A stretch of 64,000 bases of DNA from Microthyrium microscopicum (Eukaryota): assembly GCA_010405405.1 (NCBI GenBank), contig MU004237.1:1189345-1253344 (forward strand), given 5' to 3'. How positions within the stretch are numbered: the stretch's first letter is position 1; the number at the start of each line of letters is the position of its first letter. A model generated the notes under the pieces. The model worked only from the letters and a program-made list of their open reading frames with translations. It had not been told where the DNA came from and ran no database searches. The translations under genes were made by a program, and so were the position numbers. Shown here piece by piece: positions 1 to 64,000 of the stretch.

Positions 1-578
1 AAAAGTATCAAAATGGCTGATGAAGAGTGTTAGACTGATTGACTTCAATTCAATGTAGTCGGAATGGTCAAAAACTTTGAGAGAAGGAGCGATGCAGGAT
101 ATTAGAGATGGAGATGAGAAAAAAGGCAGGCGCGATGGATGCCAGGATGATGGGGTCTGGTGGCGACGCGCTTCGCGACAAACGGATCGCGGTGTCAGGT
201 GTCAAGTGCAAAGCCACTTACTGCCTGATTTGGGTGCACTAGCAGGGGTTCCACTCCTGCTGGCTGCCAATGTCTCTCATACTGAAGCTGTCTAACAAAA
301 TACTTTAATTGTCAAAGAATACACTGATGCAGTCTGAATACTTGCAGTTAATAGCTTACACAGTATATTGTATTCAGCAGTGGTGATAGTATTATCGTCG
401 TTGATAATCATAGTCGAATGAATCGTTGCCCAGACAACTTGAAATCTAAACATTGTTCCATATCTGTACTAGCGCCTTATCGGACTTGTCAGGCACGGTC
501 TAGGTTTGTGATGATCAACGCAACGGCTTCAGTGCTTGCTGAGCCTCAACTTCCACCATGATGTCCAAACTACCCACA

Positions 579-608
579 ACGCGTTTTCCATTCGCCCAAC
601 ATACGCGT
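579..608. promoter_or_regulatory. Two MCB (ACGCGT) elements upstream of the Cdc11/Nud1-like gene
   Basis: ACGCGT at 579-584 and 603-608, about 170-200 bp before the ATG. Confidence 0.55.
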
Positions 609-775
609 ATTACTACGGCAGCAATTCCACGGTTCTAACTCTTACTTTATGCTATACCCTACTTTACCAGAGACCTAGCTTCTCTTCACCCTCAATCTCA
701 CTTCTCGACTTTCCCATAACATAAACAAACCCCTCTCGCGCTCCAAGCGCAAAGCTTCCACCCCATATCATCACC

Positions 776-3700
776 ATGAATCAATGGCTAGACGACCTCT
801 CTGAGGACTGGCCTTCTCAACCCCCCTCTCTCGCCGCTTCACAATCTTCACGCCAGCTAGGATCTTCAACAAGCAGAATACCACGCTCCATACGAGGCTC
901 GGGAGCACAGTTACACACGGGCAAGAGTTTGCGTCGCAGTACCAATGGGTCAATCAATGTTTCTCAGCGACGCACATCGGCTCTATCCGAACGCACAAGT
1001 AGTCGGGAAAACATAATACCGGCTACTGACACGGCCCCACGATTAAGCAAGCCTAAAAAGCTTTCAAGTTTTAGAAGATCATTGTCTGCTGAGTCGGCGC
1101 AATCTGCGGCCATGTACGAGACGGTTGAAAAGAAGGCCTTCACACCATCGCCAAAGAAGGTGCAGAACACAGACGAGACACCCGAGTGGCGAAGAAGATT
1201 ACTCATGGGAGAGCGTGGTTTAGATCAAACTGATTTATTTGCGCCATCCAAAATCGAGTCACTATTTCAAAAGCCCCCACCGGTCGAGGATAAACAACAA
1301 CGAACCCGCGGTTTATCCTTCCTAAAAGGACTGGAAACAATACCATCTAGTCCACCATGGCAGCCAACTGGCATGCTTTCGTTCGCGTCGATGGATCAAG
1401 TGGCTGAAGAGGAAGATGAAGAGGTGGGAACTTTGGATCCAGTTCAAGAGAGCGATGAGTTATCAAGAGCGTCCAGTCGGCAAGCAGGCTCAGTTATCAT
1501 AAATCACAACACTGGGGTGGAACAACAAGCGGAAGACGATGATGTGTTCACCGATGGTGCGTCCTCCTTAGGATCCATGGTAAAACCCATGCGACGTGGA
1601 AAACATAGCGCTGCATATTCCAATACCCTATCCAAGCGATCAAGGCAGTCTAGTGCGCAATCAGCCAACTCGAATTACGACTCGTTCAGCGCTGTTTTCA
1701 TTGGCAAGCATCAAACAGCTGATGGTGGTGTTACATATGCGCCGATAGACATGTCAACAAACGAACTGGCAGAACGATTAGCACATATGGGTATGAGCAA
1801 CACATCAGAACAAGTCCAGCGCAAAGTATCAATACGGAGCAGTCGACCGCTTTCGGAATCTCCTGTAAAGTCTGATGATCTCCCGGATGATCTCCCAGCA
1901 GGAACTCCAGATATGATCAGTATTGGCGAGTTCGTTACCACTAAACGTGGTGGCTTTGCGGATGATAGCTCTTTTATGCATCGACCGCTTAGTCCTTCGC
2001 CAACCAAAGCGGATGAGTCTGGGCTTAGACCGGAAGATATAGATGAAGAAGACGAAGATTCGTATGGCGATTTTTCCATGGCTCAACAAAACCCCTTTCT
2101 CCAGTCCCGGGAGACTACCAACCCATCCAATGCTACCACAACAGTACGGCGGGAGGCTTCTAGAGGTGCTTCGCGGTCGGCATCGTTGACTGAAAAGGTA
2201 CGAGATACTCCATACGAGACATCTCATCGTGTAGTGTCGACCACTAGTCAATTTGGTCAGGGGGAATTGGATGACCACGAATTCCCGGAAGATTCTTTTG
2301 TTGAGGATGGAGGTCTTAATGATTTACCAAGTCGCTCACCCTCCCCCGATGTCATGCCACCAGGTGCACAGCAACAATTCAAATTTCGAGAGGAATCATA
2401 CTCCAATCCTAACATGGAAACGATTGATACCTTCCGCGGAAAACGGAAATTATCCAAGATTTCAGCGCGTAGTACGATATCTGTAAACAAACGAGGGTCT
2501 GTCAAGCGAGGATTGAAGCGTGATACTTTGGCCGTACCAGAACCAGAAGTCGAGCAGAATTTTGCTGAAGGAAAACGACCACCGCCATCACCTTTCAAGA
2601 ACCCTACACCAAAACGTCGGCGAACTCTACAACAGCGAGAGTTGACACCAGAGCCTCCTCGAGAAACTTCCCTGGCTCTTCAGCAATCTCATGAGCGTAT
2701 GCAGTCTGCGATCGGAAAACGTAAAGATGCTCGAACCGGCAGCTTCATGCTGCGCGCTCCACCAAACATCCTTGCCGATCGTAAGATTCTTCGACCGCGG
2801 AACCCGACTCCAAGCCAGCGACGTGATGACTTGGTGGAAATTGAGATTGAAGAAGCGACTGAACTCTCGATCCACAGCTCGCCAAAACTACAGTCCATTC
2901 AGAAGCATTTGAACCAACCTTTGTCCCCCAATGCCTCTTCAGATGTTATTCAGACCCATCTCGTTGCCAGTGAAGTTGCTGCTTTTAGTGAAAGAATAGC
3001 TCATGGCATGCACGATGATAGTCGAAAGCGGTCAGTCACAACCCAGGATTTTCTGGACGAAGCTTTGAAGATCATGAGTTTCATTCGCAACAAAGGACGA
3101 CCAAATAGCGGGTTGGACAATCTTGCAGAATCTCATCTTGAAAACGAGGAAGAAGTGGCGCAGTTTCAGCAACAGATGGAACATTCGGGCTTCTCAGATA
3201 TTCCTTCTGGTCTTAGCATTTCAAGACCACCATCGCGGGAAGACGGAAAGGGTGGTTGGCGGACACGTCAAGTACAAGAGCGTCGACCTTCACTCATCAA
3301 GCATCTTCAAAAGTTCCAGGAGAGCGAAGATGATAGCTTCATGGGAAATTCAGTTGGATCCAAGTTCGGTCAACAAGTACAACGAGTTGCATCCCGCATC
3401 GAGGCCATAGAGAGTGATCCACCCGGAATCGAGATCATCCAGGCACATACCCGGACCGATTCGGCCACTACTGGTGAAGCTCGCGGATCCTCTCGCTCGC
3501 ATGATACCGCAGGATCTCGGCATAGTTCGCAGACTTCCGTCGATAGCACTTTGGCTCGTACCACCGGTTCCAGAAAATCGGAGACAGTAGCGCAGATCGC
3601 ACCAGAAGCTGTTGCACATTTGATTCCCGAGCAGGTGGCGGGCATGAGCTTTGATCCTGAAAAGGGTATCTGGGCAAAAGTCAAAAGTCCACGAAAGGAG

Positions 3701-6109
3701 TCGCATAGCACGCAGCCAGCCGAGGAGGAAGAGGAGCCAGTTCCGGAGTTCAGCGATATTCCCACAAGCGAAGACGATCCATTCGCAGAGATTGACGATT
3801 TGACATATGATGAGGAAGAAGAGCAACGTCGACTCAGTCGGCCCACTGACGTTGATGCCATTGACCATAGCACGTTGAATGAGCAGATACTTCACCGCCA
3901 TAGGGAACGGGACGCCATATCGTTGCGATCGAAGTTGCTTCGAAGAAGTCAGACTGCTCCGGAGTCGGTGTCTCAGCTGGATTCCACATTCAACTCACCC
4001 GTTCAGTCACCTGCTCCACTCAAAGAATTCCATCCACAAAAGCAGAATCAAGGTGATGGAGAAGTCAAGAAACCCGGTACATCCAATAGTGTGGAATCTG
4101 TCGAACACGAGATCAAGATCAACGAAGGTCGAGACCATCATGAGAAAGTCAAGAAGACTCGAAAGATCACGCTATCTATTCCAGTCTCAATGGCATCATC
4201 GACAAATATCAATAATGCCAAAGTGGACATGAAAGACTTTGCAGATCTACCATCTACGCCTGATAAATCCGAGTCGCAACTTGATCGAGAATATGAACAG
4301 CCATCACACTCAGTGCCTCGCATGACTGTGACTGCACCATCCACATCCACTTTCCAATCTTCGCCTCTGCCTCCATTGGAAGAGGACCACGAACTCTCGT
4401 TCCTTAGTACTGGTCCCTCGCGCCGGCATGTCAACTTCTCTGTGTCACTTTCACGTGTTCAACCATCGAAAACAAACAAGGCCATCATACAGTCTAGTCC
4501 TTCTCATGATGTGACGTTTTATATGAGCGAATTGAGCGATTTCACTGTTCATCAAACCGACGAACGACAGGTTCGTACTCGGCCTGCTCCAAAACACAAG
4601 GTGGACCATCAGCTCGAAGATCGCTTTTCTTGGGGCAACCATCTCCTTGTAAAAGCGCTTCAGGATAATGAGCCAGAAGAGCCGTATTGGGAAGATCTGA
4701 GAACCGTTGATCTCAGTGGAAAAGAGCTAATGTCTTTGCATTTACTTGACGAGCTTTGCGATCATCTTGAGAAGGCTGATCTCAGTAACAATCGCCTAGA
4801 ACAACTCAGCGGAGCGCCATCGTCTCTACGATGCCTAGACGTTCATCAGAACCTGCTCAGCGGTTTGACTTGGTGGGGACATTTGACAAATTTGCAATAT
4901 CTCGACGTTTCAAACAACAACATCGACAGCCTTGCTGGTTTCAACTGTCTGATACATTTGCGGGAACTCAAGGCCGACAACAATAAAATTACTAGCCTTG
5001 ATGGACTGCATAGCCTTGATGGTTTACTGAAAGTCAGCCTTCGAAGCAACAACATCTGCGGTACTGTTGATTTCGATGGCTCTGGTCTTCAGCGTCTAGA
5101 GTGCCTTGATCTTGGCCAAAACCAGATCAGCTCAATGACGAATCTGCATTGGCTAGAAGCACTGCGCGAGCTCACACTCGACGCAAACCAGATGACTACA
5201 TATTCATCGACACATACACGACAGTGTAATAGACTAGAATATCTCGATCTGTCCTCAAACGCTCTCATCTCTATCACCGCTGGATCCTTCCTCCCGGCCT
5301 TGAAAAGCCTTAACCTCGACCACAACGCCCTCAGCGGCACTGCCATCGGTCTAGACCAAATCCATCATCTCGACCTACTCTCCCTCCGCTCCCAAACCCT
5401 CTCCAAACCCCTCTCCCTCCCTCTTTACATGCCAGATATAACCTCCCTCAACCTCTCCCTGAACGCTCTGGACCCGGAGCTCCTCACCTCCTCTACAATC
5501 ATCCACGGGCTCCAAACCCTCGAATTAGCGTCCTGTGGCCTAACCTCCCTGCCACCAACGTTCGGTCTCAGCGCCCCAAATTTACGCGCCATCAACCTCA
5601 ACTTCAACGCTCTCAAAGACCTCCGCCCTCTCCTCAACATCAAACGCCTATCCATCCTATCCCTCGCCAGCAACCGCCTCTCACGCCTCCGCAAAACCAT
5701 GGCCGTCCTGTCAAAACTATCCCATCTCGACGCCATAGACATGCGCGCCAATCCCTTCACAATCGGCTTCCACGAACCCCTGGAATCATTGCTAGCGAAC
5801 ACGCCCCTATTACCACCAGCCAGCCCTCAACACACCAAAGAACACTCCTCCGTGGAGCTGATCCAGCCACTAGCAGGCGCACCGTTAACACTACCATGGA
5901 CAGCAGCCCGCGGCACAGAACGCGCATGGGTAGCCCATCTCGACGCAGATACACGCCTACGACGCCGCGTCTATGGGATCTTGCTGGCGCGTAGTTGTAG
6001 CAAGCTGAGATATCTGGATGGCTGTGTATTTGAGCGGAAGGAAGCCTTGGTGCGGGATGAGGTTTGGGAACGATTAGTTGCGCTTGGAGTATTGCGACGA
6101 AAGGAGTGA
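776..6109 (+). CDS. cdc11: Septation/mitotic-exit network scaffold, Cdc11/Nud1-like leucine-rich-repeat protein (1777 aa, single exon)
   Basis: Long ORF starting with WLDDLSEDW, followed by a long S/P-rich disordered region with RKRSVTTQDFLDEA and AGMSFDPEKGIW motifs. C-terminal LRR array (LDVSNNNIDSL, LKADNNKITSLDGL, LSLASNRL) ends in an LRR cap (LRYLDG). Architecture matches the Cdc11/Nud1 family. Confidence 0.85.
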   Translation: MNQWLDDLSEDWPSQPPSLAASQSSRQLGSSTSRIPRSIRGSGAQLHTGKSLRRSTNGSINVSQRRTSALSERTSSRENIIPATDTAPRLSKPKKLSSFRRSLSAESAQSAAMYETVEKKAFTPSPKKVQNTDETPEWRRRLLMGERGLDQTDLFAPSKIESLFQKPPPVEDKQQRTRGLSFLKGLETIPSSPPWQPTGMLSFASMDQVAEEEDEEVGTLDPVQESDELSRASSRQAGSVIINHNTGVEQQAEDDDVFTDGASSLGSMVKPMRRGKHSAAYSNTLSKRSRQSSAQSANSNYDSFSAVFIGKHQTADGGVTYAPIDMSTNELAERLAHMGMSNTSEQVQRKVSIRSSRPLSESPVKSDDLPDDLPAGTPDMISIGEFVTTKRGGFADDSSFMHRPLSPSPTKADESGLRPEDIDEEDEDSYGDFSMAQQNPFLQSRETTNPSNATTTVRREASRGASRSASLTEKVRDTPYETSHRVVSTTSQFGQGELDDHEFPEDSFVEDGGLNDLPSRSPSPDVMPPGAQQQFKFREESYSNPNMETIDTFRGKRKLSKISARSTISVNKRGSVKRGLKRDTLAVPEPEVEQNFAEGKRPPPSPFKNPTPKRRRTLQQRELTPEPPRETSLALQQSHERMQSAIGKRKDARTGSFMLRAPPNILADRKILRPRNPTPSQRRDDLVEIEIEEATELSIHSSPKLQSIQKHLNQPLSPNASSDVIQTHLVASEVAAFSERIAHGMHDDSRKRSVTTQDFLDEALKIMSFIRNKGRPNSGLDNLAESHLENEEEVAQFQQQMEHSGFSDIPSGLSISRPPSREDGKGGWRTRQVQERRPSLIKHLQKFQESEDDSFMGNSVGSKFGQQVQRVASRIEAIESDPPGIEIIQAHTRTDSATTGEARGSSRSHDTAGSRHSSQTSVDSTLARTTGSRKSETVAQIAPEAVAHLIPEQVAGMSFDPEKGIWAKVKSPRKESHSTQPAEEEEEPVPEFSDIPTSEDDPFAEIDDLTYDEEEEQRRLSRPTDVDAIDHSTLNEQILHRHRERDAISLRSKLLRRSQTAPESVSQLDSTFNSPVQSPAPLKEFHPQKQNQGDGEVKKPGTSNSVESVEHEIKINEGRDHHEKVKKTRKITLSIPVSMASSTNINNAKVDMKDFADLPSTPDKSESQLDREYEQPSHSVPRMTVTAPSTSTFQSSPLPPLEEDHELSFLSTGPSRRHVNFSVSLSRVQPSKTNKAIIQSSPSHDVTFYMSELSDFTVHQTDERQVRTRPAPKHKVDHQLEDRFSWGNHLLVKALQDNEPEEPYWEDLRTVDLSGKELMSLHLLDELCDHLEKADLSNNRLEQLSGAPSSLRCLDVHQNLLSGLTWWGHLTNLQYLDVSNNNIDSLAGFNCLIHLRELKADNNKITSLDGLHSLDGLLKVSLRSNNICGTVDFDGSGLQRLECLDLGQNQISSMTNLHWLEALRELTLDANQMTTYSSTHTRQCNRLEYLDLSSNALISITAGSFLPALKSLNLDHNALSGTAIGLDQIHHLDLLSLRSQTLSKPLSLPLYMPDITSLNLSLNALDPELLTSSTIIHGLQTLELASCGLTSLPPTFGLSAPNLRAINLNFNALKDLRPLLNIKRLSILSLASNRLSRLRKTMAVLSKLSHLDAIDMRANPFTIGFHEPLESLLANTPLLPPASPQHTKEHSSVELIQPLAGAPLTLPWTAARGTERAWVAHLDADTRLRRRVYGILLARSCSKLRYLDGCVFERKEALVRDEVWERLVALGVLRRKE

Positions 6110-7115
6110 TGGTTGAGAGGGGAAGAGGAGGAAAGTGAAGAGCTGATTGATATTTATCATTTCTAAATATTGTTTTAACTTAGTTGCATTACTTGAAGGC
6201 TTCAAAGGGAATGAAGCATGTATTATATGAGGTTACGCGAAAGGACGCGCTATGGATTGGTAATGAGCATTGGTATGGTGGTTCATGTTGGGCGTTTTTG
6301 TATTGGGCTGTCTGGCATTGGAAGCCAGACTTGTTATTATTTGCAATGAAAGTGCTTCCTCTCATAATCTTTCCCCATCTCTTGAATATGTGGCAATGCT
6401 GTGAAAACTAGTTGATGTCGCCTTGCGACTCGAGCTGAATGAGTGTATGTCCGTCCATAGGTCAATAAATGGAACTCATGGCAATCAATGGCCAAAAAGT
6501 CACGATGTCAAGATATGGAAGCATTTCAAAATATAAGCAGTGATATTCCTACATGCAAGCATTATGATACATTAGCATTCATACCAGTCCTTGTCCTCCA
6601 ATGTCTCCCAGGTTGAAAAATGCTCTCGTAGTATTCTGATACATGATTTTTAGTGATGCTTTAAGTTCCGTCTTTAGCCCAAAGCAATTATTGACCACGC
6701 CCCCACCGCCGATGTGTAATTCTAGAGTGCTAAGTCCTACTGATAAAAGACTCCATGAAATCAATGAGCCCGCCGTGATGATAAATGAGGAAAGGCCAAT
6801 GAGACAAGTCCGAAGGGCCGATGCTGACAGAAATAGTAGATAAGTCCAGGCTTCCGAGCACAAGGTAAGCGAGGATAGTTGATACTGGATAGTTGTGGTG
6901 GAAAAGGATAGGCCGGACTCGAAAGAAAGATTTTCCAAGAGCAATGGCAACGAAGGATAAAAGTCGTAATAAAACCAGAATAGATAGAGCTGCCAGAAAA
7001 GATGCCGTTCGTTGAAAGTGTATTCGTCGCTGAATGTATGCTGATCAAGTGTGCATGCGTAGAATGGTTCAACAAGACCAGTAGCAAGAGGAAGAAAGCA
7101 TGAAGATGGTTTTCA

Positions 7116-10047
7116 TCAGGTCTTGCTGCGAGATGGACCACCAACTGGACCGAATTGGCGAGGACCTCTAGCATTGTACGTATCGTCATCCCGGTCTCGA
7201 CGACTGAAGCGGCGACCAAGACCCTCGCGCCAACGGCGGCCAACGCCCTGAGAAGAATTAGAGCCATCCATGCCCGAAGGACTGCCGTCAACTGAGCGTT
7301 CATGGCTATTGGTAGGACGGAAATGACGAGTGATGTGCTCAAGACGTTTGCCTGGAGACGAACGTTTGGGAGAATCCGGAGACTTTGACGACAACACTGG
7401 ACTTCCAGCAGTTGCAGCGACCCCGCTGATATGGGGTGCACTTCGGATTGGAGGCAGAGAAACGGTTGGAACATTCACAGGCTCTGATTGATTGAAAGCG
7501 CTGTTAGCAAATAAGTTTGAGTGGTAGTCGCGTTGCCAACCTGAATGTTGATCGGACGGCTGGGAGCCATTGTTGCCAGTTGAGGTGGAGTGACGACTGG
7601 AGTTAATTCTGTCAATTATCGCCATATTTTCCATTCGTCGAGCCTCTTCATCAGGCATTTGGTCAAAAGGCTTTGAAAACTCGCCAGAGGAGTTTGAAAG
7701 ATAGGCCATGCGTTCGAGCATATTGATATCCGAACGAGTTTGAGCAGGCATGTGTTGAGCTGGAGGCGTGAGTCCGCGATTACCGGCATATCCTGCCAAG
7801 CCTGAGCTAGGTGGTCCTTGCCTTGCGAGTTGATGGAGTTGTTTGGATGAAGCCTGGAACTGGCCCATTGGACCAGATCGTGCAAGCGGGCCATCACCGG
7901 GAAATCGTGGGACATGAGAAGATCGAGCTGTATTCTACAAGAGCTCGGATCGATCATTTTCCATGAGTGGAAACGACCCAAGTGGCTGCTGGGCTTCCAT
8001 TGCGAAAACCGGGATTGGATTTGGATGTGGCTCGATGGTCTCCGCAGAGCTGGCGTCACTCTGTGCACTACCTCGAAGGGCTTTGTTCAAGCCATCACAA
8101 TAGCCTTGTAGCCAATCTTCGTTCTTGGTCATATTGGAAGGTCGTTTGGATAAGCCAACGAGATAGCCTAGTGTGTACTGGTTGGATTTGCCATCCAAAG
8201 TATGTAACATGGCATCGCTTAGCAGGAAAGATTCTGTGAAGCCTCCCTTGGCGCCATCATCTCCTTTGGGAATCTGAGAAAAGTCAGCACCGATTCGTGT
8301 AAAGAAAGTTTTCGAGATTGGCGAAGAAAAGAATTCACAAAGGTCAGGCTTACCACATCGTTGGGGGAATTGAGCACCTGTTTCTTGGCTGTGCCTTCAT
8401 ACTTGGTCAACGAGTGCTGCTCCGGAGCCACCGGGAAGAAATCAGTCGTTGTCACGCTTGAGCGCGACTTACACTCATCGTCCTTAGCTTCCTGTGTGGT
8501 TGACGTCTTTTGTTCACCAGAAGATTCCTTGCCTGGAGTACGCAGCTCCATTGGCTGATAAGCTGGAGATCTTGGATTCAGACGTGTCGAAGTGGAAGTC
8601 TTGAGCTCGTTCTCCAGTGGGTCCCGAATTGGAACAGCATGCGTACGTTGGTCACGCTGTTGGGTGGGCACATTCTCAACAGGATAGCGATTGAAAGAAG
8701 GAGCCATTGGAACCGGAATGGCTGAAGGGATGGGTGCTGAGACTGGCGTGACTTGAAGTGGACGCTCAGGTGGTGTTCCATGCTCAGCAATATGCTGAGA
8801 TATGTACTCATCGCGTTTTGACGTCAGCTTTTCCAAAGTCTTGCGAAGTGTATCGAGTAAAAGTATGACCTCGCATTTGGAACGAACAAGTGCCTGTTTT
8901 CGTTCAGGATCATGGCCTTCACGAACCTCTCTCTGCTCCAAAGACTTCTTCACTGCTTCGAAACGAAGCTTTGTTTCAGTGACTCGATTGATCTCGTCAT
9001 TAACGTCAACACGCAAAGGATTCTCCTGTTCATCGGATTGGGGTTCCAAGCGTCCAAGGTTGCTGTCGTCAGCAGCGTTCCCGAGACGAGCGTATGTTTC
9101 GTACAGTGCGGAGTGATTCGCAACAGGTACATCCGGAAGCTTTTCTGTGGCCCAACCGCTGTCATAACCATTGAGATGAAGACCACGAATCATGTCCAAG
9201 TGAGCAGTGTAGATTGGATGGTTGCTAGGATGCATCGAGGCAGCGTTTGGATGCAGAAGATGATTCCCAAAACCGTTCGGACGAAGCATGGGGAAGTTGC
9301 CTTCGTCTATCGGATAATGAGGGAAAAGAGGCATCTGAGGGTAGCGAGGATGTCGTCTCGCCTGGAGGAATGAGTTTTCCAACTCGGCTCTGGAGAGAGG
9401 CTGGCGATCGGGAAACCAATGATCACCGTATAGAACGCGATCAGCCTCTGCCTCGATGTCAGGAACGGCCTGTAGGTTGAGTTTGACATCGGTAGGAACA
9501 ATTCGGCCACCAGCAGTGACACGAACTCCAGGAGGGGAGCCATGCTCCTTTAGAAGCTTTTCAGCCTTGTCTCGCTTGAGAGAAGGTGATGGAGATGGTT
9601 TCTTCTTGTCAGCAACGGCTGGAACCGTAAGAGGGGAAGGTGATTGTTTGTTGTCAGAGTTGACAGTTGAACTGTTGTCTAAACCGTTTGCAAGGCCGTT
9701 GTCTACACCGTTTGCAATGCTGTTGCCAGAGACATGCCCTAAACTGTTGCTGGAGGCCTTGGCTGAGGTGCTGGTAGATGGACTAGATTTCATCTTGTAT
9801 GGGGCAAGGGAAGAAGGAACTCTATGGAGAGAGGTGGAGGGTCGTAAAACGTGTTCTCATCATACATTTAGCCACTTCAACCAGCTGCAAAGAACGGCTG
9901 TTACATACCTTTGATGGATTCCTCTGAAGGGAAACGATCCAAGGACACCGTTGGCTCCGGTCCCGACTCTCGTAGAGCTAGCAGTTCCTCCACTTTGTAT
10001 GCAGTGCGAAAATTACCGCCCTTCGGACGAGCAATAGGATCTTGCAT
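7116..10047 (-). CDS. Unknown low-complexity/coiled-coil fungal protein with an internal in-frame UAG at 7937-7935 (659 aa to the UAG; 932 aa if read through)
   Basis: Inferred exons 10047-9909, 9855-8354 and 8273-7116 (donors GTATGT and GTAAGC) join the ORF-track pieces in frame (YKVEELLALR...EHVLRP...LKEHGSPPGVRVTAGGRIVP...TTTDFFP...GYCDGL). ORFs 7935..8210 and 7116..7868 share one frame and are separated only by a TAG. Start codon uncertain. Confidence 0.7.
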
Positions 10048-11320
10048 CTTCTGATTGATGAACGTATTGAATGGACTGCGTCGTGGCGAAGCAATGGGTT
10101 GATTGGCAATGAAATGAAAGGCGAGTAGACGATCTGCGTAAACAGTGAGCTCAAGCTCCTGACAGAGATACATAAAGATGACAGACTTTGTTGATATGGA
10201 CAAATGTTTCAAAGAAGAGCCGGTGGTTCAAACTGAATTCTATTCTCGTTAGTGATGATCTTCGTGAATCGCCAGCATTGTCTATGGATCAGTCCCAAGC
10301 AATGTTGGAGTTCTGTAAACATACCTGCATATGCAAAAAACGGCAGCACAGTGCTGAGAAATCAATGACCGTACAAGCGGACGTGGGACACAAAAGAAGG
10401 CAAAGAATCGGTGAAGCGATGAACAAAGACAATGAGTGGATTGGGAAGAAGATTGACGATGAGTTGAAGAAGAGTAATCGAGATGATCGGAGGAGGAGAG
10501 AAGTCATCTAAACACTTGTGAGCTTTGGAAGCTATATGCGGCTTCTCCTGCGTCTCATTTTGTGATACACCTGCCAGGTACTGCTCTGCCGTTACGCTTG
10601 AAACTGATGAGATGAGGGACAGCTGCTATCTGGAAGTTCATCTATGAAACGACGTGGAAAGATGAGCAGGTGAAGACAAGTCGTGGATCATCTCGAATAA
10701 GGATCAATGGAGACAAAGTAGAGAACCCAAATTTGATGGCCAGAGATTCCCACTCTTTATGGTGAGACTTGGCAACAGCCATCCTCATTCTCTCGCGCAT
10801 TTTGCACTCCACGGCAAGACCTACATCTCTCCTTCCACGCTCTTTGGAACCCTCTGGAAGTTGTTGGCCCAGCATACCGCTGCTGCGACATCCAATCGCT
10901 AATTGAACATCAATCTTGCCTTGACAGCGTAATTTATATACAATGGATAACGAGCAGGAAACAAGAGTACAACGAGTAATGCCAATGACAATTGGATAGA
11001 GTCCTTCTTGCAATCTTACCAACTTGCTCTTTCAGGGGCTCGGATAAACAGCGATTGACGCGGCCCGAACTTCGGCTCACCACTAGGCTGAGCGCAAGGC
11101 TGTTGTCAGCAGCCGGAGCAACAATGCAGGTTCTACCCAATGTATTAGGTCTGACAGCTCGGTGGTGTCGAATCATCTTTGCAGAATGAATCTGCTGAAA
11201 AACACGCACACAGTCCGAAACATTGCACACAAAGATAAAGGTAGAGCAAAACAACAGCAAATGGGTATCTTGTTCGAAATAACTCACTAACAAGGTCACT
11301 ACCTTCCTATTTTGCCCTCT

Positions 11321-13649
11321 CTATCGACGTCTGACTGGTGGCGCCGGCTCAAATGCGTCTTCATCATCATCAATGCCATCATCGCTAATCTCAACCACTT
11401 TCTTCTGGGCCGCCGCGCGTCTTGAAGGTGCCCGCGTGCTGGTCTGGCTCGAAAAGTCTAGTGTTCCCTGCTTCATACGACTCGCCGCTGCCGTTGCCAC
11501 CTTTCCACGTGCTGATGGTGTCTTGGTTTTTGTTGCTGGTCTAGCTGCTGGTGCTGCACGACGCTCGCTGACGAACAAATCTTCCTCCTCCTCTTCATCG
11601 TCGTTGATGACCATGTCGGCGTCAGATTCTTCATCCTCGTCTTCTTCGTCATCGATGAATGCTTGAGCTTTCTTGCGACCGCGAACAGGCGCCGCTGGCT
11701 TTTTGGCTGCAGCGGTGGTAGTTTTGCGTGTTGACGCAGCAGCGCCTGCGCGACCACCACGACTGCCACGACCGCGTCCACGGCCTCGAGCAGTTATTCT
11801 AGCTGGCGGAGGAGCTGGTTCAGCGTCGAGCATCTCGTCATCGCTGCCTTGCTCTTCATTTGAGATCATGGCGGCGGGGTTATCTTCCCAGTGGCCTTGC
11901 TCGTCGCTGTCCCAGTCGTCGGGCTTCTCCTTGAAACGACCAGTACTACGCGGAAGGCGAGAATGACCATTGGCGAAAACCTCCTTCATCTTAGCCTTTT
12001 GTTGATCTATCATTGCGTCGAGGTGGTCCATGTCGATCTTGTCTCCGTGAGTAAAGTTCTTCTCCAGATCCTCGATTGCTGTCTCGACCGTGCTTTTCAC
12101 ATATTCTTTGATGGCTGTGTATTCGACCTGACCAATGTATCGATTTATGGTGTCGGCAAGAGAGTTTTCGGGAAAGACAGATAACTCTTGGGCGAGTAAA
12201 AACTCGCGAACCATATCTTCCACCTTTACGTTGACAGGATCAAGGCTCAGACTCGCAATGACTTCTTCATCAGGCTCATCAGCGTCTTCTTTACTCCGTC
12301 GGGCGGCTTTTTTCTTTTGGTGATAGAGAATGACATCGTCGTGGTTGGCAATCTTTTCAATGTACTCGTTTGTAATGCGCCGCGCATTTTCACAATCGTA
12401 TGTACCTCCTTCAGCAGGTGCTGTGTAATCAACACGCAGTCGAATCAGTGGAAGTGGTGGTATCATATCCTCCTCATGAGCGTCTTCAAGATCATCGCCT
12501 TGTAGGTCAACCCACTTCTGGTTGGCTTCCTCGATCATCTCATCAATAACCTTTTTGAGATAACGTGAAATTTCGGCTCGGTTTCCAGTCTTTTTGGCCA
12601 GCTTCTTGGTCGGCGCTTCTTTCGCCAATGCAATGTCTCTCATCACAAAGGGACGGACACTCTTTAGCCGTATAGGGTCATATTTGAAGTCCTTTCCTGT
12701 GACACTAAGAACGCCAATATGTTTGTCTATGGCTTCACCTGGCATCAACTGGGTTGCAATAGAGGAACCAGGCTGCAGCACTTCAAACCCTTGTGCTGCA
12801 TTGTGTACAGGCGCAGTATTGCAATCATGCTCATGTCCCCATATGACTAGCTGGAGCCAGTCGGGAAGGAAGTCCTCTGGTAAATAGCCTGTCGGCGTTC
12901 TCGCGTGGTGGTTTTGGTGAACGACGAGAAGATTGAACCAGTTGTCTTTTTGGATACTTGGCTGGAAGAATTTGACGTTATTATGGCGAAATTCTCGAAA
13001 TAATCGCTCATCACGAACGTTACTCAAGCCGAACATGGCAAGTTTCGTACGACCTTTTTGAAGGAGTATTGGTTTGACTTCAATATTGTCGTTTTTTGGT
13101 ACTCGGCCAAAATAGTTTATTAGTCCGGTCTCCTGTAGAACGTCGAGAGCACAATAGTACTCGCTGCCCGTGGGCTCATCATGATTACCGTGTATTGAGA
13201 AAACAGGTATAGCAACGTTGATATCTTGATCTTCATAATTGACATGATCAAACATCCTGGAGCATATATTAGACCATTTAAAAAACGAACAGTCCTTATA
13301 CTTACCCGCCAAAGACCTCGCTACCATCGCCCAGAAACTCAAGCTCGCATGGTTTGTCACCAAGGCAATTCATCCTTAAGCTCTTGATGACATTGACCAT
13401 GCTTTTCCGGCTAGGTGTATGTTTGTCGAAAAGGTCTCCTCCAAGCAAGACCATATCGACGTCTCTTTCTTTCGCATGGGTCATGACTTCGTGAAAAGTT
13501 TTCCAGGAATCATCACCTCGCACTGGATGATCTTCTTGGTAGCCGACATGATTGTCTGTGGCAATCAAAATCCGGATGGTATCAGTTTCTGAGAGCATGT
13601 TAGCAGGAGTAGGCAGCGAGTGCATGGGAGGCGTACTTGACGAAGTCAT
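11321..13649 (-). CDS. MRE11: Double-strand break repair nuclease Mre11
   Basis: Exons 13649-13637, 13588-13306 and 13256-11321. Phosphoesterase motifs [34 protein letters not shown]-rich (GAR) and acidic C-terminus. Confidence 0.97.
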
Positions 13650-13731
13650 GATGCGGTCTGCGCGATAGTGGATAAAAAACCAGCTCCACCAGCTTTGCAG
13701 AGAAAGTTGAAAGCACTTTCAAGAGTAACAA

Positions 13732-13737
13732 ACGCGT
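13732..13737. promoter_or_regulatory. MCB element in the MRE11/RSM19 divergent promoter
   Basis: ACGCGT about 83 bp upstream of the MRE11 ATG, with further CGCG cores at about 13774-13788. Confidence 0.5.
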
Positions 13738-13919
13738 TGTTCGGGAAAAAGTTGAGGGTGACACGTCAAACCTCGCGAGGCAGACGCGCATTCAGGTGAT
13801 GTCGTCGGGAGGCTGCACCAATTAGCGCGCCCAATTTAGACTAGGTCGATTTCTCCATCTGACCTCAAATCTTGCATCCTTTGAAAGATGATGAAGTTGA
13901 AGCACTCAACATAAGCGCA

Positions 13920-14364
13920 ATGTTTCCGACAAGGGTGCTCCTGAAGCGCTCAATCTGGAAAGGTATGATCAAATGAAATCTCCACAGTTGAAATCGCAAT
14001 TCTAACAGCGTTGCAGGTCCTAATATTCTACCGTAAGCAAACTCCCTCAATTAGCAAAGCACTGAATTGATTTGCCTTGAACAGACTCCCTATCCCTCGT
14101 ATACAACCTGGACAAACGCCGCCTATAATAAAGACTCAAGCCCGGGCTGCGACGATTCTACCTAGCTTTGTTGGACTACGGTTTGCTGTACACAATGGCA
14201 AGGACTACATTGAGTTCTTGGTAACGGAGGAGATGGTTGGACACAAACTAGGAGAATTCTCAATGTAAGAATCGAAGCTGGGTATCCAACTCCTTATGTC
14301 TCAATACTGATCATTTCACAGGACGCGGAAACCTTTCAAATATTCTCAATCGAAGAATCGCTAG
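13920..14364 (+). CDS. RSM19: Mitochondrial ribosomal protein S19 (uS19m)
   Basis: Four exons give [25 protein letters not shown]...[26 protein letters not shown]...[24 protein letters not shown]; uS19 signature present. Confidence 0.93.
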
Positions 14365-14608
14365 CTTATGGGTCAAAAGCTCAGCTGCACATATGATGAA
14401 GATCAATGTAATATCACATTAGCAGGCGTTTGGGTGGGAGTAATAGTATTGATACAGCGCCAACGCGCTTTCACACGTTGATAGTACAATTTCCAATGCA
14501 TCTGATCGTCCATGGTATATATTCCCAGACTTCTGGGCCACCAAAACGCCGTGAAATGCAACATGCCATGAAGTCAAGAAGAACAAACAAATCTACCAGC
14601 ATATGTCA

Positions 14609-15349
14609 TCATCGATAGAATTCACCTCGTCGGACGTTCACGCCGAACTCTCCTACAGCCATTCCCAAGTCTTCCATCGTCAACACCGTCCGACCAGCTG
14701 TAGCGCCAGTTCCGCCGCCGCCAAAGCCTGGTCGCTGAGTTCCAAGGTTGGCGTTCTTGCCCTTGTCTCCTTTGTCCGCTGCGCCGGCCTTTTCTGCGCC
14801 AGGCGCTCCAGGTATCGCGGCTGGCATGCCGGCCATGACAGGATTAGACGATGATGTGTTGTTTGCGCGTATTCTCGAGTATTGATATGCGTCGGCAGCA
14901 ACATCCGCGATGAACTTCTGAGTTGCCAGTGCTAAGAGTCGCGCGAGTGGAAGAGGAGTCGCTGGAGGTGGTGGCAGACCAGCGAGGGTGAGATAGTAGT
15001 TGATGACGGCATCGGGAATCTTTGCAGAGTTAGTGATACTTCATCACCCGATGAGGGAAATCATCAGCCTTACAATAGGCGCATGGTCGTCCATCTTTGC
15101 GATGAACTCCCTCAGAGTCGCATCCTTCTTTGATGGAATCTTGGCCTCCATGAGAGCAGCTTCTTGGGCTTCGGCAGTTTGCATGGTAGCGTCGGGAATG
15201 GTATCTTGGCTCTGAGTGTTGACAGCGGCTTTGTCTCCAGTCCCATTCATTTCAGTGTCGACACTTGTGTCTGCTGTGGTCGCGACTTCTGTTTGGGTGG
15301 GATTCGCGGTAGCAGGAGGTGACACGACGGGTTTAGTTTCGTCGGCCAT
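14609..15349 (-). CDS. TAF10: TFIID/SAGA subunit Taf10
   Basis: Exons 15349-15074 and 15019-14609. Motifs [42 protein letters not shown] and [25 protein letters not shown]. Confidence 0.95.
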
Positions 15350-15920
15350 GTTGGGTGGTCGCACTGAGGTAGTGACTTCCGTATCCAATGGTTTGGTAGC
15401 GAATGTTGTGAGTAGCGCGCAGGGCGAAGTGACAGGTATTATTGTCCTGTTACCACATCGATGTCTAAGACTCTACTGTAGAGAGACTATGGCGCACGGA
15501 CCGATATTTCGCTCACGTGACTATGATTTCCTATCGATATCTTGGTGAAAACCGTGAAATCTACGTATACATTGTGAGAATAGATTTAAGCACTCAGTAG
15601 CTCTTTGCGTTCATTGAGTGTCATGAGAAGTATCCCGAATTCTGATATGCGGAACTTGTCTAGGAAGTCGCAGCCTTAAAGCTGGGGAAGCACAAAGCAC
15701 CGCGGGGCATCTAGGCTCGGAGTCGGAAAATCTCACGGAGCTTCGCTTGCTCCTAAATCTTGGCATCAACATCACCCTTAACCTTAGCTTAGCTACTCCC
15801 GCCGTGAGCCTGAATACGGCTGCCTCCAGGTCGACTCTCCCCATCTTCCCGCCTCCTTCGCTGTGGTTCTGCCGATTGACTCGATATTTCACGAGCTTAC
15901 AACATTCTACATCATCAATC

Positions 15921-17724
15921 ATGGCGCTACAAACCCCCGCCGTTGTCATGGACAAGTAAGTCATACCATGCGGGGAGCTTCCATATTGCGACTATCATTC
16001 TAACTTCTTTGCAATAGCGGCACCGGTTATTCCAAACTAGGTTCGTCGAATTGATATTCCACCCGACCAGATCGTTTCTCATTGCCTCATAGGTTTCGCC
16101 GGAAACGATTCGCCATCTTTCGTTTTTCCCACCGCCATTGCGACGAGAGGAGGTCCTGCCGGTGGTGGGGGATCAGGATCAGGTCGTCCTGCTGTCGCGA
16201 ACAAGCCCTCATTTCTTACTGGTGGTGCCGGTCCAGGAGGTCATCTGTCAGCGAAGCGGGGCACTGAGGACTTGGACTTTTACATTGGAGACGAAGCTCT
16301 TGCGGCCGCTGCGGGACCTGGTGAGTGTTTGCGGGAAACTCTGGATATGGATAGACGAGTTTCTAGAAAGCGTAGAGATAGTCAAATGACTAATACTGAT
16401 AGGTTATGGAATCCACTATCCCATTCGCCATGGCCAGATAGAGAACTGGGTAAGTTTTATCGTGCTCTGGAAACATTTGGAAACCTATCAGAGTTAACTT
16501 TTTATCGTAGGATCATATGGAACGATTCTGGTCGAACTCTATTTTCAAATACCTTCGAGTGGAACCAGAAGACCATTACTTTCTCCTAACTGAACCGGTA
16601 GGCCTTTTTCCAAGTGTTTCGCTCGGTAGGATGACGTGCTGACCCCAGGTTGTTTAGCCTTTGAATCCACCGGAAAACAGAGAGAATACTGCAGAGATCA
16701 TGTTTGAATCGTTCAACTGCGCTGGATTATACATAGCAGTTCAGGCGGTATTAGCGCTAGCTGCTTCTTGGACCTCGTCAAAGGTTCAAGATAGATCTCT
16801 GACCGGCACGGTGATCGACTCTGGAGAAGGTGTGACCCACGTGATTCCAGTAGCAGAGGGATATGTGATAGGATCCTCGATCAAATCCATTCCCATCGCA
16901 GGCCGAGACATTACACACTTCGTCCAGTCGCTATTACGAGACAGAGGCGAGCCAGATAGCAGTCTTAAAACTGCTGAAAGAATCAAGGAGGAGTTCTGTT
17001 ACGTGTGTCCAGACATTGTCAAGGAATTCGCTCGGTTTGATCGTGAACCAGATCGGTTTGCCAAGCATACAGTTAACTATCCAAACGGCAAGTCGGCCAT
17101 TGTCGACGTCGGATACGAAAGATTTCTAGCACCAGAGATTTTCTTTAATCCGGAGATCTACTCATCGGATTTCCTCACACCCCTGCCTACGATCGTTGAT
17201 ACAGTTATTCAGACGTCTCCGATCGATGTCAGACGAGGATTATACAAAAACATTGTTCTCTCAGGAGGTTCGACACTGTACAAGGATTTCGGTCGTAGAC
17301 TGCAGCGCGATATCAGACACCTCGTTGATGCGCGGATCCGCGCCAGCGAGCTTCGAAGTGGAGGTGCCAAATCCGGCGGTTTGGAAGTGCAAGTGATTAC
17401 ACACAAGCGCCAAAGACACGGTCCTTGGTTTGGTGGCTCTCTACTAGGCCAAACACCTGAATTCAGAAGTTACTGTCATAGTAAGTTTTCCCTTCGCATG
17501 TTTTGACCATTTTGGCATTTGTTTGGAGAGCGCATAATAGTAGCTCATATAACGCTTACCACTGGCTTCATGGCATAAACAAGCGATGACGACGACCGTG
17601 ATTTATTGCATGAACAATGTTTGCTAACTCCAATTTCCTCTTTCTAGCCAAAGCAGAGTACGACGAGATCGGACCTTCCATAGTCCGACGATTTGCGCTT
17701 TTGGGTGGGCCTGGCAGTACATGA
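15921..17724 (+). CDS. ARP3: Actin-related protein 3 (Arp2/3 complex)
   Basis: Exons 15921-15955, 16018-16040, 16093-16320, 16403-16449, 16511-16597, 16658-17480 and 17648-17724. [32 protein letters not shown]-terminal [15 protein letters not shown]. Confidence 0.97.
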
Positions 17725-20700
17725 TGATCAACTGCATCAAAAACTCCAAATTCCTGGAAACCGTTCAGAAAAAAACATGGAGCGCCTCATGTCGGCGCCC
17801 ACGTCCTTGTAACCTTTCACATGTCTCAGCTGTAAGTATGTCACTAGAATTACTACAACTACAGATAAGCAAACAGCGGTATTGGCCCACGTCAATTCTT
17901 TCCATGGGTGAAATCCTGAGGTGCATTAGGCAATGCGTCTGCTTTCAGACTGTCGTCATGCTCTTTGGCCTTCTTTCGGTTGGAGATCAAGTGTCACGGG
18001 CTTCGGATCAGGCCTTGTTGGGCGGGAATTGGTGCTGGTGTCGCTCCAACACTTTTCAAGCATGGTCCATGTCACTCCATCCCTGGACTGAATTGACATG
18101 GGTGTTTTCGGTCATGGGGAACAAGAAAAAGCGTGGTGAACGGTTTAAAGTGTCTGGAGATATTGTTTGGCTTGTCTTTGCCAGTGGAGCAGTTCCGGCA
18201 AGGCAAATCGGCAGCTAGTTTGAATTCGCTTGTTTTGTGTTTCTTGCTACTGTTCCATTAGGAGCTATAAGTCGCTAAAGAGAACATTAATGTTTACAAA
18301 TTCTCCGAAACACCACACGAGAACTACATTCTGGTCAAATGCTTCTCGCTTTCGGCACAACAGAATTGCGCACACTCGGTACCGCACTGCAAATGTTATC
18401 AACCGCTACTATACCTACTAGCCAGCGATTCCATATCCTGACATGCAAATCAGTTCCTCAAGACATTGCCCCAGAACGACGACCGTGAGCCTCAACAAAT
18501 CGCCTGTCACATATTCATCTATCCCCAGCCCTCTTCGTTGCACTATCCCACGTGTGAAGCAACGCTAACACCAGGTTATTGGACTAGAAATAACCAAGAT
18601 CGCCAATACATAACATCATAACTCGTCAATGCTATTATTGCGCAACCAGCTAACCACAGAGAAGATGTTCCAGCCTTGTTTGTTTCTGTTTCCACGCGGA
18701 TTGATTGGCTGGGGTAATCTTGAGACGAGTGGCCAGCGGTTCTGATGTGAAACTTGCTTTTGAAGATGTCAAACAGAACTAATGTAATAACGCGAATTCT
18801 GTTATATGTTGCACGCATTCCTCACAAACTTACTGCTTGCACTCCATCGGATTTGTTTTCATTGGGGAACCGATGACTGTTGACTTTACAACTCTGCGAT
18901 TTTTACCATTTCGCGATATGATCATGGCGTGTCGCTGTTTTTACAACACCGACTCTATACGCAAGCTGTATCCACAGCATCGCAGTTGTTGACAACAACT
19001 GTAACAGATAAACGACTGCCTGTGGCAGTGTGGCTAAGTAAAGGAAAAAAAGTCTGGGGAAAAAAGCTTTTTAGATTTGTCTTACCTGTCCTTCGCCACC
19101 ACTTACCTGGCCAGTTCCAGTATACACCTGGGAGTATCAATATACGTACAGTCTGGAGATACCAAAGAATAGCGTGGCAAAGGCTGCTGATGGATAGTGC
19201 TTGATCGACACTGTCAGGCCATGCTGGGGAGATATTTGACCACTATGACTTGATCTGTTATTTGCTTTCGAGAGCACGGGATACGTGCTGGTATGCGCTG
19301 CTAGGCATATGATTTTAAATACCGCATGTTCAAGTATGCGCTGTGATTCTCTAGTCATCGCTGTGGTTAGCTTGATAGAGGTCGAGAACAGTTGCTGAGC
19401 AAGGGTGTTGCCATTGTTCACTATCCTCGCGCTTTGATATTTTAAAGGCGACGAAAAGGAGGGTGTGAATTCAGCTGCATGTGGTATATGCGCCTGCAGA
19501 ATTCAAAATTGACTTGTATCTGGAATGTCAGTCTGGATTACCCAGGGGGGCGAGTAGAAAAAAAGGTAAATTATTCTGATGTAGATTGCGAAAAATGCGC
19601 ATAGATCAGTTGCTGGATTCTAAAGTGATGGGCCTTCGGCCGGGATGATGGGCAAGCGAAATATACTTGGTCAGATGGTGTGCGTGGTGGATCCCTGAAT
19701 GAAGTGCAATATAGACAGTGGAGCGTGTAAAGGGTGCGTGTACGGGATCTGAGGCGAGGATTTGTATTGCGAAAGCAGAGCAAAGACGACAGAGCTTCTT
19801 TGCGCTGGGTGTGGTGTGGCAGCGGACCCGCTTGGGCTTGATGGAGGTCTGCGCTGTGTGGTGATTTAATTTACTGCTTTCAATGGTCAGAGAGAGTGCA
19901 TGGTGTTGTAGTGGTTCCTGGAGCAAGAGAGATGCAGGTTGCTGTCCAGGTGTGTCCAATTGGGAATTTGAGATGGAGTTGGAACTCGAGAGATGGTGGA
20001 TGTGGCTGGGCCTTCGCCTCATGCCGAACTTTGTATCTGACACCTCCACGTTCACACGCCCAACGATCATCGCCGGGTCTGAAACATCTAGCGCTGAAGC
20101 GTTTCCTAGAGACATTCAGATGCGAACATGGCTTTCAACGGCTATCCCTTGGGAAAGACAGGATGACCCAGAGCCAGCTGCAAATCGGCATCGGGTAATG
20201 GGATCTTTTGGGGGTACATGAAGTTTGGCATCAATATTGCGGCTGCACTCTGGCAAAGTCGCAAGTTGTAACTGCAGCATTGCTTGTACCGCTGTCTACT
20301 CCGAACACCCAACGTCAACTCCGGCAGATTATGCCAGGCACCCCAGACGTTGGAGATGCAGGTCCCTGGCTGGAATGCTCTCTTGATCGGAAAAGGCGTA
20401 TGCGCATCACTCGAGCATTTGCAAGGGGCCCTGAACAGGCACGAGGCACAAGCTCTTTTTTCTTTTTCCTGCCGAGCACTTATTACAGGTGGATACCGTG
20501 AGATGGTTTTCAATGCAACGCCGACATTGCATGCAGTTGGGTGGTATTCTTGGAGCATTAGTTCTCTGCAAAAAGATTGGCATTACTGGCAACAATCAAT
20601 CCAACAATGCAAAAAAGTCTCGTGCCATGGAAGTGGTAACGGTGACGGCCAGCAAGAGCAGACGACAAACGGTGGTATCAGCACAGAGCTTGGCCAGCGT

Positions 20701-23005
20701 TCTCCATGCTTTAATCCAGGACGAAGCGTCTAGATAGAGGGCGGCTATTTGATCATGATGTGTCTGGCATAACTGGTAAGTTACATAGTTAATGGACTGC
20801 TGTAAAGTAATGGCAGGCAGCGTCATGGCAGGCAGATAGATTGGGTTGCCGTCCGTCTGTGCAGCGCTGGCAAATGGAGTTGAAGCAGTAAATTATGGCT
20901 CAATTATGGGGGTGTGATCCGTGGCAAGAAATCAAAATGAAATCAATCGCTGTAAAATATGGAGACTGGTCTTCCGCCAGACCGGCCATCAATGAATATT
21001 GCGGTGCACAGTTTGACACTTGATTTAAGCATACAGCAGTATTCTCCAGGGTCAAGGGTGCGCATGGAGTATCTGGGAGCTTCCAGAGACCAGAGTGGCA
21101 GAGTTATAGAGTGTCAAGAGATGATGATCTCAATTGGCCCCTGTCTGTACAAGTAATATACTCTATTGCTGGATCCATTTCCAAGGTTGAGCGAGTGGTA
21201 GAGTGATCTTGATGTCGAGGTTGTTAAGAAGTGGCTCCCGCTGTTGCTTAACATAAACTTAGGGCTCGACAGTTTATGGACGCTTTCTGCAGTTTGTTTT
21301 TACCTTGAACCTTCTATCGCGTCTTAGGTGTTGTTGTTTTGTATCATCAGAATTTATACTGCAGTTTATACTACCATCCACGACACATCTGGTCCTTGAA
21401 GGAGTTGACAGTTGACACTGCAGACTGCAGCTGAAGCTATCACCATTCTGGAGTAGCATTTCTGCAGTGCAGGCCACCTTGCTTTTACCTGTACCTGTAC
21501 GGCAGACACCACACAGCCGGACCAACTCCACAAACATATCGCCCCTCCAAAGCCTTGCAAGTCTCTCTACTCCCTGCTTGTCCGCGTGTGGGAAAAGAGT
21601 TTCGCAATCGACACCTGCAGCCACCAAAAGCCTCCCGGATCTGTCAGACGAGGGGTGTGTCTCTGCTTCTGGCTTTCCATTCCTTCTGCCTCGCTTGACT
21701 GGTTCGCTGGGCCTCGCTACACATTGGGTTCTGTGAGCTCACTGGCTACACCCAGGTGACATCAACTCAACACCACATCGATTCTAATCCAAGTCCAGCC
21801 TCAATTCCCCACGACTAGGAAGAGCGCCACCAGATCTAAGATCTCAACCGTTTTTCCTTTTCTGAAATATTCCGCCCGTTTTGTTTCAACCGCTAAGCGT
21901 TCTCGAATTCCAAGGGCTTGTCCGCCAACTCGCTGCATCTCTATCTGGTCAAGGCCATTGACACTCTAGTAACCCCAGCAGGCTAGGTGGTGTGCATCTC
22001 TCTATCAAGCCTCGATACAAACTCCTACTTCTGACGGCCTATTCAGACTTGGACAGTTAAGAAAGGACCTGCCAATAACATAGGGTTTATTTGCAAGCAG
22101 TCGGCCCGCACCTCGCATCTAGCCAACGACAGGTAGTTCTGCCTCGCGTTTTGAGATCCTGAGTTTGCCGGTTGTCTCACAATATTCCAGATCGTTTATC
22201 CCCCTCGACGCCCGTTTCGCCGACCGGACTGTCTCAGAAACTCTCAAGTTGGCTTCACAATCCAAATTCTCCCAGCAGCTACCGAGCTGTGCTTGAAGCT
22301 CGCCTGTGGCAGCTATCGGCACTCCCTCAGGCCCTTGTCGACGGCCTGAACCAGCCTGCACACCTACCCAGGTAAAAGGTATACTCAACTCTGACTTCAA
22401 CTTCTCCATCCAAAACCCTCCCACCAGAGCGGCTTGAGCCGAACTTGGACCACCCTACTTTATTCGGAGCACCCAGCTCGTGACTATTAGTCTCCAAGCT
22501 TCTAGCAATTCCAGGGAGTTGCGCTGTGGCCTCCTCTTGCCCAAAGGTATTCAAATCCTCCCGAGTCTGTTCCAAAAATCACTGTTCCCAATCGCTGCTT
22601 CTGGTCATGCAAAACGTCGCTTACTGCAGACATACATGACACTCATCCTGTTTGCATCAACTACAAGAGCCTCATCCTCCCACTCGTCTGTTGCCATTCT
22701 CGATTAGAACATTCACTAAAACCCTCTTGGTGCTTCAGTTACTCCTACTCCTGCACGTTTACTACCTATAGCAACTTCGCCTAAATAAACTTGTCTCCCA
22801 GTCGGAACTTCAAGAAACAGACCTTAGCGCCCTCCACCAACCACTTCTCAAAGTTTCCTTAAACTTGTTGAAAGAAGCTTTCCTTTTCCAACAACTCTCT
22901 CTCTCAACTCCAGCTTCCCTAATTGACAGCTTTCAAAGCAACCTCCGGCCCGCACCCTTTGTTTTTCAGGGCATAGCATGAGATAGCACTTGCCCAATTG
23001 GTAAT

Positions 23006-24793
23006 ATGGAATCTGTCGCCATGGGCCGCCTCTATTCTTTCGGAAGACCAGACAAGATGTCTGTACCCGTTCACACTCCACCATCACCACCTGAAGTCAA
23101 GTACGATAACGACTTCTCTCTTGGACCCTACTATGCACACTACTGGTCTCTTGTAGGAGGCACCATTGAACATGATGGTGTACCAATTGCTGCCAACGGC
23201 AGCTATATCAGTCCATATGGATCATCGGCTCCACCATCAGAGCCATTCTTCACAGTACAAGATCCAGAACTCCCTGTTCTAGAGGATGTTCCCTGGCAAG
23301 CGAACTGTGGAGATTCTCTCTTCACACATTCCCGATCAACTTCATACGCACCAGTAACAGAAACCAGCCCATATACACCACCCATGGATGGAAGCGTCTG
23401 GAACCACTACGGATCGCAAGATGCTACACTTCAACTTCAGAGCTTACCAAGCTTGGAAAACCTCGCCAACCAAATACTAAACACTCTCTTGAGCGGTACT
23501 ACCCACGACTTCATCGACACCATCAGCTCGCCCCATAGCTCCGACAAAGGCCAAGCATATGCCACGGTCGAAGCACTATTCGAACAACAGAAGCGCCTTT
23601 TCACCCGAGGACGTATATTTATTGAAACAAACAACCTTCACATGGGCTCTCCAGCTTTCCTTCGCGTCGCAAGAAAATCTAATCTTGCTACCTTCGTCTC
23701 TCTCATCTTCCGTGGCCAGGATATTCCATTCTTGGAACTAGATCAACACTTCCTCGATCTCTTCATGCCAAATGGCTCGCGCCTGCTTAAGGCTGAGGGA
23801 AACATGTGGCTGGAGCTTAAGACGCAAGCCTACATCTCCATGATGATGAATGGCGCAAATAGAGATGATCTTTTGGAAAAGCTGTTCCCTAGAGATCTGC
23901 AAAATGCTATCACCCGGCGACGACCAGAGCCAACACATTTGGCACCAAATGAGATTGATTTCCTCAACCGCATTGCTAACAGACGCGACAAATTGGCCAA
24001 CTGGCCCGCTGATGTTTCATCGCTTTCGCAACTCAGCCAAATGTATGCGTGGAACGACTTTTTACAAGAAGTTTGGAACACTGTCCGAAAGGCAATAGAT
24101 CATCTCGAGTCTTCAAAGGATATGCATCACCTCATGTCATCGTCGATGACCGATGACCCAATCACTAAAGCCACAATTGCCGCTCACGCCGCCATCTCTG
24201 GTCACTCAAGGTCCTATTCAGCTTCAAGTACACACAGTCTCGCACCATCTATCTCCACCTATCAACCGCTTCCAGCTTACAACTTTGCCGACTCACCCAC
24301 TAGCATCGCATCGGGTCGCTCATTCCGCTCATCCGCTCCAGCATCTGCCTCTCCAACCACACCGACTAATAGTACTTCATTACCGCTCTCTTACCCTCGC
24401 ACTACGTCGCATCCAAGCAACAAAGCTTTGTCCGGGGCCCGCCGACCCAATGCGCCATCACCCCGCCGCCCATGGACCTCCGAAGAGGAGAAGGCCCTCC
24501 TAGACGGCTTAGAGCGTGTCAAGGGCCCTCATTGGAGTCAAATTCTTGCCCTTTATGGTCCCGGAGGCAGCATCAGCGAAGTCCTCAAGGACCGCAATCA
24601 AGTACAGCTTAAGGATAAAGCACGCAATCTCAAGCTCTTTTTCCTCAAGAGCGGCGTCGAAGTACCCGGCTACCTTAAGCGCGTGACTGGTGAACTACGC
24701 ACGCGCGCACCTGGTCAAGCAGCACGACGCGAACGAGAAAGAAGACGAGAAGAAGAAGAGCGCCAACAGCGTGATTCCAAGCTCGTCGTCTAG
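23006..24793 (+). CDS. Tbf1-like telomere-repeat-binding factor (TRF domain plus C-terminal telobox Myb domain)
   Basis: RKSNLATFV...LELKTQAYI TRF-like region; RRPWTSEEEKALLDGL...KDRNQVQLKDKARNLK Myb/telobox. Start could be 23006, 23021 or 23057. Confidence 0.85.
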   Translation: MESVAMGRLYSFGRPDKMSVPVHTPPSPPEVKYDNDFSLGPYYAHYWSLVGGTIEHDGVPIAANGSYISPYGSSAPPSEPFFTVQDPELPVLEDVPWQANCGDSLFTHSRSTSYAPVTETSPYTPPMDGSVWNHYGSQDATLQLQSLPSLENLANQILNTLLSGTTHDFIDTISSPHSSDKGQAYATVEALFEQQKRLFTRGRIFIETNNLHMGSPAFLRVARKSNLATFVSLIFRGQDIPFLELDQHFLDLFMPNGSRLLKAEGNMWLELKTQAYISMMMNGANRDDLLEKLFPRDLQNAITRRRPEPTHLAPNEIDFLNRIANRRDKLANWPADVSSLSQLSQMYAWNDFLQEVWNTVRKAIDHLESSKDMHHLMSSSMTDDPITKATIAAHAAISGHSRSYSASSTHSLAPSISTYQPLPAYNFADSPTSIASGRSFRSSAPASASPTTPTNSTSLPLSYPRTTSHPSNKALSGARRPNAPSPRRPWTSEEEKALLDGLERVKGPHWSQILALYGPGGSISEVLKDRNQVQLKDKARNLKLFFLKSGVEVPGYLKRVTGELRTRAPGQAARRERERRREEEERQQRDSKLVV

Positions 24794-27700
24794 TCCTTGT
24801 TCTCTACAAAGTCATCGAATATGATGACTCTCAACATCATGTCACAATAGCGCGAGTCTTTGCATTGTTTTATTGCCTATTCACGGAGAAAAGGGAATGG
24901 GTATCACTCATTGGGATAAAATCACAGACAGGAGCATGTTGTCTATGGGTCTTCACGATTGTTACGATACAACTCACGGGTACGGGCATCAAATCGGAGT
25001 AATACAACTATCATTTAGTTTGCGGGAACTGACAAAGCCACGTCTACGGACTGGAATGGTACCGGATTTTGGCTCTCGACGCGGCGTTCTATTTCCTTAT
25101 TTTTAGTTTATCCTAGATAGCTGCGTAAGTGCAGACAAGTGCTTGTGAAAGCAAAAATGTATTGTTCAAATTCACAATATTCTGTCCTATTTCGTGCTTT
25201 GCCTACAAATCGTATCAATTTGCGCGTCGTGAGAGCAAAATCGAGTTCGTTAATCATGCTTTTACATTCTACTCTCGCCATGTCTCGAATCTACTCTTCC
25301 TCACACACCCAGAGTTTTGCCACTACATACCCGTCGTGCAGTATAGAGAAGCAAGATCTATTGCAAAATGGACAATCCAGATACATGTCTCGAGTCTATT
25401 CTTTTTCATACAACGAGTCCCGCCATCAGCGTCTCGTGTGGTTCACAGGGTCTTAATTTGCCCTATTACTCTACAACCCGCACTCTTTCTTTACCAGTAT
25501 TCTTCTACAAATCGCAAAATATCTACCCGGCTCTCCTTCCGAGCCCTCAGCGCGCCGGGAAGCACAAGTAGGGCAGTAGATCGAAGAACCGGGACCTTGG
25601 ACCGTTATTGAACATCATGTCTCCATGCTGAGCATCAAGAACTCAAATCATCAATTTCCAATTCCATTTTCACCCAGCGCCCAAAGCTGTTTGCTTTGCT
25701 GTATCGTGCTCACCCGCTGTGTTCCTCCTCGGCTATACCAAAAAACCCATACTACTCAAATTCTGGCGCCTTCTACCAGCGTCCGCAATACTCTACCGAT
25801 TCCATAGCACCCAACTGACCAACGCACCCTCCACGCCCTGATCATGGCTCCGCAGTCTCCCATGTCGAATGCATGTGAACGGTGTGGGGATCGCTCAGAC
25901 GGGGAGAGTAGTAGTAAAGCACAGTCCAGCCCAGCAGCATAGATCCTGTCATCAATCAAGTGAGAGTGTCCCCAACTAGCAGTGCAATCACAGGCAGACC
26001 GCGCAGGCGAATTGAGGCCGTGCGGAGATCGTCCTGCGTTCTAATATATGTGGTGCACCCGGCGGCTGCAATTTGTTGCACGCTGCATGTGCGGCCACGT
26101 TGAGGATGGAACGCTAGGCCAGCGGCTAGGAAGGGAGGCGGTCTGGGATATGGTGCTTTGCGTTATGGGGAAGGGGCATATAGAGATGGGGAGTGAGATA
26201 TAGGTTGGGATGGAGGGATTTGATATTGGTGGGGAGAGATGTTACATGATTTGGGTTGGTGATGTAGGGTACTTTACTAGTCTAATAGATTTTGAGATAC
26301 TGAGATCAGGCACTATTATTTGCTTGATACAATTTCTTGCTAATGTATCAAGATGTCGTTAAATCTTGCAAGTAATAGCATCACATATGGGAAATAAAAC
26401 TGCTCATGGTCATGGATATTAGCGATCTCTCAGCCACCTGCAGACCAATATCGCGCAAACTAACTTGCATATTATTCCCGCTATCCCTTCGCCCGTAGCA
26501 TCTAATCGTACAGTAACCAAACCAGGCTATGCAGTTCATATATCTCATCCCAATCTAGCCGCAAGGGGTCACGCCCAGGATTACGATCCGCACCATGGTG
26601 GGAAATGCTGGAGCTTGACCCCCTACTGGAGCTCAGGCGACATGTTGAAAGCTACTCCGTGCCTTTTCGCTCATATTGGGCCATAGCTTTGACTCTTGAC
26701 CATTCTTTTTGACTGTGTCCGTCCGATGAAATAGCCCCGAGGCCGAAGGCTTGCCTCGCTCTTTACCCCACATAGTTCATCCCAGTTGTCATCTTTTTGA
26801 CATGTCGAAACCTGGTGATCACTGAGAACCTGTGCGTCGGTTCTTGGGTCGGCTGGAGTGAAACTCAACCTTTAAAGTCGCGAAGCTTTTTCCTTGTGAT
26901 AATCGTTACGGGCTCTGGATGCACGTCATAATTCAATCTCTGCGACTAGGAGATTTAGGGAGTTGCTGTCTGCTGAATAGGACCGAATAGGTCATTCGGT
27001 TCAAACAGACTCACTAAGATGAGATTTTGCGGATTCGCGGGCCGTTTAAAGATTTGGCGAACAGCTAGTGCTTTTGAACCAAGTATCCGCCTGGAGTTGC
27101 CGTAATGGCAAAGGACGTTAGGTTATTCATTGACTCCGCTGTCAGATGAAAGCGAAATTATGCTGTTAGCATAGGCTCAAAGACCATTTTCCCATGCTGG
27201 AGGCTATAATCACAACTGGGACTCACATGGCCTCCATGCCAGCTTGTTTGCAAAGGTGCTCGCGTTGTCTTTGTCTACCACTGACGTAACGAAAACACTG
27301 GCATATCTCTGAGATGCAAAAATTGACACTGCTCAAGCTCTTTTCGATCGTCGGCCGTTTTAGTCATAGATAGTTTGCAAGAAATGCTATGGCAAGTGCG
27401 CTATCGGTATCCTTGTAGTAAGTAGTAGAGATTTGATAGACAGGTACTTTATAATACAGATACTAGAAAGCTCATACACTAGAAAGTGGCCACTTGGTGG
27501 TCGAGCAGGATATCGATGCACACACTCGAGTTTTCGAAACTGGGGAACTGCCGTCAAAAGCAATCTAGGTGAGCGAAAATCACCGTTGGCCATAATCGCA
27601 TTGCTTGAGTCAACTTACTTGTTCAATCTACCACTACCAACCCAGGACTTGATCTGCCCCTGTTGGAGAAAGATACACTGTTAGATTTGATGATGTAGGG

Positions 27701-28268
27701 ATGTGCTAGGTCCCGCGTGTATATTGCGGCTCTAATTCTTATATTCTGTTGATCCGCATAATCAATGAACCGTCCGATCGGTCTGCCTGAAATATCGTGA
27801 CTTTTACCAAATCGAGCACGAGATGTGACTTTCGATATCATTACAAGAGGAACATGCTGCGAACTCGGAAGATACCAGCTCTCACCATTTGCTGGATATC
27901 ATGCTCGCAATGACAACAACATGTCGACATTTGGGCAGTGAGGATAGGAGTGATTCCAAGTCTTGATCATAAATGCAAGAAACCACAAACTCAAGAACTC
28001 TGTAAATGGCGAGAATAGCTGTTGTCGACTGCAATCACATGGAGTGTATGTATACGCTGGTTGATCTGATGTGGAATGTACACATGAGGGTCGTAATGAT
28101 AGTTAGAGTTGGCGCCGGCCTGGAGCAAGTATCAATGACCCGTTGGAGAGTCTGCCATGAGTTGGGAAACCTCCGGAGAGTATTGCCTTTTAGTGATTGG
28201 GAAAGAGAATCGCATGGAGTGAGGTTGGAATTGAGATCCTGCTGTCTTGTCTTAGACTGAACCCCTGA

Positions 28269-28797
28269 ATTTGTCGGGTGCAGAATTATTTTCCCCTCGT
28301 GCACGGGACTTTTAAAAAAGACAGATCCAACACCTTGAACCAAGTATATAACTCTCTCAACTTGAGGCCAAAATTGCTAAAGCCTAGCTTGTTAGATACA
28401 GAATATTAAATGATGCATCCTTGTAGGCTGTTGCTTATTTATTTACGTTGTTGAGTGAGCATGTTTAGCTTGAAAGTGGTCAAAAAGGCAAAGCCAAAGA
28501 CTTGAGAATGTGAACGAGGCTGCCAAGCCTTGCCAAGCCTTCAGATTAAATCTCAAGTTATTAAGCTTTCTGGACGTTTATCAAGTCTGCTTCATCACCA
28601 CTAATCTTTAAAGACTCTAGGCTACTGGAAAAGATGCACATTCTTAAGATGTCTCATCTCACGAAAGGTTGATTTTAATCAGATCTGTGGTCGTAACGCA
28701 GACGTAGTTATTGCTCTGAATCTAACTTCAAGATGTTGAATCTTTTTTTTTTAAAAGGCCCGTGCACGAAGGGAAAATAATTCTGCACCCGACAAAT
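28269..28797. mobile_element. MITE-like non-autonomous DNA transposon (529 bp) with about 71-bp terminal inverted repeats
   Basis: 28269-28339 (ATTTGTCGGGTGCAGAATTATTTTCCCCTCGTGCACGGGACTTTTAAAAAAGACAGATCCAACACCTTGAA) is the reverse complement of 28727-28797 with 6 mismatches. AT-rich non-coding interior; no clear target-site duplication. Confidence 0.75.
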
Positions 28798-29337
28798 AGT
28801 GTGGTGTGAACGAGCTAGTCCCAAAAAATCCATAGCTTTCGCATCTCACTCATCATTGGATAAGTCTCACTTCTATCGCTGATTCAGCTGCTGATTAAGA
28901 CTGACCGGCTTACTTCATTTTTCATCTGCAAATGCCGTTGCCTTTATACATGGTGCAAGTTGAGGTGTCCGTTGGTACTGAACAGGAAGTCGGCTCTGCC
29001 ATGGACTCTTAAAGGAAGCCATCAGGTGAATATCTGATTGAGACAGGAGCGCCACCATTACCATCTATGAAGATGCCACTGATTTTCACGAAGTCGATAA
29101 ATTGTCTTGCCTCTTCAAACAATTGATGAGCAGAGCAGTGTCTTCACATTGAAGCAGGCGATGGTAGCTGGCGAGATTGATAGGCAAGCACCAATTGAAT
29201 GCAAGACCGCCTGCGCAATGTTGATGCACCTGCCTAATTGAAATCGCTACCTCAGCAACATCCATTAAGCGCTTTCGTGTTACCTATCGCCTCTCTATGT
29301 ATCACGTCAAGTTCTCTACATCCTATCCTTATCCTCA

Positions 29338-30689
29338 ATGACAGACCAAAAATCCAATTGGGCCATTGTAGTACACTGTGGAGCGGGGTACCACTCAAGG
29401 CAGAACCAGGCGAGACATTTAAGATGTCTTGACAAGTACGCTTCTTCCATATATCCTGCAATTGCCCATACACCACGCCATGAATCATCTGACTCTCTCA
29501 CAGTGCATGTCGCTCCGCCGCGGAGCTATTACGTCGTGGAGCGGAAGCAACGGAAGCTATTGTCGCTGCCGTCAAAGAGATGGAAGACGATCCTATCACA
29601 AATGCAGGCTTCGGCAGTAACCTCACGGAAAGTGGCACGCTTGAAGGCGATGCCACCCTCGTAGGGAAATCTGGCGCATTTGGTGCAGTTGGTGCTATAC
29701 CTAGTAGGCTCTTGTGACCTATCATGTGGAGATATTATTTTGACGCTGAAATAGAGGTCCGCAATCCAATAGCGGCTGCTCAGGCAGTCTACGCCCACGC
29801 CAGAGAACCAATGGCCCTCAACCGGATGCCACCAAACCTGGTAGCCGGAGAGAGCGCCGCTAACTACTATGCAACGCTTGGTGGCCGTTTGGACATCCCA
29901 GAAAACATCGTCGAGGATGCCGCCGTCGCCCAGCATGCCGTCTGGCGACAGCAACTGGACGATCATGAACGTGGTGACTCCGGTGAGTAGATGAATTCGC
30001 CTTGTTATTTCTCCGGAGAACTTATCCAGTTAGATATCGTCAATGACACAGTGGGGGCTATTGCTATCGATTCCTATGGTGAGATTGCTGCCGCATCATC
30101 TTCAGGCGGTCTTGGTCTGAAGAAACCTGGTCGAATTGGACCGGCAGCCTTGAATGGAGTAGGGACTTCTGTGTTCCCGAGACGCATAGGTGATCCTTTA
30201 CGCAGAGTCACCGCTATTGTTGCCAGTGGAAGTGGTGAAGACATCACCAAAGTGTCAGCGGCAGCATTTGCCGCAGAACGTCTTTACGATTCCAAGTTCC
30301 GTGGACCTAACGGTGATCTTCAGACCTGCGTGATCGACGAAGGTGGTCCAATTCTTGAGAACTTTATCCAGGAGGAATTCCTCCGTCATCCTGCAGTTCT
30401 TGATACTGCTCTCACCACACCTCCAGTTTTGGGCCTGGTCGGACTCAAAAGCAGCGTGGACGGAGCTTTCATGTACTACGCCCACAACAGCCAATCTTTC
30501 GCACTTGGTTCAATGACGAGCACTGACAAGAAACCGGTCGTCATGATGTCGCGGATAGGATCGTCCTCAAAATCCGATATAGTCCATGGTGCACGTCGCC
30601 TGCTTAGTTCGTCGGTTCCCGATCAGTCTAGTTCCTCGCCCATGAGCCAAAATGATGGTTCAGGGAGTGGACAATATGAATTGGAATAG
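29338..30689 (+). CDS. Threonine aspartase 1 (taspase-1)-like Ntn-hydrolase, asparaginase type 2 family
   Basis: Four exons. AIVVHCGAGYH, EDDPITNAGFGSNL, autocleavage site D|TVGAIAID, and ASSSGGLGLKKPGRIGPAA. Confidence 0.88.
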
Positions 30690-31388
30690 AATTCTGGCCA
30701 ATCCTCATCACGAACCAGGCAGTCCCCATTCAAAAAGCTGAGACTCAAGCGCAACGGCCTACAATGACCCCACCCGCAAATTGTCTCGATTCAGCATGTA
30801 GAGAACGGCGAAGCCCAATGTTGGATAAACTATTACCTAATGACATGACGCCCTAACACCATAGCAGCGACTCCCTATATAGTACTACCTTCAACCTCCT
30901 TCCAAACAATATCAATTGCCTATGAAGCTTTCAATTTGGCATTTTCCTTCTATCTAAGCTCTTGATGATTTATCTCTTCTGCACTACTCTCATCCCGTAC
31001 TTTATGAATCACACATTCTATATCATATAGTCCCGCATCCTCAACGAATTAGAAATGATAGCAACTTTCAGTGTCACAGGTTCGGCTATGTTTTCAAGCC
31101 GACTATTCTAACATACAATGGATATGGGTTCTGGAGACGCCGTAAATAAATTGTCACCTTCACATTGGTCAACAAGCTTATACAATGCATAACGATATAT
31201 GGGATGTAATTTTCATGCTTCCCAACTCTGGATTGATATCAACAACGCCATATCATGCCATTATCATTTACTGACACTATACTGCAGAACATGCAAAACA
31301 ACCAAAACAGACGCGAGATAGTTCACAATCGCGTCGTCCTTCAAGGACAACAGCATCAAAAAGAGCCTTCTGAGTCACTCAGTGGCGT

Positions 31389-34161
31389 CTACTGTCCTTC
31401 AGGGCGTGGGCGTCTATTGTCCGCGTGCCAATGTTGCCACCATTCATCTGTGGTGAGGGGAGTCCCTATACCCGTCTGTTGCGCCCGGAAATGCTGAGCC
31501 TCCCACCCATTGGGATTTCGCTTGAGCCGCGCCCGTTGCGCACCATCAGCAAATGCCGCCTGCGCTTTCCGACCTAGTTCTAAGCCTTCAGCTTCACTTA
31601 TCAAAGGATCACCCTCGCGGATCCTTTTCCCACGAGGAGGCATCATCTGACCATCATCCCAGCCCGTTGGACCTCTACCACGAGGCATTTGACCGGCCAT
31701 TTGACCTCTACCGCCGGGCATTTCATTTCCTTGGCCGGCCATTGGGATAGGACCCCTACCAGCCGCCGCCTGTCGACGATTTGTGTGAGCATTTACTTGA
31801 CCAAAACCGCCAACGCCTGGCATCATGTTGCGCCTACCTGGGAAGCGTTGTTGACCACCGCCAAAGCCTTGACCGCCGCCGAAGCCTTGACCGCCGCCGA
31901 AGCCTTGACCGCCGAAAAAGCCTTGCTGATCACCAAAGCCTTGCTGGCCACCAAAGTTCATTACCATTGGATTTCCGAATTGGTCGACACCGATTGGTCT
32001 TCCCCATTCATCAAAGCCCCAATCCTGTTGTGGGGGATCTTCACCTTCGATCTGGAAGGGATTATTGCCAGCGCGCTCGAAATCAACTTCGGGTCTCAAA
32101 ACGCCTGCAGCGCGCGCAGTGTCGTCTTGCTTGACCGCATCTGAGACCTTCACTTTGAGATCGTCGGCAGTGAGCTCAGGATGTTGTTGGAGGATGCGAG
32201 CGATAGTGCTTGCTTCTGCTTGTTGAGCTGTTGGCTGTTAGTCCCGCTTGTACCAAACAGACGTGAGTGAACAAAGGATGATAGAAACAGTTGAAACTTA
32301 CTTGCAGCCAGAGCGAGCTCCTCGTCGTTGTATGAGAACAGGGCGCATCCTTTCCCGAAATGTTGACCTGCAGTTGCTTCAGGCAGGGGCTTCGAACATA
32401 GGTAGCTAGATATTCTGTTAGCTCACTACATTTCGTTTTTGCCAATCAGCAAGGCCAGATACGTACCATTGATGGCCACCACATCTTGGTCGCATACACT
32501 TTATGTGGTTGCAACCTGTTGACTTGAAAAATACCATGCCGCATTTGCTAGGAAAGTATAAGTTAGCATATCTTGTGTGTTAGGTATTCAGCTGAAGGCA
32601 AAACACTTACTGGCACTCTTTCAACAAGGCCTTAGTCTGCGCTTCCTCTACCTCCTTGCGCAGCCGTGAGATCAGCACATCTTTATCGCCGCCCTCTTCC
32701 TCGTTCTGCTCATCCTGCTTTCTCTGCTTCTCCTCTTCACAAGTATTGCCCATGTGCCACTGCTCTTTACACAGCCGACAACTAAACTTTCCACAACCTT
32801 GGCAATTAAAAGTCCAAGTGGCCTGCTCTTCCATATCGATCTGCGCAAGCACTTCGGCCTTGAAATCGCAGAATGGGCACTCCACCAGCTCAACACCTTG
32901 AAGGCTTGACGCAACATGCTTTGCGATGTTCTTGTCCAGCATCGCGAGCATACCAGCGTCGAGAAAGCGCGCTAGCTCCCGCGGCTCAAAACCTTTCTGA
33001 CAACCGTCCATGTGCGGGCAGCGAATGTCCCATTTGCCTTCAGGAACCTTTTCTTTGAAATGGGCGGTGGCACAGCCGAAGCAGATGTGATGGTCGCTCT
33101 TGTATTTGCGGCAGTGAGTCATGTCTTTGATAGGTTGCTCATCGCAGCAGACACCACTGGAAACATTTGGTTAGTATAACGTATTGGCGTCGGAGAAGAT
33201 ATGAACTTACCATTCCGCTTCCGTAGCTGCTGGCTTGAGTGGTGGAGGCTTGAAGGTTGATATGGCGGGTTGAGCACTCTGTATTGCTGGAGGAGAGCGG
33301 ATTGTTGGTGCTCGTGCGGGAGCCGGAAATGGAGCTGGAGGCGGTTGTGTTCGATGAGACGATGGCATTGTAGCTGCTCGTGCAGGCGTGGCTGCTGCAG
33401 GTCTCTTTCCCTGAGCAACGAAGCTTAGAGGTGTTTTGGGCATTGCGCTGGCTGTAGGCTTGACTACAGGTTTGACTACAGAATTGGCGGCAGGTTTGGC
33501 AACGGGTTTAGCAGCAGGCTTAACAGCAGGTTTTGCGGCAGGTTTTGTTAATGGCTTTGGTGCTGCAGCAACACTCGCTCTTCTGACTGGCGTACTAGCT
33601 GCTGCTTTCACTGGAGTCTTCTTCACCAGTGGCTTCGCGACAGGTGTAGTTGGCACTGGCAAGGTCGCTGCTCTCTGCGGTTCAGCCGCTCCTAGCGACA
33701 AAGCAGCCAATTCAGCTTCAAGGGCCGCCCTATGTCTCGCTTCTGCTACTTTGGCCTCCAGCTGCTCTATTGTCAATTCGCCTACTGCGGGTGTGGCAGC
33801 GGACTGACTAGCACCGGTAGTGACATTCTTCGCTACCGGCTTTTTTGGCTTCGGCGGAAGCTTGGTTTTCTTTTTAAACATGTCGGTATCTAGGTCTGCT
33901 GGCGCTGTTTGACGTCTGCTAAGATTAGGAGATACTGAGGTAGATTGTGCTCTATGTCTAGAACGAGAGCGATGGCGAGAGCGGCCACGACTTTCGTGGC
34001 GATGAGAGCGGTGGGAGCGATGACGAGAGCGATCTGTGTTTGTTTTGCTGCTAGATTTGCGTTCTATTTTGGTCAGATTTACACATGTATGCTTGATGTG
34101 GAGCTGACGTACCTTCGTCAGAATCTTCGTCTTTGCGGAAAATTTTGTTGAAAAGACCCAT
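31389..34161 (-). CDS. RBR (RING1-IBR-RING2) E3 ubiquitin ligase with low-complexity N- and C-terminal regions
   Basis: Inferred exons 34161-34113, 34063-33211, 33156-32611, 32547-32467, 32405-32302 and 32227-31389. RING1 CGVCCD...C...HHICFGC...CPHMDGC; IBR CPFC...CQGCGKFSCRLCKEQWH...C; RING2 CHKC...KSTGCNHIKC...C...CYLC. Confidence 0.88.
31855..31952 (-). repeat. Coding tandem repeat (18-bp unit) encoding GGQGF-type repeats
   Basis: Plus-strand AAGCCTTGACCGCCGCCG at 31864-31881 and 31882-31899, partial copy at 31900-31914, plus degenerate copies. Confidence 0.85.
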
Positions 34162-34368
34162 GTTGGGGGAAAGTATGCTGGATATAAAAGCAAGGAGCAA
34201 AGCGCTAGAAATACGTACATAAGAACTACGTTAATCATGATATTAGTGAAGAAAAGTTCATGAGACCGGCTTTAGAATGAAAGTTTTTCGCTTATCACTA
34301 GGCGGACCTGATTGTTCAATCAGAGGCAGTGAATAGCAATTTAAGTGTCTATTGGTGATTTCGGTGGT

Positions 34369-35591
34369 TTATTTATCGCCACGCATTGTGCGGAAGAAAT
34401 CCATTACACCGGTGAATACCACAAGTAAGATACCTCCACCGGGCCCAAGACGCAGAACCTTGGGGAGAAATCCTTTATAAAGTGCTCTGAATCCTTCCTC
34501 GCGCATTACCGTGCCCAGGGCAGGGAAAGCCCAGTTGTATTTTGGAACTGTTCCGACAACTTTGGTAGAGTTCTGGATGCGTGATTTCACAACGTCCATT
34601 GGTGTGTTGAGAATAGTACCGACGGTTCCACCAACTGTTCCAGAAATAATGTCATTGGTGATTTTGCTCTTGTTAGTGGTAGCTTCAGGCAATAAAGCCT
34701 TGACTTGGAAAATGCATCCAAAGTAACCAGCATTCCAGAGTATATGGCGCCACAAAGTGCTCTCTAGACCTTGGTATAGAGTGAGGACACCTTCTTGTGC
34801 GATGACTTTGCGGACAACGTCGATCATGCCCGTATATTTGTGAGCTTGAGCTTTGTCCTGTAGACGGATCTTGACAAGCTCAAATGGAACAACAACAAAC
34901 GCTTCAGTAGCACCAGCCGTGGCGCCAGTGAGTACAGAAAGTGACTGATTCATCTTGGTAACGCCAAATAAATTGCGGTAAACTTTGCCCCATTCATCGT
35001 TGGCGGCGAACTTGGTAGCACTATAATTTTGTTAGAAGCGAGCTTCATAGTGGGCTGGGAATTCCAATTGAATTGCTAACCGCTTTGGAGCTTCCATCAA
35101 TATTGGAGCTGAAATTCCACGATAGAGACGCGAGAAACTGTAGTTTGAGTTTAGTCTTATACCCTGTCAGTGACACTGATAAGAGCTTACCCTTCATTGC
35201 GGATAATCTTTCGAAAGCAATCAACCATGCTTGTGTAAGCTTCTTCTCCGACTTCTTTCCCAGTCTGGAGCTGACTGAACAGAGTTAACTATATTTCCAC
35301 AGCCTCAGATAAATGCTCTTACACTCGAGTCTTGACGACATCTAACGGGTACCTGTCCTAGTTAGCAAAATGAACTAAGAATCTTGATCTATGACTTACA
35401 TGACAAGAATCTACAGTTATTGCCAGGTTAACAGGCGATCACCTCGAGCATCAGCCATAGAGACATACCTCCGAAACACCAGCTACCGCACCTAGTGACG
35501 ACAAAGTTAGCGCTCTATCAGTGAAGCACAACGGAAGGTACATACCGGCAGCGAACTGATAGATGAATGGAAGGGGTTTATCGGACGACAT
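34369..35591 (-). CDS. ODC1: Mitochondrial 2-oxodicarboxylate carrier
   Basis: Seven exons: 35591-35546, 35491-35469, 35410-35400 (11-nt microexon), 35352-35323, 35274-35191, 35137-35081 and 35020-34369. KPLPFIYQFAAGAVAGVSEILVMYPLDVVKTRVQLQ; three PX[DE]XXK motifs; LRLGPGGGILL. Confidence 0.95.
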
Positions 35592-36052
35592 GATGACTGG
35601 CGGTGCTCAATCGAGTAACTAGAAGATATTGACTGAATGGCGCTTGGATTTCACACCCAAAAATAACTACTCTGCAGCGGGCAGGAGCGGTGACGAGAGG
35701 GAGAAGAGACAAAAGAGAGTGCCGGCGAGGCTAAAGAAGGAGAACGGGACGATATATCAGGAACCCATGTGCAATGACTCAATGTAACAACGACTTGAGG
35801 TGGTTTCCAACAAATTCGCTTTTGAAATCAGGAATAGAAGCACGCGATATGGCAAAGAATACAAAGTTGAGAGATATAAAGTTTAGTTGGGATGCGGGAT
35901 CGATTTCAGGAGGGAGTTGATTGGCTCCGTTGCGCCGATTGTGCGCCAAGCCGCTAGGAACCAAGACAGTTAGGCAGCCTGCGATATGGTCCAAGCGCCT
36001 GTCGTTCATCCCCTAAGCTTCAATTGGACGAGAAACACTCTCCAGTTACTTG

Positions 36053-36088
36053 ACGCGTCTCAACGCGTTCCTGGTGGGTGCTCGCGTC
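36053..36088. promoter_or_regulatory. MCB cluster upstream of DNA2
   Basis: ACGCGT at 36053-36058 and 36063-36068, plus TCGCGT at about 36082, 40-75 bp before the ATG at 36129. Confidence 0.65.
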
Positions 36089-36128
36089 TAACCCACAATA
36101 TTGTTTACTTTCATAGCCTACTTCTACC

Positions 36129-39100
36129 ATGGCCACTCGACAAACTTCCTTTTTTGACCAGAAGAAGCCAAAACGACCCTGGGTAAGAACAACCCGCTGC
36201 CTGTGTCCCCACACTCATCCAGATCTAATCACCAAACCAGAACCATCACTTTGCACCATCTCGAAGCGGCAATGATCAATTAGGATCACACCCCAATCCG
36301 CCTCTCCAAGCGAAGCCGAAGCCTCCAATTCCTCCCTCCGAGTCTACAATGAAAAAGCTAAAAGCATTTCAATTCATAGAAGGAGCTCCCACACTTCGAC
36401 CGTCAGACAACAAGGAGAACGCGGAGCCATCAGAAAACAATTCTCAGAAAAGCGTCCAACCACGATCGATACCGGATCCTGGGCCTTCTCGCTCCCAAGA
36501 CGAGCTCCAACCCAACTCCAGGGACAACTCCAGGAGAACACCCTCCACTCCTATCACGGTTGCGAGACTGCCTTTGTCACACTTGGTTGGTAATAACACC
36601 ACGCGACCTATTCCTCAAGGCCTTTCGCCTCAACATTCACAAGAACCCGTATCGTGGAAGAATCCAAGCCCCAAAGAACGAACTGCATCACAACGGAAAG
36701 AAACCCCCGGAAAGACTCCTCGTCGGTCGAGAAAACGTCCCCGGAGCTCATCACCGCCTGGTAGCACTTCAGCCCCTCGTTTCAAAACACCAATCCAAGA
36801 CCCAGCTGCTGAAGTATGGTCGAGATTTCGAGGAGACATAAAAGAGTCTGAGCTTCGGGCTAGCCAAAATGGCATTGAGGCTTTGATCATCGCATCCTCG
36901 CCGCACTCATCAGATACAGCTGGCAGCGTTGGGGGTTTAAGACGTTACAACAGCTGTGGCGTGCAGTTCCCAACTTCGCGGAAGAAGCGGAAAACGCGGC
37001 ATGTTACTGGCTTGAACCATTCCACAATCGCCGAAGAAATACCTGAAAATCCGGCAAGGCCAGCGCGAGTCTCTAAGATCACCCGGCTATTGGAACATGC
37101 AGATCGGATGAGAGAAGTCAAGAAGCAGGGCCCCTCAAGCTCATCTCCTTTACCAGAAACCAAGCAACATGATGACGACGATGGTGATTCACCATTAAAA
37201 AATAGAAGCTCCGCGCATCCTGTGGAACAAGAAGACAAATTGGAGGGAATCACGGAGTCTCAAATGTATCTACCTGCGGAGTTCAGGATGACTGAGTCTC
37301 AATTGGCGAAGCTTCATGGGATGACTAAGTCCCAACTGCAAGAAACGCGGGAAGTCAACAACGAACTTTTGAGGGGGTTTCTGGAGGACCTGGATGAACA
37401 GGATGAACAATTAGCGCAACAACGTGAACAGCGGTCCCTGCGGGAACAAATGGCCCAGCGGGATCAACATGCCCAGGAACTGGACGATCATGAGTTTTCT
37501 GACATGGACTTCGATGACGACGATCTGGACTTTCTTGATGAAATACCTGCCCAGCCATCTATGACACCCAAAGCTCCACCAGCCGCAATGCCGGTGTCAT
37601 ACGAGAAGGACGAAATCTCAAATCCACCACCCAAACAAGCTCCTGATGCTGCACGTGAGGAGTTTGATGACGAAAATTACTCGGATGACGATTGGGATCA
37701 AATAGCAGCTTCGATAGTATTGCCAGCGGATCGCTTGGAAGGAACTGAAGAGCAGCCGACAGTGGTAGAGCGGTCTGCTGGTGGTATAAACCAGCCGGGT
37801 TCAGCAAAGGCAAAGGAGCCGTCGTCGGATGAGTATGGCGATGATGAGCTTACGTGGGATGATTTTGCAGCTGCTGAAGCTAGAGCTACACAACATGTAT
37901 GTTCCCACGAAATCTAAATGAGTATGAAGTTTACTGACTGCTGGGAGAGTGGACCGCGTAACTTGGCAATACAACGTTATCGTGTATTGTCTGTCGAGGA
38001 TAACAAATATATAGACGAGTACCAAAGAGATCAACTCGAAAAAGTATACAACCGCCAATTCCTGCATTTCTCTCATTTGCTAAAATAATCCTAGGTGATT
38101 ATCGTCCAACAAGACAAAGCATCATCAACGCAATTCACTGTAGTTCTCCGCGAGGCATGGTACAATACGCAATGCACGCCAGACTCGTATGTTCATGTTT
38201 TTGGCCGATTCGACTCCAACAAACGCTGTATCATCAACAACGCAGAAAACATTTTGGTCATACATCCGGATCACTTGGTCTCTGCAACTGTCGTCGCCGA
38301 TTCGTTTGGCTGCGTTCGTAGGGCGGTTCTGCAGGACCGCGTTAAGGCAACTGGTGCTGCAAGCCCACCCATGCTTTTCGGGAACCTATTGCATGAGATA
38401 TTTCAGGAAGCCTTGAAGCGTAATCGTTGGGATATCAATACTACAACCTCCATACTGCAAGACATCGTGCCCCGTCACTTCGAGACGCTCGCTGAGCTCA
38501 ACATGAATATGAATCAGCTCAAGGAACAGTTAATACCCAAAATGCTGGAGATGGAAGCTTGGGCAGCAATCTTTGTCCAGAAAAATCCTGCCCGAGACGC
38601 AGTCGTTGAGTCTCGGGGCGGTCGAAAGAATATCATGAGTATCAACAAGCTACTGGATGTCGAGGAGCACGTCTGGTCTCCTAATTACGGGCTCAAAGGA
38701 AACATCGATGCCACTGTGCAGGTGACAATGGATGAAGACGGCCAACGAAAGACCCTCACAGTTCCCTTGGAGCTCAAAACTGGCAAGCGGGTCAACGAGG
38801 CTCACCAGGCACAGACAGCACTATACACTTTGCTCATCTCTGACCGCTATGATCTTGACGTTACCGATGGAGTGCTGTACTACCTCGAGGGCTCCAAAAC
38901 TCTCCGGGTCAAGGCCATACGTCATGAGCTAATCCATATGATAATGAAGCGAAATGAGCTTGCAGGTTATATTCGAGAACGAATAACACTACCACCGATG
39001 CTACAACCTGGACAACAGCGGTTGTGTAATGGATGTTACGCGCAAACCTCTTGCTACCTGTACCATACATTGTCAGAAGATGGAGACGGGTCTCTCATTG

Positions 39101-41385
39101 ACAAGAAAGAACCATTCGAGAAATTAGTGTCTGATCTCAAACCCAGCCACTCCAAGTTTTTCAAGAACTGGGACTCTCTGATCACAAAAGAAGAAAGCGA
39201 GATGATGAAATTTCGTCGAGAGCTTTGGACAATGCTTTCGCTTGAGCGAGAGAAAGTCAACCGATGCTTCACTAATGTGGTTATCGTGCCCGATACTACT
39301 GTTGATGACAAACAATCAAACTCAAAAATCAACCGATACCAATATGCATTCGAGAAAAAGACTTTCAAAGCAGGATTTAGCTTCAGGGAGAGTCAAATCA
39401 CTACTGGGGAACCGATTGTAGTGTCTGATGAGCAAGGTCACTTTGCACTTGCCAACGGCTACGTAACGAATGTTTCCAAACACCGCATTCATATCGCTGT
39501 GGATCGACGTTTGCATAACGCCCGGAGACGCAAATCTGGCTTTTGTTCACAAAACAATCAGACATTTAGTGGTATCATGGAAGTGGAGCCCCAATCATCT
39601 ACACTTAAAGAGAATCCACTTGAAGAACCTATTCTCTATCGTATTGATAAAGATGAATTCAGCAACGGCATGGCTGCTGTTCGGAACAACATCCTTCAAA
39701 TTATGGATGACTCTGTCTTCAAAGCTCGAGATCTGCGCTCTATCATCATTGAGCACCAAGAACCAGAGTTCAAGACAGCACCAAGTGGCTGGGCCCTGTC
39801 AACGCAATCATGGGAATCCGAGATGAACTCTGATCAAAAAGCTGCTATTGAAAAAGTGATGGCAACTCAGGACTATGCATTGGTGCTGGGCATGCCTGGA
39901 ACCGGCAAAACCACAACTATCGCCCAAATCATTCGATGCTTGGTCGCTCAAGGCAAGACTGTCTTACTGACTTCATACACACACTCCGCTGTCGACAACA
40001 TTCTCATGAAAATCCGTCACTCCAACATCGATGTCCTTAGACTTGGGGTGGTAGCGAAAATCCATCCAGAGGTTAGAGAATGGGCCAATCTTGCATCTGA
40101 GCCGAAGGAGTCTCTCGAAGAGCTGCATGATTTGTGGCAGAAATCTCCTGTCGTTGCTACAACTTGCCTAAGCATTGGACATCCGCTCTTTTCGCAACGC
40201 ACTTTCGACTACTGTATTGTTGACGAAGCCTCTCAGATTACGTTACCAGTCTGCTTGGGCCCTATACGCATGGCCAAGTCATTCATTCTAGTTGGCGATC
40301 ACTTCCAACTTCCACCAATTGTTCAAAACAAGGAGGCATTGGAGGGCGGGCTTGACATGTCACTGTTCCGTCTTCTCTCCGAACAGCATCCTCAAGCAGT
40401 GGTCAACCTGGAGCACCAGTATCGTATGTGCTCAGACATCATGTCTGTAGCCAACCGTCTCATATACAGCGGTCGTCTAAAATGTGGCAACGAGCGTGTA
40501 GCAAATCGCAAGCTCATCCTCCCCAACGCCGACGAGGCCCTCTCCCATCTATACACATCCTCCACCAAACTCTGCTCCTCTCCATCAACCTGTTGGCTTG
40601 CCCCCATCCTAGCTCCTCAAAACCGCGTCCTCTTCCTCAACACCGACACACTCGGAGTCACCGCAGCCGAAGTCGCCCAAGGCAATCGCACCACCAACCC
40701 CCTCGAAGCCACATTAACAACACATCTCTGCACCCTACTTATCGCCGCTGGCCTTCCATCTTCCGACCTAGGTGCCATAACCTTCTACCGCTCCCAACTC
40801 GCCCTACTCCGCCAACACCTGCGTGCCTATCCTTCCCTTGAGCTGCACACTGCCGACAAGTTCCAAGGTCGCGACAAGGAAGTTGTTGTTGTCTCATTCG
40901 TGCGCAATAACGCTGATGGCAACGTCGGTGATCTCCTACAAGATTGGCGCCGGATCAACGTCGCCGTGACACGCGCTCGCAGCAAACTTATCCTCATTGG
41001 CAGTCTCAAGACGCTCGCTGGTGGATCCACTGTGCTGCGCGGGCTGGTCGACATGTGCACCGAGAATGGTTGGGTGGTTGACCTGCCCGCTGGCGCTGCT
41101 GAGATGCATCCATCGACGGACATGGCGACGACACAGCTCAGTGCAAGTAGATCGCCGCGGCCAACAAAGGGCAAGACTGCGGTGAAGAGTCCTCTGGCAT
41201 CACAGCGACGACCGCTAGGCGAGATTAGTGCTAATAGACTGACTTCCCCACGCAGTAGCGCGGGTGTCAAGAAGCCGGTCAAGGTGGGCAGTATTTCACA
41301 ACGCCTCCTAGGATCAAAGCCTTTGATGAGAGACATTATGAATGAAGTTTTGCCTGCAGGTTGGGATAGTGGTTCACATGTTTGA
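36129..41385 (+). CDS. DNA2: Dna2 ATP-dependent helicase/nuclease
   Basis: Exons 36129-36182, 36241-37897, 37948-38043 and 38095-41385. Nuclease motifs CVRRAVL, EEHVWSPNYGLKGNIDATV, ELKTGK and Fe-S cysteines; SF1 motifs GMPGTGKT, DEASQ, GDHFQLPP, QYRM, TADKFQGRDKE. Confidence 0.96.
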
Positions 41386-41468
41386 TTACGCGCTGATATT
41401 GCATCGTTGGATAAGCAGAAGAATGATACCCCTTGATAGCTAAAGCATCCTACATTTTTGGAATGAAA

Positions 41469-43339
41469 TCATGAATTCACAACTGGCTGCACTTCCTTGA
41501 ACCGGACCATCAGTGGCTTCTTTTCCCACAGTGTATAAACGCTTTGCTCTAGCCAGTCGTCTTTCGCAGCTTCTTCAGTCAAATCAAAGTCGAAAGCGTA
41601 GATGATGTGAGCCAAAGCCAGCTTCATCTCCGCATATGCCAAACTAACACCTCATTAGTCACTAGTGCCATCACAAAATGGAGTGCTTACTTTTTCCCTA
41701 TACAATTTCTTGGGCCTGTCGAGAACGGTTGTACAACACCACGTTTGTCATTGACAAATCGAGAATCATCAGCAGCTGAGGCCATCCAGCGCTCTGGCAG
41801 GAAAGCTTCTGGCTGGTAAAAGTTCCGAGCAGAATGATTGCTTGCAAATTGCGGGACGCCAACATTAAACTGTAGCAAGATCAGCATCTGTCCAATCAAT
41901 TGGAGGTATATAGACTTACACCACCCGGAACCCACTGGCCCGCAATAGTAGCTCCTTCAGGGGGTGTAGTCCTGGCCAGCGCAACAGGCACAGGCGGATA
42001 TATCCTCAAAACCTCTTCAAGCACGGCAAACAAATACGGCAGTCCGTTGACAACTGCCATCGTCAACTCACTCGCCTCCTTCGCAGCACCTCTAATCTCC
42101 TTCTGCAACTTCTCCATCGCCTCTGGATTCTGCGCCAGCAAATACACTGCGCCAGCCAATGCCGTTGCCGTCGTCTCACTGCCCGCCACCATAATTATAT
42201 TGAACGTAGCATCCACCTCCGCGCGCGTCATATGCATCTTATCCGCATCAATCTTGTCCATGGATTCCAATACTTTGGCCATAAAATCAACTTTCTCACT
42301 GCCCTCCTCGATGCGCCGATCGATTCGCTCTTGCGCGTATGCAAACATTTGCGCAGCCCCTTGGCGCAATGGACCGACGAGAATTAGAACGAAGGGGAGT
42401 AGGAGGCGGAAGTTAAGGAGCTGTGTTCCGATAGACGCGGTGCGAATGGACCGGAAGAACGTTGTCATCCAAGGATGTGCAGTCTCATTGGCGAGCGCGT
42501 CAAAGGGTGCACTGAAGGCGAGTTCGCCGATGAGATCGAAGGTGAGATAGTTGAGGTAGGCAGTCGCGTCGATGGGCCGATGGGCTTTAGCGGCGGCGCT
42601 GAGTTTGGTGATTAGAAGGGCGACGTAGGACTGCAGGAGCGGTTCTTGATCTCGTAGCTGGAGATTTGTTAATATGGATTTGATGGCGTATATTTAGTGG
42701 TCAACCGAACGGCAGAATATATGGCACAAATTCATCAACGTCAATGGCTACTAACGCACCTTTCAAATAGAAGATGCTATTAGTCCCTAGAGTTTGTGAT
42801 GCAAGTGCGCCTTTTCTTCTGCCATCCCGTTGGTGGTTCTAAGGATGGGATTGGTAGACTTACGTATTTCTCACTGAAGGCATGGGAGAGAACTCGTCGT
42901 TGGCGGGCGTGTACATCATCAGGAGCGAGGATAACGCTATATGTCCCATTGTTTTTTCTTGCTGGTCGAGACTTTTGTAGCTGCTTAGGAGGATTTCCCT
43001 GCTTCAGGGTGTAGATGTCTCTCCAAGCGTCTTCGTCGGTGAAACTCAACGTGTGGGGCCCGGTTCGTACGATGGGTCCATATCTCTCATGCAGATCATA
43101 AGAATAGATATGGCGGAGACCTCTAATGGCGATGGCAGACTGATATACAGATGATGCTGCAGCAATCTTTGGACCTGGGAACTTGGAGAGAGGATGAAAA
43201 TACATACTCTTTATCCAGCTGTACATGCTATGAACCATGTACTGTTATTGCAAGTTAGTGCTAGGGAAAACAATCACTCCTGAAGAGGACTTGCCACAGT
43301 GATAATTGCGAGGATAAATTTGATGGTCAGTGGACTCAT
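41469..43339 (-). CDS. Cytochrome P450 monooxygenase
   Basis: Exons 43339-43295 (GC donor), 43241-42864, 42657-41920, 41869-41691 and 41643-41469. FHPLSKFPGPK, AGSETT, EVLR, PERW and heme motif FSTGPRNCIG. Confidence 0.93.
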
Positions 43340-44351
43340 ATGTGGATACATTTTCACGATACCATACACACCAGCCTACTTGATTGTTAGAACCGCCTTG
43401 GGCATCACGTTCAAGTAGCTCAACTGACCGCAACTGCTACTGTGGCTGAGCTCAGTACGAGTTTTGCTCCTGGAAACGTCCTAGTTGGTTGATAAAAGGC
43501 ATTGTATACTGTTAAGCACACAGGGGCCAAAGCAGCCTGACATACATATTAGTTTGTAGTGTTCGAGGCAGCTGGCAGCCACTTACTAAAGCAACGGATA
43601 GCACTACAGTCCCAGCTCGTAATCCATCTATTACTTCCATCGTTTCTATTCTGAAATCCTCTACAATAAGGTTGGTCTTGAAACGAAGCCTTATTTGTGG
43701 AAAGGGCTAGTCGAGGCGCAGTGAGTGTAGGATTGCTTGCTCGACAATGCAGCCTTCGTATAGGCAATGGTGGAGGGGCTGAAGATAGGATAACAATTGT
43801 GCCAGTAAACTCGAATGAGATGATTTCTATACTGAACGGCGTTGGGAGTGATGTATGAATATAAACCTCAGACCCCAGTATTCAACGGGTCGGGATTCGG
43901 ATTCGCTCAATTCCGAATGCCTTCACTGTGAGACAATGCGGGAAAGATGGGTTCATTTTGTGCAATGAAAGTGTACAAGACGAAAGACACACCCTATTTG
44001 TATTCCAAGCTGAATTTATCTACTAACAAGAGCATGGAGTATCTGTATTCGTATAACCATCGTATTCCTGACTGGGAGCGGAGCAATCAAAAGGCGTGAA
44101 GTTGAGAAGCCAGCGGCAACTTCCGCGATTTGACGACACCCGCTAAACAACATGGCCCCCACGAACTGACAACTGTGGCCCCAATATCATGATCTACTCT
44201 TTTGAGTTCCACCAACTTGCTAGTGACCACACACCTTGTTACACGTCTGAAGTTGTTGCACGCGACTTCGAACATCATAACTTAGAGTCTTCCATGGTCA
44301 TACAATAATCGAGCTTACTTGGCGCGACAAAGTTCCTCGAACGCTGCGAAG

Positions 44352-45184
44352 ATGGGCGTAGAAGAGCAGAAAGAAGAACGTGAGGTTCTGGACTCCATAT
44401 TTCCAGAAGAAATAATAGGTATTAGGCAATGACAATTACTTTTGCAAAATGTAGCTAAGACCCTTTCTCATTAGATATATCCGAAACCGAATTCCGAATA
44501 TCCATAATTCTCGATATAGACCCCGAAGACAATGGCGGCGCAGACGAACCTCGTATGTCATAACCAGTATACGACACTCGTGCTCAAAATTCAAACCACT
44601 AACCGCCCGTTCTCTATACAGCCGCCTTCCTTTTTGGAGTGAAATACACCGAGAACTATCCTGATGAAGCCCCCGATCTAGAACTCCTCCCCTCCTCTAC
44701 AAGTCCCGCAAAACACCCCTTCTTCGACCTCTACGAGGACCGCACACGACTGCTTCGCGAGCTCACAGATACCATAAACGAGAATCTTGGTATAGCTATG
44801 GTGTTCACCTTGGTCATGGTGCTCCGAGACGTAGCCGAAACGCTTGTCCGCGATCGCGCGAACGAGCAACGCGCTATAAAGGAAGCGGAAAGAGCGAAGA
44901 TAGAAGAAGCAGAGAATGCAAAATTCCACGGCACAGTAGTAACAAAGGAGCGCTTCATAAAATGGCGGGAAAGCTACACAAAAGAGCTGGCCGAAGAAGC
45001 GACGCGCAAAGCGGAGGAGTTGATCGCAGATGACAAGAAAAAGCGTATCGGTGTCAAAGAGATCACAACGGGAAAACAGCTCTGGGAGCGAGGATTAGCA
45101 CAGGTAGGGAAAGGAGAGGAAGACGAGGACGATGAGGGCATGGATGCTTTAGAGGGCGTGGAGAAGATGAAAATCGAAGCTTGA
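44352..45184 (+). CDS. GIR2: RWD-domain protein Gir2/RWDD1 (DFRP2)
   Basis: Three exons. EEQKEEREVLDSIFPEE, YPDEAP RWD motif, ENLGIAMVFTLV, KFHGTVVTKERFIKWRE, TGKQLWERG. Confidence 0.88.
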
Positions 45185-45225
45185 TCTTTGATTATCATTG
45201 CATTCGTTGGGCTACGGAAATGACA

Positions 45226-45879
45226 TCAAGGGCTGGTGTTGGCTCCGTTTTCCTCATTCCACCATTCTATGAAGGTCTTGACGCGCTCTGTTCGCGCTCG
45301 TGCCATTGAGGCGCCGGTGGGAGTTTTCATCATGCTTTCGAGCTTCACAAGTTTCTCATGAAAATGGACTATCCCTTCGTCCAATGGTCCGCGTCCAGCA
45401 GCGGTTGTGTAGCCGAAGCATCTGGCTATTCCCACTGCTCCAATGGCATCCAGACGATCTGCATCTTGGACAATGGCAAGTTCTGGGTGCTCTTTGATGC
45501 GCTGTAGGACTATGCTCGGATCTTTGATTTCGCTACTATAAGAGACGTGATTGATGACAGTTTGAACATCCTGAGCGAGCTTTTCATCGGCTCCAAATCC
45601 AATGAGAACGTTTCTGACCATTGCGCTGGGATCTTCTCCTGGCTTTAGGTATTTTTTGTCGCCAACATCATGTAACAAGCTCGCCAGTGCTATGATAAGA
45701 TGATTGAACAGGAGACTTGGATTTCGCTTTTGTTCTTCTGCTTCAATTTTATAAGCTAGTTCCACCACTCGCTCCACATGTCTGTAGTCATGGGACGCAT
45801 CGTACTTTGACATGTACTCTTTGGCGAAGGTTTTGGCTTTGTCGAGCAAGTCGATTGCTTCGTCTAGCTCGGAGCTCAT
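45226..45879 (-). CDS. HD-domain metal-dependent phosphohydrolase (YedJ/YpgQ-like), intronless
   Basis: SHDYRHVERV, LLHDVGDKKY, VQDADRLDAIGAVGIAR and HFHEKL motifs. Confidence 0.88.
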   Translation of the reverse strand: MSSELDEAIDLLDKAKTFAKEYMSKYDASHDYRHVERVVELAYKIEAEEQKRNPSLLFNHLIIALASLLHDVGDKKYLKPGEDPSAMVRNVLIGFGADEKLAQDVQTVINHVSYSSEIKDPSIVLQRIKEHPELAIVQDADRLDAIGAVGIARCFGYTTAAGRGPLDEGIVHFHEKLVKLESMMKTPTGASMARARTERVKTFIEWWNEENGANTSP

Positions 45880-46419
45880 GGTTGCCTCGATTCAACATCA
45901 ACCCGACCGAATTGTGTTTGTTTTGTCTGAGTATGATTAGATTAGTAGTTCTCGACAGTTTATACAATGGTACACACTCAAAAGCGAGTTAAGCTTTGAA
46001 TCAATAGTGTTTACTGGGCTTCAAGGACAAGGTTGTAAGGAGTTGGAAGGAATGTCGGTGTACTAGAAGGGCAGGTCGGCCCGGACTGGTACCTTTCTTT
46101 GAGTCACCGATGGTGGAGCTCCCAGCCTAGCAGCAACAGCTTACTCTAGGACAAGTACATAGTAGTACATGGAACTTGTTCTACTATTGCAACCTCACTC
46201 TGTCAATCGCTAATAAATGAAGTACTATTGTGCTATACAGAGCGCCACCTCAATTCCGTACGGACTCGAAATTCTAGTCAGGGACTCAGGGGTTGAGCAT
46301 TTTCAAATCTGACTCTCTGAGACCGGTAGATAGCACGACTGAGGTCATATAAGAAGATCCCGGCGGCCGCATCTTTCTGTGCTTCTTCAAGCCTTTCTCA
46401 TTCATTGAGTGTTGTGAAA

Positions 46420-48242
46420 ATGTCGGACATGCCGGACCCGCCGATACTTGAAGATGATGCTGCGTGGCATAAAAAGGAAGGACTACTATGGCCGGATGAT
46501 TCCCTTGTTCAGCAACACTTCACTGACCGTGAAGCCTTGATCGCGAAAGAAAAATCACAACGAAGTGGTGTGTATGAAGCTTTCATGATAGAAGCTTGCA
46601 CTGACGAAGATTTCAGATAGAGTTTTCCGAGAAAACATGTCGGAGACCGCTCGAAATGCTGCAGTTATCGTGGAAAACATTCGCAAGGAAGAGATGACAA
46701 CACTCTGGACGAACGATTTCGAAGAAAGCTTAGCAAAGACGAATATCGACGTGTATCCAGGAATGATGTTTAGCCTTGCTCGGGAGCGGATGGAATCCAG
46801 CAAACTATTCAAGATTGTTCGAAAGATGCCCAAGGGCGCATTGTTGCATTGCCACTTTGAAGCCATGGTAGAGTTCAGATATATCTTAGAAGACGCATTC
46901 GAAATGCCAGGCCTATATTTCAAGTCTCCCGAGCCTCTAAACTCCACCGAAGCTCTTGGAGGTGCCAATGTCGAGTTTGAACGGTTGACAGAATCCCCTG
47001 CACACACCTCCGCTTCAATCTGGTCCAGTGAATATACGCCAGGAGCAGTAAGCCCTCTCAACCAGGTAGCCGATTCGTTTCCAGACGGTGGAAGAGCTGG
47101 ATTTGTTGCTTGGATGGCTACCCGGACTGCAATTACCCCGTCAGAAAGCCTCAGACACCACGATGGACCAGGAGCAATCTGGAAGAAGTTTGGGAGTGCC
47201 TTCATGATCATTAGGACAATCATTTATCATCCACCCATTCTGCGCCGGTATGTTCGGCGCTTGTGTCAACAATTACACGACGATGGCGTCGAATATGCCG
47301 ATGTCCGTGGCGTCTTCACTGATCCCCAGAAAACGCTAGCGGAGCAGCCTTCGGTTGAGATTGTAAATATCTTCGCTGAAGAGGTCGAAGCTTTCAAGAA
47401 TTCCGCGGAAGGCAAAGGTTTCTGGGGCATGAGAATAATTTGGACTTGGGTTAGAGTGTTTAGTAAAAGAAGCATTCTTGAGGGTAAGTGACCTAATTGT
47501 TGTTGACATGCAACTTCTGACCATTGATTCGATGATTGTAGGGATGAAAGCTTGTATCAAGGTCAAAAAAGCGCGCCCAGATCTAATCGCTGGATTTGAT
47601 TTTGTTGGGCAAGAAGACATTGGCAGGCCACTCAAAGATCTCATCCCTGAGATCATCTGGTTCGAAGAGCAATGCAAAAAAGAGCACTTGAACATACCAT
47701 TCTTCTTCCACGCGGGAGAGACACTCGGCACCGGCGACGACACGGATGAAAACTTGTTTGATGCTATTATGCTCGGCACACGCAGAATCGGCCATGGATT
47801 CAGCCTCTTCAAGCATCCTCTGCTCATTGACATGGTGAAAGAAAGATCGATTCTTATTGAAAGCTGCCCTGTCAGCAACGAAGTTCTGCGATACACCAGC
47901 AGTATCCGAAGCCATCCATTACCAGCTCTCCTCGCGCGTGGTGTCCCATGTGCGCTGGCAAATGACGACCCAGCAATCTTGTTTGAGGGCAAAGCTGGAA
48001 TGTCTCATGATTTTTGGCAAGCACTACAAGGATGGGACAATTTGGGATTTGCTGGTCTGGGCTCGCTTGCTGAGAACAGCGTTCGATGGGCGACACTGGA
48101 AGATTACACCAGAGAGGAGTGGCTCAAGAGTGTCAACGATGGTGCCCAAGACAAAGGGATACGTGGAAAGCGCCTGAGGCAATGGCATGAATCGTGGGAG
48201 CAGTACTGTCAGTGGGTGGTCAGTGAGTTTGGCACCAAGTGA
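46420..48242 (+). CDS. Adenosine deaminase, ADGF/ADA2 (CECR1) type
   Basis: Exons 46420-46567, 46617-47483 and 47542-48242. MPKGALLHCH, GFDFVGQED, FFHAGET, RRIGHG, ESCPVSNEVL, NDDP. Confidence 0.92.
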
Positions 48243-48565
48243 GTGTCAGGCGCGAATTGCGAAGCCTAGGAAGAGGCGTATTTTCAACAAGGAACCTTCA
48301 ACATAGGTGCCTTCAACAAACATACTCTCAACAGAGGTACTTTTATCATATAATTTAGCGCCTGGAACTTAGTTTGTGGGCAAATTCAACACCACAATAC
48401 CATTTGGCCCACAAGTGTTTGCCAAGTCATGTAGACCTAATTACGAATCAACCAGAAGAGGTCATTTTGTATCACGATCCTCTCATATATAAGAGAGAAG
48501 TCAAGCGAACCTTTCTCAAGTACTTTGGTGTATCATATTTCGAAAATAATAGTAGGACTAGTATT

Positions 48566-49226
48566 ATGTCTTCAACTTCTCCAACACACCAAGCAACAAA
48601 ACCTGATGTGGAGATGATCAAGGACGTCAGACGCGCATACCAGCGTTATGATGATCGACTGAAAGAGTGCAGTGACCAGACGAAAGATCTAGACGCCAAG
48701 CTGGCGCCTCTACGTTCATCGATAGCAGAAATTCGAACTCAAAAGCAATCCACTGAGAACTTTTCAGAAACAGTGAAAAGAGATGATGATGACACTGCGA
48801 AGTATCAAAACACTGTTTGCCAGATCTTGAAAAGCTGCTAAAACATCATAGGATGAAATATTTGCGATTGATGGTAGAAATGACAGAGCAAATCGGTCTT
48901 CATGCTGTGAACGCTGCGGAAGAAGCCCTTGTTGAACGGAAGGATATAATTTGCAGATTAGAGAGCACACGGCAATTACTGGAGGACGATTCGGAGTTTG
49001 GTCGTCTTAAGAAAGACTGGATTCCTGGTCATTATGTGCAGCTTATGTTGAAAATTATGCAAGATTCTAGCTCGAATGTTCGACAGTGGATGCGCAACTA
49101 CCACCAGTATGTTGAGCTCTCGACATATTGCGAGAGAAGCATGGACAAGGCTAGCCACTAACCATCGATAGAGCTAAGCAGTATGTAGATGACTACGCCG
49201 CTACAGTGACGGGCCTCGAGGAGTAG
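48566..49226 (+). CDS. Orphan coiled-coil protein, tandem paralog A
   Basis: Exons 48566-48801, 48852-49106 and 49172-49226 join in frame; sequence and intron positions are shared with the neighbouring copy. Confidence 0.6.
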
Positions 49227-49639
49227 CCGTCATACAACTATAGGGGAACGTTCAAGTCGTTTGAGGCAAACGCATACCTGATGTATGAACTTCATAACAT
49301 AGATGTTTGACATGTAATCGTTTTAAATCCAATATTCTTCTTCTTCCAAGATCTTCCCGAGCTCGCAAAGCTGTCACTCCAATTACCACAGCCTCACGGC
49401 CTCAGGTGATTTTAGCATACAATTGGGCGTCTTTCTTTATGAATTGGCGGGTTATTCAACACTGTCGTGTTAGTTTTGAAAAGAATTGTTTGCTATTAAC
49501 ATGCAGACAGATCGTATATAGGCCAAAAATAATCATGCCAATACAACCATATATTCCCTTGAGTGGAAATTGACTACATTGTCCTCGATAATCCCGGCTG
49601 CTCATAAGTCCAAATCATTAACAGCAAGAACCAGAAACC

Positions 49640-50402
49640 ATGTCTTCAGACTCTGAAGCGCCCGATGCCGAGGCGATCTTGAAGACCATAGGCAGATTCC
49701 CGGAGTATGAAAAGGAGCTACATAAATCCTTGACTCGAGCGGAAAGACAACAGGCAAGAGTCGAGAAATTAACTCTGGAAATCGGAATCCTTTTAGCTAG
49801 ACCACGATCTACCAAAAAAGCCCAGGAGACAGTGCTAGACCATGGCGATGATGAGAGAACCGATGATGACGACCATGGTGATGACATGGAAGATGACGAT
49901 GAAATGGAAGATGATGAGATATCGGACGTTGATGAAGAAACCATAGAGTTCTCGCCACTATCAAATTATACAAGAATGGCTGCTGATTGTCGTAGGATGA
50001 TGCATTTACAACTGATGCTGGAAGTCTGAGCAGGTTAGGCTGTGACGCTGCGGACGCCGCCTACCATACTCATGTGGTCATTAAGAATACGGTATGCATG
50101 TTGGAAAGCACTCGTATGCTCATAAAAGACGGCTATGATTTGAAGTCTCCTGGAAGGGAATGGATTTCTCTGCGCTATGCACGGCATATGATACAAGTCG
50201 TGGAGGAGATGATTCTAAGTCTTCGACAGAAGATCCGGCTCTATGAGCAGTACGTTGTGTATTTACCTTATGAGATGTCTCAAGAGATTTTGATAATGCT
50301 GACCAGTAAAGAGCTAAGCAGTACGCCTTCGATCATGCTGCTACAGTGCCAGGCTTCGAAAAGCTGATGGAAAGGTCAGGTCTTCTGATGCATAGGAGAT
50401 GA
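49640..50402 (+). pseudogene. Tandem paralog B, apparent 1-nt frameshift near 50025-50035
   Basis: Aligns to copy A on both sides of the break (MMHLQLMLE vs MKYLRLMVE; CMLESTR vs CRLESTR; AKQYAFDHAATVPGFE vs AKQYVDDYAATVTGLE), but has 11 nt where copy A has 12. Confidence 0.5.
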
Positions 50403-50448
50403 GTCTCATAGAATAGATGCTTAGATTTGAATTACCATGATTGTAACC

Positions 50449-51432
50449 TCATTTTTCCTTCAGTATATTTTCAAATATGGGGATGCCGTGAACTCCAAAA
50501 GCTGTACCAACTCCAACTATCTTAGCTCCGGCAGCTTGCATTCTGTCGAATCCAGGTCGATCACTAACACCCCCAATGCCAATCACTTGTATATGCGAAA
50601 GGGCAGGGTTGGAATCCAGGAGCTTTCGTATGAGTTTAACATTTCCCAGAGCAAGAGCATGTAGTGGAGCTCCGGCAAGTCCTCCAATTCCCGTTCCATC
50701 CGCAGAATTGAGTTGAGGCTTGAGTTGAGCGTCAAGTAAAAGGGAGCAACCAATTGTGTTTGTAGCAGTGATGAAATGTAGCGGTATGCCAAGTTTCTTG
50801 GAGGTTCCTTCTCCAATTACAAAGCTCTCAAAGGCCCGTCTCAATATCGTGAAATTTTCCGGATTCGAATATGGTGGTGTCTTGACTCCAATAAGTAAAG
50901 ATGTCCCTGAAGGCACGTCTTTGAGGCACCCCAAATACTCGGTAAGCCCTTCAAGAGTAAAGGCTGGAGGAGGCTTGCCGCCAATGTTTGGACATGAAAG
51001 GTTTATTTCTACCAATAATGTAGCCTTGATTTCCTTCTGTAGACCATCAATCAGGTTTATGCTTTGGATGATCTCGTCTGTTGCGCCAGTGATGGAAACA
51101 ATGACCGGTTTTTGTTTCTTATCGTCCCGGTCTGTACTCTCAAGAATGATCTGTTTAATAGTCTCGAGCGTCTGTGATAATGGAATTGGGCTATATCCGA
51201 GAGTGTTTAGGCTCGCAGATACAGCTTTGGACTTATTTGAATTAGAAAAGGAGGGATCAAAAAGCCCATACTGATGGATGCTATCGTCATGCGCAAAACC
51301 AGCGAGTGTAGACGTTCTCACTGTTATCGCACCAATGAAGGGACATTCGTATAGATCTCGCAGTTGTGCGATACCTGTAGCCCATGGATTGGACGAATTG
51401 ATCAATGGGGGATCGATGACAAGATCTTCCAT
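50449..51432 (-). CDS. Class-1 dihydroorotate dehydrogenase-like FMN enzyme (possibly dihydrouracil oxidase), intronless
   Basis: LINSSNPWA, SLNTLGYSP, EINLSCPN (catalytic Cys), KTPPY, TNTIG, GGLAG, IGIGGV. No N-terminal mitochondrial or transmembrane extension as in class 2 Ura9. Confidence 0.85.
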   Translation of the reverse strand: MEDLVIDPPLINSSNPWATGIAQLRDLYECPFIGAITVRTSTLAGFAHDDSIHQYGLFDPSFSNSNKSKAVSASLNTLGYSPIPLSQTLETIKQIILESTDRDDKKQKPVIVSITGATDEIIQSINLIDGLQKEIKATLLVEINLSCPNIGGKPPPAFTLEGLTEYLGCLKDVPSGTSLLIGVKTPPYSNPENFTILRRAFESFVIGEGTSKKLGIPLHFITATNTIGCSLLLDAQLKPQLNSADGTGIGGLAGAPLHALALGNVKLIRKLLDSNPALSHIQVIGIGGVSDRPGFDRMQAAGAKIVGVGTAFGVHGIPIFENILKEK

Positions 51433-51487
51433 TGAGAACTGAAGCTATCTGCAGAGGCCAAAGAGTGCAAATTCAAATACACAGATT

Positions 51488-51579
51488 GATAGAGAGAAGT
51501 AAAAGAAAGATTGGAAATCGTCTGAAAGTACGATACCAAGATAGGATGAAAGTGTCGATAAAGGAGAAGATAAGATAAG
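51488..51579. promoter_or_regulatory. Cluster of GATA (HGATAR) sites upstream of the DHOD-like gene
   Basis: TGATAG at about 51488, AGATAG at about 51539, CGATAA at about 51556, AGATAAGATAAG at about 51568-51579. Confidence 0.5.
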
Positions 51580-51779
51580 ATTGTCGCTGATCACGCTAGC
51601 TTGAGACGGTTAGACCTGATGTAGGCTTCCAACCACCCAAAGTCAACTTGATGAGACGCGATGCTCACTACACTTACCGGGTCAAAAAAAATGATACTAT
51701 TGCTTCTCCAGGTCGAAGAAGAGTAGAGAAGAAAGAAGAGCTGGGAGTCTGCAAGAGCTGTTGTTTATCATTGCTCGTG

Positions 51780-54700
51780 ATGGCGCTGTCATCTGTGAGC
51801 TGGTCGTTTCTACAAAAAGGACATAATGCTAATGCACATGTAGTGGAAAGCATTCAGATTCTTCGATGTGTCTGAAGTTTCTTTAGGCGACGAAGAGAGA
51901 TCTCTCTTCAGCGATGTGTGTTTTGTCCTTACAAACCACTAACGTATTGCTAATTTTCCACAGCAAAACAATGTAACTTGCGTCACAACGGGCTCCGACA
52001 ATGTTTTCTTCGGCAGCTCCGATGGAACAGTCCGCATTCTGTCATCTGCGTTCAAGATCATTCGATCATTTAAAGCTCATGAGTCTGGTTCTACTACACA
52101 GATGAAGCAGGTTCATGGTACACATTTGCTTGTAACTGTCGCTGAAGATCTGTCAAATGAACCAGTACTCAAAGTCTGGGCCCTTGACAAAGTAGAGAAG
52201 AAATCGGGAACACCACGGTGTCAGTGTACTTTGAGTATACATAATGGACGAAAACAGTTTCCAGTACGAGAACATTTCTTACCTCGGAATTCGCTCTAAC
52301 ATACTCAGATCTCTGCTTTCGCAGCTCTGGATGACCTTTCGCAGCTTGCAGTTGGATTTGCCAATGGTTCAGTCACAGTAGTTCGTGGAGATCTGATCCA
52401 TGATCGCGGCGCCCGACAAAGGACCGTTTTCGAAGGAGAAGAGCCAATCACGGGCATAGAATTCAGAGAAGGCAACATCACAACTCTTTATATCGCCACA
52501 ACAGGTCGGATATCGACTTTAGTAATTTCCGGTCGAGGACAAGGCCAACCAGCTCGAACTTTGGAGGATACTGGATGCGGAGTTGGATGCATGACCATTG
52601 ATAACAATACTCGAGATGTTGTCGTTGCCAGAGAAGATGGCATATACTACTATGGCTTGCACGGACGCGGTCCAGTATTTGCATATGAAGGCCCAAAACA
52701 ATCCATCAGCATTTTCAAAGATTATGTTGCAGTCGTCTCGCCTCCGCAAGCGACACGAACCACATCTACAGTAGCTCGAGCTGCCGCTGCGCCACTGAGA
52801 GCACTGGGAATACATCAAGCTGATGACCCTTTTAGCTCCTCATCGTTCACAGTTCTCAATCCCGACCTCAAGTTTATTGCCCATCAAGAGTCTGTTAAGA
52901 GTCAAATACGGCTTCTTTTCATGGAATGGGGAAATCTTTTCATGCTAACACTGGACGGAAAGGTAAAAGTGATTGTGAGCGTCAAGAAATTGCTTCTAAC
53001 TCCTTATTAGATCTTGAAATATCGAGAAAAGACTTTTCAGCAACAGCTTGAATTGCTTTTCCAGCGAGATCTTTACATGCTGGCCATAAACCTTGCTCAA
53101 AAGCTAGGCGCAGATGTTTCACAACAGAATATAATATATCGCAAGTATGGAGATTATCTGTATCAAAAACAAGATTACGATACTGCAATGCAGCAGTATC
53201 TTCGAGCCATCGATAACACAGAGCCTTCACAGGTCATAAGAAAGGTGGGTCCCCTAGATCGTTAGTTTCGTCTCCTCTAACTTGCCTCGCAGTTTCTCGA
53301 TACCCAAAGAATACACAATCTTATAGACTATCTAGAAGAGCTGCACGACCATCATAAAGCAACTTCCGATCACACAACACTTCTCCTAAATTGCTATGCT
53401 AAGCTAAAAGACGTTGATAAACTCGAAGAATTCATAAAGTCACCGGATGATCTCAAATTCGACCTGGACACTGCCATAAATATGTGTCGACAAGGCGGTT
53501 ATCATGACCAAGCTGCATACCTCGCGCGAAAGCACAATGAACATGATTTAGTTGTTGACATTCTGGTGGAGGATTGTAAGCGATACGATGAAGCTCTTGC
53601 ATACATATGGCGCTGCGAACCTGAAATCGTGAGTAAAATCTAATCGATTGCAGAACATACGCACTAACTCGATAGGCATATCCTAACCTGATGAAATATG
53701 CCACAGTATTTCTTGAGAACTGCTTCGAAGAAGCTACACAGCTCTTCATCGACTATTACACTGGACAGTTCAAGCCGAAAAAGGATGCCGTGATCGTGGC
53801 CCAGAATCCTACTCCTCAACAGGGAGGAATCGGCCGAGCTGCATCAGCAGTACAAAATCTGGCAGCTATGCTCCCTTTGCCATATATGAACGCCCGAGAA
53901 GCCCAACCTCCAGGCCAAAGAGATGCCGCTGTGTACACTCAAGTAGTTGAGGCAAATACGGATGACCCTCCAGCGAAATATGATGTACCAAAACCACGCA
54001 CTGCGTTTTCAGCATTCGTCGATCATCCACAGCAGCTCATCACTTTTCTTGAGGCATGTATTGCTTCGGAAGGATTGCGAGAGGATGATCGAGCTGATCT
54101 GTACACCACACTCTTTGAGATGTACATCCAAACAGCCAATACCAAGAAGGATGAGGACCGCACCTTATGGGAAAACAAAGCCAAAGCTCTCATCGAATCA
54201 AAGAAGGTTCCAATGGATACTTCCAATATTCTCCTTCTTTCCCACCTTTCCAACTTCAAAGATGGAACCATACTCGTTCGAGAGAAGCAAGGTCTCCGCT
54301 TCGACATCTTTCGCTCCTATACCACCGCCCACGACACCGCCGGTGCCATCAAAGCACTTCACAAGTACGGCCCACAAGAACCAGACCTCTATCCAGCCGC
54401 CCTAGCCTACTTCACTTCTTCGCCCGCCATCCTCGCCGAAGCTGGCTCCGAGCTCGACGCCGTCCTAGCCAAAATAGATACCGATGGCCTCATGGCTCCC
54501 CTACAAGTCGTCCAAACTCTCTCCGCTAATGGTGTCGCCACCATGGGTCTTCTCAAGAAATATCTCGGCGCCACCATTGAACGTGAGCGCGCAGAAATCG
54601 CACAGAATCGTCGCCTCATTGACACGTATCGTGACGATACGGCCGCTAAGACGGCAGACATGCACGAACTGGCTAGCCGACCGACGGCATTCAATGCGAC

Positions 54701-55046
54701 GAGATGTCAGGCGTGCTCGAGGACACTGGAGCTGCCGATTGTGCACTTTTTGTGCAAGCATAGCTTCCATCAGTCATGTCTGAATGCGCCTGCCGATGGT
54801 GTGCAGAACGCGGGGATGCCAGTGGTGGGTCTGGGCATGCCGGATGCAGAAGACAAGAGAGTCGAGTGTCCGCTGTGCGCAGCGGATAATGCGACGGTCA
54901 AAGCGATTAGGCAGGCGCAGCAGGAAAGTGCGAGTCGGCATGACTTGTTTTTGGATGCGTTGGGACGGTCAAGTGATAAGTTTGGGACAGTGAGTGAGTG
55001 GTTTGGAAGAGGAGTTATGAGTGCTGGTGTCGATGGGTCGTCGTAG
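51780..55046 (+). CDS. VPS11: Vacuolar protein sorting protein 11 (Pep5), HOPS/CORVET core subunit
   Basis: Seven exons. WKAFRFFDV, VTVAED...VLKVWALDK, RGDLIHDRG, KYGDYLY, EPSQVIRKFLD; C-terminal RING (CQAC...VHFLCKHSFHQSC...CPLC). Confidence 0.95.
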
Positions 55047-55421
55047 ACTTTTAAGTGTGTTGGAACAGGTGACGGCGCTGTTCGAGTTATAACTAGAAGT
55101 TTCTCATTTTCAGATCAGGTCAGCTTGGATTCAGAGAGTGCTAAAGGCCAATTTATTCGGCCCACATGGTTAAGTCTAAACTTATGCACGCCAATAGCAG
55201 AGGTTATTAGTGAAGTTCAAAAGGCGCCCTGTACTGATGACTGTACATTCATTCTTCGCTAACTATTAATTTCGACCCGTCCTTCTATAACTTGATGGCC
55301 CGCTGAAATCCCGCTATGATTATACACATGAGCCTAATCGACTCTCAATACTCGTACAAGTACAACTAGCAATAAGTGTCGCCTTCATTAAGACTCAACC
55401 GAAAACACAAAGAACCAGCAC

Positions 55422-56580
55422 CTATTCGCACATTTCATCCGACACTTCTTCATCTTGTGAAAAGAAATCCTCAAGACACTCATCATCTTCTGTCATAAGT
55501 TTCTGACCAGCCTCAAGACCTGCACCTTCAGGCAATCCAACCTGAATGCCCTTCTCGTACAACTTCTGATGCAGATCAGCAAAGAAGAGAGCAATCTCTA
55601 TCTTCTCCACCTCCTGAGCACGCTGTACCCAGAGAAGCCGCAATCGCCGTGATTTTCGATACAATCTATCCTCAATCACCTTATTCTTCAGATCACCAGC
55701 CTCATCCACCATCTTAATGAGTTTCTTCCACGCCAGGAAAGCACATCGAAGATAGTAAAGCACAATATCGTCACTAATACCCACAGCATCGATGATGAGG
55801 AGACAAAAGTCGATGGTGACGAGCGGTGGACAGCCTGGCTCACTCATCCATTTGACTGCGAGGCGAACTGCTTCCATAGCCTCTCCGTTTTGTGCGATTT
55901 TGAGACATTTGGAACGTTTTCTGTCGTGCCAGAAGGTGTCTGCTTTCACAACATTTTTGCCCACTGGGCGACGGGTGGTGAGGTAGGTGCGGCGGAAGTA
56001 TTCGAAGTCCCCATTGTTGTTATTGGCGCTGGAGTTGTTGTCATCATCACTATCATCAATGACATGTTTGTTAGACTTAGTTTTTGGTGTGCTAGTAATG
56101 ACCTCCTTCGTGTTGGATTTGGTCACTTTAGACTTGTTGGTATGTTTGTTTTCGCTGGATGGTTTGTGGGATGTTTTTGAGTCGGCGAAGGTGACTTTGG
56201 AGGTGGTGGCCTTAGATGTGTAGACAGGAAGGCGGTTTTCCTTGTCCTTCTCAATTTCGTCTTCAGATGGTGGCTCTGACGGATAGTCCATAGCCATCCA
56301 CTGCCGATTATCTTGTTCCTGCTCTTCAAACAACGAGTCATATGCCTTCCTACTTGCGTCGTCCATTCGAAGGTACCATAGGCTGTTTCGATAGTCATAT
56401 AAGTCATCCAGTATTGGACCGCCAAATAGCCCCGCTCGATAGCCATGTTGGCTGAAGATTGGACTGAACGTTCCCTGGTAATCAGCCTAAACAGTGTAAG
56501 TATTAATGTCATTAAAACTCGTTATATGTACTTACTTGATAATTGGAATACTCGGGCTTCTTTCGCATCATTTGCTGCAT
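55422..56580 (-). CDS. Hypothetical protein (2 exons)
   Basis: Exon 56580-56536 (GTAAGT donor) splices in frame to 56486-55422; no recognisable domain. Confidence 0.65.
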
Positions 56581-56700
56581 CTTGAACCGCAATGAGAGAG
56601 ATTCAGTAATGATGAAAGTGTGTTGTTGCTGTCGTGGTGGAGACGGGGCGGAATTGTGATGTGTAAAGTTGAAGAAATATGGTTTCGATCTCGTTTTAAA

Positions 56701-56726
56701 ACGCGTTAATCGCACGTAGCACGCGT
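56701..56726. promoter_or_regulatory. Two MCB elements upstream of the orphan gene
   Basis: ACGCGT at 56701-56706 and 56721-56726. Confidence 0.55.
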
Positions 56727-57610
56727 GCCTTCCTTCTGTGACTACCTAAGAATTGCCTAGCTCTTTCCTAATCCTGAGGTGTGCGCAAATATCGCTCTTA
56801 AATTGCTGTTATCAATCCAGTTTTTGAGTCCAGAATCAAAATTCTTGCAAAGCATATACCTAATGATATCGCTGTAAGAACTAATTCTAGGCTTAGATAT
56901 ACCAACAAGACTTCATCTGGGTTAGCTTTCATGACTGTACATGTTGTGTTGTGCTGTATATGCTTCAGTGTTTGAAATCAGCTCTTGGCAATCTAGGGGA
57001 GCACTTTATAAACCTACGAACACCCGACCCGTTTTCACTCCTGTTTGAACTGTTTTGAAGATAAGTATTTCACTAAAGACTTTGCGAGGTCATCATTGTA
57101 CTGTGCTCTCCAACATTCACTGGTTTCCTATCATCGGGTTAAGGTCATATAGTGTCACTAATTTTGCTGCCTATTGTCCAAAGTCTTGAAACGAATTGTC
57201 GTGCATCTAATATCGGACCAGGTCGGATTTTTGCTGAAACATCTATCTACAGGTCCTTGGTGAGTAGGGCTGTAGTTGAAGATCGCTCCCGTTTGGGAAG
57301 GCACGATGAACTCTCTGATGTTTAGTGCAAATTTTTTGCCAAGCCGCGAACCATCAACAGCTTGATATCGAGTTTATTCCAGGTCTTGATTGAGCGACAA
57401 CTATGTTGATTGCCACCATATATATTAGTATGTGCTATGTGCTCCATCAACTCCAATAATTGTCGATACTCGAGTCAGGGGCTGGCACAATCTCTATGCT
57501 CTTAAACTCAGCCACACTGCCCAGTACTGTCCTATGTCTCCGTTCGAGTCTGCAGAATGAATGCCGCTTGCTAAATCCATGACAACCTGGGCTAAAATGC
57601 CTTTTTGACT

Positions 57611-58766
57611 TCAAGATTCAGAGTTCTCTACTCCTGGTCCATTGCTAGCTTCCGCGATGCTTTCTAGCGGAACACCATTCAGAGCCGCCATTCGCTCCTC
57701 TTCTTTACGCAACCGCAGAGCCTCAGTCTCTCTACGCATTGCAGCGAGATTCCACGCGCCATCGTCCTCATCGTCTTCATCATCACTGCCTGCCAGTTCA
57801 CCACGTTCAAACATGGCTTTACCAGTCGCATCCTTCATCTTTTCTCCTGCTATTTCGGCAGCTTTCTTGTCCATACGATTCTTTTTCCAGATTGCAAATG
57901 AATCCGGTGTAATGGGCGTCAAGTCGCCCGTCAGTCTATGTCGTTCATTATCCAAGAAGTCCTCGAGAGTAATGGCGTTGGCCGCGTTCTTATTACGATT
58001 CGCAAGCTCTGCCGCCCGCTCAGCCTTGGTACGTAGCTTGAAACCTGGTGGTAAATTGTGGCGGTACATGCACTTGTCGTTGCCATTCGGACAGTTCCAG
58101 AACCAGCCGTATTTTTCGTTCTCGACCGCCTCAATGAAGAATTTGCACACCTTGTCTGTTGTCGTCCGTGGGTTGCCACCCTTCGACTTTACTACTTCGC
58201 GTAGCTTCTCTTCGTCCCAGTTGGCCATCTCGTCCTTCTCCTTTTCTTCCTTGTTGGTGTCTGTGTATAGCGACTTTTTCTCGACTTTGCGCTCCACCGT
58301 AAGATCGTGCGAGAATTTACATTTCTTGCCTAGCCGGTTTGTCAGAAATTGCGAGGTTGGTTGCCAGAATGTATGTAAACATACCCTTTTCACAGTTCCC
58401 TGCTTTAAAAAACTGGCATAGCACCGTCTTGGGATCTACCCCAAACGGCACTTTCTGCACCTGTACGGGCTTGAACAATTCTGCCGCTTCGCGCTTTGCT
58501 TGTTCCGCCGCAGCCTTTTCTCGTTCCCGTTGTGCCTTTTCTGCATCCTTCCGTTTCTGATCGGGTGTTTTGCCCGAGGCCGCGGTGGCCTCGATCTGTC
58601 TCTTCACTTTTTGGGCAACGGATCCTTTTTTCTACGATTTGTGTGAGTTGCGTGATTCGCGAGCGAAGAAGGTAGGGAAGGGGGCGTGTACGTTTTTCAT
58701 GCCAAAGGTCTTGTCAATGGCGACCTTGTCCTTGGCCTTGGGCTGGTCTTTGCCTTTGGGCGCCAT
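57611..58766 (-). CDS. TMA46: Translation machinery-associated protein 46 (DFRP1/ZC3H15), tandem CCCH zinc fingers
   Basis: Three exons. [68 protein letters not shown]. Confidence 0.94.
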
Positions 58767-59148
58767 GATTGCGGATATTCGACGTCTGAGAAATGGGGGA
58801 GGTTCGTGTGAGTATGGAATATGTGTGCGCGAAGGCAGAGGGCGGTGGCGACTTTGGTGGTTGCGTTGTGCGTGTCTAGATTTATATGTAAGGATTCTCA
58901 GTTGATGCTGTGACGAAGGTGGAGAGGGGCTCCAGATATTCACTCGAGCGATTTCTGGTGGGGGGCTCCCGAATGTTATTTTTAGTGGCGTTTTTATGGA
59001 CAGGGGTCTGTTGGCTGCGACTAAAAAGTTTAGAGATTGAACCTCGAAGCTTCATCAATTGACCAACCCGCTCAAATCACGTCCTGCACCTCGATATTCG
59101 TCCTTCCAGTTTCGCAATTGCCTCATCGACCATACTCAGCGCTTACTG

Positions 59149-60321
59149 ATGGTCAGAAGGATCGCATCGGCGATCTACGCGGTGAAGAGTGCGTCGAAAG
59201 GGGCGCTACAACCAAAGCATGAGTTAGCTAAACAGCAACATGCCGCAATGGTGCAGGCTCGAAAAGCAGTACTGGGCTTCACCGAAAGACTGAGTCAGCT
59301 CAAATAGTGCTGAGATACATCAATCAGCTAACAACAGCAGGACAATTGAAGGCACAGGAGGAGACGAAAAGCAAACCGACTACATCCGACGAAAATACCG
59401 GACTGGATATTCAGAATAAGGCTATAAAGGAATCGACAGACGAACTACGCGTGAAGACTCAATCACGAGAAAACGAAGATGTCGACTCCCAAAACGCTGC
59501 GATGGAACCGCCGGATGATGCAAATGCAGAGGAAGCCGCGCATGAAATTACAAAACAGGCACTGCCATCAAACATGGCACGTCCTGTGCTGCTTGCTAGA
59601 GCCAAGGAAGAGGGGGTAGCTCATTTCCCAGTTGGCCACAAGGAGATACATTTGTGAGTACCACTCCCGCATCTTGATAGAAGGCCTCCTACTAACTCAT
59701 CTCAAGACCTGATGTCAAAGTTATCCTTCTGCGCACTCCCGAACTTCATCCTCGATTCGCCAAATTCGAAGTTCCCTTGACATTTACCAAGCTCGACCTA
59801 CGAGATTTCCTGTGGCATGGATATCAAGTGCGAGCGCTCAACGTACGCTCCTGGGTATTTCAAAGGCCGGTGCAACTCTTGAGACCAGGACTAGACAAGA
59901 AATTAGGCATTCAAGGCGACCATAACAAGTGGGGACGAAAACAGGCTTTAAAGTATATGATCATCGAGATGGATGAGCCTTTTATATGGCCGGAAATGCC
60001 AGAAGATATGACATTGTATGTTCAAACTCTTTGTTTGGTGTGGGATAGATTTCTAATTGATGAACTAGATTTGATAAAGAACATGCTGATGACAGGATGG
60101 TTCAACCAAAGTGGACAGATGATGGCAAAGTCGACTGGGTTCGGGGGAGCAACGCAATTCAAGGCTTGAAGGAGAAGAGGGAAGATTTGGCTGAACAGGC
60201 TCAGAAGCTGTTGAGTGGTAGAGCTAGGAGGAATCCAAATCTCGCAAGACAGATTCCTTTGCTCAAGTACTCGGAGTATACGCATTTACATCGGAAGCTG
60301 GATCAAACGGCGCTGGATTAG
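59149..60321 (+). CDS. MRP20: Mitochondrial ribosomal protein L23 (uL23m, Mrp20)
   Basis: Four inferred exons; the first intron boundary is uncertain. FPVGHKEIHLP, AKFEVPLTFTKLDLRDFLWHGYQV, KYMIIEMDEPFIWPE. Confidence 0.8.
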
Positions 60322-60767
60322 ACACCAAATGTTGGAAGGGGAGCTGATTGTTGTATGATACTGAGTCCTGAGTCGTGCCTGCGAGCAAGAGCGTCTTTGG
60401 GAGCCATGTACATTATGGAGAATATTTACGCCACTACATTGGTGTTAATTGAATTCATTATTCGATTACTGCTGTTTTGCCCTCATGCTTTAGATGAAGT
60501 CACATCTAATTACGGTAGTAGCTAAATACATACTAGTAGGAGTTGAGTGACTGGAGAGCAGTAGAGTACTCTAGCTCTTGAGCAATTCAGCATCAAAACC
60601 TCATAGCCCCCACCTCGCCCCACTGCCTCGGTGACTCAATTGTTACCCCTTGGTATCAACATTCTACCAGATTTAATAGCCATCGCTCATTGACTCATTC
60701 TCTTATACTTCCTTTCAAATATCAAAACGCGACCTGCACGCCTAGCAACACTGAACACATCGCAAAC

Positions 60768-62345
60768 ATGGCGAGCTCGGAACCTCAAGGGGCGCATCCT
60801 GAGGCTGCCCAAGAACAACAAATTGATCCATGGTCAGTGGGAGCCGCAACAGACGCCGAAGGGAATGCCCTGAGCTTCGATTATGTCAAAATCTCGCAGT
60901 AAGTACTAGTAGTCTCATAGCTAGTTCTTTCTTTCAATGCTAACGCTAAGTAGAAAGTGGAACACTTCACTAGTTGACGACGCATTACTGGAACGCTTCC
61001 AAAAAGTCACTGGACATGCGCCACATCGCTGGATGAGAAGAGGACTATTTTTCAGTCATCGCGACTTTGACAAGATATTGGATCGATATGAGAAGGGTGA
61101 AAAGTTCTTTCTTTACACTGGTCGCGGACCAAGTAGTGGAAGCATGCATATTGGACATGTGAGTAACCTGATGTTGAGTATAAAACCTTTTCAAAACTAA
61201 TTATAACAATAGACGATTCCTTTTGAATTCACAAAATGGTTGCAACAAGTATTCAAAGCACCATGTGTCATCATGTTGACAGATGACGAAAAGGTTAGCA
61301 AAGCGCATTTATAAGGAAAGGACATAGAGCGCTAACCGCCATATAGTCGATGTTCAAAGATGGGCTTTCGCTGGAAGCGGCACATGATCTGGCTCTTGAC
61401 AATGCGAAGGATATTATCTCGGTTGGATTTGATCCTAAGAACACTTTCATATTTTCAGATATCGAATATGTTGGTGGTCATATATTGATGAATGCATGGG
61501 AATTCTCGAAAACTGTCACCTTCAATCAAGTCCGAGGAGCCTTTGGTTTCGACGGAAGGTGAGATACCTCACCTAACTCTAGACATAGTACTAACACTAC
61601 CCTAGCACGCATACCGGCAAGATTTTCTTCCCAGCCATTCAATGCGTTGCCGCGTTCGCAACTTCCTATCCAGAGCTCTGGAGCGACACTCCACCAAAAG
61701 ACCGATCTAAAGAGACCGCCAAAATGGCCTGTCTCATACCAATGGGTATTGATCAAGATCCTTATTTCCGTAAGTCAGCTCTCTACTGCTAGTGGCCGCT
61801 GTGACTACTACAGTATCTTTCTATATTGCCAAATACTAAAATTTCCAGGTCTTCTCCGTGACAACTCCCACCGCATGCCACGCCCATCACCAAAACCCGC
61901 TCTCATCCACTCCAAATTCCTCACCGCTCTCCAAGGCGTCGGCGGTAAAATGTCCAGCTCCGATCCCAACAGCGCCGTGTTTATGGACGATACACCCAAC
62001 CAAATTAAGAAGAAGATCAACAAGCACGCCTTCAGCGGCGGCCGTGAAACTCTCGAGGACCACCGAAAGTATGGCGGCAACCCTGATGTCGATGTTGCGT
62101 ACCAGTACATTACGTACTTTGAAGACGATGACGAAAAGATTGCGCAGATTGCTACCGATTATCGCGCTGGCAAGATTCTTACGGGTGAGATGAAGAAGAT
62201 GTGCATTGAAATGTTGCAGGAGTATGTGGCTGGATATCAGGCGAGACGGAAGGAGGTGACAGATGAGGTTTTGAGGGCGTATATGACGCCGAGGCGGTTG
62301 GAGCCGAGTGGGTCGACGACACTACCGGATAGAAGTGAATCATGA
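60768..62345 (+). CDS. WRS1: Cytoplasmic tryptophanyl-tRNA synthetase
   Basis: Multi-exon. [29 protein letters not shown] (HIGH), [26 protein letters not shown]. Confidence 0.96.
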
Positions 62346-64000
62346 GTGCTGGTTGACTGAGCTAAGCATGTGAGGGCAGGCGTGTACTCTGACATTTGAT
62401 AATCTGTCCGACTCTTTTGCCAGACGGCACTTCGAATTGGCGATTACTAAAAAGACGCAATGTTACCATGAATACGGCAATTGCCTTAAGTAATGACTTT
62501 TCGAATCATTAGAACTTAGTGGCGACATTCAACATGGCATCATCAAGCCCCAAGAACGAACAAAGACTCCATAACTCTGCACTGCACATTAGGCAAAGGA
62601 AACTGCCAACAAAGCCCAGCGACGAGTGCCCATCCCCTAACAAAGCCATAGTTGACAGCTCTACTCCTTTGTCGTCTTGGACCAACAATGCATTGTGGTG
62701 CTCTAAACCTTTCCATGAATCTTAATCTTACATATATGTCACCATGGCTACTAAACACGTTCTTAGCTGCTTCAATCCACAAACCCCAGAACCGAAACTC
62801 GTGTAAAATTCAATCATGCCAGAAGATACTGTAGAGAAGCTCAATCAGCTCTCGAAGATGAACACTCAATGGGCACCAGAAGACCCTCATGATCGTATAA
62901 TCCAGTGGCTAACTGGCCTTCCCAGCAGATCCGTGAAGCAAGACAACAAAGAAGATGGTCGGGAGGCTTCAGAAGCTCAGCAGAGCGGACATGTCCGTGT
63001 CGTATAGAAAACACCCCCAGAGAGTGGGAACGTATCATCATTTTTGAGGAGAGACGAGTAGAGATTAGAGGTACCAATAATGGTGAATACGGTACGACCA
63101 GATCTTATATAGGTGGTGGATGAGCTGGTTCTGGCTTAGATAGTTGGCTCTTGGACCATCTCTTCGCTGCTATTGGTGATATCATACAATACAGTCAGGT
63201 TGTCTGGCTTCCATCGAATGATCCGGTACCCATTATGTAAGTCTATTTCCTATGTTTATCCCATAAATGTTATGCCAAGGTGTTTGTGCCCCATTCCATA
63301 ATCTTGTATTATGAGGTTTTCAACTTATTCCCGTGAACTTATGTGTTACAACTGAGTTTTAGCTATGTGTTAGGAAACCACATTTACTAAACCTACCCTT
63401 TAGCGGACAGATCAGGCAAATGGACACTCGGACGCCTCTAGCGATCAATTGCTTGGATGATACACTTACCGTTGGTCCGGCTTTCATGTTCTAGAAATGA
63501 TACATAATATGGCCAGTGAACTCCGAATAGAACTTGGTTTTCACAGAGCAATCAGTGTTCAAACAGCAAGGCAGGCTCGGAGAGAGCACATCATGCAGCC
63601 CAAAAGATTTGGCGGGAAGGAAAGAAGATAATAGCGGCCACTGAACACCAATGTTTTCTTTCATGTATGATACTGAAGATGAAGTTAGGCAGATAGGCGC
63701 GCGCTTAGACTAGCTCAGACGGCAAGGGTGACCAATAGGAAGGTGAAGTGCCTGCCCCATCTTGATACCACTCCAACTCCTACATACTCCAGGTGCATCT
63801 TCAATCCACGACTCCTACCTCGACATCTTGATAATTCCATACCTCCACCACTGACAACCTATTTCCAAGGCCTCACAGCCTCAACTTTTTCTTCTGCCTG
63901 TCTACTCTCCATTTACTTCACTGTCCTTAGGCTCCGATCCTCATACAGATATATAGCCCGTCTCCGCCCTCGATCTTCTTCCCCGAGTCTATGCCTCTAC

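Follow-up and report, generated by a model that had tools for sequence, protein, structure and literature searches.

The 64-kb stretch of DNA analysed here (the window) carries on its minus strand a gene whose reading frame is broken by an in-frame TAG, and this TAG is a real genomic premature stop that is retained in the mRNA. Judged by comparison with related proteins, the 253 codons which follow the stop are true homologous coding sequence. The leading explanation, to which we give about an even chance, is that the TAG is a young nonsense allele of the strain or species and is not recoded.

Results

The stop codon and its gene

Read on the minus strand the site is GAG CTC TTG TAG AAT ACA with the A of the stop at position 7936, exactly as a first-pass annotation of this DNA had reported. 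A six-frame scan of the whole 64-kb window identified only two stops with at least 120 open codons on both sides, this TAG and the stop of the neighbouring MRE11 gene at 11323-11321. Beyond the TAG another 272 codons of the genomic frame (7934-7119) are open before a TGA is reached, and all of these had originally been counted as the extension. A real 57-nt intron within this stretch is itself open and in frame, so that a count made on the genome renders the tail 19 codons too long, and the extension present in the mRNA comprises 253. The same spliced intron, lying downstream of the TAG, places the stop in the penultimate exon and not in the last exon as first described. In the alignment with P0024, one of the relatives considered below, this intron sits in a gap.

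The corrected model (Table 1) begins with the ATG at 10047, which is the first in-frame ATG past an upstream stop at 10211, and runs through 659 codons to the TAG as codon 660 and then through the 253 codons of the tail, giving 913 codons in total with a single internal stop. Of the two product sizes initially proposed, 659 residues therefore stands for the short form, while the full frame has 913 codons in place of 932. The TAG lies within a transcribed frame which is intact downstream of it; the last exon junction is 394 nt further on, and about 1107 nt of 3′ sequence follow the TAG compared with 345 nt downstream of the distal TGA. The exon layout identifies the distal TGA as the ancestral stop. 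The gene product is Ser/Pro-rich, with 67% polar or disorder-promoting residues, and neither of the two protein queries matched a Pfam family.

Table 1. Features of the interrupted gene, in the direction of transcription, with the basis for each.
Feature	Position	Strand	Basis
5′ leader intron, 85 nt	10240..10324	-	upstream side given only by the loose end of the X5 contig
5′ leader intron, 53 nt	10134..10186	-	skipped in X5
First coding exon	9909..10047	-	X5 transcript; N-terminus agrees with the start of the homologues P0004 and P0015
Intron, 53 nt, GT..AG	9856..9908	-	skipped in X5
Second coding exon, 501 codons, with the most conserved motif of the family	8354..9855	-	X5 and homologues
Intron, 80 nt, GT..AG (donor GTAAGC)	8274..8353	-	skipped in X5
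Penultimate exon, with the premature TAG	7541..8273	-	one transcript contig, unbroken, 0 differences
Predicted stem-loop around the TAG	7913..7965	-	folding; stability no better than shuffled
In-frame TAG, codon 660	7935..7937	-	sequence and transcript contig
Intron, 57 nt, in frame, GT..AG, TGCTAAC branch site, 3′ of the TAG	7484..7540	-	skipped in X5
Last exon, coding part, completing the conserved 253-codon tail	7119..7483	-	relatives and model
Distal TGA, matching the C-terminus of relatives	7116..7118	-	alignment
3′ untranslated region, about 345 nt	6771..7115	-	lower end estimated from the total size of X5; comparison reached 7000

Transcript and DNA contigs

Contigs of four public runs (X1, X3, X5 and X6) were compared with positions 7000-10300. 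X5 contributed a single 4085-nt contig, 100% identical to the window with no differences over 2999 nt, which skips the four introns so marked in Table 1, all of them GT..AG on the minus strand, and whose loose end fits a fifth intron further upstream. None of the four stretches is skipped in the DNA contigs, and X5 therefore derives from spliced RNA. Between 8273 and 7541 this one RNA contig is continuous and has the TAG, with A at 7936, so that in the majority of molecules of the X5 sample the stop is neither spliced out nor edited. Since contigs drop minority variants and the stage of the sample is unspecified, X5 leaves room for editing.

In X6, from a third study (depth about 3), the segment 7729-8091 is covered and likewise reads TAG; X6 shows no differences over 1291 nt and reaches 17 of 30 bins, the parts left uncovered carrying no meaning. 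X1 and X3 are a possible source of the window itself. The contigs of the three studies (X1/X3, X5 and X6) thus all give TAG and no alternative letter there, which answers the concern over an assembly error raised at the outset. Being 100% identical in sequence they may represent one strain, and for that reason the three data sets are not independent evidence of fixation.

On its upstream side the X5 contig extends 857 nt beyond 10325, with two introns preceding the ATG. The part between 10047 and about 11180 on the minus strand is either a leader of about 1 kb containing upstream stops or a product of the contig having merged this gene with the end of the MRE11 transcript, on its 3′ side.

The tail and its relatives

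An HMMER search against 1.84 billion cluster representatives, with E values up to 0.001, returned six matches, one of them being the open reading frame of the window itself. Nearest among the relatives are P0024 (347 aa, E 4.7e-52) and P0025 (218 aa, E 1.9e-29); each comes from a metagenome contig and is continuous across the position of the TAG, with a sense codon there. A block of 19 residues just past the stop is identical in the window, P0024 and P0025 (PRFPGDGPLARSGPMGQFQ); P0024 has two more blocks near its C-terminus in common with the tail of the window, and a related motif is present in the more distant members P0005 and P0008. The initial impression that the extension looks like protein is borne out by these relatives, which read through the site and share its motifs.

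When the TAG is read as W, a W-W-W column appears in the three-sequence alignment and a W match is obtained by BLASTP against P0025, with no such match by BLASTP against P0024 or in a five-sequence alignment. A conserved Trp at the site was rejected as circular, an artefact of translating the TAG as W: once X stood in its place the match was gone in all eight MAFFT runs, each of which aligned the site to Thr in P0024 and to Leu in P0025. Because the Trp match is circular, the 3-8% share of TAG-creating mutations that arise from TGG carries no weight here. The codon in relatives, a comparison suggested by the first-pass annotation, is accordingly sense, with Thr and Leu and not Trp when X stands at the site. 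As the relatives are continuous across the site, which aligns to Thr or Leu in them, the stop is derived in this lineage. It falls in a linker of variable length that is full of insertions and deletions.

No longer protein was found to match a query composed of exon 3 plus the tail, the exon 2 query gave no usable match in the Atlas, and metagenome scans for the DNA of the relatives, by protein alignment and by degenerate motif, produced no match. The six named homologues are all Dothideomycetes, three of them verified as such and the other three presumably so. Within exon 2 (9585-9700, minus strand) lies the most conserved block of the family, about 40 residues around KKPSPSPS...GSPPG.RVTAGGRIVP, which shows 70-90% identity to Dothideomycete proteins that can scarcely be aligned elsewhere and which belongs to no Pfam family; it may represent an undescribed short motif.

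RNA structure and sequence context of the stop

The stem-loop drawn in the first-pass annotation does form on folding, its outer CAUG pairs included. The segment 7913-7965 folds with -11.4 kcal/mol (z -0.81) and 39 of 200 shuffled sequences fold as well; for 7900-7980, the interval for which folding had been proposed, the corresponding values are -19.9 kcal/mol, z -1.33 and 19 of 200, a hairpin no stronger than in shuffled sequence. The UAG had been placed at the apex of this hairpin. When the 30 nt on either side of the target A were folded, following PMC9600606, the lowest-energy fold showed this A paired, in the A-U pair which closes a GAA triloop, with a probability of 0.52 of being unpaired; it does not lie in a stable hairpin loop. 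Within predicted hairpin loops are 37 of the 91 UA sites in the mRNA of the gene. Since some 38% of known editing sites are likewise found outside predicted hairpin loops, the position of this A is compatible with editing.

The bases flanking the target, G U (A) G A A U, are the preferred ones at -1, +1 and +3 and depleted ones at -2, +2 and +4, according to the Fusarium preferences from -2 to +4 set out in section 6 of PMC9600606. With known editing sites the UAG has in common a U at -1 and purines at +1 and +3. The U at -1, G at +1 and A at +3 to which attention had been drawn originally are all present, and the first two add nothing, as they are true of every UAG. No Rfam element was detected at the TAG. 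The sole Rfam match in 6500-10500 lies elsewhere, at 9762-9893 on the plus strand and hence antisense to the gene, and resembles mir-133 only weakly (22.1 bits where the gathering score is 55.5, E 0.12); it is taken as chance.

The neighbouring MRE11 gene

The upstream neighbour (11321-13369, minus strand) is a homologue of MRE11, whose relatives carry the Pfam families PF00149 and PF04152. Its own TAG is followed in the same frame by 128 open codons, rich in Cys, Phe and Leu, and this extension does not resemble protein and is probably open by chance. The MRE11 of the window is 49-54% identical to Dothideomycete, Lecanoromycete, Eurotiomycete and Sordariomycete sequences, while five of the pairs compared between or within those classes show 60-69% identity. 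A tree was built from the window and 16 of the 35 MRE11 proteins found, picked for their names or high scores from a set of 35 that consists of long or fused predictions only. In the best tree the window falls beside the two Sordariomycetes, a weakly supported grouping (53/72); trees that place it with the Dothideomycetes (p-AU 0.22) or beyond the classes sampled (p-AU 0.37) are not rejected. For MRE11 the Atlas resolved no further than the phylum, and matches in the PDB did not help to place the host.

Discussion

A nonsense allele of recent origin would account for the observations in the following way. A recent point mutation would have created the TAG in the penultimate exon of a gene that is transcribed and correctly spliced; ribosomes would stop after 659 codons and release a product without the conserved tail of 253 residues, and the exon layout would make the mRNA a candidate for nonsense-mediated decay. 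Both the recency of the mutation and the absence of recoding are what we infer. The locus does present a single disabling mutation, which is derived relative to intact relatives. The intact 253-codon tail, its motifs and its working intron fit a nonsense allele, as these are what a recent mutation leaves behind; by our rough reckoning, a tail that is not translated could remain open until neutral divergence reaches about 2%, and no longer. RIP was considered as the cause of the TAG and rejected, no RIP signature having been found in any of the 32 two-kilobase bins of the window. Against a nonsense allele it may be said that a lone UAG, a conserved tail and a disordered hypothetical protein also make up the profile of the stop-corrected pseudogenes of Fusarium. 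PMC10776026 describes 71 of these, 71% with disordered regions and 43 of them hypothetical proteins, in which the corrected TAGs arose by one mutation, mainly from TGG and often from other codons. A nonsense allele and a pseudogene restored by editing predict the same DNA, and no observation separates them; the former is rated above the latter because the MRE11 tree leaves the class of the host unplaced and because the structure of the hairpin is unremarkable.

Under editing, a tRNA-type deaminase active in the sexual stage would convert UAG to UIG, read as Trp, and only then would the 913-residue protein be made, a reading which we hold as possible with a good deal of doubt. In vegetative cells the gene would be off or its product truncated, and equally tentatively it may be taken for a premature-stop-corrected pseudogene of the Fusarium/Neurospora type. 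The structural prerequisites are all in place, namely a UAG in the mRNA, a conserved tail with a spliced intron and intact relatives, and with the stop in a variable, indel-rich linker a Trp should be tolerated. PMC9600606 describes the combination of flanking bases seen here, favoured at -1, +1 and +3, as one in which many editing sites lie, and PMC10776026 reports disordered hypothetical proteins to be over-represented among stop-corrected pseudogenes, whose transcripts occur also in hyphae; the present protein has its large share of polar or disorder-promoting residues and no Pfam family. Set against this, the one transcript contig shows no RNA-DNA difference, the hairpin does not rise above chance and has the A paired in its lowest-energy fold, of the three preferred flanking bases two come with every UAG, and the Trp match with relatives is circular. 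The Ame1-Tad3 interaction that enables editing arose within the Sordariomycetes, according to PMC11087585, and membership of the host in that class would appear unsupported on the sequences compared. The first-pass annotation had interpreted the stop as a recoding site; of the four results that it had named as refuting this, three were looked for and none overturned it, while the fourth, a strain-specific nonsense allele with no recoding, is rated here as the likelier reading. The only RNA contig has A at 7936, and the hairpin and flanks are unremarkable.

How far the host may be expected to edit depends on its class. As summarized in PMC11156358, mRNA editing has been reported only in Sordariomycetes and in one Pezizomycete (Pyronema), with none detected in Aspergillus nidulans or Botrytis cinerea. 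A literature search for editing beyond the known classes found no report from Dothideomycetes, Orbiliomycetes or Lecanoromycetes. That A-to-I editing in the sexual stage turns this UAG into UGG in an ascomycete outside both the Sordariomycetes and the Pezizomycetes must on balance be considered unlikely. If true, it would constitute a third, possibly independent, lineage with restorative stop-codon editing, and a gene whose conserved tail switches on only in reproduction. Editing, once demonstrated, would bear on the question of which filamentous ascomycete classes edit their mRNA, as framed in a 2024 review (PMC11156358), and on whether editing arose more than twice, a point raised by PMC11087585. 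The locus is well defined for a test of editing, with one nucleotide (7936), verified exons and a detectable conserved tail. Should the TAG prove to be a plain nonsense allele, it would signify the ordinary loss of the C-terminus of an uncharacterized protein, of local interest only. Annotation of the gene should keep the stop visible and not mask it with an invented intron.

Translational readthrough, in which some ribosomes would decode the UAG with a near-cognate tRNA and continue to the distal TGA, is improbable. Basal readthrough occurs at any stop, and the open and conserved downstream frame speaks for it here. Stimulated readthrough is associated with a stop followed by CAR-YYA, or with UGA-CUA, and the context UAG-AAU-ACA fits neither motif. 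The stem contains the stop itself and does not start some bases 3′ of it, and no Rfam element was found at the site, so that neither a leaky stop context nor a downstream stimulating structure was found. A suppressor tRNA encoded in the window was also considered and rejected, as a scan of the 64 kb detected no tRNA gene.

Removal of the TAG in a minor splice isoform is a good deal harder to credit. Two routes may be conceived, the 75-nt GTTTTC...TTGTAG intron at 8009-7935 that the first-pass annotation had named as a possible refutation of its own reading, and the use of the same TTGTAG acceptor with the donor at 8353, which would skip 339 nt or 113 codons. Both removals keep the frame, and contigs do not exclude rare isoforms; against them, the X5 contig is unbroken between 8273 and 7541. 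The 75 nt encode Q95, Q96, G99, L103, E105, N106 and R108, which are invariant in the two relatives, and the proposed intron is refuted since it would delete these seven conserved residues. Its splice signals are poor as well: GTTTTC is without the G at +5 that is present in four of the five verified introns (the fifth, 8353-8274, having GTAAGC), and no CTRAC branch site is visible in the stretch. The alternative intron from 8353 would measure 419 nt, five times the 53-85 nt seen in this gene. An intron carrying the stop was rejected on these grounds, the stretch being present in mature mRNA and conserved as protein. Least credible of all is a sequencing or assembly error concealing a true sense codon, in favour of which nothing was found and against which X1/X3 (possibly the source of the window), X5 and X6 (depth about 3) all read TAG.

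The preferred reading, a young nonsense allele, places this gene among strain-specific nonsense alleles or unitary pseudogenes, which it resembles in its one disabling mutation, its intact downstream frame and relatives and the continued production of its mRNA. No feature observed here departs from that class, of which the stop in FLO8 of laboratory yeast is an example. With the fungal stop-corrected pseudogenes it shares a single in-frame UAG in a transcribed and otherwise intact gene, intact orthologues and a disordered hypothetical protein. It differs from them in being known without an editing event and in that its A is not in a hairpin loop of the lowest-energy fold; their hosts, moreover, are Sordariomycetes and a Pezizomycete, whereas the MRE11 tree does not place the present host there. 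A further comparison is offered by stop-loss editing of DBF2 in F. graminearum, as reported in PMC13123824, where, as would be the case here, a change of UAG to UGG extends the protein. In DBF2 the edited codon is the normal stop and the extension is new, whereas in the present gene the stop is premature and the sequence beyond it is the ancestral C-terminus.
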